Source of the DNA: Candidatus Bathyarchaeota archaeon
GTDB taxonomy: Archaea; Thermoproteota; Bathyarchaeia; Bathyarchaeales; Bathycorpusculaceae
Assembly (NCBI GenBank): GCA_963739305.1
Contig: CAVTZU010000015.1
Coordinates: 32,001 to 96,000 of the forward strand
Direction of reading: 5' to 3'
DNA length: 64,000 nucleotides
Positions 1 to 64,000 of this stretch are shown piece after piece (positions within the stretch are counted from its first letter, which is position 1; each line of letters opens with the position of its first letter). Below the pieces are notes generated by a model. It saw only the letters and a list, made by a program, of their open reading frames with translations. It was not told the origin of the DNA and searched no databases. The position numbers and the translations under genes are program-made.

Positions 1-28
1 CGAAAATCGGTTTATCAGAAGCAGTCAT
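1..28 (-). CDS. 5' end of a gene running off the window (MTASDKPIF...)
   Basis: ATG at 28 on the minus strand, preceded by a purine-rich SD-like stretch and a TATA-like CTTATAAG; only 9 codons are visible. Confidence 0.3.
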
Positions 29-267
29 CTCTACTTTTTCTCCTTTCCTTATAAGACTGAATCCTAGTGTTGTTTCGGTGAACATTTAAGACTTTCTACG
101 TTTGGTTTGAGTCAATTTCTTTAATTTGAAAACAACTGTCAAATTAAACACGACACTTGAGCACGGAGAATTGATTAGAAAACTAATTAAACTCCAGCCA
201 ACGACTCATGTCAATTGCGACGCGTACTCCAAGATTTGCGTCGAACCCTTAAGGATTCAGCAACGCC

Positions 268-2172
268 ATGGCTTCGATAACTATCTATTTCAGTCCAGCT
301 GGACGCAAAGTGAAGGTCAAGGCAGGCACAAACATCTTGAATGCAGCCATAGAAGCAGGCGTAGCCATAAGAGCAGAGTGCGGAGGAAACGGTATCTGCG
401 GCAAATGCAGAGTGATCGTGCAAGATGAAAAAGCGGCGGGCAAATCATCAGAAGTTGAAAAGAAACATCTTAACGCCGGCGAATTAGGTTCGAGTTACAG
501 ACTGGCTTGCCAGACATTTCCAAAACAGGACCTTGACGTTCTAGTTCCGAAAGAAACTAGAATCGGTGACCGGAAAATTCTGGTCCAAGGCGTTGAGAAA
601 AAAACGAAACTTAACCCGATGGTCAAAAAGTTCCACATAAGACTTGAAAAACCTTCGCTATCCGACATCAGACCAGACTTTGAAAGACTCCTCGGAGGTT
701 TATCAAACTCACAAGAGCTTCACGATTTATCGATTGAATATGAAATTCTGCGACAGTTGCCAGACATTCTTCGCGATGCGAACTGGGATGTCACTGTGAC
801 CGTTTGGGACAACGACAAAATCGTCGCAGTTGAGGCTGGCGATACCCGGGGAAGGCTGTTCGGACTTGCCGTAGATATCGGCACTTCGAAGGTAGTTGGG
901 CACCTCGTGGATTTGACAACCGGGAAGACTGTCAGCACCGCTTACACTGAGAATCCTCAAATGCCCTACGGGGCCGACATCATAACGCGGATCGCCTTCG
1001 CCATGCAGAAGGAAGTCAACCGTGAAACCCTGAGAAAAGCAGTCATTGAAGGAATCAACAAGGTCCTGAGGCAGACATGTCTGAAAACCAAAGTGGACAT
1101 GAATCAAATCTACCAAACCGTTCTGGTTGGAAACACAGCCATGCACCATCTTTGTCTTGGAATCCAGCCGAAACACACTGCCCTGTCGCCCTACGTACCG
1201 GCGATAAAGAGCTCTGTAGACCTGCCCGCTGAACAGCTCCACATAGAAATGAACCGCAACGGTATCTGCAGCTTTTTGCCGATCATCGCCGGCTTCGTAG
1301 GGGCAGACGCGGTCGCGGACATCATTGCAACATCACTCTATCAACTGGAAAAGGTATCCATGCTCATAGACATTGGAACGAACACTGAGGTGTTCGTTGG
1401 CAATTTCAAGGATATCGTTACGTGTTCATGCGCGTCTGGTCCTGCTTTTGAGGGAGCTAGGATCAAGCATGGAATGAAGGCTGAAACCGGTGCTATAGAA
1501 AGCCTCTGTTTGGAATCTGACTTCGACGTTGAATTCAAAACTATCGGAAATACCAAGCCCAAGGGCCTTTGTGGGTCGGCAATGATTGACGTTGTTGCGG
1601 AAATGTTCAAGTCGGGAATAGTTGATTCTAAGGGAAGAATTAGCTCGGATCTGAAGACGCCGCGACTCAGAAGAACGGATAAGCAATTGGAATTTGTCAT
1701 TGCTTGGGCAAACGAGACCGGAATTAACAGGGATATCGTGATAACTCAGAAGGACGTTGGAGAGATTCAGCTTGCAAAGGCCGCAATATTCGCTGGATGC
1801 TCTGTGTTGATGAAAGCGCGAAACCTTAAGCAAAAGGATCTAGACAGAGTTCTTGTGGCAGGAACTTTTGGCAGCTACATCAATCCTGAAAATGCAAAGC
1901 TTCTAGGACTCGTACCTGACGTGGCGACGAACAGAATTGAATTTGTAGGAAATACGGCCGTGACAGGAGCAAAGATGGCTTTAGTTTCAAAAGAAGCAAG
2001 GGAGACAAGCGATAGAATATCGAAAGAGATTCGATATCTCGAATTGGCAACTGCTCCTGAATTCAGCAAAGAACTAACTGATGCGATGTTTATTCCCCAC
2101 AGAGACCTAGACAGATTTCCACGCGTGTGCAAGTACCTCAACAAGAACGCGAAAGCGCGAGATTATTTGTGA
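268..2172 (+). CDS. ASKHA-domain corrinoid reductive activator (RACo/DUF4445 type) with N-terminal 2Fe-2S ferredoxin
   Basis: CGGNGICGKC...RLACQ 2Fe-2S motif; DIGTS, GADIITRI, DIGTNTE, GPAFEG and GLCGS ASKHA motifs. Confidence 0.9.
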   Translation: MASITIYFSPAGRKVKVKAGTNILNAAIEAGVAIRAECGGNGICGKCRVIVQDEKAAGKSSEVEKKHLNAGELGSSYRLACQTFPKQDLDVLVPKETRIGDRKILVQGVEKKTKLNPMVKKFHIRLEKPSLSDIRPDFERLLGGLSNSQELHDLSIEYEILRQLPDILRDANWDVTVTVWDNDKIVAVEAGDTRGRLFGLAVDIGTSKVVGHLVDLTTGKTVSTAYTENPQMPYGADIITRIAFAMQKEVNRETLRKAVIEGINKVLRQTCLKTKVDMNQIYQTVLVGNTAMHHLCLGIQPKHTALSPYVPAIKSSVDLPAEQLHIEMNRNGICSFLPIIAGFVGADAVADIIATSLYQLEKVSMLIDIGTNTEVFVGNFKDIVTCSCASGPAFEGARIKHGMKAETGAIESLCLESDFDVEFKTIGNTKPKGLCGSAMIDVVAEMFKSGIVDSKGRISSDLKTPRLRRTDKQLEFVIAWANETGINRDIVITQKDVGEIQLAKAAIFAGCSVLMKARNLKQKDLDRVLVAGTFGSYINPENAKLLGLVPDVATNRIEFVGNTAVTGAKMALVSKEARETSDRISKEIRYLELATAPEFSKELTDAMFIPHRDLDRFPRVCKYLNKNAKARDYL

Positions 2173-2297
2173 CCAATGGTCAAGCTTGAGATGTATCGAT
2201 CACAATCCTTTTCTATTCTCAGTTCTTCTCTGCCTTCTGAGAGATGACTTGCATGCACTGCCATAACGGAAGGATTCTCAGACCAGACTTATCCCCT

Positions 2298-2367
2298 CTA
2301 CGCCGATTCATCGAAGAACCTTTGCCTCATGGATCATTCAAGGGAATCGCGGATACCCAAAGGAGAA
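2298..2367 (+). pseudogene. Relic of an aldehyde:ferredoxin oxidoreductase C-terminus
   Basis: Translates LRRFIEEPLPHGSFKG, resembling LPRRFMEEPLPDGPSRG of the AOR at ~34706-34756. Confidence 0.5.
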
Positions 2368-2391
2368 AAGACCGCGCGAGTGTGATCTGAA

Positions 2392-2865
2392 TTGGTTACT
2401 TTGATCGAATGGACTGCAATCCTGTCTGCTGTGGCAGGCCTGGCTGCAACAGTTTTCATTTTGCTCCAGTTTAGACACATGGAACAGCATAGAAACCTTG
2501 AGATTTCGATTAAGTTGTTTGAATGGGCAGAAACCGAGAGGCTTAGAAAAGCCTTCAGGTGGATAGAAGAAGAGTTCGAGTTTGAAAATTATGAGAAATA
2601 CAAGACAGAAGTGGAAAAGGACTTCGAGGTCAGCGACTACCCCTACGAAGTTGAAGCTTTCTTCGAGGAAGTTGGTTTCCTGGTTAACAAAAAGTTCGTC
2701 GATATAGATGTCATCGTAGATCGACTGGGTGCTTACATAGTTTCAAACTGGAAAAAGCTGGAACCATGGATACTCGCGGTGCGAAAAGAGAGGGGCGACA
2801 AAACGTTCGGGGAGCATTTTCAGAAGCTACGTGAAAAGACTGTTGCCTACATGAAAAAGACGTAG
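2392..2865 (+). CDS. DUF4760-like protein with N-terminal TM helix
   Basis: N-terminal TM segment, then FFEEVGFLV...IVSNWKKLEPWI...FGEHFQKL pattern. Confidence 0.6.
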   Translation: MVTLIEWTAILSAVAGLAATVFILLQFRHMEQHRNLEISIKLFEWAETERLRKAFRWIEEEFEFENYEKYKTEVEKDFEVSDYPYEVEAFFEEVGFLVNKKFVDIDVIVDRLGAYIVSNWKKLEPWILAVRKERGDKTFGEHFQKLREKTVAYMKKT

Positions 2866-3021
2866 AAAAGACCTGCAATAGCTTCATAGAGGAGTTTTAG
2901 CCGATATCAAGTTTCAATATATAAACGGTTGAATCCATCAAGCTTTTCGAAAATGGTGAAACGGTTATATTTCTGTTTGCGTACGCTAAGGAAATAGCAT
3001 GTTATGCGGAGACTTCTCATA

Positions 3022-3570
3022 ATGGATGAAGAGAACGAGGAGCAACAGCAAGCCGACGAGAGAATCGAGTCACTTCAGAACGCCTTGGAAACAGAGAAGC
3101 AACGTTCAGAAGACTACTTCACGCAGTTGAAATACGCTAGGGCAGATCTTGAGAACTTCAAGAAGAGATGTGATCGGCAGATTGATGATGCGAGAAAGTA
3201 CAGCAACGAACGCATTGTGGTTGGCTTGCTGGACGTTGTCGACGAGCTTGAATTGGCGATAGAAGCTGCTCGTTCATCCAACTCTACAGAAGCACTCGTT
3301 CAAGGCGTTGAAATGACCCTGAAGAAGCTTAGAAAGATCCTTGAAAATGAGGGAGTGCAACCGATAAAGAGCGTCGGCGAACCCTTCGACCCTCTGAAAC
3401 ACGATGTTATAGCCAAGACCGAAAAAGAGGGAGTCGAGGGATGCATGATAGTTGAAGAAGTGAGAAAGGGATACATGATGAGGGAAAAAGTGATTAGACC
3501 GAGTATAGTTAAGGTTGTCGTGCAACCTTCAAAATCACAAAAGGAGATGGATTCAAATGAGCAATGTTAA
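3022..3570 (+). CDS. grpE: Nucleotide exchange factor GrpE
   Basis: [36 protein letters not shown]; first gene of the dnaK operon. Confidence 0.95.
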
Positions 3571-5444
3571 ATCAGGAGAAAAAATCCTGGGAATAGATCT
3601 TGGAACAACCAACTCAGCGGCCGCCATCTACGAAGGCGGAAGATCCACGGTGATCCCGAGCGCTGAAGGACCGACAATGGCCGGGAAAATGTTCCCTTCA
3701 GTCGTGGCTTTCACCAAGGATGGCACACTTTTAGTGGGAGAATCCGCCAAGAGGCAAGCCACCGCAAACCCTGAGGGAACGATTTACGAAATAAAGAGAA
3801 AAATGGGAACTGACTACAAGGTCAACATAGCCGGGAAAGAATATACCCCGCAGCAAATCTCCGCGTTTATTCTGCAGAAGATAAAGAAAGACGCCGAGAC
3901 TTATTTGGGGACCGCGGTGAGGAAAGCCGTCATAACTGTTCCAGCCCACTTCAACGACAATCAGCGACAAGCAACGAAGGACGCAGGGGAAATAGCTGGT
4001 TTGGAGGTCGCCAGAATAATAAACGAGCCAACTGCAGCGTGCTTGGCTTATGGAATTGACAAACTCGAAAAAGAAATGAAGATACTTATTTTCAGCTTTG
4101 GCGGTGGCACCCATGACGTCACGATAATGGACTTCGGAAAAGGAGTCTTCCAAGTGCTTTCAACAAGCGGCGACACCCAGACAGGCGGAACCGACCTTGA
4201 CAAGGCCGTGACTGACTTTCTCATTGAGGAGTTTCAAAGACAGACGGGCGTCAACCTCCGCAACGACCGAACGGCTCTATCAAGACTGAAAGAAGCCTCG
4301 GAGAAAGCAAAGATAGAATTGTCAACACTGATGACCACCGACGTGGATCTGCCTTTCCTCTACAACGACGCTTCTGGACCCAAGCACCTCCACTTGACCC
4401 TGTCAAGAGCGAAGCTTGAATCGCTGGCTCAGCCGATAGTACAAAAGACCGAGCGCACGATGGTAAGGGCTCTCGAAGACGCGAAGCTCACTCCGAAAGA
4501 CATAGACAAAATAATCCTTATCGGCGGAATGACGAGAATGCCCTACGTGCAGAGATTTGTTGAGCAGATCATGGGCAGACCAGCAGAGAGGGGAATAGAC
4601 CCGATGGAATGCGTCGCCATCGGAGCCGCAATACAGGGCGCAGTGCTTACGGGCGAAGTGAAAGATCTGCTGTTACTGGACGTCACTCCATTGTCTCTTG
4701 GTGTCGAAACACTCGGAGGCGTATTCACGAGAATCTTGGAGAAAAACACGACTATCCCGACGAGGAGAAGCCAGATATTCACGACGGCGGCCGATTTTCA
4801 AACTGCCGTGACGATTCACGTTCTCCAAGGCGAACGTCCAATGGCATCTGACAACGTTTCTCTCGGCGTATTCAACTTGGAAGGCATTCCGCCTGCTCCG
4901 AGAGGTGTGCCGCAGATCGAAGTCACCTTTGACATTGATGCAAACGGAATTCTGAACGTGACTGCAAAAGACTTGGGCACCAAGAAAGAAGCAAAGATAA
5001 CCATAACGGCTTCAACGAAACTGTCGAAGGAAGAAAAGGAGCGATTGATCAGACAAGCAGAGGAGTTCGCTGAGCAAGACAAGAAGAAGCGTGAGACTGC
5101 AGACATAAGGAACAACGCTGACAACGCGATCTACACGGCAGAAAAAACGAAGAAAGACTTGGGAGAAAAGCTGACGCAAGATCAAAAGAACAGGATAGAC
5201 GCGGCTGTTTCCGCCCTCAAAGATGCGCTGGCAGGCACCGATGTCGACAAGATGAAAGGCAAAATCCGATGAACTCTCAAAGGTGCTCCAAGAAGTGGGA
5301 ACAGTCATTTACCAGCAGGCAGCTGCTGAACAAGCTAAGCAGCAGGGACAGCCTACCGCTGGAGCGGCAGGTCCTGAACAGGAACAGGAGCCTGGGCCAA
5401 GCGGAGACAGAGTCGTTGATTCAGAGGACTACAAGGTGAAGTAA
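3557..5444 (+). CDS. dnaK: Chaperone DnaK (Hsp70) with a +1 frameshift near 5255
   Basis: [37 protein letters not shown]; the C-terminus ([19 protein letters not shown]...[10 protein letters not shown]) continues in another frame to TAA 5442-5444. Confidence 0.95.
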
Positions 5445-5498
5445 CAACTCTGACGTGAACTAGCCCGAAACGTTATCCCCTGACTCGATGGTTGATGG

Positions 5499-6623
5499 AT
5501 GTCTAGCAAAAGAGACTACTATGAGGTTCTAGGCGTCCCCAGAACCGCTTCAAAAGACGAGATAAAAGACGCCTACAGAAAGCTTGCGTTGCAGTACCAC
5601 CCAGACAGAAACAAGGCACCAGACGCTGAGGAAAAGTTCAAGGAGATATCAGAAGCTTACGCCGTTTTGTCGGACGACGAGAAGAGAACACAATATGATC
5701 AGTTAGGTCACGCGGGCTTCGATCAACGCTACACTTCTGAAGACATATTCCGAGGCGCAGACTTCGACTCCATATTCAGGGACATAGGATTCGGTTCAGG
5801 CGGCCTCACAGATGTCTTCAGCTTCTTCTTCGGCGACCGAGGATTCAGGGAAAGAGAAGCAAGAGGGAGAGATCTCGGCTATGAGCTTGAAATAACTCTA
5901 GAAGAGGCCGCAAACGGGGCAGAGAAGGAAATAAGAATCGAAAGGACAGAAAAATGCGATGTCTGCGGAGGCAGCGGAGCAGCCCCGGGAACATCGCCGA
6001 GAATTTGCCCCAGATGTAACGGGTCGGGAAGAGTGCAAGCCACGACGAGAAACGCCTTCGGAACTTTCGTACGAGTCGTATCTTGTCCCACTTGCGGCGG
6101 AAGAGGCAGAATCATTGAAAGATCGTGTCCCAAGTGTAGAGGAAGTGGTCTGATACAGAGAGAACGGCAGATCACGGTGAAGATTCCGCCGGGAATAGAT
6201 GACGGTAACCAGCTCAGGCTTTCGGGGCAAGGAGAGATGGCATCTGGCGCGGAGTATCCTAGTGACCTGTACGTTATTATGCGCATCGCCCCTCATCGAT
6301 ACTTCAAAAGAGACGGCGACGATCTTCTGTACAATTTAACCGTCGGCTTTCCTCAGCTTGCACTAGGAGCCGAGGTTTCAGTTCCAACGCTTGAAGGAAC
6401 CACGACTATGAAGATTCCCTCTGGCACACAACCCGGTGAAATGATTAGGCTGCGAGGGAAAGGCATGCCTAGATTTAGAGGATACGGCAGGGGCGACCTT
6501 CTTGTAAGAGTCAGAATCGCGGTACCTGAGAAATTGACGCAACAGCAGAAATCGCTGCTCGAACAGCTGGCCAAAGAATTTGGTCAGGACGTCAAGCCCA
6601 AAGGTCACAGGCTGAGGATCTAG
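5499..6623 (+). CDS. dnaJ: Chaperone DnaJ
   Basis: J domain with HPD, G/F region, four CxxCxGxG repeats. Confidence 0.97.
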
Positions 6624-6666
6624 GCGACGCAAAAAAAGTGGAGATTTGAAGAAGAATTAATCGCTT

Positions 6667-7239
6667 CTAGTAGTTTTCGCAGTAGGCCTCGTAGTAGCTT
6701 CTTGGATGTTGGCAGACGGGGCACTTGTCAGGAACTTCCGCTCCTTCGAAAACGTAGCCGCAGTTCCTGCATTTCCATTTTATCGGTGCGTCTTTCTTGA
6801 AGACTTTGCCTTGTTCAACGTTGGCGAGCAGTTTTAGGTAGCGTCTTTCATGGTATGCTTCGACTTTGGCGACTTGCCGGAAAACTCGGGCGACTTCCTT
6901 GAAACCCTCTTTCTCCGCGAGGTCTGCAAAACCGGGGTAGAGTGTTCCCCATTCGAATTTTTCGCCTTCCGCTGCGGCTTTCAGATTTTGTGCAGTTGTT
7001 CCGACCACTCCTGCGGGGTAGGATGCTTTGATTTCGACTGGGCCTCCTTTGAGTTGATCAAAGAAGAGCTTCGCGTGTTCTTTCTCGTTGTCTGACGTTT
7101 CCTGAAAGATAGCGGAGATTTGTTCAAAGCCTTCTTTTTTTGCTGCGCTCGAGAAGAAGCTGTATCGGGTTCTTGCTTGTGATTCTCCAGCGAACGCTGC
7201 AAGCAGATTCTTTTCGCTTTCGCTTCCTTTAAACTCCAT
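6667..7239 (-). CDS. rbr: Rubrerythrin
   Basis: AFAGESQARTRY, EKEHA, EAYHERRY, C-terminal rubredoxin WKCRNCG...CPVC. Confidence 0.95.
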   Translation of the reverse strand: MEFKGSESEKNLLAAFAGESQARTRYSFFSSAAKKEGFEQISAIFQETSDNEKEHAKLFFDQLKGGPVEIKASYPAGVVGTTAQNLKAAAEGEKFEWGTLYPGFADLAEKEGFKEVARVFRQVAKVEAYHERRYLKLLANVEQGKVFKKDAPIKWKCRNCGYVFEGAEVPDKCPVCQHPRSYYEAYCENY

Positions 7240-7392
7240 GTTCTTCAACCTTCTTGGTTGGCATATTTGGCAATCTGAAATAAAAAGAGTTTGAACGAGT
7301 TGTGTTCTTCGGTCGATTCGCGCGCGAGATCACTGATCATCACATTGCTCTGCAACTGTGCTCCGAATCCTTAAGAGTTCGAGTTGAAGAAT

Positions 7393-8718
7393 ATGACAAC
7401 AGAACAGGAAGAATCCCGTATGGTTGACTATGTTTCAAAGACACCCAAATCCAAAGCCATGTATGAGAGAGCGAGAAGAACGCTTCCCGCAGGAGTCACC
7501 TATGGAATACGTTATTTTGAGCCATATCCGTTCTATGCGGCTAGAGCCAAAGGTAGTAGACTGTGGGACGTTGACGGGAACGAGTACATTGATTTCTGGC
7601 TCGGGCATACAGCGCTCATCCTCGGGCACAGCCCAAAAGAAGTTGTGGGGGAAGTCAAAGAACAGGTCGAAAACGGGACACAGTACGGAGTTTCAAATGA
7701 ACTGGAAGTTGCGTTGGCTGAACAGACCGTGAAGATGGTTCCTTGCGCGGAGATGATTCGGTTTACGAATTCTGGAACTGAAGCCAACATGTACGCTATT
7801 AGGCTGGCAAGAGCGTTCACGGGACGGAACAAGATTGCAAAGTTTGAGGGAGGGTGGCACGGCGGCTACGATGCACTTCACGTCGGCGTTAAACAACCGT
7901 TTGACCTACCTGAATCCGCTGGCTTAACGCCTGGAGCCGTGCAGGACACGCTTCTTCTGCCTTTCAATGACCTCGAAGGAGTTGAAAAGAGACTGAGGCA
8001 CGAGCATCCCGCATGTATCCTTGTCGAACCCATGCTGGGTTCAGGCGGTGGAATCCCGGCTGACAAGGAGTTTCTGAAAGGTTTACGAGAATTCTGCAAT
8101 AAGAGTGACATTCTGCTAATCTTCGATGAAGTGATTACAGGATTCAGGCTGGCACCTGGAGGAGGACAGGAGTATTATGGGGTCACTCCTGACATCACAG
8201 TTCTAGGAAAGATTCTAGGAGGCGGGTTCCCGGTGGGCGCCTTCTGTGGTCCCAGGAGAATAATGAAGAGGCTGGACACGACCACGTACAAACGTCCCCA
8301 TTATTCTTTCCACGGAGGAACATTCGTCGGAAACCCGATTACGATGATCGCGGGATTGACGACTCTGAAAATGTTGGAAGACGGCAAGATAACCACTCGA
8401 CTCAATAGACTTGGAGACAAGATCAGGATGACGATTCGACAGATATTCGGCAAAAACGGGGTTGATGTGCAGAACCTCGGGGCAGGATCGATATTCAACA
8501 CACTCTTCACAGACAAACAGGTATTCGACGCCTCCTCAGCTTCCAGAGCCGACAAAAAGAAACTCTTTGATTACAACATGGCACTAATTGCCAAGGGCAT
8601 ATTCTTCTTGCCAATGCACTCGCAGGCTTTGTCGACCGCCCACTCAAAAGCAGACATCGAGAAGCTGTTCGCTGAAACAGAAGAATACGCAAAGCATCAC
8701 AAGGGGACAGAGGCCTGA
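7393..8718 (+). CDS. Class III aminotransferase (glutamate-1-semialdehyde aminomutase-like)
   Basis: NSGTEA, FEGGWHG, LIFDEVITGFR, GKILGGGFPVGA PLP-lysine motif. Confidence 0.9.
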   Translation: MTTEQEESRMVDYVSKTPKSKAMYERARRTLPAGVTYGIRYFEPYPFYAARAKGSRLWDVDGNEYIDFWLGHTALILGHSPKEVVGEVKEQVENGTQYGVSNELEVALAEQTVKMVPCAEMIRFTNSGTEANMYAIRLARAFTGRNKIAKFEGGWHGGYDALHVGVKQPFDLPESAGLTPGAVQDTLLLPFNDLEGVEKRLRHEHPACILVEPMLGSGGGIPADKEFLKGLREFCNKSDILLIFDEVITGFRLAPGGGQEYYGVTPDITVLGKILGGGFPVGAFCGPRRIMKRLDTTTYKRPHYSFHGGTFVGNPITMIAGLTTLKMLEDGKITTRLNRLGDKIRMTIRQIFGKNGVDVQNLGAGSIFNTLFTDKQVFDASSASRADKKKLFDYNMALIAKGIFFLPMHSQALSTAHSKADIEKLFAETEEYAKHHKGTEA

Positions 8719-8920
8719 GTTCTGCTTCTTCGTTTTTTTAACCTGATTGATTCTCTAGGTGAGGTTGTCCTGATACCATCAACGTATTGCGTTTGCAGGC
8801 GATTGTCGCTTCAAGCACGCTTATTCGTATTTGGCAATATTATGAGCATAAATACCAGATAAGTGGCATTTATCGCTCTGATGCGAGTTCCACTTTGATC
8901 GAAAAAGAGAGACAGAACTC

Positions 8921-10135
8921 ATGATCCAGGAAGCGAATTCGAGTAGTCGCGAGTCACGCAATTTTATTCTTCTGTTGATCATTATCTTCTTCACGACTTT
9001 TGCCAGCTCGATGGTGTCAGCTTCGCCAGTACCGTTCTTGTTGAAGAATCTTGCTGTGACAAGAGAAGCTTTCGCATCCTTCATCGGACTCATGGCATCC
9101 ATAAGCAGTGTTGCGATGATAACAGCAAATTTCGCCGGAGGATTCTTGGCAGACAGATTGGGAAGGAAGACCACGATTGGCTTGGGAGCCGGCCTGTTAG
9201 CGCCCAGCCTGTTTGCATACACCATCGCGCCCGGTGCCTTCTGGGTTATCGTCCTGTACTTCGTTCAAATGTTCTCAATTTCTCTGTTTCAACCAGCGTT
9301 CACAGCACTCGTAGCCGACATGAGCCGAGTGAGCTCACGAGGGAAAGCCTTCGGTTGGTTCAACTTGTTCTGGATTGGAAGCGCGATTCCAGGACCACTC
9401 ATAGGCGGACTTCTTGTTGATAATTTGGGACTTCATTTTCCCTTCATCACGGGTGCCCTCGTATCACTCGTCGGGCTGGTCGCCTGTGTTGGCCTAGCTG
9501 GAATTTCAGGCAGGACGGCATCAGCAGAACAGGTCGTTTCTGAAGTGGAAAATGAGAAGAGTCTGATGCCTTTCGGCAAAGTGATACTGATCTTTGGAAT
9601 GGTCGGTATGCTTTCAGGTCTGGCGAGTGGTTTGATTATACCGTTGAGCAGGCTTTACCCGATCGACATGCTGCACGTCACGGCTACTGAGTTAGGTCTC
9701 ATAATTTCACTCGGTTCCGCTCTTGTAACAGCCTTGGTTCAAATTCCAGGCGGAGGATTGACCGACAGGTTTGGAAGAAAGAAGATGATGCTGTTCAGTC
9801 TGTTGGGAGCGCCTTTCGTCGTTGCCCTTGCCTTCACTCATTCCGTCTTCGAGTTCACGCTGGTCTTTTCCGGAATGAGCGGCTTCGGCAACATAAGCGG
9901 TCCCGCCTATTCGGCTTGGCAGATGGAGCTGGTGCCCTGCAGCAGGAGAGCCATGGCCTCCGGGCTCATCAACGCTTTGACTGGAACAGGAATGTTCTTC
10001 GGCCCCTTCTTGAGCATATGGCTCTATCAATCCCAGCCTAGCGCTACTCTTGCGTTTGTTGCAGCCGCTATCCCGTGGGTTCTCAGTATTCCTCCGATCT
10101 TGAAGCTAAAAGAGACCAGAAATTCCACCATATAG
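8921..10135 (+). CDS. MFS transporter
   Basis: About 12 TM segments; motif A twice (GFLADRLGRK, GGLTDRFGRK). Confidence 0.92.
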   Translation: MIQEANSSSRESRNFILLLIIIFFTTFASSMVSASPVPFLLKNLAVTREAFASFIGLMASISSVAMITANFAGGFLADRLGRKTTIGLGAGLLAPSLFAYTIAPGAFWVIVLYFVQMFSISLFQPAFTALVADMSRVSSRGKAFGWFNLFWIGSAIPGPLIGGLLVDNLGLHFPFITGALVSLVGLVACVGLAGISGRTASAEQVVSEVENEKSLMPFGKVILIFGMVGMLSGLASGLIIPLSRLYPIDMLHVTATELGLIISLGSALVTALVQIPGGGLTDRFGRKKMMLFSLLGAPFVVALAFTHSVFEFTLVFSGMSGFGNISGPAYSAWQMELVPCSRRAMASGLINALTGTGMFFGPFLSIWLYQSQPSATLAFVAAAIPWVLSIPPILKLKETRNSTI

Positions 10136-10256
10136 AAGTTTCAAACTTGGGTCTCTACGGCCTCTTTCTAAACAGGTGGACTTTGTCCAGAAACGTGATG
10201 GTGCGATGCTCGCTGCCAATGCATACCTGTTTCAGTAATTGAAAAATGGGTTTGAA

Positions 10257-11282
10257 CTACTTCTTCATGTTTCTCGTCATTTTAGCGGCTATCTCGATGG
10301 CCTTTATTGCGTCGCTCACTGTTGCTTGCGGTTGTTTGTGGTGAATAATGCAGTCAATGAAGTGTTCGTCTATTTGGCGATGCCCCCAGATTCTTGCGCC
10401 TTTGACGTCTAAGTCCAATTCTTCGGGCTTCTGGTCGAGTCCGTAAGTGATGATCTTGTTTGTTCCTATCGCATGCAGGACGTTTGTGTTGTCCCCGAAG
10501 ACTTCAAGCCTAGATATGCTCGCAGATGGAGCAACCGAGGCACTATAGTGGAGAGAACCGACCATACCGTTAGACAGCTTGACGAGGCCCATGGTGTTGT
10601 AGCCGAGTATGCCGAGTTTCTCGATTTTTGGGTAGCTCGTCATCCATTCGACTTCGGTTACTTCGGTTCCGAACATCCATCGGATCATGTCGATGGACCA
10701 TACTGAGAGTGTGAAGTCTGGGTATCCTCCGCTCTTTTCGATGTTCCAGGCCCAGGATCCAGGTGGCCATTGTTCGGCTAGGCTTGTTGCGGGAATGAAC
10801 TCGCGATAATGAAGCGCGATTGGCTTTCCGATTTTTCCAGCTTCAACTAGTTCTTTCGTCTTGCCGTATATCGGAGCAAAACGGAAGTTCAGGTCAGGCA
10901 TGAGGAGAACCTTGGCTTTCTCTGCCGCTGACTCGAGTTGCTTCATCTGTTCGGTCTTGGGAGCCAGAGGCATCTCGCACAGTACGTGTTTGCCTTTTGC
11001 TATGGCCTTCATTGAGAGATCGAAGTGAAGAGGTGTGGGTACGGCCAAGACTATGGCCTGAACTTCCTGCTGTTCAAGAAGTGTGTCGTAGTCCAGAAAA
11101 TACTTCACTTGCAAGCGTTCGGCCATAGGTTTCACTCTGCTTTCGACTGTGTCACACAAGGCTACTAAGCTAGAGTCTTCGATTTTCTTGAAGCTCGGGG
11201 CGTGTGCTTGTCCACCGACAAAACCAACCCCGACGACTGCCACGCCGACTTTGGCGGTCATTTTTTCACCGTTGCTTGACAT
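10257..11282 (-). CDS. Gfo/Idh/MocA family oxidoreductase
   Basis: VGVGFVG Rossmann motif; GKHVLCEMP (EKP variant). Confidence 0.9.
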   Translation of the reverse strand: MSSNGEKMTAKVGVAVVGVGFVGGQAHAPSFKKIEDSSLVALCDTVESRVKPMAERLQVKYFLDYDTLLEQQEVQAIVLAVPTPLHFDLSMKAIAKGKHVLCEMPLAPKTEQMKQLESAAEKAKVLLMPDLNFRFAPIYGKTKELVEAGKIGKPIALHYREFIPATSLAEQWPPGSWAWNIEKSGGYPDFTLSVWSIDMIRWMFGTEVTEVEWMTSYPKIEKLGILGYNTMGLVKLSNGMVGSLHYSASVAPSASISRLEVFGDNTNVLHAIGTNKIITYGLDQKPEELDLDVKGARIWGHRQIDEHFIDCIIHHKQPQATVSDAIKAIEIAAKMTRNMKK

Positions 11283-11466
11283 TCGAAAGTAGCTATTTAA
11301 GTTTGATGTGTACCTTCGAAGAATCGGAAAAGAATTGGAAGGCTGATGCTAATGCTCATGCAGCCTCCAATTGGCAAACTTCCACTTGTTGATATTCAAT
11401 AAATGGGGGCGTTCTGAAAATCCTTATATTGATTTGAGGCGTTTGGGCTAACCTAAGAAGATAACG

Positions 11467-13311
11467 ATGAGTATAGCAAAGCCTCTTCTCGATTATGCTA
11501 AGTCGCTTAAACCGCAGAAGGGTTTCACGCAATCCTTTTCGGCTTTCAAAAGACTTTTGCAGTATCACAGGAGATACCCTTGGCATGTCGCGGCAATAGT
11601 TGTTCTTGCAGTAGTAAGATCCATTCTGTTCTCGCTCGAACCATTGTACACGTCAAATATCATCATCTACGTCATAGGACCCCCGACTAACACCAGTCTA
11701 TTGATGGGCTATCTACTCGTTATCGTTCTGGCCGGAATAGGCTACGCTATAACTAACTTCATTCTGACTTACGTGCACGGGGTAATGTCCCAGTACATAG
11801 TGCGAGACGTAAGGTCTGAGTATTACCGTTCGCTTCAGACCAAATCCTTCAGTTTTTATGATTCTGTAGGGGTTGGAGATCTAACATCAAGAGCCACGGT
11901 AGACCTTCAATTAGTCGACATGTTTCTGAGAACATGGCTGGGCACTGTTCTCAACGCTGTCTTCACAACAATTGTCATCATTGCGATAATCCTCCCGATA
12001 AGCCCGACCATGACCCTGATCTCCTTGGCCACGATGCCGCTCATCTTCTATTTCACAACGCGCCTATGGATAGACACGATGCCCCTCTTCAGAAATATGC
12101 AGTTAATCATGGGAAGATTGACTTCATACATACAGCAAAACATCATCGGAATGAAAACAGTCAGGATATTCCGCCGAGAAAAAGATGTTGTCGATGGATT
12201 CAAACAGGTAGAAGACGTATACGTGAACACGGCAATCACCGCGGGCAAAATACAGTCAATCTACATGCCGCTCGGTCCAGCGCTGCTCACGCTGGGAGCC
12301 GCCCTGGTCTACGTGTACGCAGGAATTACGCTGGGAGTTCCATACTCAGCGTTAGCGGTTGAACAAATTGGTTACTTGATTCTCTTTGTCAGATACATGA
12401 TGAGACTAACGTTTCCCATAAGGGACGCAAGCCAGACTTTGGGGACGTGGATTGCGGCTTATGCGGGACTGGAAAGAGTCCAAGAAATGATAGATGCTCC
12501 AAGAAGCGTTGAAGATATGCCTAACGCCAGGGACGTTAGGATAGAAAAAGGAAAACTTGAGCTGGAAAACGTCACGTTTGGGTACGTGAAAGACAGGCCT
12601 GTGCTAAATAAGGTCACTTTTACGGTGCAGCCAGGTGAAAAAATAGCGATACTGGGTGCAACAGGGTCCGGAAAGAGCTCTCTGATATACTTAATCCCAA
12701 GGTTTTACGACATCCAGGCGGGCAGCATAAAGATAGATGGCACGGACATCCGCGAATTCAAGCTGGCTTCTCTCAGGCGGCAGATAGGCGTGGTGCTGCA
12801 GGATGTTTTCCTGTTTTCTGGAACGATGAGGGAGAATATTGCTTTCGGTAAGCCTGACGCCTCGATGGATGAAATAGTGCAAGCTGCCAAGTCGGCCAGA
12901 ATACACGATTTCATTGAATCCCTTCCATCTGGTTACGACACACCTGTTGGGGAAAGGGGAGTCACGCTTTCGGGAGGGCAGAAGCAGAGAATAACCATAG
13001 CGAGAGCGCTCGTGGGCAACCCGAGGATGCTAATAATGGATGATTCGTTGTCCTTTGTGGACGCGAAGACGGAGCAAGAAATTCAGTCAGCAATAGAAGA
13101 AGCAACGAGGGCGAGGACAACCCTCATAATAGCGCAGAGATTCTCAACGATAAAGACGGCTAAGAAGATACTGGTCCTTGAGAACGGTTCAGTAGGGGAA
13201 TTTGGCACACACGAGGAGCTCATGGCAAAAGATGGCCTCTACAAGAAGGTCTATGAAACCCAATTTGTCCAAAAAGCTTCGCCCATCCTAGGGGAAGCAG
13301 GTGGTTCCTAG
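11467..13311 (+). CDS. ABC exporter, permease/ATPase (heterodimer subunit A)
   Basis: TM domain; Walker A GATGSGKS; LSGGQKQR; degenerate Walker B IMDD and switch Q. Confidence 0.93.
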   Translation: MSIAKPLLDYAKSLKPQKGFTQSFSAFKRLLQYHRRYPWHVAAIVVLAVVRSILFSLEPLYTSNIIIYVIGPPTNTSLLMGYLLVIVLAGIGYAITNFILTYVHGVMSQYIVRDVRSEYYRSLQTKSFSFYDSVGVGDLTSRATVDLQLVDMFLRTWLGTVLNAVFTTIVIIAIILPISPTMTLISLATMPLIFYFTTRLWIDTMPLFRNMQLIMGRLTSYIQQNIIGMKTVRIFRREKDVVDGFKQVEDVYVNTAITAGKIQSIYMPLGPALLTLGAALVYVYAGITLGVPYSALAVEQIGYLILFVRYMMRLTFPIRDASQTLGTWIAAYAGLERVQEMIDAPRSVEDMPNARDVRIEKGKLELENVTFGYVKDRPVLNKVTFTVQPGEKIAILGATGSGKSSLIYLIPRFYDIQAGSIKIDGTDIREFKLASLRRQIGVVLQDVFLFSGTMRENIAFGKPDASMDEIVQAAKSARIHDFIESLPSGYDTPVGERGVTLSGGQKQRITIARALVGNPRMLIMDDSLSFVDAKTEQEIQSAIEEATRARTTLIIAQRFSTIKTAKKILVLENGSVGEFGTHEELMAKDGLYKKVYETQFVQKASPILGEAGGS

Positions 13312-15124
13312 TGTCAGGTTCGTACGGGACTTTCTCGACAAAACAGGAAGAGAGAAGAAAAAGAACCGTCCGTGACCGGGTGTTGATTAGAAGGGTCTAC
13401 GAGTACGCTCAAGCCAACAAACGAAACCTGCAAATCGGCGTTGCCGCCACGATAGCCGGCGCCTTCACCGGCTTAGCTGCCCCCTACATGCACGCGATGG
13501 CCATCGACAGCATCATAACGCCGAAGAACCTTTCGGGCTTCATATGGTGGATCCCCCTGTTCGTCACTATAATTCTAGGCAACTATCTGTTCCAGTACAT
13601 CCAAACCTATCAAATGCGTATAGTGGGAGAAAAAGTTGTTGCAAAGATGCGGGACGACATGATGGAAAAGCTGCAGGTCATCTCCCTCAAGTATTTTTCA
13701 GAAGGTGAAGCTGGAAGAATAATCTCCCGGCCGACCAACGACGCCAACACCGTCAGAATATTCATCAGAGTTGGACTGACGAGCATTCTGGTAGACATCT
13801 CTTCGATACTAGGTGCCTTCGCAATTATGTTCTATCTTGACCTTCGACTGTCACTTCTGGCCATGTCAGTTCTGCCAGTGGCCATAGTGCTGGTCTGGTT
13901 CCTCGGAAAATACTCAAGAGCTGCTTACAGGAGAACGTTAATCACGACTTCAGGGTTGACGGCAAGGTTCCAGGAAGACTTGGCGGGCATGAAAGTCACT
14001 CAAGCTTACGCGCAGGAGAAAGAGACAGAAAAGAAGTTTCTAAAAAGTCAAGACGAAAACGTCAAGGCTACGATTAGAGCCATCCTCATAGGGTCGTCGT
14101 ACACGCCGTTTGTGATGGCACTGAGGCTGGTCGGAACCATGATAATCCTGTTCTTCGGCGTCTACGCTTTGTTGGCCGGAACGATCTCGTTAGGAATTCT
14201 TGTAGCCTTTATAGAGTACCAGTTCTCATATTTCATGCCGCTGGTTGACCTTGTAACGATGTACGACCAGTACCAGTCAGCGATGTCTGCGATTGAAAGA
14301 ATGTTCGATGTTATCGACACGAAAGTCGAAGTCGTGGACGCACCGCCTGAAAGGAGTATCGCATTGCAATGATAGAAGAAGTGAGATTCGAAAACGTAAA
14401 TTTCGCATACGACATTGATGTCCCAATTCTAAAGAACATCAACTTCACCCTGAAGCGCAACATGAAACTCGCAATTGTCGGCCAGACAGGCGCGGGAAAA
14501 AGCACGATAATCAACCTGCTCGCCAGATTCTACGATCCAGGCGAAGGCAGAATCCTCATAAATGGGCATGACATAAGAGACATTCCGCTCGCTTCTTTGA
14601 GAGGTCGCATGAGCACAGTGCTGCAGGACTCGTTTCTTTTTTCAGTTTCCATAAAGGAAAACATAAGGTTCGGGAAACTTGAAGCGTCAGATCAAGAAGT
14701 CGTAGACGCAGCAAAATCCATCGGTGCCCACGATTTCATAATGAAACTTCCCAACGACTACAACTACGTCATACAGGAAGGGTCTTCAAACATATCTATA
14801 GGTCAAAGACAACTCATAAGCTTCGCCAGAACACTACTCGCAAATCCCGAAATCCTAGTGCTGGACGAGGCGACATCCTCAGTTGACGCCTACACCGAAC
14901 TGGTGATTCAAAGAGCTCTAAAGAGACTGATGCAAAACAGAATGACGATAATAATCGCACATCGACTCTCAACGATCAGACTGTGCGACGAAATCCTAAC
15001 GATCGATCACGGCGAAATCGTGGAAAGAGGCACGCATGAACAGCTTATGCGCCAGAATGGGTTGTACAGTTCATTCTACAGACTGCAATTCAGAGAAGAA
15101 ACAGGAGCAGACACATCGCAATAG
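13311..15124 (+). CDS. ABC exporter, permease/ATPase (heterodimer subunit B), split by a probable frameshift at ~14368
   Basis: TM ORF 13311-14372 and NBD ORF 14369-15124 (GQTGAGKS, ISIGQRQ, LDEATSSVD) together form one continuous half-transporter. Confidence 0.88.
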
Positions 15125-15230
15125 TCTATGCGGACAATCGAAGAGACAAGCGTGACTGGCCGTGACAAATCATAGTGCATTTTAGTATGGGATACGTGGT
15201 AGAGTGCTTCCGCTTTTTCATAGGTTTATG

Positions 15231-15671
15231 TTAACCCTCTTCGGGAATATAGCGGGGGGTCCACAAATATCCTAGAATGTCTCGTATCTCCTTATCCATG
15301 TAGTTTTCAAGGTTGCGGGCAACATCGTAGGTTGTTAAGACGCCGTGAAGAGTCCCCTCTTTAACCACTGCTAGTCTCCGGATCTCGTGTTTTTTCATTA
15401 TCTTAGCTGCTTCTGTCAGATCCGCGTTCGGATCAATCGTTATCAGGGGTGTCGACATTACTTCGGCGACTCTCACGTTCTTCGGGTCAAGCCCTTTTGC
15501 AGCAACTTTCCAGGTCACATCGCGTTCGGTTACTATGCCAAACGGTTTTCCTTGCCGCAAAACAATAGCGCATCCCTCTCTTTTTTTGTACATATCTAGA
15601 GAGGCTTCAGCAACAGACACGCCTTCTTCAACGGTGACCATGCTTGTTCTCATAGCTTCGGCCGCCCTCAA
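15231..15671 (-). CDS. CBS domain pair protein
   Basis: GIVTERD, VAEVMSTPLITI, GVLTTYD; TTG start after AGGAAGGGG. Confidence 0.88.
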   Translation of the reverse strand: MRAAEAMRTSMVTVEEGVSVAEASLDMYKKREGCAIVLRQGKPFGIVTERDVTWKVAAKGLDPKNVRVAEVMSTPLITIDPNADLTEAAKIMKKHEIRRLAVVKEGTLHGVLTTYDVARNLENYMDKEIRDILGYLWTPRYIPEEG

Positions 15672-15873
15672 AAACTTCCCCTTCCTATTGTTCAGAACAA
15701 CTCGAATACATTCTAGTGAATCCCAATAATTAAATAATACTATGGCCAGCCTAACTCTACTGAAACTTGAGGAGAACTTAAGAGAAGAGCAGCCTACGGA
15801 GTTTGCAAAGTATTCCAGCACTCATACGGCGGTAATGAGCTTTCTTTTCGGTCTCCGCAAACAATACGATCAT

Positions 15874-16683
15874 TTATGCGTCGCAGTGTCGGTTGGTGTA
15901 TCGACCTAGGATTTTCTGCTTTTCTGCCTGAATGATTGGTGGAATCTCAGATAGAGACTGAATAATGTAATCAGGCTGCAAATTCGCTTCTGATCCGATA
16001 CGTTCTTGTATTTCGCTCAGGACTTCTTCGGGGAGGCTCTTCAGGGCGTCGTTGAAATTCGATTTCTCGACTGTTCCTTCGATCATTATGGCAACTCCTC
16101 CGGCTCCCTTCGCAGCCAACACATCGAGTATCAGGTCGCCAACCATGAAGAAATGTGCAACGCCCAGTTTCTTGGCCGCAAACAAGATGCCCTCTGGATC
16201 AGGTTTCAGTTTTCTAACGCTCTCCCGGGTCACCGTGGCATCAAAGAAGCCGCCTAAGCCGTGAATCTGGAAAACGATGGCGACGGCTTCCTTCGAGGTG
16301 TTGGTGACGAGCCCCAACTTCGCTCCAAGTCGTCTAAGGGTTTCAAGCGTAGAGACGCAGTCGGGAAAGAGTTTTGACTTTCTGGCGGAATCAAGCTCGT
16401 AGCGTCTGAGGAACTTCTCCATCTCTCTTTGAAACCGTCTGGTCTCCGCTTTCGTGAAATTTCCTTCAACGTACGCCTCTGCCTTGTTACGCATTATCGT
16501 TGCACGTTCTACTCCTTCAAGAATTTCAGCTGGCACTCCCAGCGCTAACAGTTTTCTTCGCGTATTGCGTCTGAACTCTAAGACGTGTTCATGAATTGAC
16601 CAGGGAGTCTGGACTAACGTGTCCTCTAGATCAAACAACACTGCAAAGTCGCTTGCTGCTTCCGACTTCTTCAGTTTGTTCAT
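15874..16683 (-). CDS. HAD-superfamily hydrolase
   Basis: FDLEDTL, VTN, KPDPEG, MVGDLILD motifs; the longer ORF extension overlaps the tRNA and is spurious. Confidence 0.88.
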   Translation of the reverse strand: MNKLKKSEAASDFAVLFDLEDTLVQTPWSIHEHVLEFRRNTRRKLLALGVPAEILEGVERATIMRNKAEAYVEGNFTKAETRRFQREMEKFLRRYELDSARKSKLFPDCVSTLETLRRLGAKLGLVTNTSKEAVAIVFQIHGLGGFFDATVTRESVRKLKPDPEGILFAAKKLGVAHFFMVGDLILDVLAAKGAGGVAIMIEGTVEKSNFNDALKSLPEEVLSEIQERIGSEANLQPDYIIQSLSEIPPIIQAEKQKILGRYTNRHCDA

Positions 16684-16765
16684 CTGACAGCCGACTTCTG
16701 TCTCTTGCCTAAAAGCGTTCTGGTTTTCTGCGAAGCCTACGAAAAACGGTTGAATGGATAGTTTG

Positions 16766-16925
16766 TGGTGTGGCCGGCCGGATTTGAACCGACGACCTAC
16801 GGGTCTCTCCGTGGTATGACTGTTCCAGAACTTCCTCATTCCCTCTCCGGTCGGTCGGTGGAAGTCCCTCGACTACACCTCTATCTCCCTTTACCACTTT
16901 CTGGAGCCCGTCGTCATACCTGACT
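16766..16925 (-). tRNA. 5'-truncated tRNA-Trp(CCA) copy (about nt 14-76 with CCA) carrying a 96-nt 37/38 intron (16805-16900)
   Basis: AGTCAGGTATGACG ACGGG CTCCAG/intron/A CCCGT AGGTC GTCGG TTCAAAT CCGGC CGGCCAC ACCA; CTCC/GGAG BHB helix; no 5' acceptor strand found nearby. Confidence 0.85.
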
Positions 16926-17022
16926 TAATGCTTAGTAATTCTATGATGTTGTTCATTGTTTGGTTCTGGTTGATGGTGTCTTTTGTCTCTATACCATGTG
17001 TTTCTTCTGGTTGGGTGCTCAA
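16891..17022 (-). CDS. Small ORF (43 aa) reading into the tRNA fragment
   Basis: TTG start after AAGGAAGG, overlapping the upstream stop (TTGA): MSTQPEETHG...LSIKSGMTTGSRKW*. Confidence 0.3.
   Translation of the reverse strand: MSTQPEETHGIETKDTINQNQTMNNIIELLSIKSGMTTGSRKW
16896..16919. repeat. 24-bp perfect direct repeat, copy 1 (att-like core)
   Basis: ACTTTCTGGAGCCCGTCGTCATAC, identical at 22374-22397. Confidence 0.9.
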
Positions 17023-17162
17023 TATTTCGCCTTCCTTATTGGTTGACTTGTTCTTTCTCGGATTGTGACCACTAGGACTTTGATTACTCCTCTTGGGGTT
17101 CGGTAGGTTCCTATGTGGTCAAGGGCTATTATCTGTTCTTCTGGATTCTCGGTTCGTAACAT
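17019..17162 (-). CDS. Small hypothetical protein (47 aa)
   Basis: MLRTENPEEQIIALDHIGTYRTPRGVIKVLVVTIRERTSQPIRKAKY*; protein-like composition, below the ORF-track cutoff. Confidence 0.4.
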   Translation of the reverse strand: MLRTENPEEQIIALDHIGTYRTPRGVIKVLVVTIRERTSQPIRKAKY

Positions 17163-17486
17163 ACATTACACATCCATTCACTTTCGTTGCGTTGACGCGA
17201 CGAGAAGGCAATACGCATTTCTAGCAGGGAGTCTAGAAGGAAGCTAAGCATAGTTGCAAGATTGGCTTCCGTACGGAATGAGAGACGACTTTTCCTCTTA
17301 AATTTCTAATGAGGGAAATGCCTATGCCTTCGAGGAGATAGTTCATGCGTCATTCAGTTTAGTCGTGGTTTCACGTTTAGCGATCGGGTGTTTGAGTGCC
17401 TGTTCTATTGTATTTTTTGTTCTATTAGTGTTGCACTTCCCGTTTTTCGCGTAGTGAGTGCCTGCGATTGACGCGCGCGCTTGGTT

Positions 17487-18125
17487 TTAGTAGTAGTATG
17501 TTACCAATACAGTTTCAGTTGCGTTGTCAACAGCGTTTGTATTGCCTACTTGGATCTCTATGTTAGCTGGAAGGACTGGGAACCATGCTGAGCCGTTTGA
17601 ACCGACGTTTACTGTGTTATCATATTTGGCCCATCCGTTATACACGTATGAAAGTTCAACGAAGGTATCGTTTGTCGATGAAGAAACATGCACAACGACT
17701 AAACCAGCAACGTCTGCAGAATAGTTCCAAGAAGTACTACTATTGGCTGGTTGACTTACCGCCTCATTTTCCACCCAATCCTTATAAAATCCAAGATTAA
17801 TTTTGATTTCAAGCAACCCCACTTGAGTTGAAATGTTATTCACTTCAGACAATAAGAGCGACATATGAGATGAGTCATAGACGATCGTGGCATTTTGTTC
17901 AGCAAGCTTAAAACTGTCAGCCGCAATCGTTTCGTTCTCAGCTATCACTTGTTCTTGGAGAGTTGTCAATTCAGTGTTCAAGGCGGAAATCGTGTTGTTC
18001 TTATCAGCTATGTAATATGCAAGCGCTCCACCTAAACCAGCTACTAGAATAATGCAGGCTGCTACGAGTGCGATGGCGACACTTCTTCTAACAACTTTCC
18101 TTTCATTGACTTTTGGTTCACTCAT
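17487..18125 (-). CDS. Membrane-anchored coiled-coil surface protein
   Basis: MSEPKV start, one TM helix, heptad region, beta-rich C-terminus with many NxS/T sequons. Confidence 0.75.
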   Translation of the reverse strand: MSEPKVNERKVVRRSVAIALVAACIILVAGLGGALAYYIADKNNTISALNTELTTLQEQVIAENETIAADSFKLAEQNATIVYDSSHMSLLLSEVNNISTQVGLLEIKINLGFYKDWVENEAVSQPANSSTSWNYSADVAGLVVVHVSSSTNDTFVELSYVYNGWAKYDNTVNVGSNGSAWFPVLPANIEIQVGNTNAVDNATETVLVTYYY

Positions 18126-18324
18126 TCTTGAATCCCTAGTTTGTCTTCTGTTGCTGTGCAGATTAAAGATTTCTGTGTTTGTCGGCTTTGCGTTAACGAT
18201 TCTGAGCCGTCGGCGAAGCGGAACGTCATGGTTGTCAAGTCTCGGGTCTGGTTTTGCAGTCGGTGTGAGAAATCTGATGAGGCTGTTGCGCGCGCAATGT
18301 GTCTCACGTGGCATCAGTGTGAAT

Positions 18325-19128
18325 TCAGGTTGTTTTCTTTGTAACATCGGACTTGAGGAGTCTGTAAGCTGCTATTAGAGTGAATACGATCGCGTAGACG
18401 GCTATGATCAACGACGCTTGGGCAAGGGCTCCAAGGTCACCTGCGGGAAGCACACTGGACGATGTTATCAGTTCACTCATGACAAGCGACGGGAAGTTTG
18501 TTGCTGCCCATGTTGGAATAGCCCGCGTGCTTATGCCATAGAGAAGGGTTAAGATCGGGCTTATGATGTATGAAGCGATAAGTATTGCTAAGGCCAACAG
18601 AATTGCGAGAGTGGTTCCTCTGAAGACTTCGCTGAACATGAATGATAAACAGAAGAAAATGAGAGAAGAATATACAATGGCCAAAAACATTATCGGAGCA
18701 AATTGGAGACCGTTCTGTGCACCAAACAATCCGAGTGAAAGGGCAACGCCTACAAAGGTTATCAAGGCTTCAACCATGGCTAACAAGGAGAATCCGCCCA
18801 AGAACTTCCCAGACATGTACTCAACCCGCGTAATGGGTTTGGAGAGCAATATGTCAGCCGTCCCGTGTTCATATTCTTCAGACATTGAACCGCCGCCAAC
18901 TATGATGGCTATCAACTGAACAAACAAGCCACCTTCCAGCACGCCGGTAATCCACACTAGGGACGCTTCATTCGTCAAGAAACCCTCTGCAAACAGCGCG
19001 TGCATTCCAGCCATTATCAATGTTTGAATTGCTATGGCCAGGATTATGAGGGCAAGAACTTTCTTCTTAGCCAGGGCTCTCCTCCACTCGTACCCAGCGA
19101 TTACAGCGACTCTTCCGAGGGCGTCCAT
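18325..19128 (-). CDS. ABC-2 type permease
   Basis: SEEYEHGTADILLSKPITR motif; about 6 TM segments. Confidence 0.9.
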   Translation of the reverse strand: MDALGRVAVIAGYEWRRALAKKKVLALIILAIAIQTLIMAGMHALFAEGFLTNEASLVWITGVLEGGLFVQLIAIIVGGGSMSEEYEHGTADILLSKPITRVEYMSGKFLGGFSLLAMVEALITFVGVALSLGLFGAQNGLQFAPIMFLAIVYSSLIFFCLSFMFSEVFRGTTLAILLALAILIASYIISPILTLLYGISTRAIPTWAATNFPSLVMSELITSSSVLPAGDLGALAQASLIIAVYAIVFTLIAAYRLLKSDVTKKTT

Positions 19129-19129
19129 G

Positions 19130-20068
19130 CTATTGACCTCCTTTTAGAGCTTGGAGATAAGCGTCTTCCAACGTAACCTTACGGAGGGTTAGGCCTAGCA
19201 ACACGCCTTTTTGTTTGAAGATTTCTGAGGAGATTTCGCCCCTCACGTCTTTTTTCTCCTTCAGCTCTATCGATAGCTTGTTTCCGTCCACCTTTACATC
19301 GTTCACGAACTCAAGCGCTTTAAGGCTTGAGACTATGTTTTCGGTTACTTTTTCAAGCTCGGCTTCCACTACCCATTGTTGAGTGAAAGCTTCCAGCATC
19401 TGTTCGATTGGTCCCGTGAAAACGATTTTTCCCTTGTTTATCATTCCTACGTGGGTGCAGATTCGCTGAACCTCGTCCAACAGGTGAGATGAAATAAAAA
19501 TTGTTTTGCCATCCTTTGAGAGTTTAGTGAAAAGGCTTCTGAAGTGAGCTGTGGCCTCTGGATCCATACCTATGGTGGGCTCATCCATTATCAGAACCAT
19601 TGGATCGTTGATAAGGGCAAGGGCCACAGACAGCCTCTGAACCATGCCTTTGCTGTAGTTTCCAATCTTCTTCTTTCCCCATTCTTTCAAACCGACAAGA
19701 TCTAGGAGCTGCTTAGTCTTTTCCTTTCTAGGCTGCATGGGCAACCCGAACATTTTGCCCATAAAGTCAAGCAACTGCTCTGCAGTGAAGAAAGTTTGAA
19801 GTGTTGGAAGCTCTGAAGCATACCCAACAAGTTGGAGCGCGTGAACGGGATCCTTTGAGGGATTTGCGCCAGCTATCTGAACTTCTCCTTGATTTGGTTT
19901 AAGGAGACCCAGCATAATCCTTATAGTAGTTGTTTTGCCCGCCCCGTTTGGTCCAAGATAGCCGTACACACAGCCTTTATCCACTTTGAAGGAAACAGAG
20001 TCCAAAGCCTCGAATTTTCCGTAGTACTTTGTCAGGTTTGAAACGCTCAAAACCGAAGTGGACGCCAA
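19130..20068 (-). CDS. ABC transporter ATP-binding protein
   Basis: GPNGAGKTT, YSKGMVQR, MDEPTIGMD, SSH. Confidence 0.93.
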   Translation of the reverse strand: MASTSVLSVSNLTKYYGKFEALDSVSFKVDKGCVYGYLGPNGAGKTTTIRIMLGLLKPNQGEVQIAGANPSKDPVHALQLVGYASELPTLQTFFTAEQLLDFMGKMFGLPMQPRKEKTKQLLDLVGLKEWGKKKIGNYSKGMVQRLSVALALINDPMVLIMDEPTIGMDPEATAHFRSLFTKLSKDGKTIFISSHLLDEVQRICTHVGMINKGKIVFTGPIEQMLEAFTQQWVVEAELEKVTENIVSSLKALEFVNDVKVDGNKLSIELKEKKDVRGEISSEIFKQKGVLLGLTLRKVTLEDAYLQALKGGQ

Positions 20069-20199
20069 AAAGATTACCCAGTTCTTAACTATCTTGCGTA
20101 GGCACGCCTAATAACATTTAGGGTTATCACCTATTCGTTGCTATACCTCTTGCTATTCCGCCGGCAGCGTTGCCTTCCTAATAACAAAACGCGCGCGCT

Positions 20200-20232
20200 A
20201 GCTGTTGTTTTGAGTTTTTGTGGGTTAGAGCG
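20200..20232. repeat. 33-bp imperfect direct repeat, copy 1
   Basis: AGCTGTTGTTTTGAGTTTTTGTGGGTTAGAGCG; 29/33 identical to 22148-22180. Confidence 0.7.
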
Positions 20233-20285
20233 TCATCTATAGTCTTATTAGATTAAATCCGACACTCCTAAAAGAGGAAGCAGTG

Positions 20286-21292
20286 ATGTCAGGTAGAGCT
20301 GTAGAAGTAGATCTGAGAAAGGTTAGACCAAACAGGTTCAATCCAAGGCTAGACTTCAATGAAGAAGACCTCAGGAATCTGGCAGATAGCATTCGAGAGA
20401 AAGGTCTTTTGCAGCCGATTATCGTCAGACCCGTAGACAATGAGTTTGAGGTCGTTGTCGGTGAAAGACGGTATAGGGCTGCCCAGAAAGCAGGGATGGA
20501 ACGGATTCCAGTGGTGATTCGAGAGTACTCAGACGAGGAGGTAATTGAACTAAGTCTGATTGAGAATATTCAGAGAACAGATCTAAGCGCGGTTGAGAAA
20601 GGTAACAGTTGCAAGCAACTTATGGAGAAATATCCTCAGAAGTTTCCGAATAAGGGAGCCATAGCGAAATCATTGAGAGTCTCTGAAACAACTATTTCGG
20701 CTTGGCTAGAGCTTGTTGAGGCGCCTAATGAGCTTCAGAGAATGATTGCTCCTGCAGGCAAAATCGGTGTTCCGAGAGAACAGGGGAAAATCGATTGGGA
20801 CACAGCGGTTACTATTACTAGGCAGATAGAACAACCAGATAGACAAGTATCAATCGCGAGGGAAATCGCTAGAAGACCAATTTACAGAAGACAGGCGAGG
20901 GAAGTAATATCAAAGGCTGCAAAACAGCCTGAGAGACCAATTGAACAGATATTCAAGGAGGTAGTCGAGGCTCCTTATGAGATGCCCTTTCGACTTGTAC
21001 ATATGAAACCGATTCTGGATGGAGAGAAAATTCAGAGTTCTAGAAAAGGCATTTCAGATCCTCGCGTCAAAATCGGATCAATAATACATGGGCAGTTTGG
21101 GAACCGAACTTTGCCACGTTGCGTGTCGTTTCGATGGTAAGAAAGCGTCTTGGAGAATTCACTGAAGAGGATGCAAAAAGGGAAGGTGGCTATACTCTCG
21201 CAGAATTCAAGAAGACTTGGAAGAATCTGCATGGTGATTGGAATGAGAACGAGTTCGTCTACGTCTTTGGCTTCCAACTGGTCAGGCAGTAG
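20286..21292 (+). CDS. ParB/Srx N-terminal domain + HTH fused to a C-terminal ASCH domain (frameshift at ~21090)
   Basis: GLLQPIIVRP, VGERRYRA, ENIQRTDL; then MPFRLVHMKPILDGEKIQSSRK / AVWEPNFATLRVVSMVRKRLGEFTEEDAKREGGYTLAEFKKTWKNLHGDWNENEFVYVFGFQLVRQ* in the shifted frame. Confidence 0.8.
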
Positions 21293-21300
21293 GCGATAGC

Positions 21301-22029
21301 ATGTCATGGCGGAAAGAGTCTATTTTAGTTTTGGTTAAGGCGGCACCCAATTGGAGCGACAAATATGGATCATACCTCGTTTGCACTGGTGGCATAACTA
21401 AATCAAATCAGTGGAGGCGCCTATATCCAATGCCTCTGGACTTTATCGTCGGAAAGGTACACCGATGGGACATGATAGAGGTCAACACTACAGAACCTGA
21501 ACATGATCCTCGTTCTGAGAGCAGAAAAATAGATCCAAGTTCAATTGTTGTTGGCGGAAGCTTTTCAAAAGACAAAGAGGAGCGTCGAGTGCTCTTGAAC
21601 AAGCTAGCTGAGAAATCTCTGGACGTGGCAATTGGAGAGAGACGGTCTATCATTCTGATCAAACCAGAGATAGTTGACTTCCACATAGTTGAAAGAAAAG
21701 ATAAGCCAGTGCAGCTTACGCTGAACGGTGAAGTGTTCAAGGAACAACCCTACAGAGACGTAAGCCTCTACTATCGGTGGAATTGTCCAGAACGGTGTCA
21801 TGTGTGCAGCAGACATCCTCACCACATGGAATGCTTCGATTGGGGTGCAGGCGTCCTTTGGAGCAGGTATAAGGCAGACAGAAAAGTCGCCGAGGAGAAG
21901 ATCACTGAAATGTGTTACGACAATATGAAAGAGAAATTCGATGCTTGGTTTGCTTTGGGAACACACAGTCGCCGTCCCTTTAGCAAGTGGATGGTAGTGA
22001 GTCTCTTGTGGATGAAGAAAGCGTTCTAG
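21301..22029 (+). CDS. Conserved hypothetical protein, dual-OB-fold-like, with a Cys/His cluster
   Basis: VKAAP..S.KY...VCTGG...WRRLYP, DPRSES, RSIILIKP, DWG, FALGTH; CPERCHVC..HPHH; starts 8 nt after the ParB-ASCH stop. Confidence 0.65.
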   Translation: MSWRKESILVLVKAAPNWSDKYGSYLVCTGGITKSNQWRRLYPMPLDFIVGKVHRWDMIEVNTTEPEHDPRSESRKIDPSSIVVGGSFSKDKEERRVLLNKLAEKSLDVAIGERRSIILIKPEIVDFHIVERKDKPVQLTLNGEVFKEQPYRDVSLYYRWNCPERCHVCSRHPHHMECFDWGAGVLWSRYKADRKVAEEKITEMCYDNMKEKFDAWFALGTHSRRPFSKWMVVSLLWMKKAF

Positions 22030-22147
22030 TCTCCTTTTGCGTGCGCGCTGTTTGGCGAAAGCCCGCGCAATCAAGTGAATGATGAGTAATCCTTTGGAAG
22101 TTCAGGAGCGCGCGTCTCTTTTTGCCATTCTTTTCGGCGTTTGTCTG

Positions 22148-22180
22148 AGTTGTTGTTTTCAATTTTTGTGGGTTGGAGCG
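22148..22180. repeat. 33-bp imperfect direct repeat, copy 2
   Basis: AGTTGTTGTTTTCAATTTTTGTGGGTTGGAGCG. Confidence 0.7.
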
Positions 22181-22244
22181 CGAGCGTGATGCGAGCGCGA
22201 CATAATGAGCGCGCGCTAAGGGGCGGGCTTGACTTGGAAAAGGG

Positions 22245-22445
22245 TGGTGGGGCCGGGCGGATTTGAACCACCGACCTTTACCCAGAGCAGTGCACGAAGC
22301 GCCGCTCCTACGGGTTTCTTCTGACAGCTCCAGAACCTCTTCATCCCTTTTTGAGGTCCGTAAACCCGTCACTACTTTCTGGAGCCCGTCGTCATACTTG
22401 ATCCGATCGATCGATCGATCGATCGTCTGCCTAGACTACGACCCC
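22245..22445 (-). tRNA. tRNA-Trp(CCA) with three introns (22398-22426, 22316-22378, 22278-22309)
   Basis: Removing 29+63+32 nt gives a 77-nt cloverleaf: GGGGTCG TA GTCTAGGCAGGTATGAC G ACGGG CTCCAGA CCCGT AGGTC GGTGG TTCAAAT CCGCC CGGCCCC ACCA. Confidence 0.88.
22374..22397. repeat. 24-bp perfect direct repeat, copy 2 (att-like core)
   Basis: Identical to 16896-16919. Confidence 0.9.
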
Positions 22446-22589
22446 GCTCCACACGGAGAATCACATCGCACAATTCGAATATATGTATTGTTGCGGCTTC
22501 AGCAAAACCTTCAGCATGGGCATAATGGAGCAAGACGCTCCGCGTTGAAGCGATAAGCTTATGAGGAGAAAGTCAACGTGTACTGTGGG

Positions 22590-22711
22590 GTTCGCCGGCC
22601 ATAGGGCGCGGGTCCCACCTGATCCCATACCGAACTCAGAAGTTAAACCGCGCTCCGTTTCCGGCTGTAGTATGGTCTTCGGCCATGTCAACCCGGGAAA
22701 GCTGGTAACCC
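22590..22711 (+). rRNA. rrf: 5S rRNA (stand-alone)
   Basis: GGCCATAG...GATCCCATACCGAACTCAGAAGTTAA 5S signature; terminal helix GTGGGGTT/AACCCCAC; ends approximate. Confidence 0.93.
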
Positions 22712-22804
22712 CACTTCAAATCAGTCTGGTTAGCCTTCTGATTTGGAGGAAAATTACCCAAAACTTATAACTAACCCTAACACGTGTGTTCCGAAGGTGA
22801 GTTT

Positions 22805-23947
22805 GTGAGCCAAACAGCGGCACTGTTCAGCATACAAAACAAGGTCACTGCGCAATTCGGCAGCGACAACATATCCTGGGTACTCAACATACTTTTCTAC
22901 GTGATCTTCGTTGTCTTCATCTTTTACGGTCAGAGACTGCAAACGTATGTGATGATCAGAGAAGTTGAGGGCTCACTGTACAAGCTCAAGTACATCAAGG
23001 AAGAAGGCCGCAAAATCGCGATTGAAACGATAAAGGAAATCGGTAAACCACAAGCAGACCCGGCTTCTCGAGTAGACAGGTTCCTGGAGTACTTCACGAT
23101 AGGTCCACAGAGCCTCGACCCAGCCGGCATCGTTTGGAAGCTTGAACACATTCTGGATGTGAGAGACGCACGGTTCAAGGATGAAGTGAAACTCATGGCT
23201 CCAGCAGCCGATGAAACACAGACCAACAATCTTGAGAACACGCTTGAGGCAGCCAGCGCGCTAAACTTTATCTACAAAGTCATAAGGCACTATTATCTCC
23301 TCGGCAAGAAGACCCTTAGCTTGTACGTTATCATGCAGATACAGATGATTCTGCCCATGATAATGAAGGAAGCAGAGGCTTACGCGAGTGCGCTCAAAGC
23401 GTTTGCGTATGGCCAGCCTATAGGCGACGGAGCCGGAGCGCTTGTGGCCGCAAAGCTGATGCACGGTTATGAAACGCGAAAACTGGAGAAAGACTGTGTC
23501 GTCGCAACCGTTCCGTTTGAGGGACGAACGGCCTTCGTGATAAAAGCCGAGGGCCCTGGAGGAAACGTGGGTAAGCCTGGAGACGCGGTGAAACAGGTCG
23601 TTGAAGAGAACGAGGGTAAGATTGCGATGATAGTCATGATTGACGCTGCCCTCAAACTTGAGGGTGAGAGCTTGGGCGAAGTTGCTGAGGGTGTTGGGGC
23701 AGCCATCGGTGGACCGGGAGTCGATCAGTTCAAGATCGAAGAGGAACTCGTCAAGTACCACATTCCGATCAACGCCCTCGTTGTCAAGGAGGATATCGGG
23801 GACGCGGTTTCACCGCTCCGCAAAGAGATTTTCGATTCAATCAGCACGGTGATAGATAGAATCAAGCAAGTGGTCTCCGAGAGGACAAAAGAGGGAGACA
23901 GTATAATAATCGCCGGAATCGGCAACACCATTGGAATTGGACAGTAG
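22805..23947 (+). CDS. DUF1512 family protein
   Basis: PIGDGAG, KAEGPGGNVGKPG, IDAALKLEGE, GIGNTIGIGQ; TACK-type family. Confidence 0.85.
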   Translation: MSQTAALFSIQNKVTAQFGSDNISWVLNILFYVIFVVFIFYGQRLQTYVMIREVEGSLYKLKYIKEEGRKIAIETIKEIGKPQADPASRVDRFLEYFTIGPQSLDPAGIVWKLEHILDVRDARFKDEVKLMAPAADETQTNNLENTLEAASALNFIYKVIRHYYLLGKKTLSLYVIMQIQMILPMIMKEAEAYASALKAFAYGQPIGDGAGALVAAKLMHGYETRKLEKDCVVATVPFEGRTAFVIKAEGPGGNVGKPGDAVKQVVEENEGKIAMIVMIDAALKLEGESLGEVAEGVGAAIGGPGVDQFKIEEELVKYHIPINALVVKEDIGDAVSPLRKEIFDSISTVIDRIKQVVSERTKEGDSIIIAGIGNTIGIGQ

Positions 23948-23958
23948 GAGATGAGAGA

Positions 23959-24372
23959 ATGAGCCAGACCAAAGCGACAGCCCCAACGACCAGGATTTCA
24001 GCCTTCCTGCTCATGGTAGTGTTCGTGACACTCGCACTTTCGTTTGTGGCACTGGTATTCGCGGTGTACGCTCTTGACCAGAACACTGAAGCCGCGTATG
24101 TTCTAATGCTGCTGGGCTTAATAGGAGTCGCCATATCCACGTACGTGCTGTACCAGACGAGAAGACGACTTTCAAAACTGAAGATCGTTGTTCCCCCAGT
24201 GTTGACCACGCTTGAATGCTCGGCGTGTCATGAAAAGGACACGAGAGAATTTCTGCGCGGCGACTACATATTCAAAGATGGCGAAAAATGCAAGAAGTGC
24301 AACGGAAGAACGTTGATAACAGCGATATACAGGGAAGTCAAAGACAAAGAAAAAGATAAGACGCCTTTCTAG
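23959..24372 (+). CDS. Membrane protein with C-terminal zinc ribbon
   Basis: Two TM helices, then CSAC...REFLRGDYIFK...CKKC...ITAIYRE. Confidence 0.8.
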   Translation: MSQTKATAPTTRISAFLLMVVFVTLALSFVALVFAVYALDQNTEAAYVLMLLGLIGVAISTYVLYQTRRRLSKLKIVVPPVLTTLECSACHEKDTREFLRGDYIFKDGEKCKKCNGRTLITAIYREVKDKEKDKTPF

Positions 24373-25274
24373 GTCAGAACAACGCATCCGTTTTCAACGA
24401 TCAAAACCGTGTGCTCGGCCTGGGCAACCGTTTTTCCGCTTGCTTCAACGAAAATCGGGTACTGCATCAACGTTTTAGCCTTCAACAATTCACGGAAAGC
24501 CTCATCGTGATGCTCTTGTGGAACCACGTTCTGTAACCAGCGTTCCGCAAACGGTAAGGTTCTGAAGTTGTCCTCGATGTATTTGAGAAGTTTTCTGGCA
24601 TGGGGGTTCTGGATTGACCTTGACTTTAGAAAACGGAAAATCGTGACTTGATCTCCGTTTTCAACTCTTCCGGCGGCGGTTGGAACAGTAACGAAAGGTT
24701 CGATGGCGTAGACTCCTCCGAGCTTGATTTTTGAAGAAAAAAGCTGTGAAACGTTGGGCAACGAGGTGCCCGTGTGAACCACGTAACGGCCGATCTGGTG
24801 ACCAGTGAGATTAGAGATTGGTTTGAAGCCGCGGGATTTGATCGTGGTCTCTATTGTTGAGCCGAGTTTCGAGGTGGATATGCCAGGTCGAATGGTTTCG
24901 ACTGCTGCTTTCAGCGCTCTTTCAGCTGTGCTCACTAGATCCTTGTACTCAGGGCTGAGGCACACTGTGACGGCCGTGTCGGTCAGGTAGCCGTCGACGT
25001 GGGCGCCGATGTCCACCTTCACGACCGAGTTTTCTGGGATGACTGATTTGTCGCCAGGCGGTGAAGTGTAGTGCGCGGCTACTTCGTTGATTGAGACGTT
25101 GCATGGAAACGCGGGTTTTGCGCCTTTTTTCATTATTAGTTGTTCGGCTTTTTCGCAGACGTCGATGATCGGCATTCCTTCGTGTACGAAGGTTTTCATT
25201 TCCTCGCGGGTCTCGCGGAGGATCTTGCCTGACAGTCGGAGTTTTTCAGAAGCTTTTTCGTCAAATTCGGTCAT
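24369..25274 (-). CDS. map: Type II methionine aminopeptidase
   Basis: AFPCNVSINEVAAHYT, DIGAHVDGYLTD, NLTGH, AIEPF, AQAEHT. Confidence 0.96.
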   Translation of the reverse strand: MTEFDEKASEKLRLSGKILRETREEMKTFVHEGMPIIDVCEKAEQLIMKKGAKPAFPCNVSINEVAAHYTSPPGDKSVIPENSVVKVDIGAHVDGYLTDTAVTVCLSPEYKDLVSTAERALKAAVETIRPGISTSKLGSTIETTIKSRGFKPISNLTGHQIGRYVVHTGTSLPNVSQLFSSKIKLGGVYAIEPFVTVPTAAGRVENGDQVTIFRFLKSRSIQNPHARKLLKYIEDNFRTLPFAERWLQNVVPQEHHDEAFRELLKAKTLMQYPIFVEASGKTVAQAEHTVLIVENGCVVLT

Positions 25275-25326
25275 CTGCGTCACGCTTCGCTCTTATCGTC
25301 GCTTGCGGTCCAAGTCGTATTAATGC

Positions 25327-26457
25327 TTATCTTTTGATGTGGAACTTGTCGACAACGTTTTTTGCTTTTTCCCGTTTCCTTTGGAAATCGGCGAGGAACT
25401 CGTTGACTCTTGTTGCGAGTTCTTTCTTGCAGTCGCCGCACAGGGTTTCGCCGGACTTGCATTTCCGGTGTCTTTCTGCGAGTTTCTTGTCGTCTGGTTC
25501 GAAGAGGTAGAGGAAGTACTGGAAGACGGTGCAGATGTCAGGTTCGGCCCCGAGCTTTTTCTGTTCGGCGACGGTTCCTCTGCCGCCTGTGAAGGCTCTC
25601 CAGATTTTCTGCGTGACCACTTCGGGTCGGTCCGTGGTGAAAATCGCGGTTTCCGGTTCGGAGGCGTTCATTTTGCCGCCGACGCCCAGGCCTGGAAGGA
25701 AGCGGTTGTGAATCTGGGCGGGCTTGTAGTAGCCGAGTTTTTGGGCGATGTCGCGGGTTATTCGCCAGTACGGATCCTGGTCTATCGCGGCGGGGATGAG
25801 GCACGGAAGGTTTTCGCCCGTGAGTTTCTTGTGGATGAAGCATGGCACGGCCTGTACTGCTGGGTAGAAGATCCAGCCGAGGTTGGTGCTGTCTTGAAAA
25901 CCAAACGTTGCCTTGGCGGTTGAGTAGGTTATGCGTTTGCCCACTTCGAGTGCGATGTCGTAGAGGAGGTCGATGTCTTCCACGTCGTAGATTATGAAGG
26001 TGTCTTCAGGCTTGAACCCGAGGGCGATGACGTCGAGCGCGTTGTCATAAGCCATTTGTGTGGTTTCAGACAGGACGCGTTCATCGTCGATGACGAATTT
26101 CTCGTCGTCGGTCATCTGGAAGTAGAGCCTCGCTTTGAACGCGTCTTGGAGTTGTTTTGTGAATATCCATGGAACAAGATGCCCGATGTGGACTGGTCCC
26201 GATGGGCCTCGTCCGGTGTAGAGTACGAATTTGATGCCCTTGTCATACAGGTCGAGTACGGTGTCTAGGTCTCGGTGGCTGAAGAAGAGTTCTCGGCGCA
26301 GTTGGAGGTGCACGCCGCCCATGTATTTTCCGAGTCTCTGACGTAATTGTTCTGTCAAGGGTTGTGTTCCGAAGTCTTTTATGAGTCGTTCATAGTCGAC
26401 TTTGCCCTTGACTTCCCATGGGGTAACGATCATCTCGTTCTTTTCTTCATCGGTCAA
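25327..26457 (-). CDS. trpS: Tryptophan-tRNA ligase
   Basis: VTPWEV, YTGRGPSGPVHIGH, DQDPY, KMNAS. Confidence 0.97.
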   Translation of the reverse strand: MTDEEKNEMIVTPWEVKGKVDYERLIKDFGTQPLTEQLRQRLGKYMGGVHLQLRRELFFSHRDLDTVLDLYDKGIKFVLYTGRGPSGPVHIGHLVPWIFTKQLQDAFKARLYFQMTDDEKFVIDDERVLSETTQMAYDNALDVIALGFKPEDTFIIYDVEDIDLLYDIALEVGKRITYSTAKATFGFQDSTNLGWIFYPAVQAVPCFIHKKLTGENLPCLIPAAIDQDPYWRITRDIAQKLGYYKPAQIHNRFLPGLGVGGKMNASEPETAIFTTDRPEVVTQKIWRAFTGGRGTVAEQKKLGAEPDICTVFQYFLYLFEPDDKKLAERHRKCKSGETLCGDCKKELATRVNEFLADFQRKREKAKNVVDKFHIKR

Positions 26458-26598
26458 TTTCCTGAAACCGCCTTAAACCTAGCCGTATACAATTAGTAAA
26501 AAGCGTATTAAACGTTACTTGTAACCATAAGAGGCAGACACAGTGTTTGAGAATCTATTTATAGCGAATGTTCCAGAGTGAAAACCGGAGAGCGAATC

Positions 26599-27126
26599 AT
26601 GGTGAAAATCGAAGAGATACTCACGCCGGGCGAGAGAGTTATCAAAGTGCAAGAGAAAATCACTTTAGGCAACAAGGCAGGAATGCCGATGGGCGACCTT
26701 TACCTGACCGACAGACGCTTGATCTTTCTTCACAGCAAGGCGTGGTCAATGCTGTCACCTGTGGGGCCATACGTGTCACCAGCTGGAGCTCTTCTGGGCA
26801 AGACGGTGGCAATTCAGTTGCAGGACATAAGGTCGGTCAGCAAGAACGTTCTTGGCTACTTGAAGGTTCAAGCTGACACGGAATATCAATTCAACGTGTC
26901 ATTCGTGCGCACCAAGGAGTGGGTCGAAACCATTCAGCAGGCCATTCAGTCAAGCCGTCAGGCGCCGCTGCCTCCGCCGCCCCCTCCTCCGACGCAGAAC
27001 CCCACCTTCCCGCAGCCTCCGAGACCTCCGGTCTCAGCAAACGCGTTCTGCACTCGTTGCGGCAACCTGCTAATGCCTGAAGACAAGTTCTGCCGCAGAT
27101 GCGGTGCACCCGCTAGGCAAGAATAG
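26599..27126 (+). CDS. PH/GRAM-like domain protein with Pro-rich linker and double zinc ribbon
   Basis: GDLYLTDRRLIF; poly-Pro; CTRCG...FCRRCG. Confidence 0.75.
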   Translation: MVKIEEILTPGERVIKVQEKITLGNKAGMPMGDLYLTDRRLIFLHSKAWSMLSPVGPYVSPAGALLGKTVAIQLQDIRSVSKNVLGYLKVQADTEYQFNVSFVRTKEWVETIQQAIQSSRQAPLPPPPPPPTQNPTFPQPPRPPVSANAFCTRCGNLLMPEDKFCRRCGAPARQE

Positions 27127-27217
27127 ACATCTCCACTGGACATCGCTCACGTCGCGTAGCGCGTGCTAACAAGGTTGAACTGGATATTAGATAGAAAAAA
27201 GTTGGATGGAAGAGGCG

Positions 27218-27625
27218 CTAGACGTACTTCTGTTCTCGGTCGCAATACCAGCGTTGATACTGCTGAATGTACCTTAGTGGGCTTCCACACGTTGGACATG
27301 TCGGTGTCGCCGGAGCGACTGGCTGTACAGGAGCTGCAGGAGCCGCAGTAGGCATTGGACCTCCGCCCATTCTTCGGTTGAGCATCACGATCTCATCGTA
27401 TATTCTGAATTGTACGACCATGTACTCGCAGAGAATTCGCCAGAAGAGGTTTCCGAAGATTAGCAGTAAGATCCCTGAAACGATAGCTATGGCTGCTCCT
27501 CCTACGCTAAAGGCCCCGAGCATGACGACGATGGACAGTAACGTTACTCCGATGGCGCCCAGTATGTAGATCACCATGATGAATCCGGGGGTGATGAACC
27601 GTTTGAAACTCAAGTATTCGCTCAT
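27218..27625 (-). CDS. DUF4282-like membrane protein with C-terminal zinc ribbon
   Basis: SFKRFITP...WRILCEYMVVQFRI; CPTCGSPLRYIQQYQRWYC. Confidence 0.75.
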   Translation of the reverse strand: MSEYLSFKRFITPGFIMVIYILGAIGVTLLSIVVMLGAFSVGGAAIAIVSGILLLIFGNLFWRILCEYMVVQFRIYDEIVMLNRRMGGGPMPTAAPAAPVQPVAPATPTCPTCGSPLRYIQQYQRWYCDREQKYV

Positions 27626-27770
27626 TTAGATTCTTCCTTCCTTCTGAATCGGCGCTCTCTTAATATAAGCCTTTAATCGCGAGAAGGCGACGCGTTTGAG
27701 CCTCAGGTCAGGTGAAGCAACCAGAAATCTTAATTCAGAGAAACGGCGAATGAGGTTTGGAAGGAGCTGA

Positions 27771-28079
27771 GTGTCCAACGATGCGTCATTTTTCCTGGTG
27801 TTCGGGATTGTTTTTCTGGCAGCGGGGATATTCTCGGGTTACGCGTTGTACTTTGCCTACCCGAACGTCATTACTGACATGATGAGCGACGCGCAACCGC
27901 CGATAGCTGGCCTTTTTGCGCCGTTGCTGCCCGTGATCTTTTTCGCCGTCGGTCTGATAATGATGTATTACTTTTTCCGTCCTTCCAAACAAAGAGGTTT
28001 TCCGCGCACAGCAAGTGCGCACGCAAGGCGCAACACGAAGTTAATACTCTTAGACATGCTCAGAGGAATAGAAGGCTAG
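27771..28079 (+). CDS. Small membrane protein
   Basis: Two TM helices; GGAG SD before GTG. Confidence 0.55.
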   Translation: MSNDASFFLVFGIVFLAAGIFSGYALYFAYPNVITDMMSDAQPPIAGLFAPLLPVIFFAVGLIMMYYFFRPSKQRGFPRTASAHARRNTKLILLDMLRGIEG

Positions 28080-28124
28080 AACCAAAAAGACGCCTGTACG
28101 TGCCTTCAGTTAGCTGAAGCTGCT

Positions 28125-30385
28125 TTAGGAGTTTGTGTCTTTTTGGCTGGAATCAGCATTCTTGTTGGGCATTTTTGGTTTTTTCATTCTCTTCGTTGCT
28201 GCGAGGGCGACGGCTATTATCATTGGAGCAGCAAGCAGTATCAGGTTCGGGTATTCTGGCATGGTTGAGGCTGTTAAGCCATAGATATCCTGGGACCATT
28301 GTGGCAAGTAGCTGGTTCGGTTGTAGTTGTTGAGCATGTCTCTCCATTGGTTGTCGTCAAGTCGTGTGGTGCCTGTAAGCGGGAACTCGTAGTATGAGAA
28401 CACGGGACCCACGGCGGTTACCAGGGTGCCGTTTGGCAACGGGAACAATGCGACCAGGTCGTATACGTAGCCTGTGCCCACGTGCAGAATTTGAGGTGGA
28501 TATTGGAGATCTCCAGGCGGGAACGTTGCGACATCGGCTATCACGGGCGCGTCCAGGATCATTTGATAATCGGCCTCCCTAGCGATGCTGTTCAGCAAGT
28601 TTGGGTACCATCCAATGAAGCCTCCGCACATTATCATACAGGAGCTTTGGAGAAATTGAGTTTCGTCGGTTGTAAGTGGCTGTTTCGCTAGTTCTCGTTG
28701 GGAGATGTCTTCGAAGGTGCCTGAGTAGTTCGCGATGGTTTCCAGTGAGGAAAGCACGACGCGGTTTGCGTAGATTCCTAGCGTTTTAACTGCGTTGAGT
28801 GTTTCTTGCGCGAGCAACTGAAGTCTTGAGTAGAAGGTCGGGTTGGGTTCGACGAATGCCTCTGGGTAGCTGCATGATATTCCGATTCCATACGTTTGTT
28901 TTGCGTAGAGTATCGTGTCGTGTCGGAGTTGGGCCCAGCTTCCGAGGGCGGTGTTCAGTTTTTCGTCTTGCCATGCGGTTGTCTTCATGAAGTCTGGGTA
29001 GTCGCTGGTGTAGTTTATGTTGACTAGGCTCTGGAGCATGTGTATCCATGATGTGTAGGATGAGTAGGTCCAGTTTTCTTCTGTCAGGCTTTCAAACTCT
29101 TGTTGCAGGCTGTTCAAGTTGGCTTGAAAGCCTGTGTAGCTCGAAGTCGGGTGTCAACAGTTGGTAGGCGCGTTGGCTTCCGAGGACGGCGAAGAGGTCT
29201 AGGCCTTTGGGGAGGATGCGTCGGTCTTGGGTGCTGTTATAGCCGACTTTGTCCCAGATCAGGTTCTGGAATATGTAGGAGTCGGGCACGAATCTTTGGC
29301 CCATGAACTGGAAGACGAGTGGGTAATTTGGCAAAGTGGATCCCGGCGTCTGTGAGATCAGAGCTTGTGATAGGATTGATTGGCCGTATTCGGGTTTGCT
29401 GAGTTCCTGTCTTAGGGTGTTCAAGGCGTTTCCTTGGGTGGCTATATCGAGGTATTCTTGGTGGTCGCCGAAGGCGTTGTGCAGTGCGGTTTCCAGGCTC
29501 AGGAGGTTTATCGAGTCGCTTTTTCCGATGAGGGCGTCGGTGATGTTGTACAGGAGCTGCCAGTTTTGATATTCATGTTGGTTCCGTTTCATTATGTCCC
29601 GGATGTACACGATAGCGACGTCGTCTATGTGTGGGTTGGACCAATCGTAGGTTTCGTTGTTCCTAGATATGAATACCGGGAACTGGCCGTACCACATCAT
29701 GGTGTGAAAGTAGTCCTCAAGCTGTGGAACGCCGACATAGTGGCCGCGAACCTTGAACTGGCTGAAATCATACTTGTACTTCCACATTGTAAGGTGAGAC
29801 GGGCAGACGCCACATTCCAGCGGACACGAACTGAAGGCTTGCGATGTTGTTGAGGTAGAAGGCAACGTCGCTTGACAGTTCCTGTGGCACGGTGACCGTG
29901 GTGTTGGTGAGCAGGGACAAGGCAACAGCGAAGTAGACGGTTGAGTTGCTTATGGCCCAGTACTTCTGTGAGCCGTCATGAGTGATGGCGGCGTAGTCGC
30001 TGCACGACGTGTTGTATGCGTATTGTGTCATTTCGAGCAGAATCGGGTAGAATGTTTGGTTCTCGAGGATTCGAAGGGAGCAGTCGAAGACTACGTGGAA
30101 CATGTGGAGGATTGAGTCGGTGGTCACTATCACGGGCAGGTCGTCCATGTAGACCATTCCGTAATGGTCTTCGAATCTTGGTGTTTTCGAGGAGTCGAGG
30201 ATTACGAACCCGTACTGGCTGAGCATGTTTTGCTGAGCCTCCGTAAGTCCGAAGACGTTTTTGACCTCATCGTAATAGAGTGCTTCTGATGGTGAAAAAG
30301 CAGCTTTTACTGGTGAAATGCCAGCGAGGGCTGAGAAGAATAACGATAAAGCGAGGAAAATAACGACTAGAATAATTTTCTTCAT
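28125..30385 (-). CDS. DUF3160 family surface protein with PEF-CTERM-like tail; two frameshifts (~29775, ~29141)
   Basis: VTTDSILH, DFSQFKVRGHY, FMGQRFVPDS, LGSWAQLRHDTILYAKQ, GPVFSYYEF spread over three ORFs; signal peptide; PEYP + TM + KRMKK. Confidence 0.85.
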
Positions 30386-30591
30386 GTCTTCATGCGTCCC
30401 CCTGAAAGCGTGCTGTCGAAAGGAGACAATGCCGCGCATCCCCGAGACTTCAATCAGCGAGGTTCTATTTAGTTCTAATCATTGGCACGTCTGGTTCTAG
30501 TTGTTAGCACGGTTCACGGTCAGAGTATCGTTCCAACGTGGACTATCGAAAAACCTAAAGCAGTTGAGTCTGCAATTAGGTCTGAAGAGAA

Positions 30592-31251
30592 ATGAAGCGA
30601 ATCCTTCTTGTAGTCATAGGTCTGGTATTGATCGCAACAGTAGGGTTGTTATCGTTCTTTGTCTTCTGGTACGTGCCGAACACGCTTGGCAGACAGTATG
30701 TTTCAGTGTCGTTTCAGCCGCTGTTCTACGGCGGGTTTTACGGCGGTGAAAACTTTTTGCATCTGGTTTATGAGGGCAGAGCAATCAACGCGTCGTTTGT
30801 GTCGGTTGCGGTTAACATAACCAACAGTTACTTTGTTCCTGTTCAGTTCGGTTACAACGGGTTCGACGCGGTTTGGTTGATCTATAGTCAACGTGTCTCT
30901 GACCCGTCGGATATCGACGGCAACAGGGCGGCGTTGGTTTATGGGGCGTATTCCAGCTTGAACATGTGGATCGAGCGTTACGCAGGGATAAGGGCTTTCT
31001 CAACTGGCGGCTACCAAACGTATGATGCTATGAAGAGCTTCGTGAATTTCACGGCAACAATCAATCCTGGAACGGCTGTTAGAAATCAGGACTTGTTCTT
31101 TACCGGGTCCAACAAGCCTGATTGCTGGTTGGGTCGCTGGTGGCTTAACAATTCTGACGTGTCTCCTGGCACTTACTTCATGTACTGCATTATTCTAGGC
31201 ATTCCGACTGGTCCACTGAACGTGACGGTTACTTCAATATCCGACAGTTGA
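30592..31251 (+). CDS. Membrane-anchored hypothetical protein
   Basis: N-terminal TM anchor; beta-rich with NxS/T sequons. Confidence 0.7.
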   Translation: MKRILLVVIGLVLIATVGLLSFFVFWYVPNTLGRQYVSVSFQPLFYGGFYGGENFLHLVYEGRAINASFVSVAVNITNSYFVPVQFGYNGFDAVWLIYSQRVSDPSDIDGNRAALVYGAYSSLNMWIERYAGIRAFSTGGYQTYDAMKSFVNFTATINPGTAVRNQDLFFTGSNKPDCWLGRWWLNNSDVSPGTYFMYCIILGIPTGPLNVTVTSISDS

Positions 31252-31401
31252 TGGCACACACTTGCCTGAGAAATCGGAAAAGGCCAGCGCGCAAAGTGAC
31301 TTGTTACATTTTGCTATTCTTCTAGCGTAGACAGAAGTGATTTCAAAATTAATAATTGTTACAAAACCCTTGTAGAAAAAAGCGCGCTATGTGGAAGCGG
31401 A

Positions 31402-31536
31402 TTACTTCAACCCATCCTTGTACCATTTGCCGCACTGTTTACTTTGAGACTCTTTAGAAGATTCGTCTCGGAGGAAAACCCGATACTTCCTGCAGAAACC
31501 TTCGCCCCTGAACTCTGGACAGTTGTCACATGGCAT
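31402..31536 (-). CDS. Small Cys-rich protein (44 aa)
   Basis: MPCDNCPEF...FCRKY...CGKWY. Confidence 0.4.
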   Translation of the reverse strand: MPCDNCPEFRGEGFCRKYRVFLRDESSKESQSKQCGKWYKDGLK

Positions 31537-31804
31537 TTTCGGCGTTTTACTGCCTTCTTGATTCGTCAGGAAAGTCAGCCGCTCCCCATGTTTCCTCTTG
31601 CCACAACTAGTATTTATAGCACATGGGAATCGAGCTGGACACGCAACTTCTCGCCTGACAAAAATGCCGCCAAGCTGTCTTTGTTGGAACACATGTGCCA
31701 GAGATCTAGAGGAATCTCTAGAATTTTGCACTAGCTCTTCTGTTACAAAGCGTTCACTTAGATCATGATATATAGAGCGGAAATATAGGAACATCAACTT
31801 CAGG

Positions 31805-32377
31805 TTGGTGAGTTTTGTGAAGGCTGAAATTGGAGCGAGAAACTGTCTGTATCCGATGCCAACGACTCTGGTTGGAGCGTTGGTGGATGGAAAACCGAAC
31901 TATGTCACGATCGCGCACGTTGGGATCATGGATCCCGGGTCGGTTTCATTGGGAATGAACAAGATGCACTTTACCAACGTAGGCATAAGAGCGAATGGGA
32001 CGTTCAGTGTGAACATTCCTTCGGTGAAGATGGTTGAGGAGACTGATTATTGCGGTTTGGTTTCAGGCAAGAACCTGGATAAATCGGGGCTTTTCAAAAC
32101 GTTTTTTGGGAAGCTGAGGACGGCGCCGATGATTGAGGAGTGCCCGATTAATATGGAGTGCAAACTGACGAGGACGGTTGATTTTCCGAGTCATGACATT
32201 TTCATAGGCGAAGTCGTTGCGACTTATTGTGATGAAGGAGTTCTCTCGGATGGAATCGTTGACTTGGCGAAGGTGGAGCCTATTCTTTTCGCGATGAATG
32301 ATCGAAGTTACTGGAAGCTGGGTGGAAGATTCGCCAAGGCTTGGAGCATAGGCAACAAGCTCAAGGACAGGAAATAG
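31805..32377 (+). CDS. Flavin reductase-like (flavoredoxin) protein
   Basis: YPMPTTLVG, DYCGLVSG, APMIEECPINMEC, HDIFIGEV. Confidence 0.92.
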   Translation: MVSFVKAEIGARNCLYPMPTTLVGALVDGKPNYVTIAHVGIMDPGSVSLGMNKMHFTNVGIRANGTFSVNIPSVKMVEETDYCGLVSGKNLDKSGLFKTFFGKLRTAPMIEECPINMECKLTRTVDFPSHDIFIGEVVATYCDEGVLSDGIVDLAKVEPILFAMNDRSYWKLGGRFAKAWSIGNKLKDRK

Positions 32378-32406
32378 GGCGCGTTTTTTTGCGGTTTATG
32401 ATTGGG

Positions 32407-32790
32407 TTAGATGGTGATAACGCGGTAGTTGTCGTCTCTTAGATAGTCGGTTAGTGGTTTACCCATGTACTTGACTTCTATGCCAAGTCGTCTTAGGTTG
32501 TTTGAAACTCCGTACATGTCTGAGCATTTCTTGCAGGCTAACAATTTCACGCCAGCCTCCTTCATTTCGATCACGTGTTCTTGCAGTTCCGTGTCTGCGG
32601 CGAGAAGCTTAGCGGAAGGACCCCACACGATGAGGGAAACTTCTTTCCAACCCCACTTGAAACGCTTGCAGTTGAAGGTGTACATGAACGCCATTTTCAA
32701 GGCTACTTCTCGGTCTCCACTTGTCCAGAGAATAACTAGTTCATCTGGTTTGGAAGGCCTATTCCCTTGACTTGATTCTTTGTCTTTCAA
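32407..32790 (-). CDS. DsrE family protein
   Basis: ILWTSGDREVA, LIVWGPS, ACKKCSDMYGV. Confidence 0.85.
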   Translation of the reverse strand: MKDKESSQGNRPSKPDELVILWTSGDREVALKMAFMYTFNCKRFKWGWKEVSLIVWGPSAKLLAADTELQEHVIEMKEAGVKLLACKKCSDMYGVSNNLRRLGIEVKYMGKPLTDYLRDDNYRVITI

Positions 32791-32992
32791 ATTTATTCCC
32801 GCCCGGATCTTTTGTGACAGATATTCTTCTTAACGGATATTAGACATTCATCTACAAAAGTTTTGGTTTGGTGCGTCTTGAGGAATTATGCGTAGGGGCC
32901 TGACGAGCAAAATTCAAATAAGGTCCAACTTGCAAGTATCCATCCTCCGATTCGAGCTGTCTGGGCTTAAGCATTCAGAGGGTATGATGGAA

Positions 32993-34912
32993 ATGTTTGG
33001 TTTTAGAGGGCAATTATTGCGGGTTAATCTTTCCGAGAAGAAAATCACGAAAGATGCGTTCGAGGAGGCTGATGCGAGGAAATTTCTGGGCGGACGAGGC
33101 TTGGCAGCCAAGATATTGTTCGATGAGCTCGAGCCTGGAATTGATCCGTTGGGGCCGGAGAACAAGCTGGTTTATGCTACGGGACCGTTTGCGGGAACCG
33201 GTTTCCCCTTGAACTCTCGCTGGATCGTTGCTGCAAAGTCGCCCTTGACTGGAATCTGGGGTGAAGCTTCCTGCGGCGGCACGTTCGCTGTTCAGTTGAG
33301 GAAGGCTGGGTATGACGCGTTGGTCGTCGAGGGCGCAGCTTCGTCTCCGGCATACCTGGATATATTGGATGACAGTGTCCGATTCAGAGACGCTTCTCAC
33401 CTGTGGGGAAAAATGACTCTTGACACTGAAGAAGCGATAGCTCGTGATCTCGGGATTGAAACGCGCAGAGAAGACGATCCAGCAATCGTCTGTATCGGTC
33501 CTGCTGGAGAGAAGCTGGTGAAGATGGCAAACGTGATCCACACCGCTCATCGCGCTGCAGGCAGGACGGGGTTGGGAGCGGTAATGGGCTCCAAGAAACT
33601 CAAGGCCGTAGCAGTTCGGGGAACCAAGAGCATTCCTGTGGCTGACGCGGAGGGTCTGAAGAAGCTGACGAAGAGCATGGTTACTGAGTGCCTTACGAAC
33701 AAGAGTCTGGTTTATTTTTCGAAGTATGGGCAGGCTGGGTTGGTGGATGTTTTGAACGAGAGCGGTATTCTTCCGACCAAGAATTTCCAGAATGGGACGT
33801 TTGAGAGTTATGAGAAGATCAGTGGTAGGGCGATGGCTGAGACGATTCTGAAGAAGAAAAATGCTTGTTCTCAGTGTCCTGTGGCATGCAAAAGAATTGT
33901 GGAGGTTAATCAGGGACCTTACGCGCCTATCGAGGCAGGTTACGGTGGTCCTGAATATGAGAATGTTGCCTCCTTGGGTTCGCTTCTTCTGATAGGTGAT
34001 CTGGAGGCGGTTTCGAAGGAGAATCAGATGTGTAACGCGTATGGAATTGACACGATCTCGGTAGGTGTGATAATCGCTTGGCTGATGGAGTGCTACGAGA
34101 AAGGAATAATCACGAAGAAAGACATCGATGGCATCGAAGCGACATGGGGCAACGCTGAAGCTGCCCTGAAACTCATAGAGAAAATGTCCTTGCGCGAGGG
34201 GATTGGGAATCTTCTCGCCGAAGGTATCAGGAAGGCCGCTGCTAAGATAGGCAGAGGATCAGAGAAGTACGCGATGGAGGTTAAGGGCCTGGAAATCCCG
34301 ATGCATGAGCCCAGGGGGAAGAAAGGCGTCGGTTTGGCGTACGCGGTTTCCGCGAGGGGAGCGTGTCACATGCAGGCTTTTCATGACACGGACATCGAAG
34401 CTGAAAATGTGGCGCCTGAAATCGGAATCGCGGGAGGACTGAACAGACACGACACGTCCAGAGGTAAGGTTGACATGATCAAGAAATCACAGGACTGGGT
34501 CGCCATCACCAACTCCCTCTGCCTTTGCACGGCGCCCGCTTGGGTCGGGTTTGAGTACACGAAGCCTTCGTTCCTGGTTAAGGCATTGAACGCTGTTACC
34601 GGGATGAACTTCACGGTGAACGAGTTGATGACGATAGGGGAGAGAATGAACAATCTGTGCCGATGCTTCAACGTCAGGGACGGCATAACCAGGAAAGACG
34701 ATTATCTGCCGCGAAGATTCATGGAAGAACCCTTGCCAGATGGACCGTCACGGGGACAGCGAATAACCAACGAGGAACTGCAAAAAATGCTCGACGATTA
34801 TTATGAGCTCAGAGGGTGGAGTAAGAGCACAGGGATTCCGAACAAAGGAAAACTCTTGGAACTCGGGCTTGAGCGCGCAGCAAAAGCCATAGAAAAACAG
34901 CTGCTAGAATAG
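32993..34912 (+). CDS. Aldehyde:ferredoxin oxidoreductase (W/Mo-pterin AOR family)
   Basis: LGGRG, KSPLTG, GRTGLGAVMGSKKLKA, CSQCPVAC, GPEYE, DYYELRGW. Confidence 0.95.
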   Translation: MFGFRGQLLRVNLSEKKITKDAFEEADARKFLGGRGLAAKILFDELEPGIDPLGPENKLVYATGPFAGTGFPLNSRWIVAAKSPLTGIWGEASCGGTFAVQLRKAGYDALVVEGAASSPAYLDILDDSVRFRDASHLWGKMTLDTEEAIARDLGIETRREDDPAIVCIGPAGEKLVKMANVIHTAHRAAGRTGLGAVMGSKKLKAVAVRGTKSIPVADAEGLKKLTKSMVTECLTNKSLVYFSKYGQAGLVDVLNESGILPTKNFQNGTFESYEKISGRAMAETILKKKNACSQCPVACKRIVEVNQGPYAPIEAGYGGPEYENVASLGSLLLIGDLEAVSKENQMCNAYGIDTISVGVIIAWLMECYEKGIITKKDIDGIEATWGNAEAALKLIEKMSLREGIGNLLAEGIRKAAAKIGRGSEKYAMEVKGLEIPMHEPRGKKGVGLAYAVSARGACHMQAFHDTDIEAENVAPEIGIAGGLNRHDTSRGKVDMIKKSQDWVAITNSLCLCTAPAWVGFEYTKPSFLVKALNAVTGMNFTVNELMTIGERMNNLCRCFNVRDGITRKDDYLPRRFMEEPLPDGPSRGQRITNEELQKMLDDYYELRGWSKSTGIPNKGKLLELGLERAAKAIEKQLLE

Positions 34913-35009
34913 AAGAACGTCGGCTCCTCGCGAGATAGTTAGCTCTTCTGGAAGCGTTGGCAACATTGACGCGCGCAATCCTTGAAAAGTGCGTGGGCTT
35001 TTGGAAATC

Positions 35010-35050
35010 CTTATAAGTATGAAGAATTATTCATATGAATAATGTTTCAT
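35010..35050 (+). promoter_or_regulatory. TATA box followed by a palindromic operator
   Basis: GAAA-TC-CTTATAAG, then perfect 18-bp palindrome ATTATTCATATGAATAAT (35026-35043) extending to ATGAA...TTCAT. Confidence 0.7.
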
Positions 35051-35064
35051 GTGAGTTGACGCGG

Positions 35065-35439
35065 ATGAAAAGAGACTTATCCGAAACGTGCTACGTGTTT
35101 TTCAAGGTTCTGGCAAACCCGACGAGACTTGCAGTTCTGGAAGCGCTTCGCGAGAAGCCGAGAAGCGTCACTGAAATCGCGGACTGTTTGAAGCAGGAGC
35201 AGAGCATGATTTCTCATAATCTTGGTGCTTTAGAGGACTGCAGGTTTGTTTTTTCTGAAAGGAAGGAGAAGCAGCGAATCTATTCGCTTAACAAGGAAAT
35301 CGCTGAACCCTTGTTTGAACTGTTTGCTTATCATTCGCAGAAGTATTGTCCGACTCGTGGAAAGTGTCTCACTCAACGCGGGCTGAAAGAGCTGAGAAAG
35401 AAGGAGGCTTCCGGTCGGCTTCACGTGACCCATGAATGA
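35065..35439 (+). CDS. ArsR/SmtB family transcriptional regulator
   Basis: FFKVLANPTRLAVL, SVTEIA...QSMISHNL; C-terminal H..KYCP...C. Confidence 0.9.
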   Translation: MKRDLSETCYVFFKVLANPTRLAVLEALREKPRSVTEIADCLKQEQSMISHNLGALEDCRFVFSERKEKQRIYSLNKEIAEPLFELFAYHSQKYCPTRGKCLTQRGLKELRKKEASGRLHVTHE

Positions 35440-35457
35440 CGATGGAGGTGATGGTCG

Positions 35458-35820
35458 TTGAAAGATGACAAATTCCTTCTGTATGTTCAAACGAGCGACA
35501 ATCCAGAAAGACAGTATTCCCCACTTGTTCTTGCTCAGACCGCGAAAGCCATGGGCTTGAAACCCAAACTGTACTATTTGGGTCAGGGACTTAGAATTCT
35601 GCTTCCAGGAGCAGCTGAGAAGATAAAACTCGGAACGTTCCCAACAGTCGCGGAGATGCTTCAGAAAACAATGCAAGCAGGAATCGAGGTAGACGTGTGT
35701 GAAGCTTCCAAACAAATGCTGGGATGGGAAAAGGTCAATCTGATTAAGGGCGTCAAGATCGTGGGCGCTGCCACGCTGAACGATCTTGCTCTGGAAGCTG
35801 CCGCAACGATGTGGTTCTAG
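35458..35820 (+). CDS. DsrE/peroxiredoxin-like protein
   Basis: Short alpha/beta protein with VCEAS and IVGAATL. Confidence 0.75.
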   Translation: MKDDKFLLYVQTSDNPERQYSPLVLAQTAKAMGLKPKLYYLGQGLRILLPGAAEKIKLGTFPTVAEMLQKTMQAGIEVDVCEASKQMLGWEKVNLIKGVKIVGAATLNDLALEAAATMWF

Positions 35821-35858
35821 ACTGATTGTATGTGAGAGTTGGAAATGGAGGTGATTGT

Positions 35859-36032
35859 ATGAGTAAAGGTAAGATGAAGACGACGACGTGCCCGGAATGC
35901 GGGTGGACTGTGAAGTCGCCGTGGGGAGAGAATGACGTGGTGGATCACGTTACGCTTCACGCGAAGAACCATCATCCGGAGATGCTGAAGCACAGCAAGG
36001 AAGATTTCAAGAAGATGATAAAGGACGCATAG
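35859..36032 (+). CDS. Small metal-binding protein (DUF1059-like)
   Basis: CPECGW...HAKNHH; GGAGGTGA SD. Confidence 0.7.
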   Translation: MSKGKMKTTTCPECGWTVKSPWGENDVVDHVTLHAKNHHPEMLKHSKEDFKKMIKDA

Positions 36033-36197
36033 ACGAATCGTACACGCGTGTGTTTGAGTATTGCATAGAGCCTTGATTCCCAGTTTCCCCATTTTTTGCA
36101 TTATCTCTAAGGCGTGCAGACAAAGCACGTCTGTATACAAATGACATTGGCACGGTCTAGCGTGAAAAACATGAAACTAGAAAGGAGGCGATAATTC

Positions 36198-36602
36198 ATG
36201 TCTAAAAACCTGCAGACTCCAGAAGCGCATCATGAGGAATTGGTCAAGGGACTTTACGATCAGATGAAGCCGGTATTGGATGGGTCGGAGCAGCCGATAT
36301 TCATTTATCTGGACGACAATCACAAAGCCTGCAATAATAGACTTGCTTCTATGTTAGGTTTCAAATCACCAAAGGAATGGGCTGAAAAGCCAGGCTTTCT
36401 GGAAGTCTATGTAGCCGAGAAAAGTCGGGAAACGCTGTCTTCGGCTTACTGGGATGCTATGAAGAAAATGGCAGCTTCAACAATTCAACTAACTTGGATG
36501 AAGAAAGACGGAGCAACCATAGACTCAACGATGATATTAGTCCCAATGTTCTTCCAAGGACACCTTTTCGCGGTTCACTTCGTATCGAACGTGCGCAAAT
36601 GA
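36198..36602 (+). CDS. Stand-alone PAS-like domain protein
   Basis: CNNRLASMLGF, MKKDG; AGGAGG SD. Confidence 0.65.
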   Translation: MSKNLQTPEAHHEELVKGLYDQMKPVLDGSEQPIFIYLDDNHKACNNRLASMLGFKSPKEWAEKPGFLEVYVAEKSRETLSSAYWDAMKKMAASTIQLTWMKKDGATIDSTMILVPMFFQGHLFAVHFVSNVRK

Positions 36603-36771
36603 GCAATTTCGAATTAAGGTCTCAGACGCATCCTCTTGAAGCGAGATCCAGCTTTCAACCCTTTTTCTTTCGCGGGTTCCTTTTTTTCACAGACTTTCTT
36701 TAGCGCGCGCGTGCTAGAGAATGAGGTTTTTGCTTCTTAGGATTTTAAAGCTGCAGATTGGAACGCTTAGA

Positions 36772-37410
36772 CTATCTAATCTTAAGAGGTCTGCAGTAGA
36801 ATTGATTGAAGCCAGCAAGCAGGGAAGAACCGCTCTTGAGGCCGGTGTAACAGTGTTCTTCGATGGTCAAATCGTCAATCATGCGGTGTTTCTGGTAGTC
36901 TTCCTGGGTTTTCCATCCCATGAATCCGACAAATTCAGCAGGGTTGTAGTAATCATAAAAAGTGCGGCAAGAACAGAGTCCTCCAACAGAATGCAAATCC
37001 TTGTGCAGTCCAGGTGCCATTTTGTACCATTGATCCAGTTTTTTGGTTGCCACAAGGCCATGGCAGATCACGACCATTTGAGGTGGATTTTCACCGGGCG
37101 GTGTGTACGAAACTTCTTCGATCTCCTTGCAGAAGATTTCAAAGTAAAGTCCAGGTTGAAAGTAGGCTGCGCCAATCCTGTCGTCTCTTCTCACTTTCAT
37201 GATGCTTTGAGCTGCATCGTTGTGAGCTTTCTCTTCTGTCCACTTTGTGTTGCTCCAGATAATGTGTGGTTGTTGGATGCACTGATAAAAATCTCTTTCG
37301 AGGACTCCTATTTCCCGAGTGAACCTTTTCTCAGCCTCGCGGAAACCGTCGATCTGTTTTTCAAGTTCGCCTTCGGGCACGATGGCTGTGCAAATAGTGA
37401 ACATTGTCAT
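36772..37410 (-). CDS. Hypothetical protein, tandem ABM-like (dimeric alpha+beta barrel) domains
   Basis: Two repeats ending W(T/K)xxxx(H/Y)xxH-like; fold call is an inference. Confidence 0.55.
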   Translation of the reverse strand: MTMFTICTAIVPEGELEKQIDGFREAEKRFTREIGVLERDFYQCIQQPHIIWSNTKWTEEKAHNDAAQSIMKVRRDDRIGAAYFQPGLYFEIFCKEIEEVSYTPPGENPPQMVVICHGLVATKKLDQWYKMAPGLHKDLHSVGGLCSCRTFYDYYNPAEFVGFMGWKTQEDYQKHRMIDDLTIEEHCYTGLKSGSSLLAGFNQFYCRPLKIR

Positions 37411-37515
37411 CCTTTTCCAACCAGCATTTTCTAGGTATCTTGAACCTCTGTGGGATATAAGTCCAGCGCGAGTGTTGTTGGCGACATCTGAGGAGTGTTT
37501 GGAATGTGATGCTGG

Positions 37516-37770
37516 TCAGTGTATGGCGCCACAGTTGGGGCATTTGTCAAGGGTCTCGTCGTACTGGCCGCCGCAGTAACTGCATCTGACTTTGACGATG
37601 ACTTCTTTTTTCACTATTTCCTCTCTGACTATTTGTTGTTGTGTCTCGGGTGGCGGCGGGTTTGGGAGCGGCTTGTTCCTGGAGCGGCTTATTCTGATGA
37701 TGAGATAAGTAATTGTTGCTATGATGGCGGCTGCGAGAATCAGGAAGGTCGGCATAACAATGACCATCAA
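37516..37770 (-). CDS. Small TM + zinc ribbon protein
   Basis: TM helix, Pro linker, VKVRCSYCG...CPNCGA. Confidence 0.7.
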   Translation of the reverse strand: MMVIVMPTFLILAAAIIATITYLIIRISRSRNKPLPNPPPPETQQQIVREEIVKKEVIVKVRCSYCGGQYDETLDKCPNCGAIH

Positions 37771-37969
37771 AGCGTCTTACCGAAACGACAATTACACTTG
37801 GAGTTATAATAGACTTTCTCTCTGAACCTTAGCGCGCAGTCTTTGATTGGTTTCTCTGTCACTAATACAGGCTGAACTCGTTAGATGGGAAACTGAGATT
37901 GCGGGCATTAAGGCTTAAAAACCTGTTAGGTTAACGTAGTTCTGCAGAGTTGAAGGAAGCGTTACTGAC

Positions 37970-38437
37970 ATGAAAGTTTTAGTTGCGTATGACACGGTCT
38001 CAGTTGGCAAGATGACCGGACAAGTGGCCGAAATTATCAAGGAAACCTTGAAAGACAACGGATTTGACGTGGATTCTTTTTACGTCAAGGACATCGATGT
38101 GGCGACGGTTAAGAATTATGATGTTTTGATTGCGGGTGGGCCGACGATGGCTTTTAGGCCTTCAACTGGGATTATGGAGTTTCTGAACGGTCTTGCTGAT
38201 GGGGGGTTTTCGGGGAAGAGGGCGGCTGCGTTTGACACTCAGTTGCAGATGATGATAAGTGGAAACGCAACTAAAAGCATAGAAAAGAAGTTGAAGAACC
38301 TTGGCTTTACCGTATTCAAGCAGCCACTGGTTGTTTACGTAGAAAGCAAAGGCAAGAACGTTTGGCAGTTCAAACCGGGCGAGCTGGAGAAAGCCAAGAC
38401 CTGGGCACAAGAAGCGGCCAAAGCACTTAATGAATAG
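37970..38437 (+). CDS. Flavodoxin domain protein
   Basis: MKVLVAYDT, AGGPT, AAAFDT, GELEKAKTWA. Confidence 0.9.
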   Translation: MKVLVAYDTVSVGKMTGQVAEIIKETLKDNGFDVDSFYVKDIDVATVKNYDVLIAGGPTMAFRPSTGIMEFLNGLADGGFSGKRAAAFDTQLQMMISGNATKSIEKKLKNLGFTVFKQPLVVYVESKGKNVWQFKPGELEKAKTWAQEAAKALNE

Positions 38438-38601
38438 AAGCAGCAAGTCCTGCTTTCGTGAGCGCTGCAGAGTGATCTTGAGATAATAGAGTGCGTGGTG
38501 TCCGTCTCTTTCCTCGTTTCTTGTGCACGCTATTATCAAAAAGAGCTAAGATTGGTATCGGATATGAGTAGTAGCGTGCGCTTGAAAAGAAAAAGGGGGG
38601 T

Positions 38602-41329
38602 TTATGGTACGTGTTGGTTGAAGTGGCCTGCCAGTACGATGGCGTCGAAGATGTCTACGAGGCCGTCACCGTTAAAGTCAGCATCAGCGTTCCAGTTCTT
38701 GGAACCTGTCGATGTTCCGAAGGCGCCCGCCAGCTTGATAGCGTCGAAGATGTCCACTAGACCGTTTCCGGTGACGTCGCCTGCGAGCGTCTTGGCCGTA
38801 AGATTGCCGGCTGCTTGGAAGTTGTTGGTTGTGTTGGTGTCGTTTGCTTTGTCGTTCATTGGCCACGCTTCACCTTGGACTGAGTAGAGGATGCCAGTAC
38901 TGTTGCCGGTCATCCCTTGTTCGATGCCGTCACACCACCAGGTCATTGTGACGTTTTTGCCTTCACCGGGCCCGAGGGCAACATAGGTGCCGTTCGCGAA
39001 CTGCTTGTCGCCCGTCGGTGACTTGTAGGACAAGCCGACTGCTGCATACAGAATCGCGATAGTGTCGTTGGGAACAACATTCCTCACAACGTGGAGGATG
39101 TAGGTCCTTGTGTCTGGCGCGGAGTTACCGTTGCCTACCCTCATTTGGTTGTGGAATATGTAGGTGGTTGCTGGAGTTGGGCTTGCTGGTGTGACCGTGT
39201 GGGTCATATCCACGTCCACGGGATCATTCGACTTGTACAGGTCGTAGAAGTAGTCGCCTGGAAACATAGCGTTGAAGTACCAGCCTTGTACCCAGTCTCT
39301 TGCGAACCTTCTGCCCACGGGTTGAACCAGCGGCAGGGTTATCGCGTCGTTGTAGAACCTTGCCTGCAGGTCTTTGTACTCTATTCCACGTTGAGTAGCG
39401 TTCGTCTCGACTACTGCTGCGTTGATTTCATTGTCGATTGTCGCTTGGTCAGCTGGGAACGGAGGTCCTTGGGCAGATGGGAAGCTTCCAGTGGACTGCA
39501 TGTATGGCTGCGCGAAGTCGTGTGGGTCAGCGAAGTCTGCCAGCCAGCCTAGACAGTAGGCGGGCATGCCAAACGAGTTCATGGCGTCCAGGAACACTGG
39601 CCAGTCTAAGCCTACAACGTTACACTTGTATTTTCCGTTGAGGGTCTGGAAGGCCGATGCTATCAATTGCATCGCGATCATTCTCTGGTCGTTGCCCATG
39701 TTATAGACCAAGGTCGTTTCGAACCCTGCGCTGCTGACGTTGATTCCGTCAACGATCGCCTGGTTCAATTCATTCTGCATTTGAGTGTAATCGAGGTTGC
39801 GTAGAGTCAGTGCTGTGTTCTTGTAGGAAGGTGGACTTAATCCGTCTACCCACCACGATGCCTGCTGCAACCCTTCACCGAAGTACGCCTGCTCGATGTA
39901 CTGCGTGTAGTTGATGGCCCACGCGAAAGCCCGTCTTACGTGCTCGTTGGCAAAGAACAATGGTTCCTGTGCCGTCTGGTGAGTTGGGTACCCTACGTAG
40001 GATTGGTAGGAACTTGCTCCCGAGACGTTCATGCAGAAGAAAATCATGTCGTTGCTTAATTGAGCAACGTTGTAGACCAGGTTGACATATGGGGCAGGGT
40101 GATACGCGTCGGTCATCAAGAGGTCAAACATGTTGGCTCTCGGAACGGCTGCGACGTCGAATTCACCTTCAAGGAACATCATCTTCCTCGTGATCCAACA
40201 GTCAACACCTTTCACGATAACCGTTGTCACGTGGTTTCCAGCCCATCCGCCCCAATAGGCGGCGAACTGGTCGATCCTCCAGATCTTGTTCGTCTGATCC
40301 CAAGACGTGAACGCGTATGGGCCTGTGCCCATGATCTCGTTCACGTGCTTGTTGTTGCTCGGAAACTTTGAGCCTGCAACTGAGCCGTAGACTGCTGGGT
40401 CTTTCCATTGGTCAATTTCGCTGCGTGTGACTGTTGGTTTCCAGTGCCACAGGTTAGTCCAGTCTGCAGCCATGTTCGTCGTTGAAGCGCCAATGGGGAA
40501 TTGGCCGCTCCATCCACCGCGTTCCATGACCCATTCTGGCTCGATTATGCTGCCCCAAGTTTGCGCGAAAATCTGGTTCAGCACGCCTTGAGCCCACGGG
40601 TTCAAGAAGTGGAAACTCACGTCGTTAGCACCAGGCCCTGCATAACACCATCCCTGAATCATGGCTGCCGCTGCGGCTGAGTCTGCCGGATTCTTGAATG
40701 TGCCGTTGCCGTATGCTGGGAACGGTCCGCCAACAGAAGTGGTAAGACCCGCCGACGCGGAACTGTTGAAAGCAGGGCCGAACCACATCCATGTGGGCGC
40801 GTAGTATGAGTCGTAGACCATTTGTCTCTGGAACGAGTAGATAACGTCGGACTGCTTTGAGGTTGCGTGATGGAATGATGCTGCCGTTGCCCGCTGTCCA
40901 TGGTTGGAACGTGGCATTGGTGTTGATCGTGAATGTATAGTATTCACCAGAGGCGTTAACCACTATTGTCGGCAGCGCCGTCGCCAATACAGGCCCGTAG
41001 CTGTCGAGGTTAGCGTACTCGGAAATCGTCAGGTTGTGTCCAACGCCAGGCGTGAAAGTGATTGGGTGTTTGTCATTCCACCATATCAGCGTCTGTGCGA
41101 CGTTCTGTATCAGCTCGCCGCTTGCTGTGTCGTAGGCACGAGCCGGGTCCATCCTTGCGGGTTGACCTATCGTAGCAACATAGTAAGTGCTTGTGTCGAT
41201 TGGCGGTTGCATTGAGAATGCTGGAATAACCGAGAATATGCTAGTCACTAGCAAACACGCTGTAATTATGGTTATCAATTTTAGATTGATCGATCTCTCC
41301 TTATTTCTATCGAGTGTTCTTTTCGACAA
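38602..41329 (-). CDS. Family 5 (peptide) ABC substrate-binding protein with C-terminal dockerin-like domain; frameshift at ~40857
   Basis: MDPARAYDTAS, DVIYSFQR, GTGPY, VRRAFAWAINY, GWLADFADP; GDVTGNGLVDIFD...ADFNGDGLVDIFD. Confidence 0.88.
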
Positions 41330-41637
41330 TTAGTAATCCCCGATTCAATTGTGTTTTTCATGTAGATAAAACCTGTGAAACATTGTTCTATCATGGAATA
41401 CGCTGTATCACTGCTGAATCAATTGAATCAGCAGAGCACGTTTAATGGCGAGTTAGAAAATGATCTTACGACAAGGACTCCGCAGCGCGCGCTAGTTACG
41501 CGATGTTGCTTTCTATATAGTTCTGCGGAAAACTAGGTCACAAAACCCTCTGCAAATTCCAAAAATCTGGGTGTAATCATTGAAAACGTCATTCATGAAA
41601 AGGCTTTTCAGAGACCTGTTCTTAACCTTCTAATGGT

Positions 41638-44600
41638 TTGCTGTTATCCGAGGAGTTAAGTGTGGAGGAGATTCTGCATCAGGCAGAACAGTCAGAGAAG
41701 GACTATGATTGGCTAGAAGCCATTGAGTTTTATAAGAAAGGCTTGAGTTTGGTGTCCAAAACGGATTTTCTGAAAATGGGAAAGGTCCAAGAGAGTATTG
41801 GCTACGCTATCTATCGGGCGGCTATGCAAGCTGAGAATTCTGAACGGTTCAGAGAGAGGATGCGGGAAGCTGTCACAAACTATGAGAAAGCCAAGGAATC
41901 TTACGGAAATTTGACTGAGAAGACGGAAAAGACGCCTAGGGCGCTTCGCTGTGATGCCATGGTTGCATACATGAACCATTGGCTTGTATCTGACGCCTGT
42001 CAAAAAAAGACATTGCTAGATGAGTGCTGGAGCCTTACAAAGGAAACTTTGATGGCTTTCAAGCAAGCTGACAATGCTCTGGAATATGAAAAAACATACT
42101 GTCAACTCTCATCAGTCGCCTACCACAGTTTTGTACTTGGGTGGGACTTTCAAACTCGCATGAAATTGGTTGGAGAAGCTGTAGAGTACGGGGAGCAAGC
42201 AACGACCTTGCTTTCCGGCGTCGCCAATTCATGCGAACTTGCGAAGGCCTACGCAAAAACAGCACTTTACCTAACTGTCTTTGTATGCAATTTCATTTCT
42301 GATACGGATGAAAAAGAAAGATATTGCCAAAAGAGTCTGAAGCTGTGGCAAGAGGCCTACAAGCTTTCGGAAGAGGCTGCCTTGCTTGAGCTGTTAAGCA
42401 TATTCAGCGAATTAGAGATGATTTTTCAATCTGACGAGTTGCCAAGCCTCTTCAAGAAAGCGCTGTGTTATGCACAGAAAACCAAAGACAGATATTTGAT
42501 TGGGTCCGCGTTGGATCAGTTAGCATATGCTACGTTCCTTACTGTATCAGAGGATCCAGACAGAATACTGCAGATTAGCCAAGAAGCTCTGCAATACGCT
42601 GAAGACGCGAATAATAGCTACTCAGCGATCTCCTTCGTGAGTCCCCGTGTGGGAACACTGTGGACAGCGGCCCCTGGATGCGATTACCATACGAGATTGG
42701 CCATAATGGTGGAGACTGATCTGAAGAAGAAAAGATCTCTGCTGGAAAAGGCAATAGCGGAAGGAACTTACGCAATAGAGCACTCTGAGAAGACGGGCTA
42801 CCCTGAAACCATAAAATATGCGAATTTTACACTAAGTCTGGCACTCAGACGTCTTGGAAGACTAGAAACAAACCCAAGCGAGAAAAAAGCGTTCTTAGAA
42901 AGGGCCTTGGCACACGAGAAAGAAGCTCTCACACTCACCGAAAGAATTCAGCCCTACAATTACTGGAATCTTGGTTTCCACTGGGGCGCAAGAGCACAAC
43001 TGCGGGGAGATCTGTCAGCATTTGAAAAAGACCCTGAGAAGAAAAAGACCATTCTTGAAGAAGCTATCTCAGACGGGGAATATGGCTCGCAATTATACAT
43101 CAAACAATTGCAGATGTTAGCGTCCGCGCACTACAAGGCTGGTGGAGAAGCAGGGTTTTGGTGGACGCACCTCGGGTTCAGTCAGTATTCTCGTGGCGAG
43201 TTGCTCAACACTCTTTATGAGTTAACCCGCAATGAGCAACATCAGAGAAGAGCTATAAAAGCCTTCGAGGAAGCAGTCGAGTCATACCAAAAAGCCAATC
43301 GAGTCACCCGAATCGCAGAGTGCTACTGGAAGCTTGCTAGAAGCTATGACGACCTTCATGAATATCTAAAGGCGGCGCAAAACTTTGACATGGCTTCTGG
43401 CAAATACGAGCAAGCGGCCGAAAATATTCTTCAGCTAAAAAGGATCTACCAGAATCATGCCCGATACATGGAAGCTTGGAGTGAAATTGAAAAAGCACGA
43501 CACCACCACGTGAGACAGGAATACGCCATGGGAAAAGAGCACTATGAAAAAGCTGCTACTATGCACGAATCGTTGGAACAATGGAGCTATCTGGCACCAA
43601 ATTATTCCGCATGGGCTGAGGTCGAAAACGCCGAATACTTGAGCAGAATGGAGAAGACCGAAGAAGCACTCCAAGCCTTTGAGGACGCAGCCAAATTGTT
43701 CACTGAAACTAAGAAATCCCTCGCGACGAAGCTCAGAGAAATCGAAGATCCAGACGAGAAAGATGCGGCAACCAACATGATCAAGACGACCGACCTGAGG
43801 CACGAATATTGCATCGGAAAAATCGCGCTTGAGGAAGCAAGAATCCTTGACAAAAAGGGAGACCACTACTTCAGCTCAGAGAAATATGGCTCAGCGGTTG
43901 CAATTTTCCAAAAAATAAGTGAAGCCCTAGAGTCGGACCAAGATAAGAAGGAATTCAAGTTGATCATTACTCTTTCTCAAGCTTGGCAAAAAATGACTCG
44001 GGGAGAGGCAGAAGCATCACCTGCATTCTACTTGGAGGCGTCCCAACTTTTCGAGGAAGCCAAAGAGTTCAGTCAAAATGAGAAAGCAAAAATGTTAGCA
44101 TTGGGTCACAGCCGCTTCTGCAAAGCTCTTGAGGCAGGAACAAAATTCGCCGATACAGGCGACGCAACACTGTATGCTACGACCACACAATACTTAGAAA
44201 GCGCCGCAAAATACTACATCAAAGCAGGCTTCCAGAGCGCATCAGAATACACTAAGGCAACTAGATTACTTTTCGATGCCTACATTCACATGGGCAACGC
44301 GCAAAAGGAAATTGACCCTGAGAAAAAGACCAAACTCTACGAAATGGCTGAAAAATTGTTGCAATCGTCAGCTGGCTCTTTCATGAAAGCGGAGCACCCA
44401 GAGAAAAGGGAACAGGCGTTGGGGTTATTGAAGAAGGTGAAAGAGGAGCGGAAAATAGCACTTTCTCTCAGTGAAGTACTCCACCCACCAACAATAATTT
44501 CAACAACAAACGCTTTCAATACGCCGACTCCTACTCAGGAAGAAGCAGTAGGTTTAGAAAGATTTGAACACGCTGACATACAAGCGAACCTGATAGTAGC

Positions 44601-44964
44601 TAAAAAAGAGATAAGGGTAGGCGAATTTCTCAACGTCGAAGTGGAGCTTGTGAACGCCGGAAAAGGCCCAGCCGTTCTGATTAAACTTGCAGAGGTTATT
44701 CCTGCAGGTTTTGACTTGACGGAAAAACCTGAAATGTATCGGGTAGAAGATAACTATCTTAACATGAAGGGAAAAAGGCTCGATTCTCTAAAGACAGAAG
44801 AGGTGAGGCTCGTTCTCAAACCAAAGGTTCAAGGCGTTTTCCAGCTGAGACCGAAGATCCTCTACCTGGACGATGACGGCAAGTGCAAGTCTAACGAGCC
44901 TAAACCCATAGAAATCATTGTGAGAGAACTTGGAATCAAAGGCTGGCTCAAAGGAGAAGGATGA
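41638..44964 (+). CDS. Large TPR/alpha-solenoid protein with C-terminal Ig-like domain
   Basis: About 950 aa of helical repeats, then VELVNAGKGPA...LRPKILYLD beta-domain; no signal peptide. Confidence 0.8.
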   Translation: MLLSEELSVEEILHQAEQSEKDYDWLEAIEFYKKGLSLVSKTDFLKMGKVQESIGYAIYRAAMQAENSERFRERMREAVTNYEKAKESYGNLTEKTEKTPRALRCDAMVAYMNHWLVSDACQKKTLLDECWSLTKETLMAFKQADNALEYEKTYCQLSSVAYHSFVLGWDFQTRMKLVGEAVEYGEQATTLLSGVANSCELAKAYAKTALYLTVFVCNFISDTDEKERYCQKSLKLWQEAYKLSEEAALLELLSIFSELEMIFQSDELPSLFKKALCYAQKTKDRYLIGSALDQLAYATFLTVSEDPDRILQISQEALQYAEDANNSYSAISFVSPRVGTLWTAAPGCDYHTRLAIMVETDLKKKRSLLEKAIAEGTYAIEHSEKTGYPETIKYANFTLSLALRRLGRLETNPSEKKAFLERALAHEKEALTLTERIQPYNYWNLGFHWGARAQLRGDLSAFEKDPEKKKTILEEAISDGEYGSQLYIKQLQMLASAHYKAGGEAGFWWTHLGFSQYSRGELLNTLYELTRNEQHQRRAIKAFEEAVESYQKANRVTRIAECYWKLARSYDDLHEYLKAAQNFDMASGKYEQAAENILQLKRIYQNHARYMEAWSEIEKARHHHVRQEYAMGKEHYEKAATMHESLEQWSYLAPNYSAWAEVENAEYLSRMEKTEEALQAFEDAAKLFTETKKSLATKLREIEDPDEKDAATNMIKTTDLRHEYCIGKIALEEARILDKKGDHYFSSEKYGSAVAIFQKISEALESDQDKKEFKLIITLSQAWQKMTRGEAEASPAFYLEASQLFEEAKEFSQNEKAKMLALGHSRFCKALEAGTKFADTGDATLYATTTQYLESAAKYYIKAGFQSASEYTKATRLLFDAYIHMGNAQKEIDPEKKTKLYEMAEKLLQSSAGSFMKAEHPEKREQALGLLKKVKEERKIALSLSEVLHPPTIISTTNAFNTPTPTQEEAVGLERFEHADIQANLIVAKKEIRVGEFLNVEVELVNAGKGPAVLIKLAEVIPAGFDLTEKPEMYRVEDNYLNMKGKRLDSLKTEEVRLVLKPKVQGVFQLRPKILYLDDDGKCKSNEPKPIEIIVRELGIKGWLKGEG

Positions 44965-45044
44965 TCTGCCAGTTTTCGTGCGCGCTGATGAAACGCATAC
45001 GTGTCCGAGACGATTTAGCTCTTGGCTGGGGGTTGCACGCGATC

Positions 45045-45986
45045 TCAGACGAGTAGGAGTTCGTAACTAGTGCTCTTGTGATGGATTTGAAAACCGACTT
45101 TTTCGTAGAGTTTTATCGCATGTGTTGGATTTTGATCATCCACATAAAGTAGTGCGTCTTCCATTCCTTGGGCTTTCAGGTGAGACATCGCTCGAAACAT
45201 TAGACTCGTTCCTACGTCTCTTTGTCTATACGGTTTTAGGACGCCGATGTTCAAGATCCACCCGTGTTTTGCACTCTTTTCTTGATTCAGCCTTTCATCG
45301 ACTCCGGCTACGACGTAGCCTATAGGCTGTTTCTCAAGCATCGCAAACCACACTTTTTGATGTTGCCAGAAGGGTGATTTCAACAGCGAGTATCTCGTTT
45401 CCTCAACAGTCATCGGCCTGTAGTTGAAGTGTTCCTTGAAAGCCTCATTGTCGAGACGATTAATCAAAGCAATCTCTTCATCTTCGGCAAGTCGTGCTTC
45501 TCTCAAGTTAGTCGGCTCTTTTTCCTCCATTATTGATGAATCAATGAGGCTTCGTTTCATCAGACTCGAGGTTCTCACACGCTTGAAACCGAAGCTCTCG
45601 TAAAGATGTGTACAAGCAAGTCTGTCAGTCATTGCCCAAGCAGAAGCAATTTTCATTCCGTCTTCTCGCAAAACCGCAATAGCAGTTTTCAACAGTTCTC
45701 TTGCGATTCCCTTGCGTCTAAACTCAGGCAGAACTGAAAGATGTCCGATAAACCCCTTTTTCTTCTCTCTCTGCTTGTCAACATGTGCTTGCACCATTCC
45801 AGCAACTTGACCGTCCCATTCTCCAAACAAAAGCCCATCGAGGTTGAAGCTCGGAGCGTTTGCAATTGTTCTGACCTCTTCAAGAGTCACGCTTCTCATG
45901 TCATCGTAGTCTGAGAATGCCGCGTTGAAGATTCTGACGTAGAATTCTTCATCTTCACCCTTTCGGAAAGGTCTGGTCTTCAACAT
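45045..45986 (-). CDS. Tandem GNAT acetyltransferase
   Basis: VLPEFRRKGIA...LYESFGF and VLKPYRQRDVG...LYEKVGF. Confidence 0.92.
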   Translation of the reverse strand: MLKTRPFRKGEDEEFYVRIFNAAFSDYDDMRSVTLEEVRTIANAPSFNLDGLLFGEWDGQVAGMVQAHVDKQREKKKGFIGHLSVLPEFRRKGIARELLKTAIAVLREDGMKIASAWAMTDRLACTHLYESFGFKRVRTSSLMKRSLIDSSIMEEKEPTNLREARLAEDEEIALINRLDNEAFKEHFNYRPMTVEETRYSLLKSPFWQHQKVWFAMLEKQPIGYVVAGVDERLNQEKSAKHGWILNIGVLKPYRQRDVGTSLMFRAMSHLKAQGMEDALLYVDDQNPTHAIKLYEKVGFQIHHKSTSYELLLV

Positions 45987-46063
45987 TGCTGCTCACCAGA
46001 AAACTCTCAAAAACAAATGCGTTGTCGCACTTAAGCATTGTCAATTCGCAGTTGAACTGGGTC

Positions 46064-46220
46064 TCAAAGCTGAAACAGTTCTCGGTCAAATCGCGTGAGA
46101 AACTCGGATCTCTTTCGTCCAATCAGCACTATGTCTTCCAGTCGGAAATAATATTCCCCGGCATTCCACAGTTTCGGTTCTACTGCCATAACCATGTTTG
46201 ACTGAGGTAAATCTTTGTTT
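46064..46220 (-). pseudogene. C-terminal fragment of an M24 (Xaa-Pro) peptidase
   Basis: NMVMAVEPKLW...FRLEDIVLI motif with no N-terminus. Confidence 0.7.
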
Positions 46221-46224
46221 TCGG

Positions 46225-46376
46225 AGAAGCTGAAGAACCTTGGCTTTACCGTGTTCAAGCAGCCACTAGTTGTTTACGTAGAAAGCAAAGGCAAGAACGT
46301 TTGGCAGTTTAAACCGGGCGAGCAAGATAAAGCCAAGACCTGGGCACAAGAAGCAGCCAAAACACTCTCAGAATAG
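46225..46376 (+). repeat. Diverged duplicate of the flavodoxin 3' end (38286-38437)
   Basis: 152 bp with 13 mismatches by my count, no indels. Confidence 0.95.
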
Positions 46377-46439
46377 CATCTTCTAGTCGCGCCCCAATCC
46401 TGAGCGTCCGCCAGGCCGGAGTTCGTCTTGGAAGTTTAG

Positions 46440-46844
46440 TTAGCTTGTTTTTTTGATGATTAAGATGGCTTCTTTGATGCCTTGGAAGTGGGGGTCGCCC
46501 GTCAGGATTTTTGTTCCAAGTTTTCTTGCTGTGGCCAGTACAAAGGCGTCAGCCAGTCCGAAGTCTTTCTTGTTTTTTCGCATTTCGGCATGGATTATTC
46601 CTGTTTGTTTTGACAATTCTTCGTCTACGTCGATGACGTCTGAGTTGCTGAGCAAAATTCGGTATGCGGTGCACACGTCCTGTTTTTCACGGGCAATTTT
46701 GCTTATCACCTCTCCGAGCGTCACGGCGCTTGTGTAGATCCCGTTGTTTTCATCTTCAAGCATGGTCTTGACTTTCGCGCCGGTTTCGCTTCCGATCAGA
46801 TATTCTATCCAGGCGTATGCGTCCACTACGTATTCGTTAGTCGT
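46440..46844 (-). CDS. vapC: PIN domain toxin (VapC); likely ACG start at 46844
   Basis: YVVDAYAWIEY, TLGEV, GLADAFVLATA, TGDPHF. Confidence 0.9.
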   Translation of the reverse strand, partial: TTNEYVVDAYAWIEYLIGSETGAKVKTMLEDENNGIYTSAVTLGEVISKIAREKQDVCTAYRILLSNSDVIDVDEELSKQTGIIHAEMRKNKKDFGLADAFVLATARKLGTKILTGDPHFQGIKEAILIIKKTS

Positions 46845-47031
46845 GCACGTTCAACTCGTCTTCTGCTGTGAAGGGTTTAAGTCGTCTGAATGTTCCGAAC
46901 CCGTCTATTTTGACCTTTTTTACGCTAATCTCTATGAGTTCTCCTTCCTTGATTTTTTTGCTCTCGATGAGTTTCTTGGGTATTGTCACGACCAGGGAGC
47001 CGCCGACTCTTCGGGTTTTCGTTATACTCAT
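46837..47031 (-). CDS. vapB: AbrB/MazE-type antitoxin (VapB)
   Basis: TRRVGGSLVVTIPK...IKEGELIEI; overlaps the PIN gene. Confidence 0.88.
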   Translation of the reverse strand: MSITKTRRVGGSLVVTIPKKLIESKKIKEGELIEISVKKVKIDGFGTFRRLKPFTAEDELNVHD

Positions 47032-47396
47032 GAAGTATCACTTATACATAACAAAAATAACACTAAAGTTACACTTAACTCTTACGGCACGGAAATCATC
47101 GTGCGGCCTCTGCAAGCACGACATTTTTCTATGGATAAATGGAGAGAATGTCCGCGCCGCGCGCGCTCAACATCCAAATCTGCAAAAAAACCATACGAAG
47201 AACCAAACCCAAATCTCTGCAAAAACCCATCGAAAGTTCTCTGTGCGAAAAAAGGGTAGGGGGTAGGGTGTTTTAGACTGTTTCTTAACCAAAATCCATG
47301 TTGACCAGTCCTTCACTGCGTATCGCGGGCGGTTTTTGTTTCCCCAGTAACCTAACACTCTGACTTCATCGCATAAGAGCGGTGCGCTCCTCTAAG

Positions 47397-49322
47397 TCAA
47401 GCTCTCTCCGTAAGGGGAATATCATTTTTGCCCGCGCCCACCGTGTCCCACGCTTGGGTAAACCCAACATCACAGCAACAAGGCAAGCGGTCGAAGCTTG
47501 CCACCTCAGCTGAGTCCGTCTGCGTGAATGTGTCCGGCAGGATCCATCGAAGGCAACAAACGCTTCGGGCGTTCATCGCCAAAACAAGACTGAATAGACT
47601 TGTAAAGTTAAACCTTCCTACACACCGCTCACTTATTCGCTTAAGCTCACCCAGCTTGCTCATGTTCAACTCAAGCCCAGCAACCGGATTCTCTAAACCC
47701 CACGATTGCAAAACCTTCGGATGAACCTCACCTATGACACCCACTTCCACTCCTTCAACGACAACCGCACCGACCCTACCCTCAATAAAACTCGCATGCT
47801 TCGTCTCCTTAACCCGCCACTGTAAGCCAAGGTTACTCAACATCGCATCTAGGTCTGACTTGACCTCAGTGAAACCCGCGTTAACGTGCGAGACCGCAGC
47901 CGCCAACACACTATCATCCCTCGTTCCCGTCTCAGCCGCTTTATCCAACACGGTCACTGAGCCTAACTCAAAAACCCTCTGCGGATACTCCACATGCAAA
48001 TTACAGCTAAACAGCTCCATCAAACCAGGCAAGAGCCAACTCCGCAAACACGTCAACGTCTGAACCTTCGGATTAGCCAACTCCACTACCCGCTGCTTTT
48101 TCAAGTTCATCTTGGCAAATAGGCTATCAGGATTCGTCAAACAATACGAGAGTACCTCCTGAAAACCAAGCCCAACCATCAGCTCCCGAGCCACATCTAA
48201 AAACGCCTGTTCGGGTCTTGCTGCACCCGTCGTAGGCAACTTACGCCAAAACGGCTTCAGTTTATTGTATCCGTACGCGATGGCCACGTCTTCAACCAAA
48301 TCAACCTGATGCATAATATCAATCCGATAACAAGGAACCCGCAACGTTACCTTGTTCTTCTCAACCTTCTCAACGCCATAACCTGCCTTCAACAGCAAAT
48401 TAGCCATCGCTCTGGCCGACAACTCAAGATCCAGTATCCTGTTCGCATAAGCCACATCCAAAACCGCACGGCTACTCTCAAAACTCGGAGTCATCTCCTC
48501 CACATCCTCCGCCTCATAATGAACCAAAGCACCATGCGCCTTACCACCACGATCAACCAAAGACAACGTTACAATCTTCAACGTGTTCACCACAGTCTCA
48601 TGAGACGTTCCCGTAACCTCAACCAAAACATTCCTCGTGTTCTCCGTGACTCTGCCCAGATCATTCGAATTAATGATCGGTGGAAACGACAACACCTTCC
48701 GCTCACTGTCGAACAAAATCGGGTAAACAGGCTTCTCACTCACAATTGACCCGTACTCTATGCCTTTCGGGTGCTCCCGCAGAATCTCCTTCAGACTTAA
48801 CTCTTTATCAAACCCTAATGGAACAAAACGAACCTCATTCGGCTTAGCGACGGTGTAGCTGAACGGTTGCTTGATCAAGTCAAAATCGTAAAGCCCAATC
48901 GAAGCTCGACGCCGGTTCCTCCCATAAGTATGATCCAGCTTGTCTTGAAGCTGCATAACTCCGCGGATAACCGCATCCGTCAGCTTAACATCCTTAATCA
49001 CCGAGCAAGCGATGTACGGCCTGATACTCTTCAGCCTCCCGTCAACGTGCACTTCAGCCAACGCTTTGCCAACGGCATAATGCTTCAACCCCTCTTCCAA
49101 ACCCAAAAACCCACGAAGACACCGCACCAAACCCTCAACGTTCCACAAGTCCGCCCGGTTCGTATCCTTGATCTCAACGCTCATCAAACCCGTCTTCTCA
49201 TCAATCGCTTTCGTCTCACCCTTCGCAAAAGCCAAGACCTCGTTAACCTTATCCACATCCCGATCTAACTCGATTCCAAGCAGCTTCACAAACTCATCAA
49301 AATCCAAGTCAATCGTCGGCAC
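47397..49322 (-). CDS. pheT: Phenylalanine-tRNA ligase beta subunit (homology ends near 47640)
   Basis: NRADLW, QDKLDHTYGRNRRRASIG, SFPPIINS, DLVEDVAIAYGY, GEVHP. Confidence 0.95.
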   Translation of the reverse strand: MPTIDLDFDEFVKLLGIELDRDVDKVNEVLAFAKGETKAIDEKTGLMSVEIKDTNRADLWNVEGLVRCLRGFLGLEEGLKHYAVGKALAEVHVDGRLKSIRPYIACSVIKDVKLTDAVIRGVMQLQDKLDHTYGRNRRRASIGLYDFDLIKQPFSYTVAKPNEVRFVPLGFDKELSLKEILREHPKGIEYGSIVSEKPVYPILFDSERKVLSFPPIINSNDLGRVTENTRNVLVEVTGTSHETVVNTLKIVTLSLVDRGGKAHGALVHYEAEDVEEMTPSFESSRAVLDVAYANRILDLELSARAMANLLLKAGYGVEKVEKNKVTLRVPCYRIDIMHQVDLVEDVAIAYGYNKLKPFWRKLPTTGAARPEQAFLDVARELMVGLGFQEVLSYCLTNPDSLFAKMNLKKQRVVELANPKVQTLTCLRSWLLPGLMELFSCNLHVEYPQRVFELGSVTVLDKAAETGTRDDSVLAAAVSHVNAGFTEVKSDLDAMLSNLGLQWRVKETKHASFIEGRVGAVVVEGVEVGVIGEVHPKVLQSWGLENPVAGLELNMSKLGELKRISERCVGRFNFTSLFSLVLAMNARSVCCLRWILPDTFTQTDSAEVASFDRLPCCCDVGFTQAWDTVGAGKNDIPLTERA

Positions 49323-49323
49323 A

Positions 49324-50835
49324 CTAAACAACCTCCTTGGTCCTCAACCACTGCAGATCCTTCGAAAACAAGTACCGAATATCATCCACCCCAGCCCGCA
49401 TCATAAACAAACGATCAACACCCAAACCCCAAGCAATAACGGGCACCTTGATACCCAGCGGCAACGTGACCTCAGGCCTGAAAATCCCCGAACCGCCAAA
49501 CTCAATCCAGCCTACGCCCTTCATGTAAGCGCTAAGCTCAACGCTAGGCTCGGTAAACGGATAATAATCCGGCTTCAACCTGACCTTCTCAGCACCCGCA
49601 AACTCCGTCGCAAACGTCATCAAAATCCCCAACAAATCTCGAAGGTTCAAACTCTCATCAACAACGATGCCCTCAACCTGATTGAACTCGGTCAAATGCG
49701 TCTGGTCCAAAACATCCGGCCTGAAACACCGCGCAATCGAGAAATACCGACCTGGAACTTGCAAATCCTTACTCACGAGGGTTCTCGCGCTAAGACAGGT
49801 GCCGTGCCCACGCAGGACCAAACGCTTAGCCTCATCAACCGAATACTTGTACCTCCAACCTGTCGAACCCGTGTTCCAACCGTTCTCATGCGTCTGCTTA
49901 ACGTGCTCCAAAACCCGCTTGTCTACACCTAAACGGCCATGCTTCGGAGACTTAACGAAATAAATGTCCATCGCCTCACGAGCCGGATGATCCTGCGGCG
50001 TGTAGAGCGCATCAAAATTGAAGAACGAAGTCTCAACATTCGTGCCCGTCATCTCCCTAAACCCGAGATTAATCAGCTTCTCCTTCACACCGTCAAGAAA
50101 CCTTAGGTACGGATGCTTCTTCCCCGCCCAAGTCTTCGCAACCGGCGCCTCAATATTGTACTTCTGAAACTTGACACCCCGCCACTTTCCACTCACGATC
50201 AGATCCGGCGTCAACTGCGTCACCTCAACCGCAGCCTTCGCCTCCTTCTTCAACACCTCTTTACCCAAAACGGTGATCTCGATTTCCCACCGAGCCTTCT
50301 CCTCAACTTCAAGCAGCTTTCTGCCTTTCAACAAACGAAAAGCATCCTGAAGCTCCCGACTCAAAGACCCAACCGTCACTTCCTTCCTCTCAGCAAGAAG
50401 CTTCACAAGCTTCTCATCATCTCCCGTACTAGGCTTCTCCTTCAACTGCAAAATGCCTGCTTTCGAATCTAGAACTGCCCACTTCTTCCTCTGAACCCAA
50501 CCAAGCGCAATAGGCACCGTCTGCTTCCCAAGCCCAGCCTCACCGATCACCTTCTCAACGGAGCCTTTCCCGCCCAGCCGTTCCAATGCAGAAACCATCT
50601 GCCTCTCGGGCAAACCACACTTCGCATAAACCTGGCCCTCAGCGTTGAGCCTCAAAACCGTCGCTCTTTCCTCACGGATCGCCACAAGACCTTTTTCCTT
50701 CAGTGTCAAAGCCGAACGCATAACCGCGGCGTCTGAAAGCCCACTCTCATTCACCAAACGCTCAGCCGACGCCTTCCCGCCGAGACGCGACAACGTCGCC
50801 AGAGTCTTAAGCTCATACTGCCTCAGATCAACCAT
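49324..50835 (-). CDS. pheS: Phenylalanine-tRNA ligase alpha subunit
   Basis: NFDALYTPQDHPARE, YYPFTEPS, GIFRPE, WGLGVDR. Confidence 0.97.
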   Translation of the reverse strand: MVDLRQYELKTLATLSRLGGKASAERLVNESGLSDAAVMRSALTLKEKGLVAIREERATVLRLNAEGQVYAKCGLPERQMVSALERLGGKGSVEKVIGEAGLGKQTVPIALGWVQRKKWAVLDSKAGILQLKEKPSTGDDEKLVKLLAERKEVTVGSLSRELQDAFRLLKGRKLLEVEEKARWEIEITVLGKEVLKKEAKAAVEVTQLTPDLIVSGKWRGVKFQKYNIEAPVAKTWAGKKHPYLRFLDGVKEKLINLGFREMTGTNVETSFFNFDALYTPQDHPAREAMDIYFVKSPKHGRLGVDKRVLEHVKQTHENGWNTGSTGWRYKYSVDEAKRLVLRGHGTCLSARTLVSKDLQVPGRYFSIARCFRPDVLDQTHLTEFNQVEGIVVDESLNLRDLLGILMTFATEFAGAEKVRLKPDYYPFTEPSVELSAYMKGVGWIEFGGSGIFRPEVTLPLGIKVPVIAWGLGVDRLFMMRAGVDDIRYLFSKDLQWLRTKEVV

Positions 50836-51065
50836 CGCTTTTCCCCTTCTAACACGATATGAATAGGAATTGCTAAACTAGTTGTCCAAATCAAAATAAA
50901 AGCATGCATGCCCTCAGCTGACTTTCGCTCAGAGGAAACCGGTGGCTTCAACGAAATTGGCAGGGCATCACGTGACCACGACAACCAAAAGACGACAAAA
51001 CCGTATTTATATCTTATTCCTCAACGGTTTCTTTGAGCGCCGGCTCCAACCTGTCATTCCTGGCT

Positions 51066-51326
51066 TCATTGGGTGCTCGGTTGCTGTGTTTTCATAGTTC
51101 TGTCGGTGAGCAACTTGATTATTCCCAGCAAGACAAAGAAGAAGCCAACAACCTCGAGCGCATCTATGATAACCGAGTTCAAGAGGAGAGAACCGAAGAC
51201 AGACCCATCTTTGAGCAATCCACAAAACCCGGAATACTCTATCAGAGAAAGAACAAGAGCATTAACTGCGGAGGCGAACAGGATCGTGCATCCTGCTGCG
51301 AGAAAACCAAGCGCCATACGGTTCAC
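51066..51326 (-). CDS. Small membrane protein
   Basis: Two hydrophobic helices. Confidence 0.45.
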   Translation of the reverse strand: MNRMALGFLAAGCTILFASAVNALVLSLIEYSGFCGLLKDGSVFGSLLLNSVIIDALEVVGFFFVLLGIIKLLTDRTMKTQQPSTQ

Positions 51327-51517
51327 AAGATTACACCCATTGATGGTACTAGAAGTTACTATTTATGATTTGTTGTTTCGTCTTGCGCAGGTCTTGCCAG
51401 CCCGTGCGGGAAAGATAACACAACGACCCAGACTTCAGAACGAGAATACTCCGCGCCAACATGGGCGGAAGATTCGCTGACGACTAAACACATCTCTTCT
51501 GCTTTTCAACGAAACCT

Positions 51518-52177
51518 CTAGTCAGCAGATAAATCTGAGAAAGTAGCAGTTTTTGCTCCTTTGTTAAGCATCTCACGGACCGCTCTCTCGCTATCTCCAG
51601 ATATCCGGTCTATTCCCTTCGTCGCATCAACCAACAACACAACCTCAAAACCCAGTCTCAATCCATCCAACACCGTGTTCTTCACACAATAATCCGTCGC
51701 CAAACCCCCCACAAAAACCCGCCGCACACCCGCCTTCCTCAAGTCAGCATCCAACTCGGTCCCATCAAACCCAGAGTAACTCTCCCTGTCCGGGTCAGTC
51801 GCCTTCGAAATCACCCTCACGTCTTCCGGAAGCCTCAAATCAGGATGAAACCTCGCGCCATCACTGCCCTGGACACAGTGAGGAGGCCAAGGACCACCCC
51901 GCTCCTTGAACGAAACATGATTCGGCGGATGCCAATCCCTCGTCGCAAAAACCCTCGCTCGGGCACTTTTGAAAAGATCGATATACAAATTCAAGACTGG
52001 AATTATTCTATCCCCACCTGGCACAGGAACCCGTCCTCTTGGACAAAAATCAACTTGAACGTCCACAACGATGAGAGCGTCACTCTCATTTACCTTGAAT
52101 TTAGTTTTGTGCTGCCCTTTCAGAAGAACAGTGTTAGCGGAAATCTCGACCAAACGACTCCTACCTTCTATTTGCAC
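51518..52177 (-). CDS. pncA: Nicotinamidase/pyrazinamidase
   Basis: VDVQVDFCP, TRDWHP, WPPHCVQ, SKAT, GLATDYCV; start uncertain. Confidence 0.9.
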   Translation of the reverse strand: MQIEGRSRLVEISANTVLLKGQHKTKFKVNESDALIVVDVQVDFCPRGRVPVPGGDRIIPVLNLYIDLFKSARARVFATRDWHPPNHVSFKERGGPWPPHCVQGSDGARFHPDLRLPEDVRVISKATDPDRESYSGFDGTELDADLRKAGVRRVFVGGLATDYCVKNTVLDGLRLGFEVVLLVDATKGIDRISGDSERAVREMLNKGAKTATFSDLSAD

Positions 52178-52246
52178 TCAATAGAACGCGTTGGAATTTC
52201 TCGACAAAACTTCATTATAAGTCTATTCATCTCAGAAGGCAGGAAT

Positions 52247-52522
52247 CTACTCCTTGACAACGTCTTCCTCGGACACTGGTTCAGGCGTTCGATGCGGAAA
52301 CAGTATTCCCAGACACAACAGTGAAAAACCAGCTATCATTGAAGCTACTCCGAAAGCCACAAAAGAAAAAAACACAAAGTGGCTCACGTACCCAAATTGT
52401 CCAATGTAGTATACGTCTCGGTAATAGAAGGCCTGATCGAGATTGGAAATTATTATCAGAAATACTATCATTCCAATGAAATTCAGCACAAGACCCAGAC
52501 CCAAAGCAAATTGTCGGATCAT
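52247..52522 (-). CDS. Small membrane protein
   Basis: Two TM helices. Confidence 0.55.
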   Translation of the reverse strand: MIRQFALGLGLVLNFIGMIVFLIIISNLDQAFYYRDVYYIGQFGYVSHFVFFSFVAFGVASMIAGFSLLCLGILFPHRTPEPVSEEDVVKE

Positions 52523-52639
52523 ATCTTCAGTTCTGAGACTGAATTTCTTTTAAGTCTTACTACGCCCAGGCTAAATAGAATTCAACGTTTTGCACATCAA
52601 AACGCAACTATTCGAAACGCGCGCGTCCAGGTTTTTCTT

Positions 52640-52957
52640 TCAGCCACTAGTTTTCTCAGGTTCTCCTTTCTTAGGCTTTTCAGCCTCTTCCTTCTTAACG
52701 ACCAACACTTCTTCGCCAACGGTCTCTCGGGCCACTTTCAACTTGACTTCTCGTATCAACGTCACTCCGCGACTCGAAACTATGGACCCCGCCCAAACCA
52801 CAATTGCAAAAATAAAGAACACCGACAAGACGTTGACAAAGGAAGAAGAGAACACTCTCGTAGAATCGGTGCCTGAAGCCGGAACCAACTGGGGCAAGCC
52901 CATCCCTCCGAGCAAAATTGAATAAGCCAGCAACATCGGGAAAACGACGAAAACCAA
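52640..52957 (-). CDS. Membrane protein (start uncertain; frame open to ~52996)
   Basis: Two TM helices and a charged tail; upstream in-frame GKGYVLLAVG lacks a canonical start. Confidence 0.55.
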   Translation of the reverse strand: MVFVVFPMLLAYSILLGGMGLPQLVPASGTDSTRVFSSSFVNVLSVFFIFAIVVWAGSIVSSRGVTLIREVKLKVARETVGEEVLVVKKEEAEKPKKGEPEKTSG

Positions 52958-53143
52958 ACCGACCGCGAGCAGAACATAACCCTTGCCAGTTTCACCTCAC
53001 CCTGCATCGATTCATTCTCCAAAAAGCGCGCGTCAAGATGGTAACACGCGCGACCAAAAGCTATTTGACCAAAAGAAATAGTCTATCGTAGGGAAGTGTG
53101 GGCCGTGAAGACGGTGACCGTAAAGGGAACATCGACAAATGCC

Positions 53144-53413
53144 ATGCCGTGTGAACATGGACGAAGGGGACGCCAAGACATTATCATGGGCATCCTGAAG
53201 ATTGCAGAGTATGGAAGCACGAAAGGCAGGATGATTAACAAATTAAATATGAGTTCGGCCCAATGCAACAGATATCTCGTGGAGCTTAAGGAAGCAGGTT
53301 ATGTTACTGAAGTCGGTCGCCTCTGGGAAACAACCAACAAAGGACAGCAAGTTATTGATGCCTGCAAAATCTGTCACAATCTCATGAGTCTGACAGCACC
53401 GCCCACCCGCTAG
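53144..53413 (+). CDS. Archaeal winged-helix protein (HTH_45/DUF4364-like)
   Basis: RRGRQDIIMGIL...NMSSAQCNRYLVEL...TTNKG. Confidence 0.8.
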   Translation: MPCEHGRRGRQDIIMGILKIAEYGSTKGRMINKLNMSSAQCNRYLVELKEAGYVTEVGRLWETTNKGQQVIDACKICHNLMSLTAPPTR

Positions 53414-53494
53414 ACGCGCATCGGCGTACAAGTTTCATACAAGTACGGAAATAAGAAGACTTGCGCGCCTTGTTGTTTTGGGGCAGAATTGAGG

Positions 53495-53605
53495 AAGGAG
53501 AGTGTGCCACGTTCTCATCATAACTCAACATGTACGCGTGCGCGTACAAGGCAAATTAAAGGAGATGAGGAATGAGGAGAAGACTAGTTGCGTGGCACAC
53601 CTCTA
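53495..53605 (-). ncRNA. Candidate structured small RNA
   Basis: Nested stems 53502-53511/53591-53600, 53512-53519/53564-53571 and 53531-53537/53542-53548; TTTATATG TATA at 53635-53628 on the minus strand. Confidence 0.4.
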
Positions 53606-53870
53606 TTCTATCAATTGATAACTGAATCATATAAATGTGCCATGCAACAAGAGGTTTTCAGGCGTATCACTTACCATTGATGTTGTCTTCCAAGTTTTCA
53701 AAGCATGCATGCGAACTTGCCACTCTGATAACGGCAAACAAAGGGCTTTTGATTCATTCAGCGCGCGCTAGTGGATGCAAGTCAATCTTGCTGTTTAATT
53801 TTTTTCAGCATTGCATTTGCATTTTGGTTATCTGGGTTCAGCTCGCGAAAGTTGACAATGAATGGAACTT

Positions 53871-54457
53871 TCATTCCAGTGATGCTCTTTCCTTCTTCAG
53901 TTTCTCTTGTATCTCAAGGAGCTTCTTCAACGCTTTGTCCATCGTCTCAGCATTCAGCTCTCGGCCTCTAACCTCTTCTCCAATTTTCTCTAGCCTTTCC
54001 GCTATATGTGGCCTCTCAAGCTCAGGAGCAACCTCTTCCTCTTCATCCAACTCATTAGTCAACCCTGATTTTTCACCGTCCTTCCCATCAACATGCCTCA
54101 TCATCAATGCCTCTCGAATCTCCATGCGCAGCTTCGAGTCAACAACCTCCTTCAAAGCCAAGAGCAACACCGTCTCCAAATGAACCTGCTCCGCCATCCA
54201 TATGCACGAAGTAACGACCTTGCCTAAACCAACCCAGCAAGACTCGACAATAATCCTCAAAGCACTCAATGCTCTATTGTCCTCGAAGCAACCATATCCC
54301 GCAGCATCGCCAAAACAACCAACGCAGAACCACAAGACAAAACCACCCGAAGAAACCGCTCGACCGGCTCACAAGGACGCAGCTCCTCACGCCCACAAAC
54401 ACGCTTATACGCGCCCCAAACCTCAGCATCAACCCAAAAACCCGTCTGCTTCTTCAA
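53871..54457 (-). pseudogene. Ribbon-helix-helix-like hypothetical gene interrupted by about 2 frameshifts
   Basis: MKKQTGFWVDAEVWGAYKRVC..., then FEDYCRVLLGWFRQGRYFVHMDG, then EQVHLETVLLLALKEVVD in successive frames. Confidence 0.5.
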
Positions 54458-54538
54458 AAAACCTTACCAAACAATATTACAACCAACGTTACAAAAAAAC
54501 CAACCGGACCCTCCAACAACAACCATCAAAAGCACAGC

Positions 54539-54958
54539 CTAAAGCGTCTTCCTAAAAAACGTCCTCAAAGTCTCATAAACCGACGTAACCGCAGCGATCA
54601 TGATCACCACCAACGAAAACACGTACTCCCTCGACAAAACCGGCGGCCTCAAAAAAACCGTCAAAAACACCAAAGAAGACCCAAAAAACACCGCGTAAAA
54701 AAAGTTCCTCGGAACCAAAAAACTCCTCAGACGAACCAGATTCTCAAGAACCACACGATCAGCAACATAACCATCCAGCTCCTTCCTCACCAACCCCGCC
54801 TCCTCAAGCTTACTAATATGATACAAAGCCAAAGTCGGACTGCTCAACCCCAAGCCCCTCTGAACCTCACGAATCCCAACAGGACCATCATGCTTCAAAA
54901 CAAACTTGTAAACCCTCAACGTCAAACCCCTCAAAACATCCCTCGACTCATCACTCAT
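54539..54958 (-). CDS. Membrane-anchored wHTH regulator
   Basis: TLRVYKFV...VGIREVQRGLGLSSPTLALYHISKL plus two C-terminal TM helices. Confidence 0.85.
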   Translation of the reverse strand: MSDESRDVLRGLTLRVYKFVLKHDGPVGIREVQRGLGLSSPTLALYHISKLEEAGLVRKELDGYVADRVVLENLVRLRSFLVPRNFFYAVFFGSSLVFLTVFLRPPVLSREYVFSLVVIMIAAVTSVYETLRTFFRKTL

Positions 54959-55098
54959 CTCACCCAAGAGCCTCAGCCTCCACAACAAAAAGAAATACCC
55001 CCTGAACCGTTTAAAAAATCATCGTACAAACAATTAGAACAACCGTACAAAAACATAGAATTAACTCCCACACCAGACACACACTACTAACGGTGGCA

Positions 55099-56205
55099 AT
55101 GAAAACCAGCAAAGAACTCATCATGGCTTCAATCCTAGCAATCGGCCTATCCGCTGGACTTGTGGCACTAAGCAACGGCCTCTTCTCTGAACCGATGCCC
55201 GCCGCCAAACTCACCCTTCTAGACGCCTTCTCCTCAAAAGGCGGCGTAGGCATCAACAACACAGGTGGAGGCTTCGAACCCCTCGACAACGTCTCCATCT
55301 ACGCTTATCTAACTCAAGGAGGAAGCGGCCTGCAAAACCACACAGTCACTTTCTACGTACAAACCCCAGCCAACACCCAAACCACCATAACAGCCATGAC
55401 CAACGAGTTCGGCCTAGCCGAAGCAAACATACCCCTCCTCCCCACCGAAGGCCACGTCATCGGAACATGGCACATCCAAACAGACACCACCGTCGACAAC
55501 CAAAACCTCACCGACACCCTCAACTTCCAATGCCAAGCCCAAAAACCCAAGATGGACTTCTTCTTCGAAAGAAACGGGGTCTCCAGCATCTCCTTTCTCC
55601 CCCACGACCTCCTTTCTCTTGAGGCGCAACTCTCATACAGAGACACCTCAATCGCTGGAACCCCGGTCACTTTTGACGTCAAAAGTCCAAACGGCACAGA
55701 ATTCCTCCAACAAACAGAGACCACCAACGAAAACGGAACAGCAAACATCACCCTTCAACTGCCGTGGCCTTCAAACCAAACCCTAGGAATCTGGCAAGCA
55801 TCCGCAACAGCAGAAGTATTCGAACAACCCCTAAACGCCACCGCACACTGCGAATGCTACCTTGCCCCAACGACACTAGACGTATTCACCCAAAAAGCCG
55901 GCGAAGGACCAAACACCCAAGGCGGAAACTTCGCCCTCAACGAATCCGTAACCCTCTACTCAGAAGTCCGCGACGACTACAACCAAACCGTACCGGGTCT
56001 AGTCATAGGCTTCGAAATCAGAGGCCCAAACGGAACAGATATTGCCTACCTCGTACAGACAACCAACTCCTCAGGAACCGCCGACGCAACATTCCGAATC
56101 CCCCCAGACGCCTCATACATCGGAACATTCGAAATCTACGCAAGAACACGATACAACGACAACGTACTACTCGACACCCTCACCTTCACAACCACCCAAA
56201 ACTAA
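55099..56205 (+). CDS. Secreted/anchored protein with three Ig-like repeats
   Basis: Signal anchor; repeated V.F.V..PNGT...TN..G.A...G.W and LD.F..K.G.G.N. Confidence 0.8.
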   Translation: MKTSKELIMASILAIGLSAGLVALSNGLFSEPMPAAKLTLLDAFSSKGGVGINNTGGGFEPLDNVSIYAYLTQGGSGLQNHTVTFYVQTPANTQTTITAMTNEFGLAEANIPLLPTEGHVIGTWHIQTDTTVDNQNLTDTLNFQCQAQKPKMDFFFERNGVSSISFLPHDLLSLEAQLSYRDTSIAGTPVTFDVKSPNGTEFLQQTETTNENGTANITLQLPWPSNQTLGIWQASATAEVFEQPLNATAHCECYLAPTTLDVFTQKAGEGPNTQGGNFALNESVTLYSEVRDDYNQTVPGLVIGFEIRGPNGTDIAYLVQTTNSSGTADATFRIPPDASYIGTFEIYARTRYNDNVLLDTLTFTTTQN

Positions 56206-56273
56206 CCAACCCAACAGAACAGATCGCTTCTCCAACCTTCTCGAACACCTCTAATTCAAGCCCGCAATAGACA

Positions 56274-56714
56274 TCATGAAAAGAGCGCTATAGACAAGTA
56301 AAGCAAGTACCCAAGAATCAAAGAAAAAACCCACAGCAACCAGAGAGGCCGCATCAGACGCGTCCTCCTGTAGCACGTCAAGTTGGGTGCACGAAACCGC
56401 CATTCCAGAACCAAAAATAATCCCAGAACAAGAACCGTCACCCCGATCGGCACATGAACCCACGTGATGATAACGGCAGGACTCAAAAGATCCGTAAGAA
56501 GAATGTTCAACAAAACTGCAAAAGACGGAACCATAATCACGGGCACCGAGATGCAATGGAGGACGACTGCAACGGTGACAGCGAACCCATGTGCTCTGAT
56601 TCTTCCCTTCCGAGCGAAAACAAAGCGGCCGACAAGCAGAGCAACAGTGACCGCGATTTCTAGGAAAAGACCGATGTCCGAAGTCCACGGAGCCTTTCCT
56701 AAGACACCCACCAT
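56274..56714 (-). CDS. DUF420-like membrane protein
   Basis: Four TM helices with His residues (RAHG, LHC, VHVPIG). Confidence 0.7.
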   Translation of the reverse strand: MVGVLGKAPWTSDIGLFLEIAVTVALLVGRFVFARKGRIRAHGFAVTVAVVLHCISVPVIMVPSFAVLLNILLTDLLSPAVIITWVHVPIGVTVLVLGLFLVLEWRFRAPNLTCYRRTRLMRPLWLLWVFSLILGYLLYLSIALFS

Positions 56715-57046
56715 GAAACCGAGTTAGTACATAACACACATTAATATCTTTGTCAGCGCGCCCAGCACTGACGGGTTCTTCCTCCATGATCGGAACATAA
56801 AGCCTAGGAAAAAGTGGATGCTGAACACTAACTAAACTGCCCGAAACCATAATTTGCTTTCCACGACCTCACCCTTCCATTTCTGCATTCAACACAAGAA
56901 GACGCTTTAGAAGAAGGATCCAGTATCTTTGGCGAAACTCCTCACTTTTGCCATACTATTTTACGTTACTGAAGACACGAGACATCAAAAACTTAAGAAC
57001 CTCCAGATCAAAATGAAAGTGTCCTCAGACAAAAAGGTAGCAGCCT

Positions 57047-57895
57047 GTGTACTCGAAACCGCAGACCACTCAGAAAACCAACAATCCGCACAACGTGCCA
57101 ATCTCGAGCTCAACGAGTATCCGAGTCTACTCGGACACACGACCCCATAACTGGAAAATCTCTGATCTACAGAAGGGTCTGATACTCGTTCAAGGCGAAA
57201 CGGAGACCGTGGGGGAAGGAACCGGTTTTGGAGTTCCCGTGCTATTGTACTCAGATGAAACATGCTTTTCGGGGACCTCAACAGTTCAGGTCGCCCCGCG
57301 AAATGACTGTACGATCATCAGAAAGGAGTTCTTCATGGACAGGATCACAAGGAACAGATTTAGAAACGTCACCCTTGAAAACCGAAAAGCCCGCGATCTG
57401 ATCGCCCTCTTGGCCCGACTGTATCAACTCTATCCGAAATTGAGGTCTCTAAAGTTTAAAGGCCTCGCCAGAAACATCGACATTGACACGGTCTTTGTCA
57501 AGAAAAAACCAAGGGGCAAAGTAATCGTGACTTACGTCACAAGTGAGCGGCAAGTCTCAATCAACGCCAATTTCAAACACTTGAAAACCGACGATCTTGA
57601 GCGCCTGTTCATGCTGAACGAGCAAGGATCAAGATTCTACCGAAGATATTCTGACTCTTCAGGAACAGAATTGACGGACACAAAGATAGGAGCCTGGAAC
57701 GGAATAGACGCAGATTGGGCCGCTCTGACCACCCTGCATGGCGAGCGTGGCTTTCGGCTATGGACAAAAGAAAAAAGCATTCTCCGAAGAGGCAGGGAAT
57801 TCCTAAATGATTCCCTCGACTGGGTCGGCCTAGACTACGAGATACACCCGGGCACCAACGTCTTCAAATACCGAATCGAAATTCTAGGCAAGTGA
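57047..57895 (+). CDS. Conserved hypothetical protein
   Basis: LQKGL, GEGTGFGVP, LNEQG, GRE...LDWVGLDY; coupled to the radical SAM gene (GTGA overlap). Confidence 0.75.
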   Translation: MYSKPQTTQKTNNPHNVPISSSTSIRVYSDTRPHNWKISDLQKGLILVQGETETVGEGTGFGVPVLLYSDETCFSGTSTVQVAPRNDCTIIRKEFFMDRITRNRFRNVTLENRKARDLIALLARLYQLYPKLRSLKFKGLARNIDIDTVFVKKKPRGKVIVTYVTSERQVSINANFKHLKTDDLERLFMLNEQGSRFYRRYSDSSGTELTDTKIGAWNGIDADWAALTTLHGERGFRLWTKEKSILRRGREFLNDSLDWVGLDYEIHPGTNVFKYRIEILGK

Positions 57896-59259
57896 AGAAA
57901 ATGACTGAAGTCACCTTGGTCTACCCGTATTTTCATCCCTCAAACGACGATTCGATTTTCCGTTTTCCACCCCTAGGTCTGGGATACATAGCTAGCTACT
58001 TGAAAAAACACGGCATCTCAGTCGAACTCGTTGACTGCACTTTCATGGGAATGAACAGCGCCCTAGAAAAAATCAGACAGTCACATCCCAAAATCATCGG
58101 CATTCAGGTAATGTTTTCGATGAAAGAGAAAGCTCTCCAAATGGCTCAGACCCTGAGAAAAAACTGCGACCTTCTCGTCGCGGGTGGACCACTTCCAACC
58201 TCAAACCCCGAAGATTTCCTTCAATTCTTTGACGTAGTCGGAATTGGAGAGGGCGAGGAGACGATGCTTGAACTTACCAAAGCATTCGCTAATGGAAAAA
58301 CAATGAAGAATGTGAAGGGAATTGCCTACAAGGAAAACGGCGTAACCGTCTTCACTCCACCGCGAGATTTTATAGAGAACCTCGACGAGATCCCATTTCC
58401 CGCAAGAGAAATTTTCGACAATCAAACCTACAAGACCTATTATTCAAAGAACTTCGGTTACACAACCACGTCCGTGATGACTTCAAGAGGCTGCCCATTC
58501 GAGTGCGACTTCTGCAGCCGCCCAGTTTTCGGGAACGGCTTCAGATCGAGAACAGCTAAAAACATCGTTGAAGAAGTCCAAGCAGTCCACGACCTCGGCT
58601 ATGAACGTGTGTGGTTCGCCGATGACTGTTTCACCCTGGGCCGAACACGCTTTCTAAACATCTGCAACGAACTCATTCGCCGACGTCTCGACGTCGGCTG
58701 GGAGTGCCTCTCAAGAGTCGACACAATAGATGAAGAAGTAGCCGAAAAAATGAAGAAAGCAGGATGTGTCCGCGTATTCTTTGGCATAGAATCAGGAAAC
58801 GACTCAGTCTTGAAGATTATGAAAAAACAAATCACCATCAAGCAAGCTAAAGAAGCAGTCCAAACCTGCAAAAAAGCCGGAATCCAAGTCGGAGCCTTCT
58901 TCATCCTCGGCTACCCAGGCGAAACCGACAGGACCATACTCGACACAGTCAACTTCGCGTCATTACTACCGCTCGATTATCTGTCCTTCACCTTCCCGTA
59001 CCCAATACCGGGCACTCCACTGTTTGAAAGAGTGAAGAGCAGCATGATTACAGGGGAATGGACAGAGCCTGACAACCTGCACGTCATAAAACACAAACTG
59101 CTCTTTCAATCGCCCTTCTCGGAGTCTAAACTCAAATTCGCCCTTTTCAAAGGAATGACCCAGCACTACATCAGAAAGTACCTCGGGAACACGTTCTACA
59201 ATCTAATTGGCAACCCATTCGCAAAAACTTCAGAAGCACTGTATCGAGTCCTGAACTGA
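57892..59259 (+). CDS. B12-binding radical SAM protein
   Basis: PLGLGYIAS, GGP, GEGE, SRGCPFECDFC, GIESG. Confidence 0.93.
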   Translation: MKKMTEVTLVYPYFHPSNDDSIFRFPPLGLGYIASYLKKHGISVELVDCTFMGMNSALEKIRQSHPKIIGIQVMFSMKEKALQMAQTLRKNCDLLVAGGPLPTSNPEDFLQFFDVVGIGEGEETMLELTKAFANGKTMKNVKGIAYKENGVTVFTPPRDFIENLDEIPFPAREIFDNQTYKTYYSKNFGYTTTSVMTSRGCPFECDFCSRPVFGNGFRSRTAKNIVEEVQAVHDLGYERVWFADDCFTLGRTRFLNICNELIRRRLDVGWECLSRVDTIDEEVAEKMKKAGCVRVFFGIESGNDSVLKIMKKQITIKQAKEAVQTCKKAGIQVGAFFILGYPGETDRTILDTVNFASLLPLDYLSFTFPYPIPGTPLFERVKSSMITGEWTEPDNLHVIKHKLLFQSPFSESKLKFALFKGMTQHYIRKYLGNTFYNLIGNPFAKTSEALYRVLN

Positions 59260-59370
59260 CTTTCGCGAAAACCTGAAGCCCAGCGGCATGGGTTCCAGAT
59301 AATTTTGAAGCAACTCTTAAGTTTCACCGTCGCATAAAAGCATAGCAAAACGAATCTGGCTGGGCAACAT

Positions 59371-60462
59371 TTGGACATCGAAACAAAAATCGAGTTAGTC
59401 TGCAGACCTCCGACTGACGAAGTCTTGACTGTGAAGCAATTGCGATCACTCCTTCAAACTGAAGAGCATCCGATAGCCTACAACGGTTGGGAACCATCAG
59501 GTCTGGTTCACCTTGGAACAGGCGTCATCTGCGCCTACAAGATGAAAGACTTCATCCAAGCTGGAATAAGATTCAAAGCCTATCTATCTACATGGCATGC
59601 GTGGCTAAACAGCAAACTCGGCGGCGATCTCAGTCTAATCAAGAAAGCAGCAGACCTCTTCAGACACTCATGGATTGCGCTTGGCGTCCCCAAGAACGGA
59701 GTCGAATTCATCTACTCAGACCAATTGTATGATGATATAGACTATTGGTCAAAGACGATTCGAGTCGCCAAGGAACTGACCTTACGAAGAACCAGAAGAA
59801 CATTGGAAATCGCTGGAAGACAGAAAACAGAGGCGCATCGCGTCTCAGACTTCTTGTACACGCCCATGCAGGTCGCAGACATATTCCACATGGAAGTCAA
59901 GATATGCCAGCTCGGCATGGACCAACGAAAAGCGAATGTGGTGAGCCGAGAGCTAGGCGAGAGACTGGGGTTCTGGAAACCCGTCTGCGTTCACCACCAT
60001 TTGCTCCAAGGCCTGGAAAAGCCATCCACCTGGCCAATTCCGAAAGGTCGAGAAAGAAAAGAAGCCATATCTTCTGCAAAAATGTCCAAGAGCAAACCAG
60101 AATCATGCATCTTCATCTACGACACGCCAGAATCAATAAGGGAAAAAGTGTCCAAAGCCTTCTGCCCAGAAAAGGCAGTCGAGTTCAACCCGATTGTGGA
60201 CATAGCAAAACACATAATCTTCAGGGAAAAGAAAACCTTCAGGATTGAGCGACCATCAAAATTCGGCGGCACCGTGGATTTTCAGACTTTCCAAGAGCTT
60301 GAAAAATCTTACTCGGAAGGAAAACTTCACCCGTTGGACCTAAAAAACGCCGTTTCAGATGAATTAGCAGGCTTACTTGAGCCTGTAAGAAGATATTTTG
60401 ACGTCAATAGAGAAGCAAAAGAGTGTCTGGACATCGTAAAGAAGGCAGTGATAACAAGGTAG
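59371..60462 (+). CDS. tyrS: Tyrosine-tRNA ligase
   Basis: YNGWEPSGLVHLG, YTPMQVAD, GMDQRK, KMSKS, LHPLDLK. Confidence 0.96.
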   Translation: MDIETKIELVCRPPTDEVLTVKQLRSLLQTEEHPIAYNGWEPSGLVHLGTGVICAYKMKDFIQAGIRFKAYLSTWHAWLNSKLGGDLSLIKKAADLFRHSWIALGVPKNGVEFIYSDQLYDDIDYWSKTIRVAKELTLRRTRRTLEIAGRQKTEAHRVSDFLYTPMQVADIFHMEVKICQLGMDQRKANVVSRELGERLGFWKPVCVHHHLLQGLEKPSTWPIPKGRERKEAISSAKMSKSKPESCIFIYDTPESIREKVSKAFCPEKAVEFNPIVDIAKHIIFREKKTFRIERPSKFGGTVDFQTFQELEKSYSEGKLHPLDLKNAVSDELAGLLEPVRRYFDVNREAKECLDIVKKAVITR

Positions 60463-60467
60463 AATTC

Positions 60468-60884
60468 TTGTCTACGCACCTGCGAGAAAAACTGGAAAGG
60501 ATCCAGCGAGTTCTAGAATGCCTAGTGCAGGAGTCAGCAAGAGGAATTCCAATAATCGTCGAAGGCAAGAACGATGTTCAAACACTAAGACATTTGTGTG
60601 TGCAAGGAAAAATCATGTGTGCCAAAACAGCAGGAAAGTCCAGGCTTGATCTCCTTGGGCAGATCGAAGAGGGTAGATTCAGAGAAGTGATATTGCTCTT
60701 TGATTTCGACAGACGAGGAAAAGAATGGACCGAGACCATCAAAGAAAACTTGGAAAGGACAAAAATAAAGCCGAACCTCGAATTCTCGAATGAGCTTCAA
60801 GTCCTAGTTGGGAGGGAAGTCAAAGACATCGAAGGCCTAGCTTCCTACCTTGAAACACTACGTGAGAAGACAGGGCAAACATAG
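60468..60884 (+). CDS. Small Toprim domain protein
   Basis: IIVEGKND, LLFDFDRRG, KDIEGL. Confidence 0.88.
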   Translation: MSTHLREKLERIQRVLECLVQESARGIPIIVEGKNDVQTLRHLCVQGKIMCAKTAGKSRLDLLGQIEEGRFREVILLFDFDRRGKEWTETIKENLERTKIKPNLEFSNELQVLVGREVKDIEGLASYLETLREKTGQT

Positions 60885-60978
60885 GTTGAGAAGGCTTAAA
60901 AGGCAGGTTTGAGTCAGAAAAGCTTAAAATGTTTGAGCAGTAATTCATAAGTGTAATAAGTAGTAGATGTTAAGACTG

Positions 60979-61021
60979 AATCTCGTGATTCGAGAGGAAA
61001 ACAATCTCAATTCACGCGATT
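60979..61021 (+). promoter_or_regulatory. Hairpin in the dnaG leader
   Basis: AATCTCGTGA...GAGA GGAAAACAA TCTC...TCACGCGATT. Confidence 0.45.
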
Positions 61022-61062
61022 AACGAGTTGACCCTTAACTAATCACTAGGAGGTGTACGATT

Positions 61063-62214
61063 ACGGGTTCATCACAGACGTTTACTATAAAGTATGTTAT
61101 AGACGCGAAGTTCGAAATAGAAGGAGTAGTTGAAAAACCCGACGTGATAGGAGCTGTTTTCGGGCAGACGGAGGGTCTTTTTGGACCGGAGCTGGACCTT
61201 CGAGAACTGCAGAAATCAGGAAGAATAGGCAGAATCGAGATAGACCTACATTCTAAACAAGACAAAACCACAGGCACAATAACGATTCCGACCAGTTTGG
61301 ACAGGGTCTCCACGGCATTAATTGCCTCAAGCATTGAAAGCATAAACAGGGTCGGACCTTGCGCTTCAAAAGTGACGCTTGAAAAAATCGAAGACGTCAG
61401 AGAAGCTCGAAGAAAAATCATCATTGACAGAGCCAAGGAGATTCTCCATAAATGGACAATTGAAACAATGCCATCAGTAGACGAAGTATTCAAAGAAGTT
61501 TCAGACACGCTGAAGATTGGCAAAGTCGAAAAATACGGGCCTGAAGAACTGCCTGCCGGTCCAGAACTCATGAGTGCGAAAGAAATAATCGTTGTCGAGG
61601 GCAGAGCAGACATCATTAACCTGATGCGATGCGGACTGTTAAACACCGTGGCGCTAGAAGGTGCTAAAGTTCCAGAAGCAATCAAGAAACTCTGCAAAGA
61701 GAAGGAAGCAACAGCATTTCTCGACGGCGACCGTGGCGGAGACCTAATTCTGAAAGAACTTCAACAAGTAACAGACGTGAAATTCATTGCAAGAGCCCCA
61801 AGGGGCAAAGAAGTTGAAGAGCTAAACTGCAAGGAAATCTTCGCCGCGATTGAAGCCAAGGTTCCCTTGTTTGAACAGCAACAGCCAGCGGTCAGACTGC
61901 CTAGGAGAGAGAAGCAGAAAGTTGAGTTGCCCAAGGAGATCGCTGACGTAATAAAGGGACTTGACGGCACTCTGGAAGCAGTACTAATGAACGATAAACT
62001 TGAGACGTTGGAACGGTTGCCTGTCAGTCAGCTCGCCGAGAAACTCCAGCAGACCGAAGGTGTGGACACGGTAATATTTGACGGTATAATAACGCAGAGA
62101 ATAGTTGACATAGCGACCGAAAAGAACATAAAAAGGATAATTGCCCCACGTCTCTCAGACGCCGTCAAACCATCGTTGACCGTTCAGCTCATGACTTTCC
62201 CAGAAGCTACATAG
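61063..62214 (+). CDS. dnaG: Archaeal DnaG (primase-like, exosome-associated); non-canonical start inferred
   Basis: KYVI...GVVEKPDVIGAVFGQTEGL, VEGRAD, DGDRGG, FDGIITQR. Confidence 0.95.
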   Translation, partial: TGSSQTFTIKYVIDAKFEIEGVVEKPDVIGAVFGQTEGLFGPELDLRELQKSGRIGRIEIDLHSKQDKTTGTITIPTSLDRVSTALIASSIESINRVGPCASKVTLEKIEDVREARRKIIIDRAKEILHKWTIETMPSVDEVFKEVSDTLKIGKVEKYGPEELPAGPELMSAKEIIVVEGRADIINLMRCGLLNTVALEGAKVPEAIKKLCKEKEATAFLDGDRGGDLILKELQQVTDVKFIARAPRGKEVEELNCKEIFAAIEAKVPLFEQQQPAVRLPRREKQKVELPKEIADVIKGLDGTLEAVLMNDKLETLERLPVSQLAEKLQQTEGVDTVIFDGIITQRIVDIATEKNIKRIIAPRLSDAVKPSLTVQLMTFPEAT

Positions 62215-62216
62215 CC

Positions 62217-64000
62217 TCAGCCTCCGAAGAAGTCCGTGATTTTCCGAGTTTCCTTCGCGCCCACTTCTTTCTGAAGGAGTTGGTCTTCCGTCACGCCAAA
62301 GCTCTCAAGAATTCTCGCCGCTGCAGGCACGACTTGCTTTGACACATAATACTCCAAATCTATCTCGTCGTAAGTGGCGAGCACGTAAGGCTTCACGCGT
62401 TCGTAAAGGCGACCTTTGCCAACGACTACCACGAAACCGATTTTGTCGCCTACAGAAAGTGTCCACCCCTTTGCTCTCAGCATTTTCGCGGCCTCCACAT
62501 GGGAAGCCTTGACCGCATAATCTTCAGCCGGTTTGGTCAACGTCTTCCATATAACCAAGTCTCGGTAGGGAACGCGCCTCTGTCTAAGCTCGTAAATAAA
62601 TCGCTGCACGAAGTCAGCAGCCTTCTTCGGAGACTGCTCCTTCAGGATAATCTCCAATACTCTTTCTTGAACTTGCTTGGCAATCGTCGCCCAATCACCA
62701 CGCACAACCTCCAGGCCCACGATATCCAGTCGACCGTCGGGCAACAGGCCAGCGTAACGTTTCTTGGCTTCTGTGAAAAAAATCCGCACATAGACCTCGT
62801 CGGGCTTGACTTCTAAACCAATCATTTTCATTATTTCGTCTGACAACTTTTCTATCTTCACCGCCTGATTCTCTACGAAGATGCTGTCAGTATCACCGTA
62901 GACAACTTTCAACTTTGCTTTCTTGGCAAGCTCAATGGCAGTCAAAATCGTATGCCTGCCCCATGCTGCTGCGGCTTCGGCGACGGGTTTGACGTACCAT
63001 CTTGCGCCCGTCCAACCGGCATAGCCATAGGATGCGTTAGTGATTATCTTCACAGCCTTCTGGCGCGCGTCCAGCACGCGGTATTCAGCGCTTTCTGGCT
63101 TGAGTTTGCTCATTCTAGGACGTATTTGGTCTCGCACCTGGATTAGATAAGAAAGAACTTCCTTGTAGAAACCAGGCGGTTCCTTCCTGAACTTGTGTTT
63201 TACTTCGGGAGCCTCGAAGAATCCTTCAGGCGGGATTGGATCTTCGGGTGACACGTAGGTGTCAGGCGAAAGATTGTAGATGATCATCAAGTTTGGGTAC
63301 ATGGACTTGAAGTCTAGAACGGCAATGTTATCGTGCAATCCAGGCGTTGGTTTGAGGACGAGGCCGCCCGAGTAAGGCCTGTAGGGTTGTTCGATTCTCT
63401 TAGGCACGAGTTCGCCTATCGAGTGCGTGCGTTTTATGAGAAACCATTCTACGCGGAAGCCGGCAGCTGCAGTTCCGACATGATCAAGCGGCAAGCTCAC
63501 TAAGCTAGACAGTTGAATTGCGAAATTCAATATAGCTTCAGTTATACCCATGACACACACGGTGTTATCCATCGAGAACTCTTTGAGCAAACCACGTTTT
63601 TCTTCGTTGTCCCAATAGTCTGGAAAATCCATGTCCTCAATAGTCCGTCGCTTTTCGATTTTCATCACATCCAGATAGTCTGCGAGGTTGGCAAGGGTCT
63701 TGACTTTGACTTCAGGAAATTCCTCTACGTAATCAGCGAGGTCCAACCCTGCCCTTCCGGAAATGGATACGTGACCGTAAACGCTGGTGTGAGGTTCAGT
63801 AGGCGTTCTGTCGACGTTTAATTTTAATCGGTGGTGTTTGCATCTTTCTCTAAGGTAACTCCAATCCTGCGTGTTGTTGCCATAGCTTACGATTATGTCT
63901 GGATCGCAAGTCTGAACGTATTCCGTGAAATCTGCCAGAACGGACTTGTCATTCTTGTCTTCTCCCGCCACAAACTGCCTGTGTTCACCATTGTTGGTCG
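62217..64000 (-). CDS. polB: Family B DNA polymerase (5' end outside the window)
   Basis: DFKSMYP, KIITNASYGY, YGDTDS, KKRYAG. Confidence 0.95.
   Translation of the reverse strand, partial: TNNGEHRQFVAGEDKNDKSVLADFTEYVQTCDPDIIVSYGNNTQDWSYLRERCKHHRLKLNVDRTPTEPHTSVYGHVSISGRAGLDLADYVEEFPEVKVKTLANLADYLDVMKIEKRRTIEDMDFPDYWDNEEKRGLLKEFSMDNTVCVMGITEAILNFAIQLSSLVSLPLDHVGTAAAGFRVEWFLIKRTHSIGELVPKRIEQPYRPYSGGLVLKPTPGLHDNIAVLDFKSMYPNLMIIYNLSPDTYVSPEDPIPPEGFFEAPEVKHKFRKEPPGFYKEVLSYLIQVRDQIRPRMSKLKPESAEYRVLDARQKAVKIITNASYGYAGWTGARWYVKPVAEAAAAWGRHTILTAIELAKKAKLKVVYGDTDSIFVENQAVKIEKLSDEIMKMIGLEVKPDEVYVRIFFTEAKKRYAGLLPDGRLDIVGLEVVRGDWATIAKQVQERVLEIILKEQSPKKAADFVQRFIYELRQRRVPYRDLVIWKTLTKPAEDYAVKASHVEAAKMLRAKGWTLSVGDKIGFVVVVGKGRLYERVKPYVLATYDEIDLEYYVSKQVVPAAARILESFGVTEDQLLQKEVGAKETRKITDFFGG

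Follow-up and report, generated by a model that had tools for sequence, protein, structure and literature searches.

A probable decayed integrative element that replaced the tRNA-Trp gene of a Bathyarchaeia genome and changed its introns

Introduction

How does a tRNA gene come to stand beside a headless copy of itself that carries different introns? The question is raised by the window analysed here, a 64,000-nt stretch of a Candidatus Bathyarchaeota assembly, in which an island of 5.3 kb separates tRNA-Trp (A) from a headless tRNA-Trp (B) on the same strand. A sequence-only reading had proposed that an incoming element swapped in a 3′ tRNA half with other introns, or that B is half of a split tRNA; all features it described were found in place, with small corrections needed. 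Trans-spliced split tRNAs are known from Nanoarchaeum, Caldivirga, Staphylothermus and others (Chan et al. 2011, PMC3218864). Intron gain through the att site of a mobile element was proposed in 2012 for the tRNA-Thr(GGU) of Caldiarchaeum subterraneum, together with fragment scattering (Sugahara et al., PMC3293823). We conclude that the region is probably the decayed remnant of a small (~4–7 kb), gene-replacing integrative element of Bathyarchaeia that targets tRNA-Trp and whose recombinase was later deleted.

Two tRNA-Trp alleles on one strand

A (22245..22445, minus strand) consists of four exons (22445–22427, 22397–22379, 22315–22310 and, with CCA, 22277–22245) interrupted by three inserts, whose boundaries were set by relatives without one or another insert: a 29-nt D-loop intron (22398..22426), a 63-nt anticodon intron of "class 1" (22316..22378) and a 32-nt variable-region intron (22278..22309). 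Default ARAGORN and Rfam detected neither A nor B. After removal of the inserts, ARAGORN called A as a tRNA-Trp(CCA) with a normal cloverleaf, in agreement with its initial description as an intact three-intron gene, and all three inserts are presumably spliced. A profile search identified A as the sole full tRNA-Trp gene in the 2.3-Mb assembly.

The D-loop intron contains a four-letter unit five times, and its insertion point is identical in all seven other alleles with such an insert (25–30 nt long); its identity to the G010, G008 and G005 alleles (25/29, 23/29 and 20/29) points to no single source. The anticodon intron is identical to that of G005 at 60 of 63 positions, and its segment 22335–22327 is complementary to the anticodon-loop region 22385–22377. 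The variable-region intron matches G005 at 32 of 32 positions and is missing in G001, G009, G010 and B. The last 71 letters of A equal those of G005 exactly, in surrounding DNA that is ~75% identical.

B (16766..16922, minus strand) was recovered in the same assembly with a profile of tRNA-Trp 3′ parts, built from 50 distinct genes. Its score (E 2e-20) is far beyond chance, and A and B are the only full-length matches; the remaining ones, at E 4e-4 or weaker, are confined to the T-arm and acceptor end, several of them at other tRNA genes. B comprises exon 2 (16919–16901), exon 3 (16804–16799) and exon 4 with CCA (16798–16766). Its only intron is a 96-nt anticodon intron (16900–16805), and D-loop and variable-region inserts are absent, as had been noted. 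The 5′ truncation is likewise real, yet its length had been put at ~13 nt: tRNA homology begins at 16922, D-loop position 17, so that 16 nt are missing.

The longest exact run common to A and B spans 24 nt (22397–22374 and 16919–16896). It had been taken for a shared core; the run exists, but it comprises conserved exon 2 plus five intron letters and is not the recombination site. Other differences between the copies bear out the initial description. Their T stems are unlike, with compensated changes; position 71 in the acceptor is A in B and C in 9/9 relatives with a complete 3′ end; and the bulge-helix-bulge of B is canonical by inspection and computed fold, whereas the central helix of A has one mismatch. 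The nearest alleles to B are full genes, L038 (0.79), L078 (0.78) and also L042. Judged by these matches, B is an ordinary allele from a class other than that of A, and so not a local copy of it.

The headless copy adjoins an integrase gene stub

Immediately upstream of B lies a leader unit (16923..17473, minus strand) that homologous copies in relatives identify as the promoter and 5′ region of an integrase gene. A conserved block near 17150–17400 is followed by an open frame, with its ATG at 16956–16954, that runs into the att core. The unit is present in six of 11 genus genomes and stops at an identical point in 9/9 aligned copies; in L120, a 303-aa integrase ORF of the PF00589 type comes after it. 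The open frame is in phase with the ATG of the core in the window and in L127. In L120, however, stub ORF and integrase lie in different frames, so that the codons upstream may form a small ORF of their own instead of the integrase N-terminus.

Junction comparison in L082, L126 and L127 defined a 13-nt att core (16910..16922, minus strand), which corresponds to D-loop and D-stem positions 17–29 of tRNA-Trp; in L127, 16 nt are common to attL and attR. The headless copies begin at one and the same letter in 6/6 cases (B, L127, L037, L140, L152 and L115), and all six are devoid of the D-loop insert. In A, the D-loop intron splits the core, with three letters before it and ten after. On the evidence of these junctions, the recombination site is the 13–16-nt D-loop/D-stem core, here 16922–16910, and B is attR, the right-hand junction of a Bathyarchaeia integrative element. 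The B junction at 16922 is bridged by public contigs from four runs in three studies with 0–3 differences; the assembly places A and B on one contig across the 5.3 kb, a distance that these public contigs are too short to span.

A tblastn search of the window found no integrase and no left junction, and the deletion step proposed below is therefore inferred from relatives. The description of the island as integrase-free thus holds for its present state, but this state is secondary, given the integrase promoter and first codons directly upstream of B.

Relatives retain complete elements

One Bathyarchaeia genome contig, L127, carries a complete element. There, tRNA-Trp exon 1 and core (2390–2420) are fused to an integrase ORF (2411–3367; PF00589, 68 bits), followed by a tRNA-Trp with a 29-nt D-loop insert (3421–3592), cargo, the stub (from 8937) and a headless copy (9040–9236). 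The full order is thus host promoter, tRNA-Trp positions 1–29 with the recombinase, element tRNA-Trp, cargo, recombinase promoter with first codons, and displaced host tRNA. The ORF encodes a 318-aa tyrosine recombinase and starts at an ATG within the att core; at the right junction, the recombinase promoter and first 13–36 codons are joined to host tRNA from position 17 to CCA. L082 and L126 repeat the left half as in L127, so that the exon 1-fused integrase is found in one locus of three genomes; the right half of the L082 genome lies on a separate contig, L115. Headless copies share a contig with such an integrase in L127, L140 and L152. By this arrangement, integration in complete relatives destroys the host tRNA-Trp rather than restoring it, neither junction being a whole tRNA gene.

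The layout is frequent in metagenomes. Homologous integrases were compared at 84 metagenome or viral loci; at 22 of them, exon 1 immediately precedes the integrase ATG, and 13 of these 22 have a tRNA-Trp with a 29–31-nt D-loop insert behind the integrase; seven of the remaining nine offer less than 400 nt of sequence there. The 57 "other" loci of this survey carry different cores. No free (circular) form with the tRNA-Trp core was found, and the viral_contigs scan gave 0 matches. The element tRNA-Trp usually lies 30–140 nt behind the recombinase, with a 25–31-nt intron exactly within its att core. A aligns with the tRNA behind the L150 integrase at 91.6% identity over 143 letters, covering exon 1, D-loop intron, exon 2 and anticodon intron. 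The allele of A, with its variable-region intron, was not found behind an integrase, and element-borne matches end at position 139 of A. Element-borne alleles pass from host to host: L037 and L082 have intact copies with 97.6% identity over 123 nt, between flanks of 70–76% identity. In the recombinase, only PF00589 was matched, with no PF16795 match at E 0.1; XerA is the best NCBIfam model, of which positions 2–254 of 263 are matched by the 318-aa ORF. The enzyme may stay active after integration.

A proposed gene-replacing integration

The complete relatives show the working of the element. The attachment site lies at the recombinase gene's own 5′ end, as a 13–16-nt core with the ATG inside. 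Recombination with the host tRNA-Trp yields a left junction of host promoter, tRNA positions 1–29 and recombinase, and a right junction of recombinase promoter, first codons and host tRNA from position 17 to CCA; the element brings a whole tRNA-Trp in place of the broken host gene. From these layouts a course of events can be proposed. The intron in the core would shield this tRNA from cutting by the recombinase and leave it less exposed to other elements. In the present genome, left junction and recombinase would have been lost, likeliest by recombination between the two 19-nt copies of exon 1. Such a deletion would leave A with the promoter and exon 1 of the host, joined to the D-loop intron, the remaining exons and two more introns of the element; since complete relatives carry a whole replacement tRNA-Trp, A after exon 1 is most likely element-derived. 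B would be the former host 3′ part; it carries a different single intron and, by now, one acceptor mismatch, lacks the variable-region intron, and would be left without 5′ part or function. The host tRNA-Trp would have passed from one intron to three in a single event, and the cargo would have become a fixed island. The visible route of tRNA intron gain that had been envisaged is thereby supported: an incoming element appears to have changed the intron set of tRNA-Trp. The proposed exchange of a 3′ half does not stand as worded, however, because complete relatives break the host gene and bring a whole tRNA-Trp.

Alternative readings

That exchange could nevertheless have occurred in its classical form, with an attP holding tRNA-Trp 17–76, a crossover in the 24-nt run and no separate replacement gene. 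A would then combine a host 5′ part including the D-loop intron with an element 3′ part, and B an element leader with the host 3′ part. The topology fits (intact copy, island and headless copy on one strand), this is the mode of known tRNA-targeting elements according to a review (PMC8371274), and the D-loop intron of A is nearest G010 (25/29) while its 3′ part equals G005. Yet 25/29 against 23/29 is a weak difference in a repeat-rich intron, tRNA identity at the left junction of complete relatives ends after position 29, straight into the integrase, a separate whole tRNA gene follows there, and an attP with positions 17–76 occurs at no locus; we regard this exchange as unlikely. A partial duplicate made by illegitimate recombination at a 5-nt microhomology, decaying in an ordinarily rearranged chromosome with no mobile element, would agree with a downstream region that differs in nearly every genus member, with an ABC pair that is chromosomal elsewhere in relatives and with the lack of a clear GC shift across the region. 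It is very unlikely in view of the junction letter and homologous upstream unit that recur in six headless copies from different genomes or metagenomes, the exon 1-fused integrases and same-contig headless copies described above, and the different allele classes of A and B.

One MAG contig might instead unite two strains with different tRNA-Trp alleles. Contamination of the bin is 7.8%, some contig ends are duplicated, and the runs contain other tRNA-Trp alleles with the same T arm, with joints from 16798 to ~22300 and other letters between. Such a chimera is most improbable, however: the 5′ junction of B, crossed by contigs of three studies, is not at a repeat, the run common to A and B is only 24 nt, and the same architecture recurs on single contigs of other genomes. 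Scarcely credible is the split-tRNA reading, in which another locus would supply, for trans-splicing to B, a 5′ piece whose acceptor strand matches. The bulge-helix-bulge of B is indeed canonical, its T stem is paired and CCA is retained, and the predicted acceptor occurs in a 16-mer at C1:9950 (minus strand) that has two mismatches to exon 1. But this 16-mer lies in a repeated coding-like stretch, an estimated 1.2 such matches are expected by chance, and it complements the B leader over 6 nt only, away from the junction. The rest of the 16 near-matches in the assembly are A, other tRNAs and coding DNA, so that the assembly-wide search yielded no 5′ piece, and the best complement elsewhere to the 60-nt leader is 14 nt. 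The leader is moreover the integrase 5′ region, a gene stub, the acceptor oddity is a single letter that differs from 9/9 relatives, and A already supplies tRNA-Trp.

Relation to known systems

The gene-replacing element that we favour shares several features with Caldiarchaeum tRNA-Thr(GGU), as described by Sugahara et al. (PMC3293823), where an intact multi-intron tRNA and a fragment of an allele with fewer introns likewise form direct repeats, around an insert of ~2 kb, with a multi-copy non-coding block next to the fragment. Those authors propose that the att site of the element brought in the extra intron, which may protect against renewed integration. There, however, the fragment is the 5′ part and lies upstream, whereas here it is the 3′ part, downstream; the element supplies positions 1–27, while complete relatives here supply the whole gene; and the tRNA is rebuilt at the junction, where here both junctions are incomplete. 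The Caldiarchaeum recombinase is described as a classifier prediction only, in contrast to the clear PF00589 enzyme fused to exon 1 here, and our lineage is Bathyarchaeia, with several decay stages seen. Relative to the 2012 idea, what is new here is a layout that breaks and replaces the host gene, together with an intron placed in the core.

Type I (SSV-type, "suicidal") integrases such as those of SSV1, pTN3 and pT26-2 also target tRNA genes (PMC8371274; PMC7253208). As in these, attP lies inside the integrase gene, so that integration parts an upstream piece from the rest, at opposite element ends; the severed part here is short, promoter plus 13–36 codons, and the 318-aa remainder starts at the core ATG. 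Known type I families are described as carrying PF16795 and are thought to stem from one origin event (PMC8371274), unlike the PF00589-only, XerA-like recombinase found here. The review by Badel et al. (2021, PMC8371274) states that all known integrations restore an uninterrupted tRNA, which the junctions here do not. As in its account of the pTN3-like elements of Thermococcales, the tRNA working after integration uses a promoter not its own; pTN3, however, rebuilds the tRNA from an att site with the 5′ half, in place of a 13–16-nt core and a separate tRNA behind the integrase. B shares with split tRNAs as presented in PMC3218864 a lone tRNA piece with an upstream leader, but has neither partner piece nor leader–trailer helix, and an intact tRNA-Trp is present. 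An intron exactly in the attachment site fits the idea of Randau and Soll, as cited in PMC3218864 and PMC3293823, that tRNA introns and split genes guard against integration; here the intron belongs to the tRNA copy of the element itself, so that the element would be the first to benefit.

Cargo and host flanks

The island encodes a 242-aa protein of candidate defence family PDC-M19B (21301..22029, plus strand; PADLOC E 1.9e-28 over full length; phrog_25907), a ParB_N-domain protein (20283..21140, plus strand; PF02195, E 5e-33) and, on the minus strand, a Pfam-assigned ABC ATPase (19130–20068) and ABC-2 permease (18325–19128). An ORF at 17487..18347 (minus strand) matched no Pfam, PADLOC or PHROG family; the true start probably falls near 18125, a multi-copy repeat makes up the upstream part, and the product looks like a membrane-anchored protein. 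The ABC pair is 89% identical to a pair at another G001 locus. In three relatives it sits elsewhere in the chromosome as a syntenic pair, and a later rearrangement may therefore have brought in part of the island.

On the host side, the locus is marked by 5S rRNA (22591..22710, plus strand; RF00001, 69.3 bits) and flanked by a HAD hydrolase gene (15874..16683, minus strand; PF00702). Synteny with 5S and DUF1512 around tRNA-Trp was found in 31/31 relatives searched, and G004 has a single tRNA-Trp, ~300 nt from the HAD hydrolase gene. Downstream of tRNA-Trp, nearly all genus members differ: G001, G002 and G008 have a P-type ATPase there, G005 and G009 a glycyl-radical enzyme pair.

Organization of the two tRNA-Trp copies

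The intact tRNA-Trp(CCA) gene of the window, copy A (22445–22245, minus strand), lies 145 nt from the 5S rRNA gene (22591–22710). Its exon boundaries, set by relatives lacking one or another insert, define exon 1 (19 nt), a D-loop insert (29 nt), exon 2 (19 nt), an anticodon insert (63 nt), exon 3 (6 nt), a variable-region insert (32 nt) and exon 4 including CCA (33 nt). The spliced 77-nt sequence is a tRNA-Trp(cca) with a regular cloverleaf (ARAGORN), in which all acceptor positions are paired, including one G–U. In relatives, every insert either occupies or is missing from a single exact position, and removal of the inserts from the RNA is predicted, with indirect support from these relatives. 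Neither copy A nor its headless counterpart, copy B, was found by standard annotation. Default ARAGORN called no tRNA in the window and, once introns were allowed, misnamed copy A as tRNA-Ala(cgc) with a 123-nt intron; Rfam returned only the 5S rRNA and, at E up to 1, a partial tmRNA-like match at the 3′ end of copy A. Because standard tools miss or misname such genes, genomes carrying them appear to lack tRNA-Trp.

Copy B occupies 16922–16766 of the same strand, 5.3 kb from copy A. It begins at D-loop position 17, ends in CCA and carries a single insert, of 96 nt at the anticodon, versus three inserts in copy A. The longest exact run common to both is 24 nt, comprising exon 2 and five intron letters. 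Copy B was detected at E 2e-20 by a profile derived from 50 distinct tRNA-Trp genes, 3′ parts only, and the two copies are the only full-length matches to this profile in the 2.3-Mb assembly. The twin copies noticed in the sequence-only reading, and the island between them, are confirmed. Its description of copy B as bearing a different 96-nt anticodon intron and no D-loop or variable-region insert agrees with the segment comparison; the 5′ truncation that it reported is real, with 16 nt missing rather than ~13.

The D-loop intron of copy A (22398–22426) contains a four-letter palindromic unit five times and is folded by RNAfold into a 9-bp hairpin; D-loop introns of other alleles have the same length, with interrupted repeats. 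Within the anticodon intron of copy A, 9 nt (22335–22327) are complementary to the anticodon-loop region (22385–22377), as are 7 nt of copy B (16830–16824) to 16905–16899, and this stretch is conserved in both tRNA-Trp allele classes. The arrangement recalls the guide-RNA intron of euryarchaeal tRNA-Trp; Rfam gave no match. A class I tRNA synthetase gene of the Trp/Tyr family (PF00579) is located at 25327–26457, ~3 kb from the tRNA-Trp locus.

Copy B follows the 5′ end of an integrase gene

Upstream of copy B, 550 nt (16923–17473) form a leader unit with a promoter-like block and an open frame with conserved last codons. This unit is repeated in the assembly (one copy of 91% identity on contig C25, weaker ones on C10 and at 10.4 kb of C15, the window's contig) and occurs in five of ten other genus genomes. 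The similarity stops at one identical letter in all nine aligned copies, irrespective of what comes next. At one relative's locus (L120), the unit stands immediately 5′ of a 303-aa integrase; the frame of its codons upstream differs there from that of the recombinase, so that a true fusion protein is not certain. L145 and L146 belong to the loci at which related recombinases are preceded by the first seven letters of the core and then by other DNA; in both, the upstream frame continues into the enzyme, which looks like an unsplit gene with another target. On C25 (C25:12327–15790 of the source assembly), the 91% copy also stops at this letter and runs into sequence from upstream of a 2-oxoacid:ferredoxin oxidoreductase beta-type gene, with NosD-like and SIR2_2 genes and a 60-nt repeat behind; it may represent a right-hand junction at a secondary site. 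Decayed tRNA-Trp remnants seemed visible by eye after other leader-unit copies (G004:C143, G002:C5, G001, G005), and nhmmer gave no match at E up to 10.

The origin of the leader bears directly on what copy B is. The sequence-only reading had offered, as one option, that copy B is half of a split tRNA whose 5′ piece lies elsewhere. This is very probably wrong: the leader is homologous to integrase 5′ regions, and neither a partner 5′ piece nor a leader–trailer complement was found in the 97%-complete assembly. Whole-assembly scans returned 16 near-matches to exon 1, none with a fitting trailer; they correspond to copy A's own exon 1, other tRNAs and coding-like stretches, the last at roughly the frequency expected by chance. 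Elsewhere in the assembly, the best stretch complementary to copy B's 60-nt leader is 14 nt long (E 0.34). The 12-letter pattern proposed for the missing half matched twice, and looser patterns 41 and 123 times, none of the matches being tRNA-like. Acceptor position 71, which might suggest a partner with another 5′ strand, is C in all nine relatives with a complete 3′ end and adenine in copy B, pointing to one derived change; on this comparison it is a predicted acceptor-stem mismatch and not the sign of such a partner. A chimeric junction upstream of copy B is made unlikely by contigs of four public runs from three studies, which cross it with 0–3 differences (16775–16976, 16775–17219, 16775–17246 and 16826–17040) and are too short to link copy A with copy B. 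Where contigs seem to skip 5.5 kb from 16798, different letters stand between the two sides, and these are tRNA-Trp alleles of other organisms. Public contigs give little or no cover of 20338–22024, and a joint from 20214 to 22164 falls between two copies of a short repeat, its shorter side having just 24 letters; no conclusion is drawn from either. We read copy B as tRNA sequence joined to an integrase 5′ end, the stub side alone of a split integrase remaining in the window.

Complete elements in relatives

Complete elements were identified in related genomes. In L082, read in the tRNA sense, the 5S rRNA gene and promoter are followed by tRNA-Trp positions 1–29, a 318-aa ORF and an intact tRNA-Trp gene with a 30-nt D-loop insert; the ORF starts at an ATG within the tRNA letters of positions 1–29, with no break before it. 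Its product belongs to the tyrosine recombinases (PF00589, 70.9 bits; cut-off 27.1), with archaeal XerA as best NCBIfam model. The counterparts in L127 and L126 score 68.1 and 69 bits against the same cut-off, and none of the three matched PF16795 (Phage_integr_3) at E up to 0.1. The headless tRNA-Trp and leader of L082's genome are on a separate contig, L115.

Among 332 family genomes scanned for exon 1, 131 contain it; two copies occur on one contig in G244, G385 and G457 and on two contigs in G452. The G457 locus, L127, holds a whole element within one contig: exon 1 with the core (2390–2420), the recombinase ORF (2411–3367), a tRNA-Trp with a 29-nt D-loop insert (3421–3592), ~5.3 kb of cargo (about 3.6–8.9 kb), an upstream unit from 8937 whose 36 codons share the frame of the core ATG at 9045, and the headless copy (9040–9236). 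The core ATG is in frame in both the stub and the 318-aa ORF.

Homologous recombinases were present at 84 metagenome and viral loci, several of whose contigs with exon 1 are near-identical to each other, so that the following counts are not independent. Exon 1 lies immediately 5′ of the recombinase ATG at 22 of these loci; at 57 the upstream DNA is different and often has the core's first seven letters at its end, and at five the upstream region is too short to judge. A tRNA-Trp with a 29–31-nt D-loop insert follows the recombinase at a distance of 30–1074 nt in 13 of the 22 exon-1 loci. Seven of the other nine have <400 nt there, and L160 and L163 are true misses. Two loci (L140 and L152) also carry the headless copy, which delimits elements of ~4.4–5.9 kb. 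All six headless copies identified (copy B and those of L127, L037, L140, L152 and L115) begin at one common letter of the tRNA and are without a D-loop insert.

More than ten homologues of the element recombinase were also observed in the source assembly (C15:3468–5850, C24:3547–4380, C13:2375–3154, C10:6128–6661, C25:17967–18833 and others). Several adjoin tRNA-Pro or tRNA-Val genes, and they are probably further integrated elements with other targets.

Integration breaks and replaces the host gene

The recombination core, as the junctions show, consists of 13–16 nt of D-loop and D-stem and is 5′-terminal in the recombinase gene. Only positions 1–29 are present at the left junction and only positions 17–76 at the right, which means that the host tRNA-Trp gene is broken; no uninterrupted tRNA gene is restored at either junction, and a complete tRNA-Trp stands behind the recombinase. 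An earlier model, with the crossover in the 24-nt run and an attP of positions 17–76, was dropped on the sequences of L082 and L127. The sequence-only proposal that an incoming element brought in other introns was right in substance and differs in how this comes about: the host gene is broken, a whole replacement gene follows the recombinase, and the core is only 13–16 nt.

The spacer between recombinase and tRNA-Trp measures 30–83 nt in 11 of the 13 loci and leaves little room for a promoter, suggesting that the replacement tRNA is probably read together with the recombinase; after integration, its transcription would start from the host's tRNA promoter. The D-loop insert interrupts the core after its third letter in all eight alleles that have one. 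Such an insert would keep the element's own tRNA gene from serving as a recombinase site and may also turn the new gene into a poor target for later elements. As the intron sits exactly in the recombination core, a bench assay with two substrates for one enzyme could test this protection idea. The insert of L051 and L066 lies elsewhere in the D-arm, after the seventh or eighth letter of exon 2, not at the usual D-loop place.

We tentatively propose, at somewhat less than an even chance, that Bathyarchaeia host a widespread family of small elements whose XerA-like recombinase has taken up the type I layout independently of the SSV, pTN3 and pT26-2 families; that integration destroys the host's single tRNA-Trp gene and leaves the cell dependent on an element-borne copy armoured by its core intron, an addiction and immunity device in one; and that repeated integration and decay produced the patchwork of tRNA-Trp intron sets. 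If true, this would be a direct and testable case of tRNA introns arising at, and protecting, integration sites.

Probable decay in the window and exchange of alleles

The sequence-only reading had called the island integrase-free, and we found no recombinase homologue by tblastn at C15:48.7–54.4 kb, nor any in Pfam, PADLOC and PHROG searches of its five ORFs; an integrase promoter and first codons persist upstream of copy B. Two minus-strand ORFs considered as an integrase C-terminal part behind copy A (21980–22372 and 21604–22074) gave no Pfam match and nothing by tblastn. The simplest path to the window would start from an L127-like state and proceed by deletion between the two 19-nt copies of exon 1, which would join the host promoter to the element's tRNA and yield copy A. 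The spacer upstream of copy A can be aligned to that of relatives, as this path predicts. L037 represents a sister state, in which the intact copy has no D-loop insert and is accompanied by a headless copy and 1.9 kb of cargo.

Element-borne alleles pass from one host to another. Over 123 nt, the intact copies of L037 and L082 share 97.6% identity, with flanks at 70–76%; the last 71 letters of copy A equal those of G005, in surrounding DNA of ~75% identity; and over its first 139 positions, copy A shares 91.6% identity with the tRNA that follows the L150 recombinase. Alleles fall into a class like copy A, with the variable-region insert, and a class like copy B, without it and with a different, often long, anticodon insert. 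The nearest alleles to copy B are all full genes (L038, 0.79; L078, 0.78; L042, 0.73). The D-loop insert of copy A matches those of other alleles at 25, 23 and 20 of 29 positions, indicating no single source; no element-borne copy with its variable-region insert was found. A free element form with the tRNA-Trp core was found neither in viral contigs (20-nt core, no match) nor among the recombinase loci.

Exon 1 of the 5S-adjacent tRNA-Trp is identical in ten relatives. The DNA 3′ of the gene consists of ordinary genes that differ in almost every genus member; in G004, the one tRNA-Trp lies ~300 nt from the HAD gene. Headless copies adjoin host genes (L042, L023, HAD), a comparison of 3′ flanks that does not discriminate between models. 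Among other genomes of the order sample with two core copies, G178 was a contig overlap and G205 and G115 have two full genes each; a core match with one mismatch on G004:C22 lies in coding-like DNA and is attributed to chance.

Relation to known systems

The origin of several introns at odd positions in archaeal tRNA genes is a long-standing question. The att site of a mobile element was proposed as an intron source for Caldiarchaeum tRNA-Thr, a case that comprises a 5′ fragment, a non-coding block in multiple copies and a recombinase known by prediction (2012, PMC3293823), and a later review cites the case as a proposed mechanism (PMC8371274). As here, the model of Sugahara et al. (2012) has an intact gene and a fragment as direct repeats around inserted DNA, the intact gene having more introns; the recombinase that it requires in the inserted DNA is absent from the window island but present in relatives.

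The same review ties self-splitting integrase genes, known from the SSV, pTN3 and pT26-2 families, to PF16795 and a single origin, and describes all known archaeal tyrosine-recombinase integrations as restoring an uninterrupted tRNA gene (PMC8371274). The elements of the relatives resemble type I (SSV-type) elements in having attP inside the integrase ORF and int(N) and int(C) at opposite ends. They differ in carrying PF00589 alone instead of PF16795, and in leaving the tRNA gene broken at both junctions where type I restores it. Bathyarchaeota are not mentioned in the review (PMC8371274), and our search of the literature on tRNA introns in Bathyarchaeota, judged by titles and abstracts, returned nothing on these elements, descriptions of which may exist in provirus surveys or supplements.

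The elements belong to two known kinds, the tRNA-targeting integrative element and element-mediated intron gain. New relative to these are the breaking and replacement of the tRNA gene, the intron inside the core, and an XerA-like enzyme with a type I gene layout. This mode of integration breaks and replaces, rather than rebuilds, an essential single-copy tRNA gene, and natural sequences provide a series from complete elements, through the recombinase-less state of the window, to genes keeping only the D-loop intron.

Cargo and repeats

Integrase-free islands beside such tRNA-Trp genes, as in the window and L037 with their candidate defence genes, can be read as fixed element cargo. The cargo of the window island comprises a protein resembling PDC-M19B (E 1.9e-28), another with a ParB_N domain, the permease and ATPase of an ABC-2 transporter, and one ORF that has no family assignment. 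The ParB_N protein, encoded beside the PDC-M19B gene, matched no PDC-M19A model, and a scan of genome contigs yielded no relatives of the PDC-M19B protein. In L037 the cargo is a protein resembling PDC-S31 (E 2e-19); for the cargo proteins of L140, L152 and L127, Pfam and PADLOC gave no informative match, and no replication gene was recognised.

The ABC pair is chromosomal at another locus in three relatives (G001, G002 and G008), where it lies between blocks mapping to C10:61–69 kb and C26:33.7–35.2 kb of the source assembly. The pair (18325–20068) is 89% identical to that of G001, with flanking genes at ~76%; it either moved into the island or travels.

Two repeats were also observed. One of ~60 nt, at 22148–22207 and 20191–20232 of the window, stands shortly upstream of genes, including the SIR2_2 gene in C25, and recurs at C25:15733–15786, C30:56–115, C28:33864–33923, C8:10939–10999, C26:12673–12712, C26:13917–13961 and C15:7076–7129. 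Its copies are 82–98% identical within the assembly (most at least 92%) and occur in other genomes of the genus; possible identities are a promoter or leader module shared by these genes and a small mobile repeat. The other, of ~70 nt (18111–18183), lies in the upstream part of the ORF at 17487–18347 and occurs ten or more times in the assembly (C1, C18, C20, C22, C23, C26, C28 and C32).

Follow-up and report, generated by a model that had tools for sequence, protein, structure and literature searches.

A ParB-ASCH fusion gene and its dual-OB partner in Bathyarchaeia: a putative ASCH variant of the defence candidate PDC-M19

Introduction

The closest catalogued relative of the locus described here is PDC-M19 of PADLOC, a two-gene, co-oriented and closely spaced operon whose PDC-M19A models cover DUF488 proteins and whose gene B is of the family discussed below as the dual-OB partner. 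It is a 'guilt-by-embedding' phage-defence candidate, unnamed in the main text of the study by Payne et al. (bioRxiv 10.1101/2024.01.29.577857), which gathers candidates found inside BREX, DISARM or type I restriction-modification (R-M) loci. In Rousset 2022 (PMC9122126) the main text mentions neither DUF488, OB-fold nor ParB. A literature search under the name PDC-M19, or for a dual OB together with DUF488, returned nothing. The DUF488 and dual-OB pair is widespread, but we know of no activity for it.

In a second known form, the DUF488 domain is carried on a scaffold of ParB N-domain and HTH and the gene adjoins a member of the same partner family; such pairs are found on Saccharolobus pBEU9E1, on Sulfolobus islandicus plasmids and on the Haloquadratum plasmid PL100. 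According to the accessible text of a survey of the ParB-CTPase fold (10.1101/2025.10.10.680097), the ParB-ASCH architecture is enriched in archaea and an archaeal DUF488-HTH ParB fusion bound CTP. The same text classes the ParB-ASCH fusion on its own as 'RNA-related' and contains no dual-OB partner or analysis of the ASCH catalytic residues. For the ASCH fold itself, the reference is YqfB of E. coli (PDB 1te7, 9kyf), an N4-acetylcytidine (ac4C) amidohydrolase. It is a free enzyme of 103 aa that acts on nucleosides and whose catalytic set, in the part of the publication available, is K21/T24/R26/E74 (PMC6972931). The known substrates of ASCH proteins are RNA or nucleosides (tRNA ac4C), not DNA.

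Results

A fusion gene broken by one base

In the window (the whole stretch of DNA that was analysed, 64,000 nt), a ParB open reading frame occupies 20283..21140 of the forward strand and a second one, in the -1 frame, closes at the TAG of 21290-21292. Together they form a ParB N-domain/HTH/ASCH fusion gene at 20286..21292 (+), probably starting at ATG 20286 and broken by the loss of one base after 21090, so that frame 0 is read until 21090 and the stop is reached in frame -1, which takes over at 21092. The sequence-only reading had predicted that restoring one base near 21090 would give a full ASCH domain ending at TAG 21292. This was borne out by intact homologues of 334-335 aa, which show ...SIIH-AAVWEP... 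over the junction, and by a DNA alignment with four related loci, in which the base missing from the window, immediately after 21090, is the C of an Ala codon (GCR). The extra C is present in the contigs of three of four public runs; the fourth, which holds the locus best, has no contig over 21090, so the missing base may be either an assembly error or a genuine mutation. A genuine mutation would leave the window with a truncated gene 1.

The ParB part matches Pfam ParB_N (E 5e-33, 113 bits) and TIGR00180 (147.2 bits, where the cut-off is 58.45). A search with its profile retrieves structures of Spo0J, ParB and Noc (1e-37 to 1e-28), and across 44 homologues the boxes GERRxxA and ENxQR vary little or not at all. 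Gene 1 shares with canonical ParABS proteins and Noc the N-domain and HTH with conserved nucleotide-binding boxes, and three ParA/MinD-type genes score above cut-off on other contigs, as might be expected of an ordinary module for partition or centromere binding with its ParA gene at another site. We nevertheless regard such a module as very improbable. The C-terminal dimerisation domain of ParB is absent and an ASCH domain stands in its place (residues 243-333 of the intact orthologue P0091), the constant neighbour is an OB protein and not an ATPase, and archaeal ParB homologues are, in the accessible text of the survey, seldom linked to ParA (10.1101/2025.10.10.680097). The observation in the sequence-only reading that no parA lies nearby extends to the whole 124-kb contig (C15), which has no match to PF13614 (AAA_31) or PF01656 (CbiA), and no ParA was found among the recurrent neighbours of 86 loci; the missing ParA and dimerisation domain also uphold its view that this is not a partition system.

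The ASCH domain and its catalytic residues

Pfam ASCH (PF04266) matches P0091 with 22.3 bits against a cut-off of 21.2 and the paralogue with 25.4 bits, while the window's broken ASCH tail alone reaches 17.3 bits, under the cut-off. A structural model of the domain (pLDDT 88.6) has E. coli YqfB first among the Foldseek matches listed (TM 0.71/0.79), and the top 19 of these are all ASCH-family or ASCH-like structures. Residues K21/T24/R26/E74 of YqfB align with invariant residues, the Thr position being Thr(Ser), and the octapeptide is of the same GK[T/S]R type; in the window gene, K, S and R lie ahead of the break and E after it. The domain differs from YqfB in having an invariant Asp in place of His70 and in being tethered to a ParB clamp. 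From the aligned residues and the model together, the domain is probably a base-deacylating amidohydrolase of the YqfB type. The earlier proposal that the module 'senses modified nucleic acid' can be sharpened in one respect: it probably acts on it, since the YqfB catalytic residues are kept.

The K/T/R/E tetrad is complete in 56/56 partner-linked genes vs 9/28 partner-less ones; catalytic residues are lost in 19 of the 28 solo genes and in none of the paired genes, so the two forms differ in the constraints that act on them. Solo ParB-ASCH genes pass by vertical inheritance and keep a synteny specific to each family: in family f4 the gene adjoins topoisomerase IB in 11/11 genomes, in f24 it lies between the Hsp20 and ArgRS genes in 12/16, and in f1 between an HD-domain gene and DUF362. 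This stable placement, and the report of a 2026 preprint, in its accessible part, that 19/19 ASCH proteins assayed deacetylate tRNA ac4C, would suit a cellular modification regulator (an ac4C eraser tethered to DNA or RNA, or a nucleoid protein) that has no conflict role and does the same housekeeping job in its paired and solo forms. We find this quite unlikely, given that the paired form is sporadic and missing from six congeners, that the catalytic losses are confined to solo genes and that the solo clades appear in the tree as three separate branches nested among paired forms.

The dual-OB partner

The partner gene (21301..22029, +) begins 8 nt past the TAG of 21290-21292. It encodes a 242-aa protein with a tandem OB fold and a Cys/His cluster that probably binds zinc, and it carries every motif listed in the sequence-only reading, including C-x3-C-x2-C and the HxHH cluster. 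The protein is a full-length member of the PDC-M19B family of PADLOC (PDLC04507; 1.9e-28, residues 4-240 on profile positions 4-241 of 252) and also matches phrog_25907 (1.8e-20).

Its dual-OB-like nature, suggested earlier from the motifs, is supported by a confident AlphaFold model (pLDDT 91.2), which matches the OB folds of RPA70, TEBP, HIN-200, RMI1 and SSB in Foldseek and VIA searches. Residues 1-90 resemble SSB and RPA, and residues 101-242 resemble RMI1 and the C-terminal part of RPA70, with a Z of 7.6 for RMI1 OB2 and 6.5 for RPA70 DBD-C against the C-terminal OB. As these VIA matches are middling (Z 6-7.6, under the tool's caution line of 8), the OB fold class is likely and kinship is not established. 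The partner profile matched no PDB sequence below E 0.09, and so no solved structure by sequence.

Two OB folds are also the feature shared with RPA70-type OB arrays and with Pfam DuOB (PF22557), a family that associates with DUF488. The window partner differs in matching no PF22557 model; among its relatives, 2/54 do so weakly and below cut-off (best E 1.3e-4), and for one homologue, from Saccharolobus, the score is 20.4 bits where 27 is the cut-off. The kinship to OB proteins usually paired with DUF488, which the sequence-only reading had suggested, did prove apt, as the partner family pairs with DUF488 elsewhere. The OB protein family comprises 1,825 clusters at 50% identity.

Linkage and distribution of the pair

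Among 80 metagenome loci with the partner, 60 have an ASCH protein upstream, six a DUF488 protein and one neither, four lack upstream sequence and nine hold partner fragments. Of the 67 loci that could be judged, 66 thus have the partner immediately behind a ParB-HTH protein that ends in ASCH (60) or DUF488 (6), with a median gap of 11 nt, and the sole exception is a rearranged contig. The same linkage is seen in six of seven genome loci (L001-L007), L007 being a partner fragment only, and the natural fusion P0260 joins DUF488 to a partner-family domain. A genome-contig search with the single partner protein gave 46 pattern matches, none of them confirmed. The partner profile is present in 10/401 Bathyarchaeia genomes and in 0/5 further congeners, including a closed genome; six congeners in all are without it.

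The conserved module segment, 20232..22040 (+), takes in the promoter region, the ParB-HTH-ASCH gene and the partner gene, and closes 11 nt after the latter. By blastn it is 88-94% identical to five contigs from other samples whose flanks differ from those of the window, with match lengths of 1809 nt in the window against 1810 nt in four relatives, and of 1806 against 1807 over the shorter match to L066. No GC or compositional anomaly was found over the segment. Apart from the two genes themselves, any one neighbour family is shared by at most 4 of 86 clustered loci. From these comparisons the pair is a conserved, self-contained and recurrently linked accessory operon of Bathyarchaeia, and it appears to be horizontally mobile; its recurrent linkage, sporadic distribution and variable contexts also agree with the mobile two-gene module proposed from the window's sequence, for which a survey of gene neighbourhoods had been suggested.

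What lies around the pair elsewhere bears on its role. Most neighbours are housekeeping genes or genes of unknown type, and the 150 neighbour proteins within 4 kb include four integrases, about eight R-M methylase or endonuclease matches, one Cas1 and one DUF499, which is suggestive of a conflict role. Partner-family genes occur on 15 plasmid records, including Sulfolobales plasmids, on one of which the gene adjoins a transfer gene with a TraM-recognition domain, and pYS1, a conjugative plasmid of the IncP group. In Sulfitobacter, a plasmid-borne pair adjoins ssb, radC and DUF932 genes. The nearest ESM-Atlas cluster of the family is 67% viral.

These plasmid and viral placements suit equally well a module that serves the mobile elements themselves, in establishment, anti-defence or maintenance. 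Its task could be, for example, the protection or processing of single-stranded DNA on entry, or the removal of a base mark imposed by the host, and chromosomal copies would then be remnants of integrated elements. The phrog_25907 match and the integrases among the neighbours point the same way. We consider this possible but unlikely: several copies sit among housekeeping neighbours within long contigs of 0.85 to 2.07 Mb, a tblastn search with the window protein matched no phage record, and the related DUF488 form was detected inside BREX, DISARM or type I R-M loci, a setting that one would sooner expect of host defence.

Flanking repeats, the tRNA gene and the integrity of the locus

The pair had been described as a repeat-flanked cassette, and 33-nt direct repeats do bracket it (20200-20232 and 22148-22180, 88% identical over 33 nt). 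Copy 1, at 20190..20232 (+), holds the 5' half only (nhmmer profile E 1.2e-6), and copy 2 spans 22140..22220 (+), with its full core at 22148-22207 (E 2.1e-21). Both belong to a dispersed family of 60-80 nt with nine copies in the genome (E<1e-5) that occurs within the host genus and in none of the other loci carrying the pair. Homology to other module-bearing loci starts at 20232, the exact end of copy 1. The flanking repeats are therefore not part of the module.

The marks of an integron cassette or integrative element were not found: no recombinase lies beside the pair (the nearest tyrosine recombinase is 46-48 kb off), and element-specific att sites are lacking, the flanking repeats being absent from all other module loci. 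On inspection the repeat does not look like attC, and it gave no hairpin signal; no significant fold was found on either strand (z -2.0 to +0.2, with a weak alifold result), and Rfam gave no match at gathering score in the 461 nt around copy 2 (22100-22560). In three runs, metagenome joints skip 1949-1963 nt between the two repeat copies, as excision or an empty site would; with short sides of 24-58 nt and a likeness threshold of 90, we attribute these joints to further copies of the dispersed repeat in the genome.

Downstream lies an intron-bearing tRNA gene (22245-22445, -), found by ARAGORN with introns allowed, whose 3' end faces the module; default ARAGORN and the Rfam gathering thresholds call no tRNA near the pair. 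We parse it manually as a tRNA-Trp(CCA) gene that carries three inserts, in the D-loop (with a (GATC)n run), at the canonical 37/38 position and in the variable loop. The ARAGORN call of Ala(CGC) with a single forced intron of 123 nt was dropped in favour of Trp(CCA) given the orthologue in the closed congener genome G401, a tRNA-Trp(CCA) with one 76-nt intron. The tRNA 3' end noted earlier beside the pair is therefore real here, but it is no general feature of the module: among the 73 metagenome loci in which a partner ORF was called, 3 have an ARAGORN tRNA within 1 kb of the module. A 5S rRNA gene follows at 22591..22710 (+; Rfam RF00001, 69.3 bits).

We also have to consider that this genome holds a remnant of the module, in decay or wrongly assembled, either with a real frameshift and a non-functional pair or on a contig made chimeric at the high-copy repeat. 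The window is one base short of all four aligned relatives, and its left and right flanks, which are about 1.15 Mb apart in G401 and on separate contigs in G402, G403, G407 and G408, are adjacent in no congener that has both. The contamination of the metagenome-assembled genome is 7.8%, and the repeat between module and tRNA is extremely deep in metagenome contigs, with a word depth of up to 45,563 in the bin over copy 2, whereas most bins clear of the repeats and the tRNA have about 3-115, and with contigs ending loose at 22148 and 22207. On the other hand, contigs of the run that holds the locus best span both 20232 (one difference) and 22040 (no differences), the remainder of both genes is open, and single-base gaps are a common assembly error. 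A remnant thus keeps a substantial chance, though one clearly short of even.

Discussion

The search for precedents modifies the claim, made from the window alone, that the system is undescribed: its partner is PDC-M19B of PADLOC, and what falls outside the PDC-M19 definition is the first gene. The PDC-M19A models have no match in the window ParB, in P0091 or in the solo paralogue, and in ParB-DUF488 proteins they match the DUF488 part only. PDC-M19A being a DUF488 protein, ASCH stands in for DUF488 in the window pair, as it does by comparison with the ParB-HTH-DUF488 pairs, where the C-terminal enzyme-like domain is DUF488. In the accessible literature on DUF488, ParB and ASCH in archaea we found no description of a ParB-ASCH and OB pair. 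Judged by its sequence relationships, the pair is an unreported variant of the catalogued candidate PDC-M19, the ASCH counterpart of its DUF488 and dual-OB module.

We infer that gene 1 encodes a ParB-type CTP-switch DNA clamp whose dimerisation domain has been swapped for a YqfB-type ASCH domain, and that gene 2 likely encodes an RPA-like protein that combines two tandem OB folds with a zinc-type cluster, as its model suggests. The reading that we favour, with a confidence that is about evenly balanced, is that the pair is an accessory, horizontally mobile, conflict-type operon that acts on nucleic acid and is not a partition system. The ParB part would load onto DNA and then slide, the OB partner would hold single-stranded or unwound nucleic acid, and the tethered ASCH domain (DUF488 in the sister form) would hydrolyse a modified base, such as an N4-acyl-cytosine, when invading or mobile DNA carries it, within a conflict between virus or plasmid and host. 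Counted against a conflict role were the housekeeping neighbours, the plasmid copies, the 67% viral cluster, the RNA or nucleoside substrates of ASCH proteins and the lack of a compositional anomaly.

A more specific proposal, which we offer as speculation and think rather doubtful, is that of a base-modification eraser. A CTP-gated ParB clamp would slide along DNA with the amidohydrolase and the RPA-like partner would expose bases on single strands, so that N4-acyl (or similar amide-linked) groups are removed from cytosines of invading or own DNA, with DUF488 acting analogously. Three lineages of Bathyarchaeia would later have domesticated the clamp and shed the partner, and their catalytic site would have decayed.

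We believe that the ASCH variant offers a biochemical handle on the DUF488 and dual-OB pair, as it comes with a defined YqfB-type reaction and with known catalytic residues. Since the catalytic set is complete in 56/56 paired genes vs 9/28 solo genes, three hypotheses become directly testable: that the enzyme domain is the effector, that the OB protein is needed for the enzyme's work and that the ParB clamp delivers the enzyme to DNA. The paired, catalytic forms and the decayed solo forms provide a natural series for such a study and, if the proposal is true, ParB CTP switches would gain a new job, that of carrying an enzyme.

A conserved pair of genes

The window carries two co-oriented genes within 20232-22040, a ParB-HTH-ASCH gene and a tandem-OB partner, and together they form a module. 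A search with the partner profile retrieved 80 metagenome loci, in which the gene directly upstream of the partner encoded an ASCH-ending ParB protein in 60 and a DUF488-ending one in 6, the remainder being nine partner fragments, four loci without upstream sequence and one rearranged contig with neither form, so that the two-gene linkage proposed from the sequence alone recurs in 66 of the 67 loci where the upstream gene could be assessed. The median gap between the genes at metagenome loci is 11 nt, and any other neighbour family recurred in at most 4 of 86 clustered loci.

Gene 1 (forward strand) starts at GTG 20283 or ATG 20286 and stops in frame 0 at 21140, and an ORF in the -1 frame continues it to the TAG at 21290-21292. 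Intact homologues, 334-335 aa long and up to 97% identical, read straight through this junction. Aligned as DNA with four related loci, the window is short of one base directly after 21090, the C of a GCR alanine codon, which bears out the frameshift that had been placed near 21090. The C is carried by contigs of three of four public runs; these contigs come from relatives a few per cent off the window (58 other letters differ in a 1,762-base piece of run X2), and no contig covers the position in the run where the window's own variant is best represented. The break is real in the assembly, and its source is either a mutation or an assembly error.

The N-terminal part of gene 1 is a canonical-looking ParB N-domain with an HTH (TIGR00180, 147 bits against a cut-off of 58). 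Its profile matched the structures of Spo0J, ParB and Noc at 1e-37 to 1e-28, and across 44 homologues its GERRxxA and ENxQR boxes vary little or not at all. The last 100 residues form the ASCH domain that the sequence-only reading had recognised, which passes the Pfam cut-off in an intact orthologue and whose model (pLDDT 88.6) has as its nearest structure E. coli YqfB, an ASCH-type N4-acetylcytidine (ac4C) amidohydrolase (TM 0.71/0.79). In an HMM alignment, the invariant residues of the fusion coincide with Lys21, Thr24, Arg26 and Glu74 of YqfB, which are catalytic by mutagenesis according to the available part of the published study (PMC6972931). As far as the accessible text of a 2026 preprint goes, the GK[T/S]R octapeptide is the mark of YqfB-type enzymes, and all 19 of the 19 ASCH proteins assayed there removed ac4C from tRNA.

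Gene 2 (21301-22029, forward strand, 242 aa) starts 8 nt past the TAG of gene 1 and contains all the motifs earlier quoted for it. It matched nothing in Pfam or NCBIfam, but PADLOC PDC-M19B matched it over its full length (1.9e-28), as did phrog_25907. The suggestion of a dual-OB-like protein was upheld by structure comparison: for the AlphaFold model (pLDDT 91.2, pTM 0.88), Foldseek returned the tandem-OB proteins RPA70 A/B, Oxytricha telomere-end-binding protein and HIN-200 with probabilities of 0.97-1.0 at low global TM, and a second, independent aligner matched residues 1-90 to the OB folds of SSB, RPA and PriB and residues 101-242 to RMI1 OB2 and RPA70 DBD-C, at Z scores of 6-7.6, where the tool advises caution below 8. 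Conservation extends to a Cys/His cluster (C162, C166, H174 and C178, with C169 added within the close family). The partner family is large (1,825 clusters at 50% identity, E<=0.001), and its tie to Pfam DuOB is weak, since only 2 of 54 members match, below the cut-off, and a DuOB-carrying ESM-Atlas cluster ranks 27th for the partner, at 0.85.

Relation to a DUF488 sister form

In Sulfolobales and Haloquadratum plasmids the partner family adjoins ParB-HTH-DUF488, in bacterial plasmids it adjoins plain DUF488 genes, and in one protein (P0260) DUF488 is fused directly to the partner-family domain. A DUF488 gene with an OB protein is already catalogued as PDC-M19, one of a set of candidates picked because they sit inside BREX, DISARM and type I R-M loci (bioRxiv 10.1101/2024.01.29.577857); M19 is not named in the main text of that preprint. 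The proposal of an undescribed system therefore does not hold for the partner, a member of the PDC-M19B family, but may hold for its pairing with ParB-ASCH: the PDC-M19A models are built on DUF488 and leave the window's ParB-ASCH unmatched, so that the window pair represents the PDC-M19 idea with ASCH replacing DUF488 on a ParB-HTH carrier. ParB-ASCH is itself in print as an archaeal fusion, in the part of the source available (10.1101/2025.10.10.680097), and fusions of ParB-HTH to ASCH are likewise on record, in print or in databases, from methylase contexts in cyanobacteria. Our literature search did not find a description of the ParB-ASCH and dual-OB pairing, of the ASCH/DUF488 exchange, or of the YqfB-type catalytic set in ParB-ASCH and its loss in solo lineages, and we thus regard the module as a variant of a known candidate kind.

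At three loci of the DUF488 form, the ParB-DUF488 gene is immediately preceded by a small ORF of about 96-128 aa (L002, 1789-2079; L015, 3398-3697; L120, 4236-4619), possibly a third component of this form; the L002 copy, the one scanned, has no Pfam match. At L017, a related 137-aa ORF immediately precedes a partner fragment. Separately, a metagenome contig of a close relative (L067) has a partner truncated at residue 41, and its ParB part lies inverted at the opposite end of the locus, a layout that points to rearrangement within the module or to an assembly artefact there.

Paired and solo ParB-ASCH genes

Of the 401 genomes sampled from the class, 10 matched the partner profile, strongly only in the source genome and one other; five further congeners, including a closed genome, gave no match. 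Full-length ParB-ASCH is much more widespread than the partner, at 40 of 401 genomes (E<=1e-80, by our count), and most copies are solo, i.e. lack the OB partner, with a synteny specific to the family: convergent with a topoisomerase IB gene in f4, between an HD-domain gene and DUF362 in f1, and flanked by Hsp20 and ArgRS genes in f24. The source genome has such a solo paralogue as well (contig C8, 62220-63203; L010).

In a quick, midpoint-rooted maximum-likelihood tree built from 56 paired genes, 28 solo genes and 1 undetermined gene (85 in all), combining two sets gathered with different queries, the solo genes form three well-supported clades, each of one taxonomic family and each nested among paired forms. 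The YqfB-type tetrad is intact in 56/56 paired and 9/28 solo genes (f24 0/6, f4 2/10, f1 7/12), a comparison to be counted as three events rather than 28 because kin are not independent, and the substitutions vary within the solo clades, as relaxed constraint would predict. We read the ASCH domain as a probably active enzyme in the module whose activity would be tied to the OB partner, and the tetrad pattern, as three events, is our strongest evidence. The solo genes (L010, L022-L049) are vertically inherited in three Bathyarchaeia families. Loss of ASCH catalytic residues is frequent among them and suggests that they have been domesticated for a non-enzymatic role on the chromosome.

Genomic setting of the pair

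The 33-nt direct repeats reported to bracket the pair are present, but they are absent from every other pair-bearing locus and hence no property of the module. They belong to a dispersed intergenic family of 60-80 nt with nine copies in the source assembly: 20190-20232 (5' half only) and 22140-22220 in the window, and C30:41-125, C28:33850-33933, C8:10929-11014, C25:15723-15806, C26:12657-12715 and 13904-13964, and C15:7073-7139 elsewhere. Congeners have the family too, its depth in wetland, peat and sediment contigs is enormous, and no RNA fold was detected in it. Because a tyrosine recombinase gene lies within 4 kb of four of seven independent repeat sites (P ~1.5e-4 under random placement), the repeat may serve some uncharacterised cassette or integrative-element system as its recombination site; for the window cassette, however, the nearest recombinase is 46-48 kb away. 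On C26, two copies 1.25 kb apart enclose a single small membrane-protein gene, beside a recombinase.

Exactly 20232-22040, and nothing beyond, is common to the window and five contigs of other samples. The left flank (18300-20125) holds ABC transporter genes and the right flank (22427-24375) a tRNA, 5S rRNA and a DUF1512 gene; where both were found in congeners they are never adjacent, being separated by about 1.15 Mb in the closed G401 genome and placed on different contigs in G402, G403, G407 and G408, which puts the pair at a junction specific to this lineage. Either the lineage underwent a rearrangement at the repeat, or the MAG, with its 7.8% contamination, contains a chimeric join here. 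Both module boundaries are spanned by contigs of the run that best represents the window's variant, and the onward join across the high-copy repeat to the tRNA is tentative.

The tRNA noted beside the pair is an intron-bearing gene (22245-22445, reverse strand) found by ARAGORN only with introns allowed and missed by default ARAGORN and Rfam. Read against its orthologue in the closed congener, which has the canonical intron only, it appears to be a tRNA-Trp(CCA) with three inserts, the D-loop insert being largely a (GATC)n microsatellite. The adjacency is not general, as ARAGORN placed a tRNA within 1 kb at 3 of the 73 metagenome loci with a called partner ORF. A fourth locus, L066, shows by eye a tRNA-like 3' end undetected by ARAGORN.

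Among 150 neighbour proteins within 4 kb of module loci, the commonest families were phage-type integrase (4), TGT (3) and DNA methylases (3 + 3 + 2), accompanied by two restriction endonucleases and by Cas1, DUF499 and a type ISP domain, each seen once; all others were housekeeping or unknown. These raw counts are suggestive of variable settings that are partly defence-rich or mobile.

Possible function

A partition role for the module is very unlikely. On the architecture, linkage, conserved nucleotide-binding and catalytic residues and fold classes shown by our data, a mechanism can be proposed in which the ParB part would serve as a nucleotide-gated DNA clamp, the OB partner would bind single-stranded nucleic acid, and the effector that hydrolyses a base modification would be ASCH here and DUF488 in the sister form. 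The whole module would act in conflicts between hosts and mobile elements, and since plasmid and viral carriage is substantial, the data fit both service to the host (defence) and service to the element (establishment or anti-defence).
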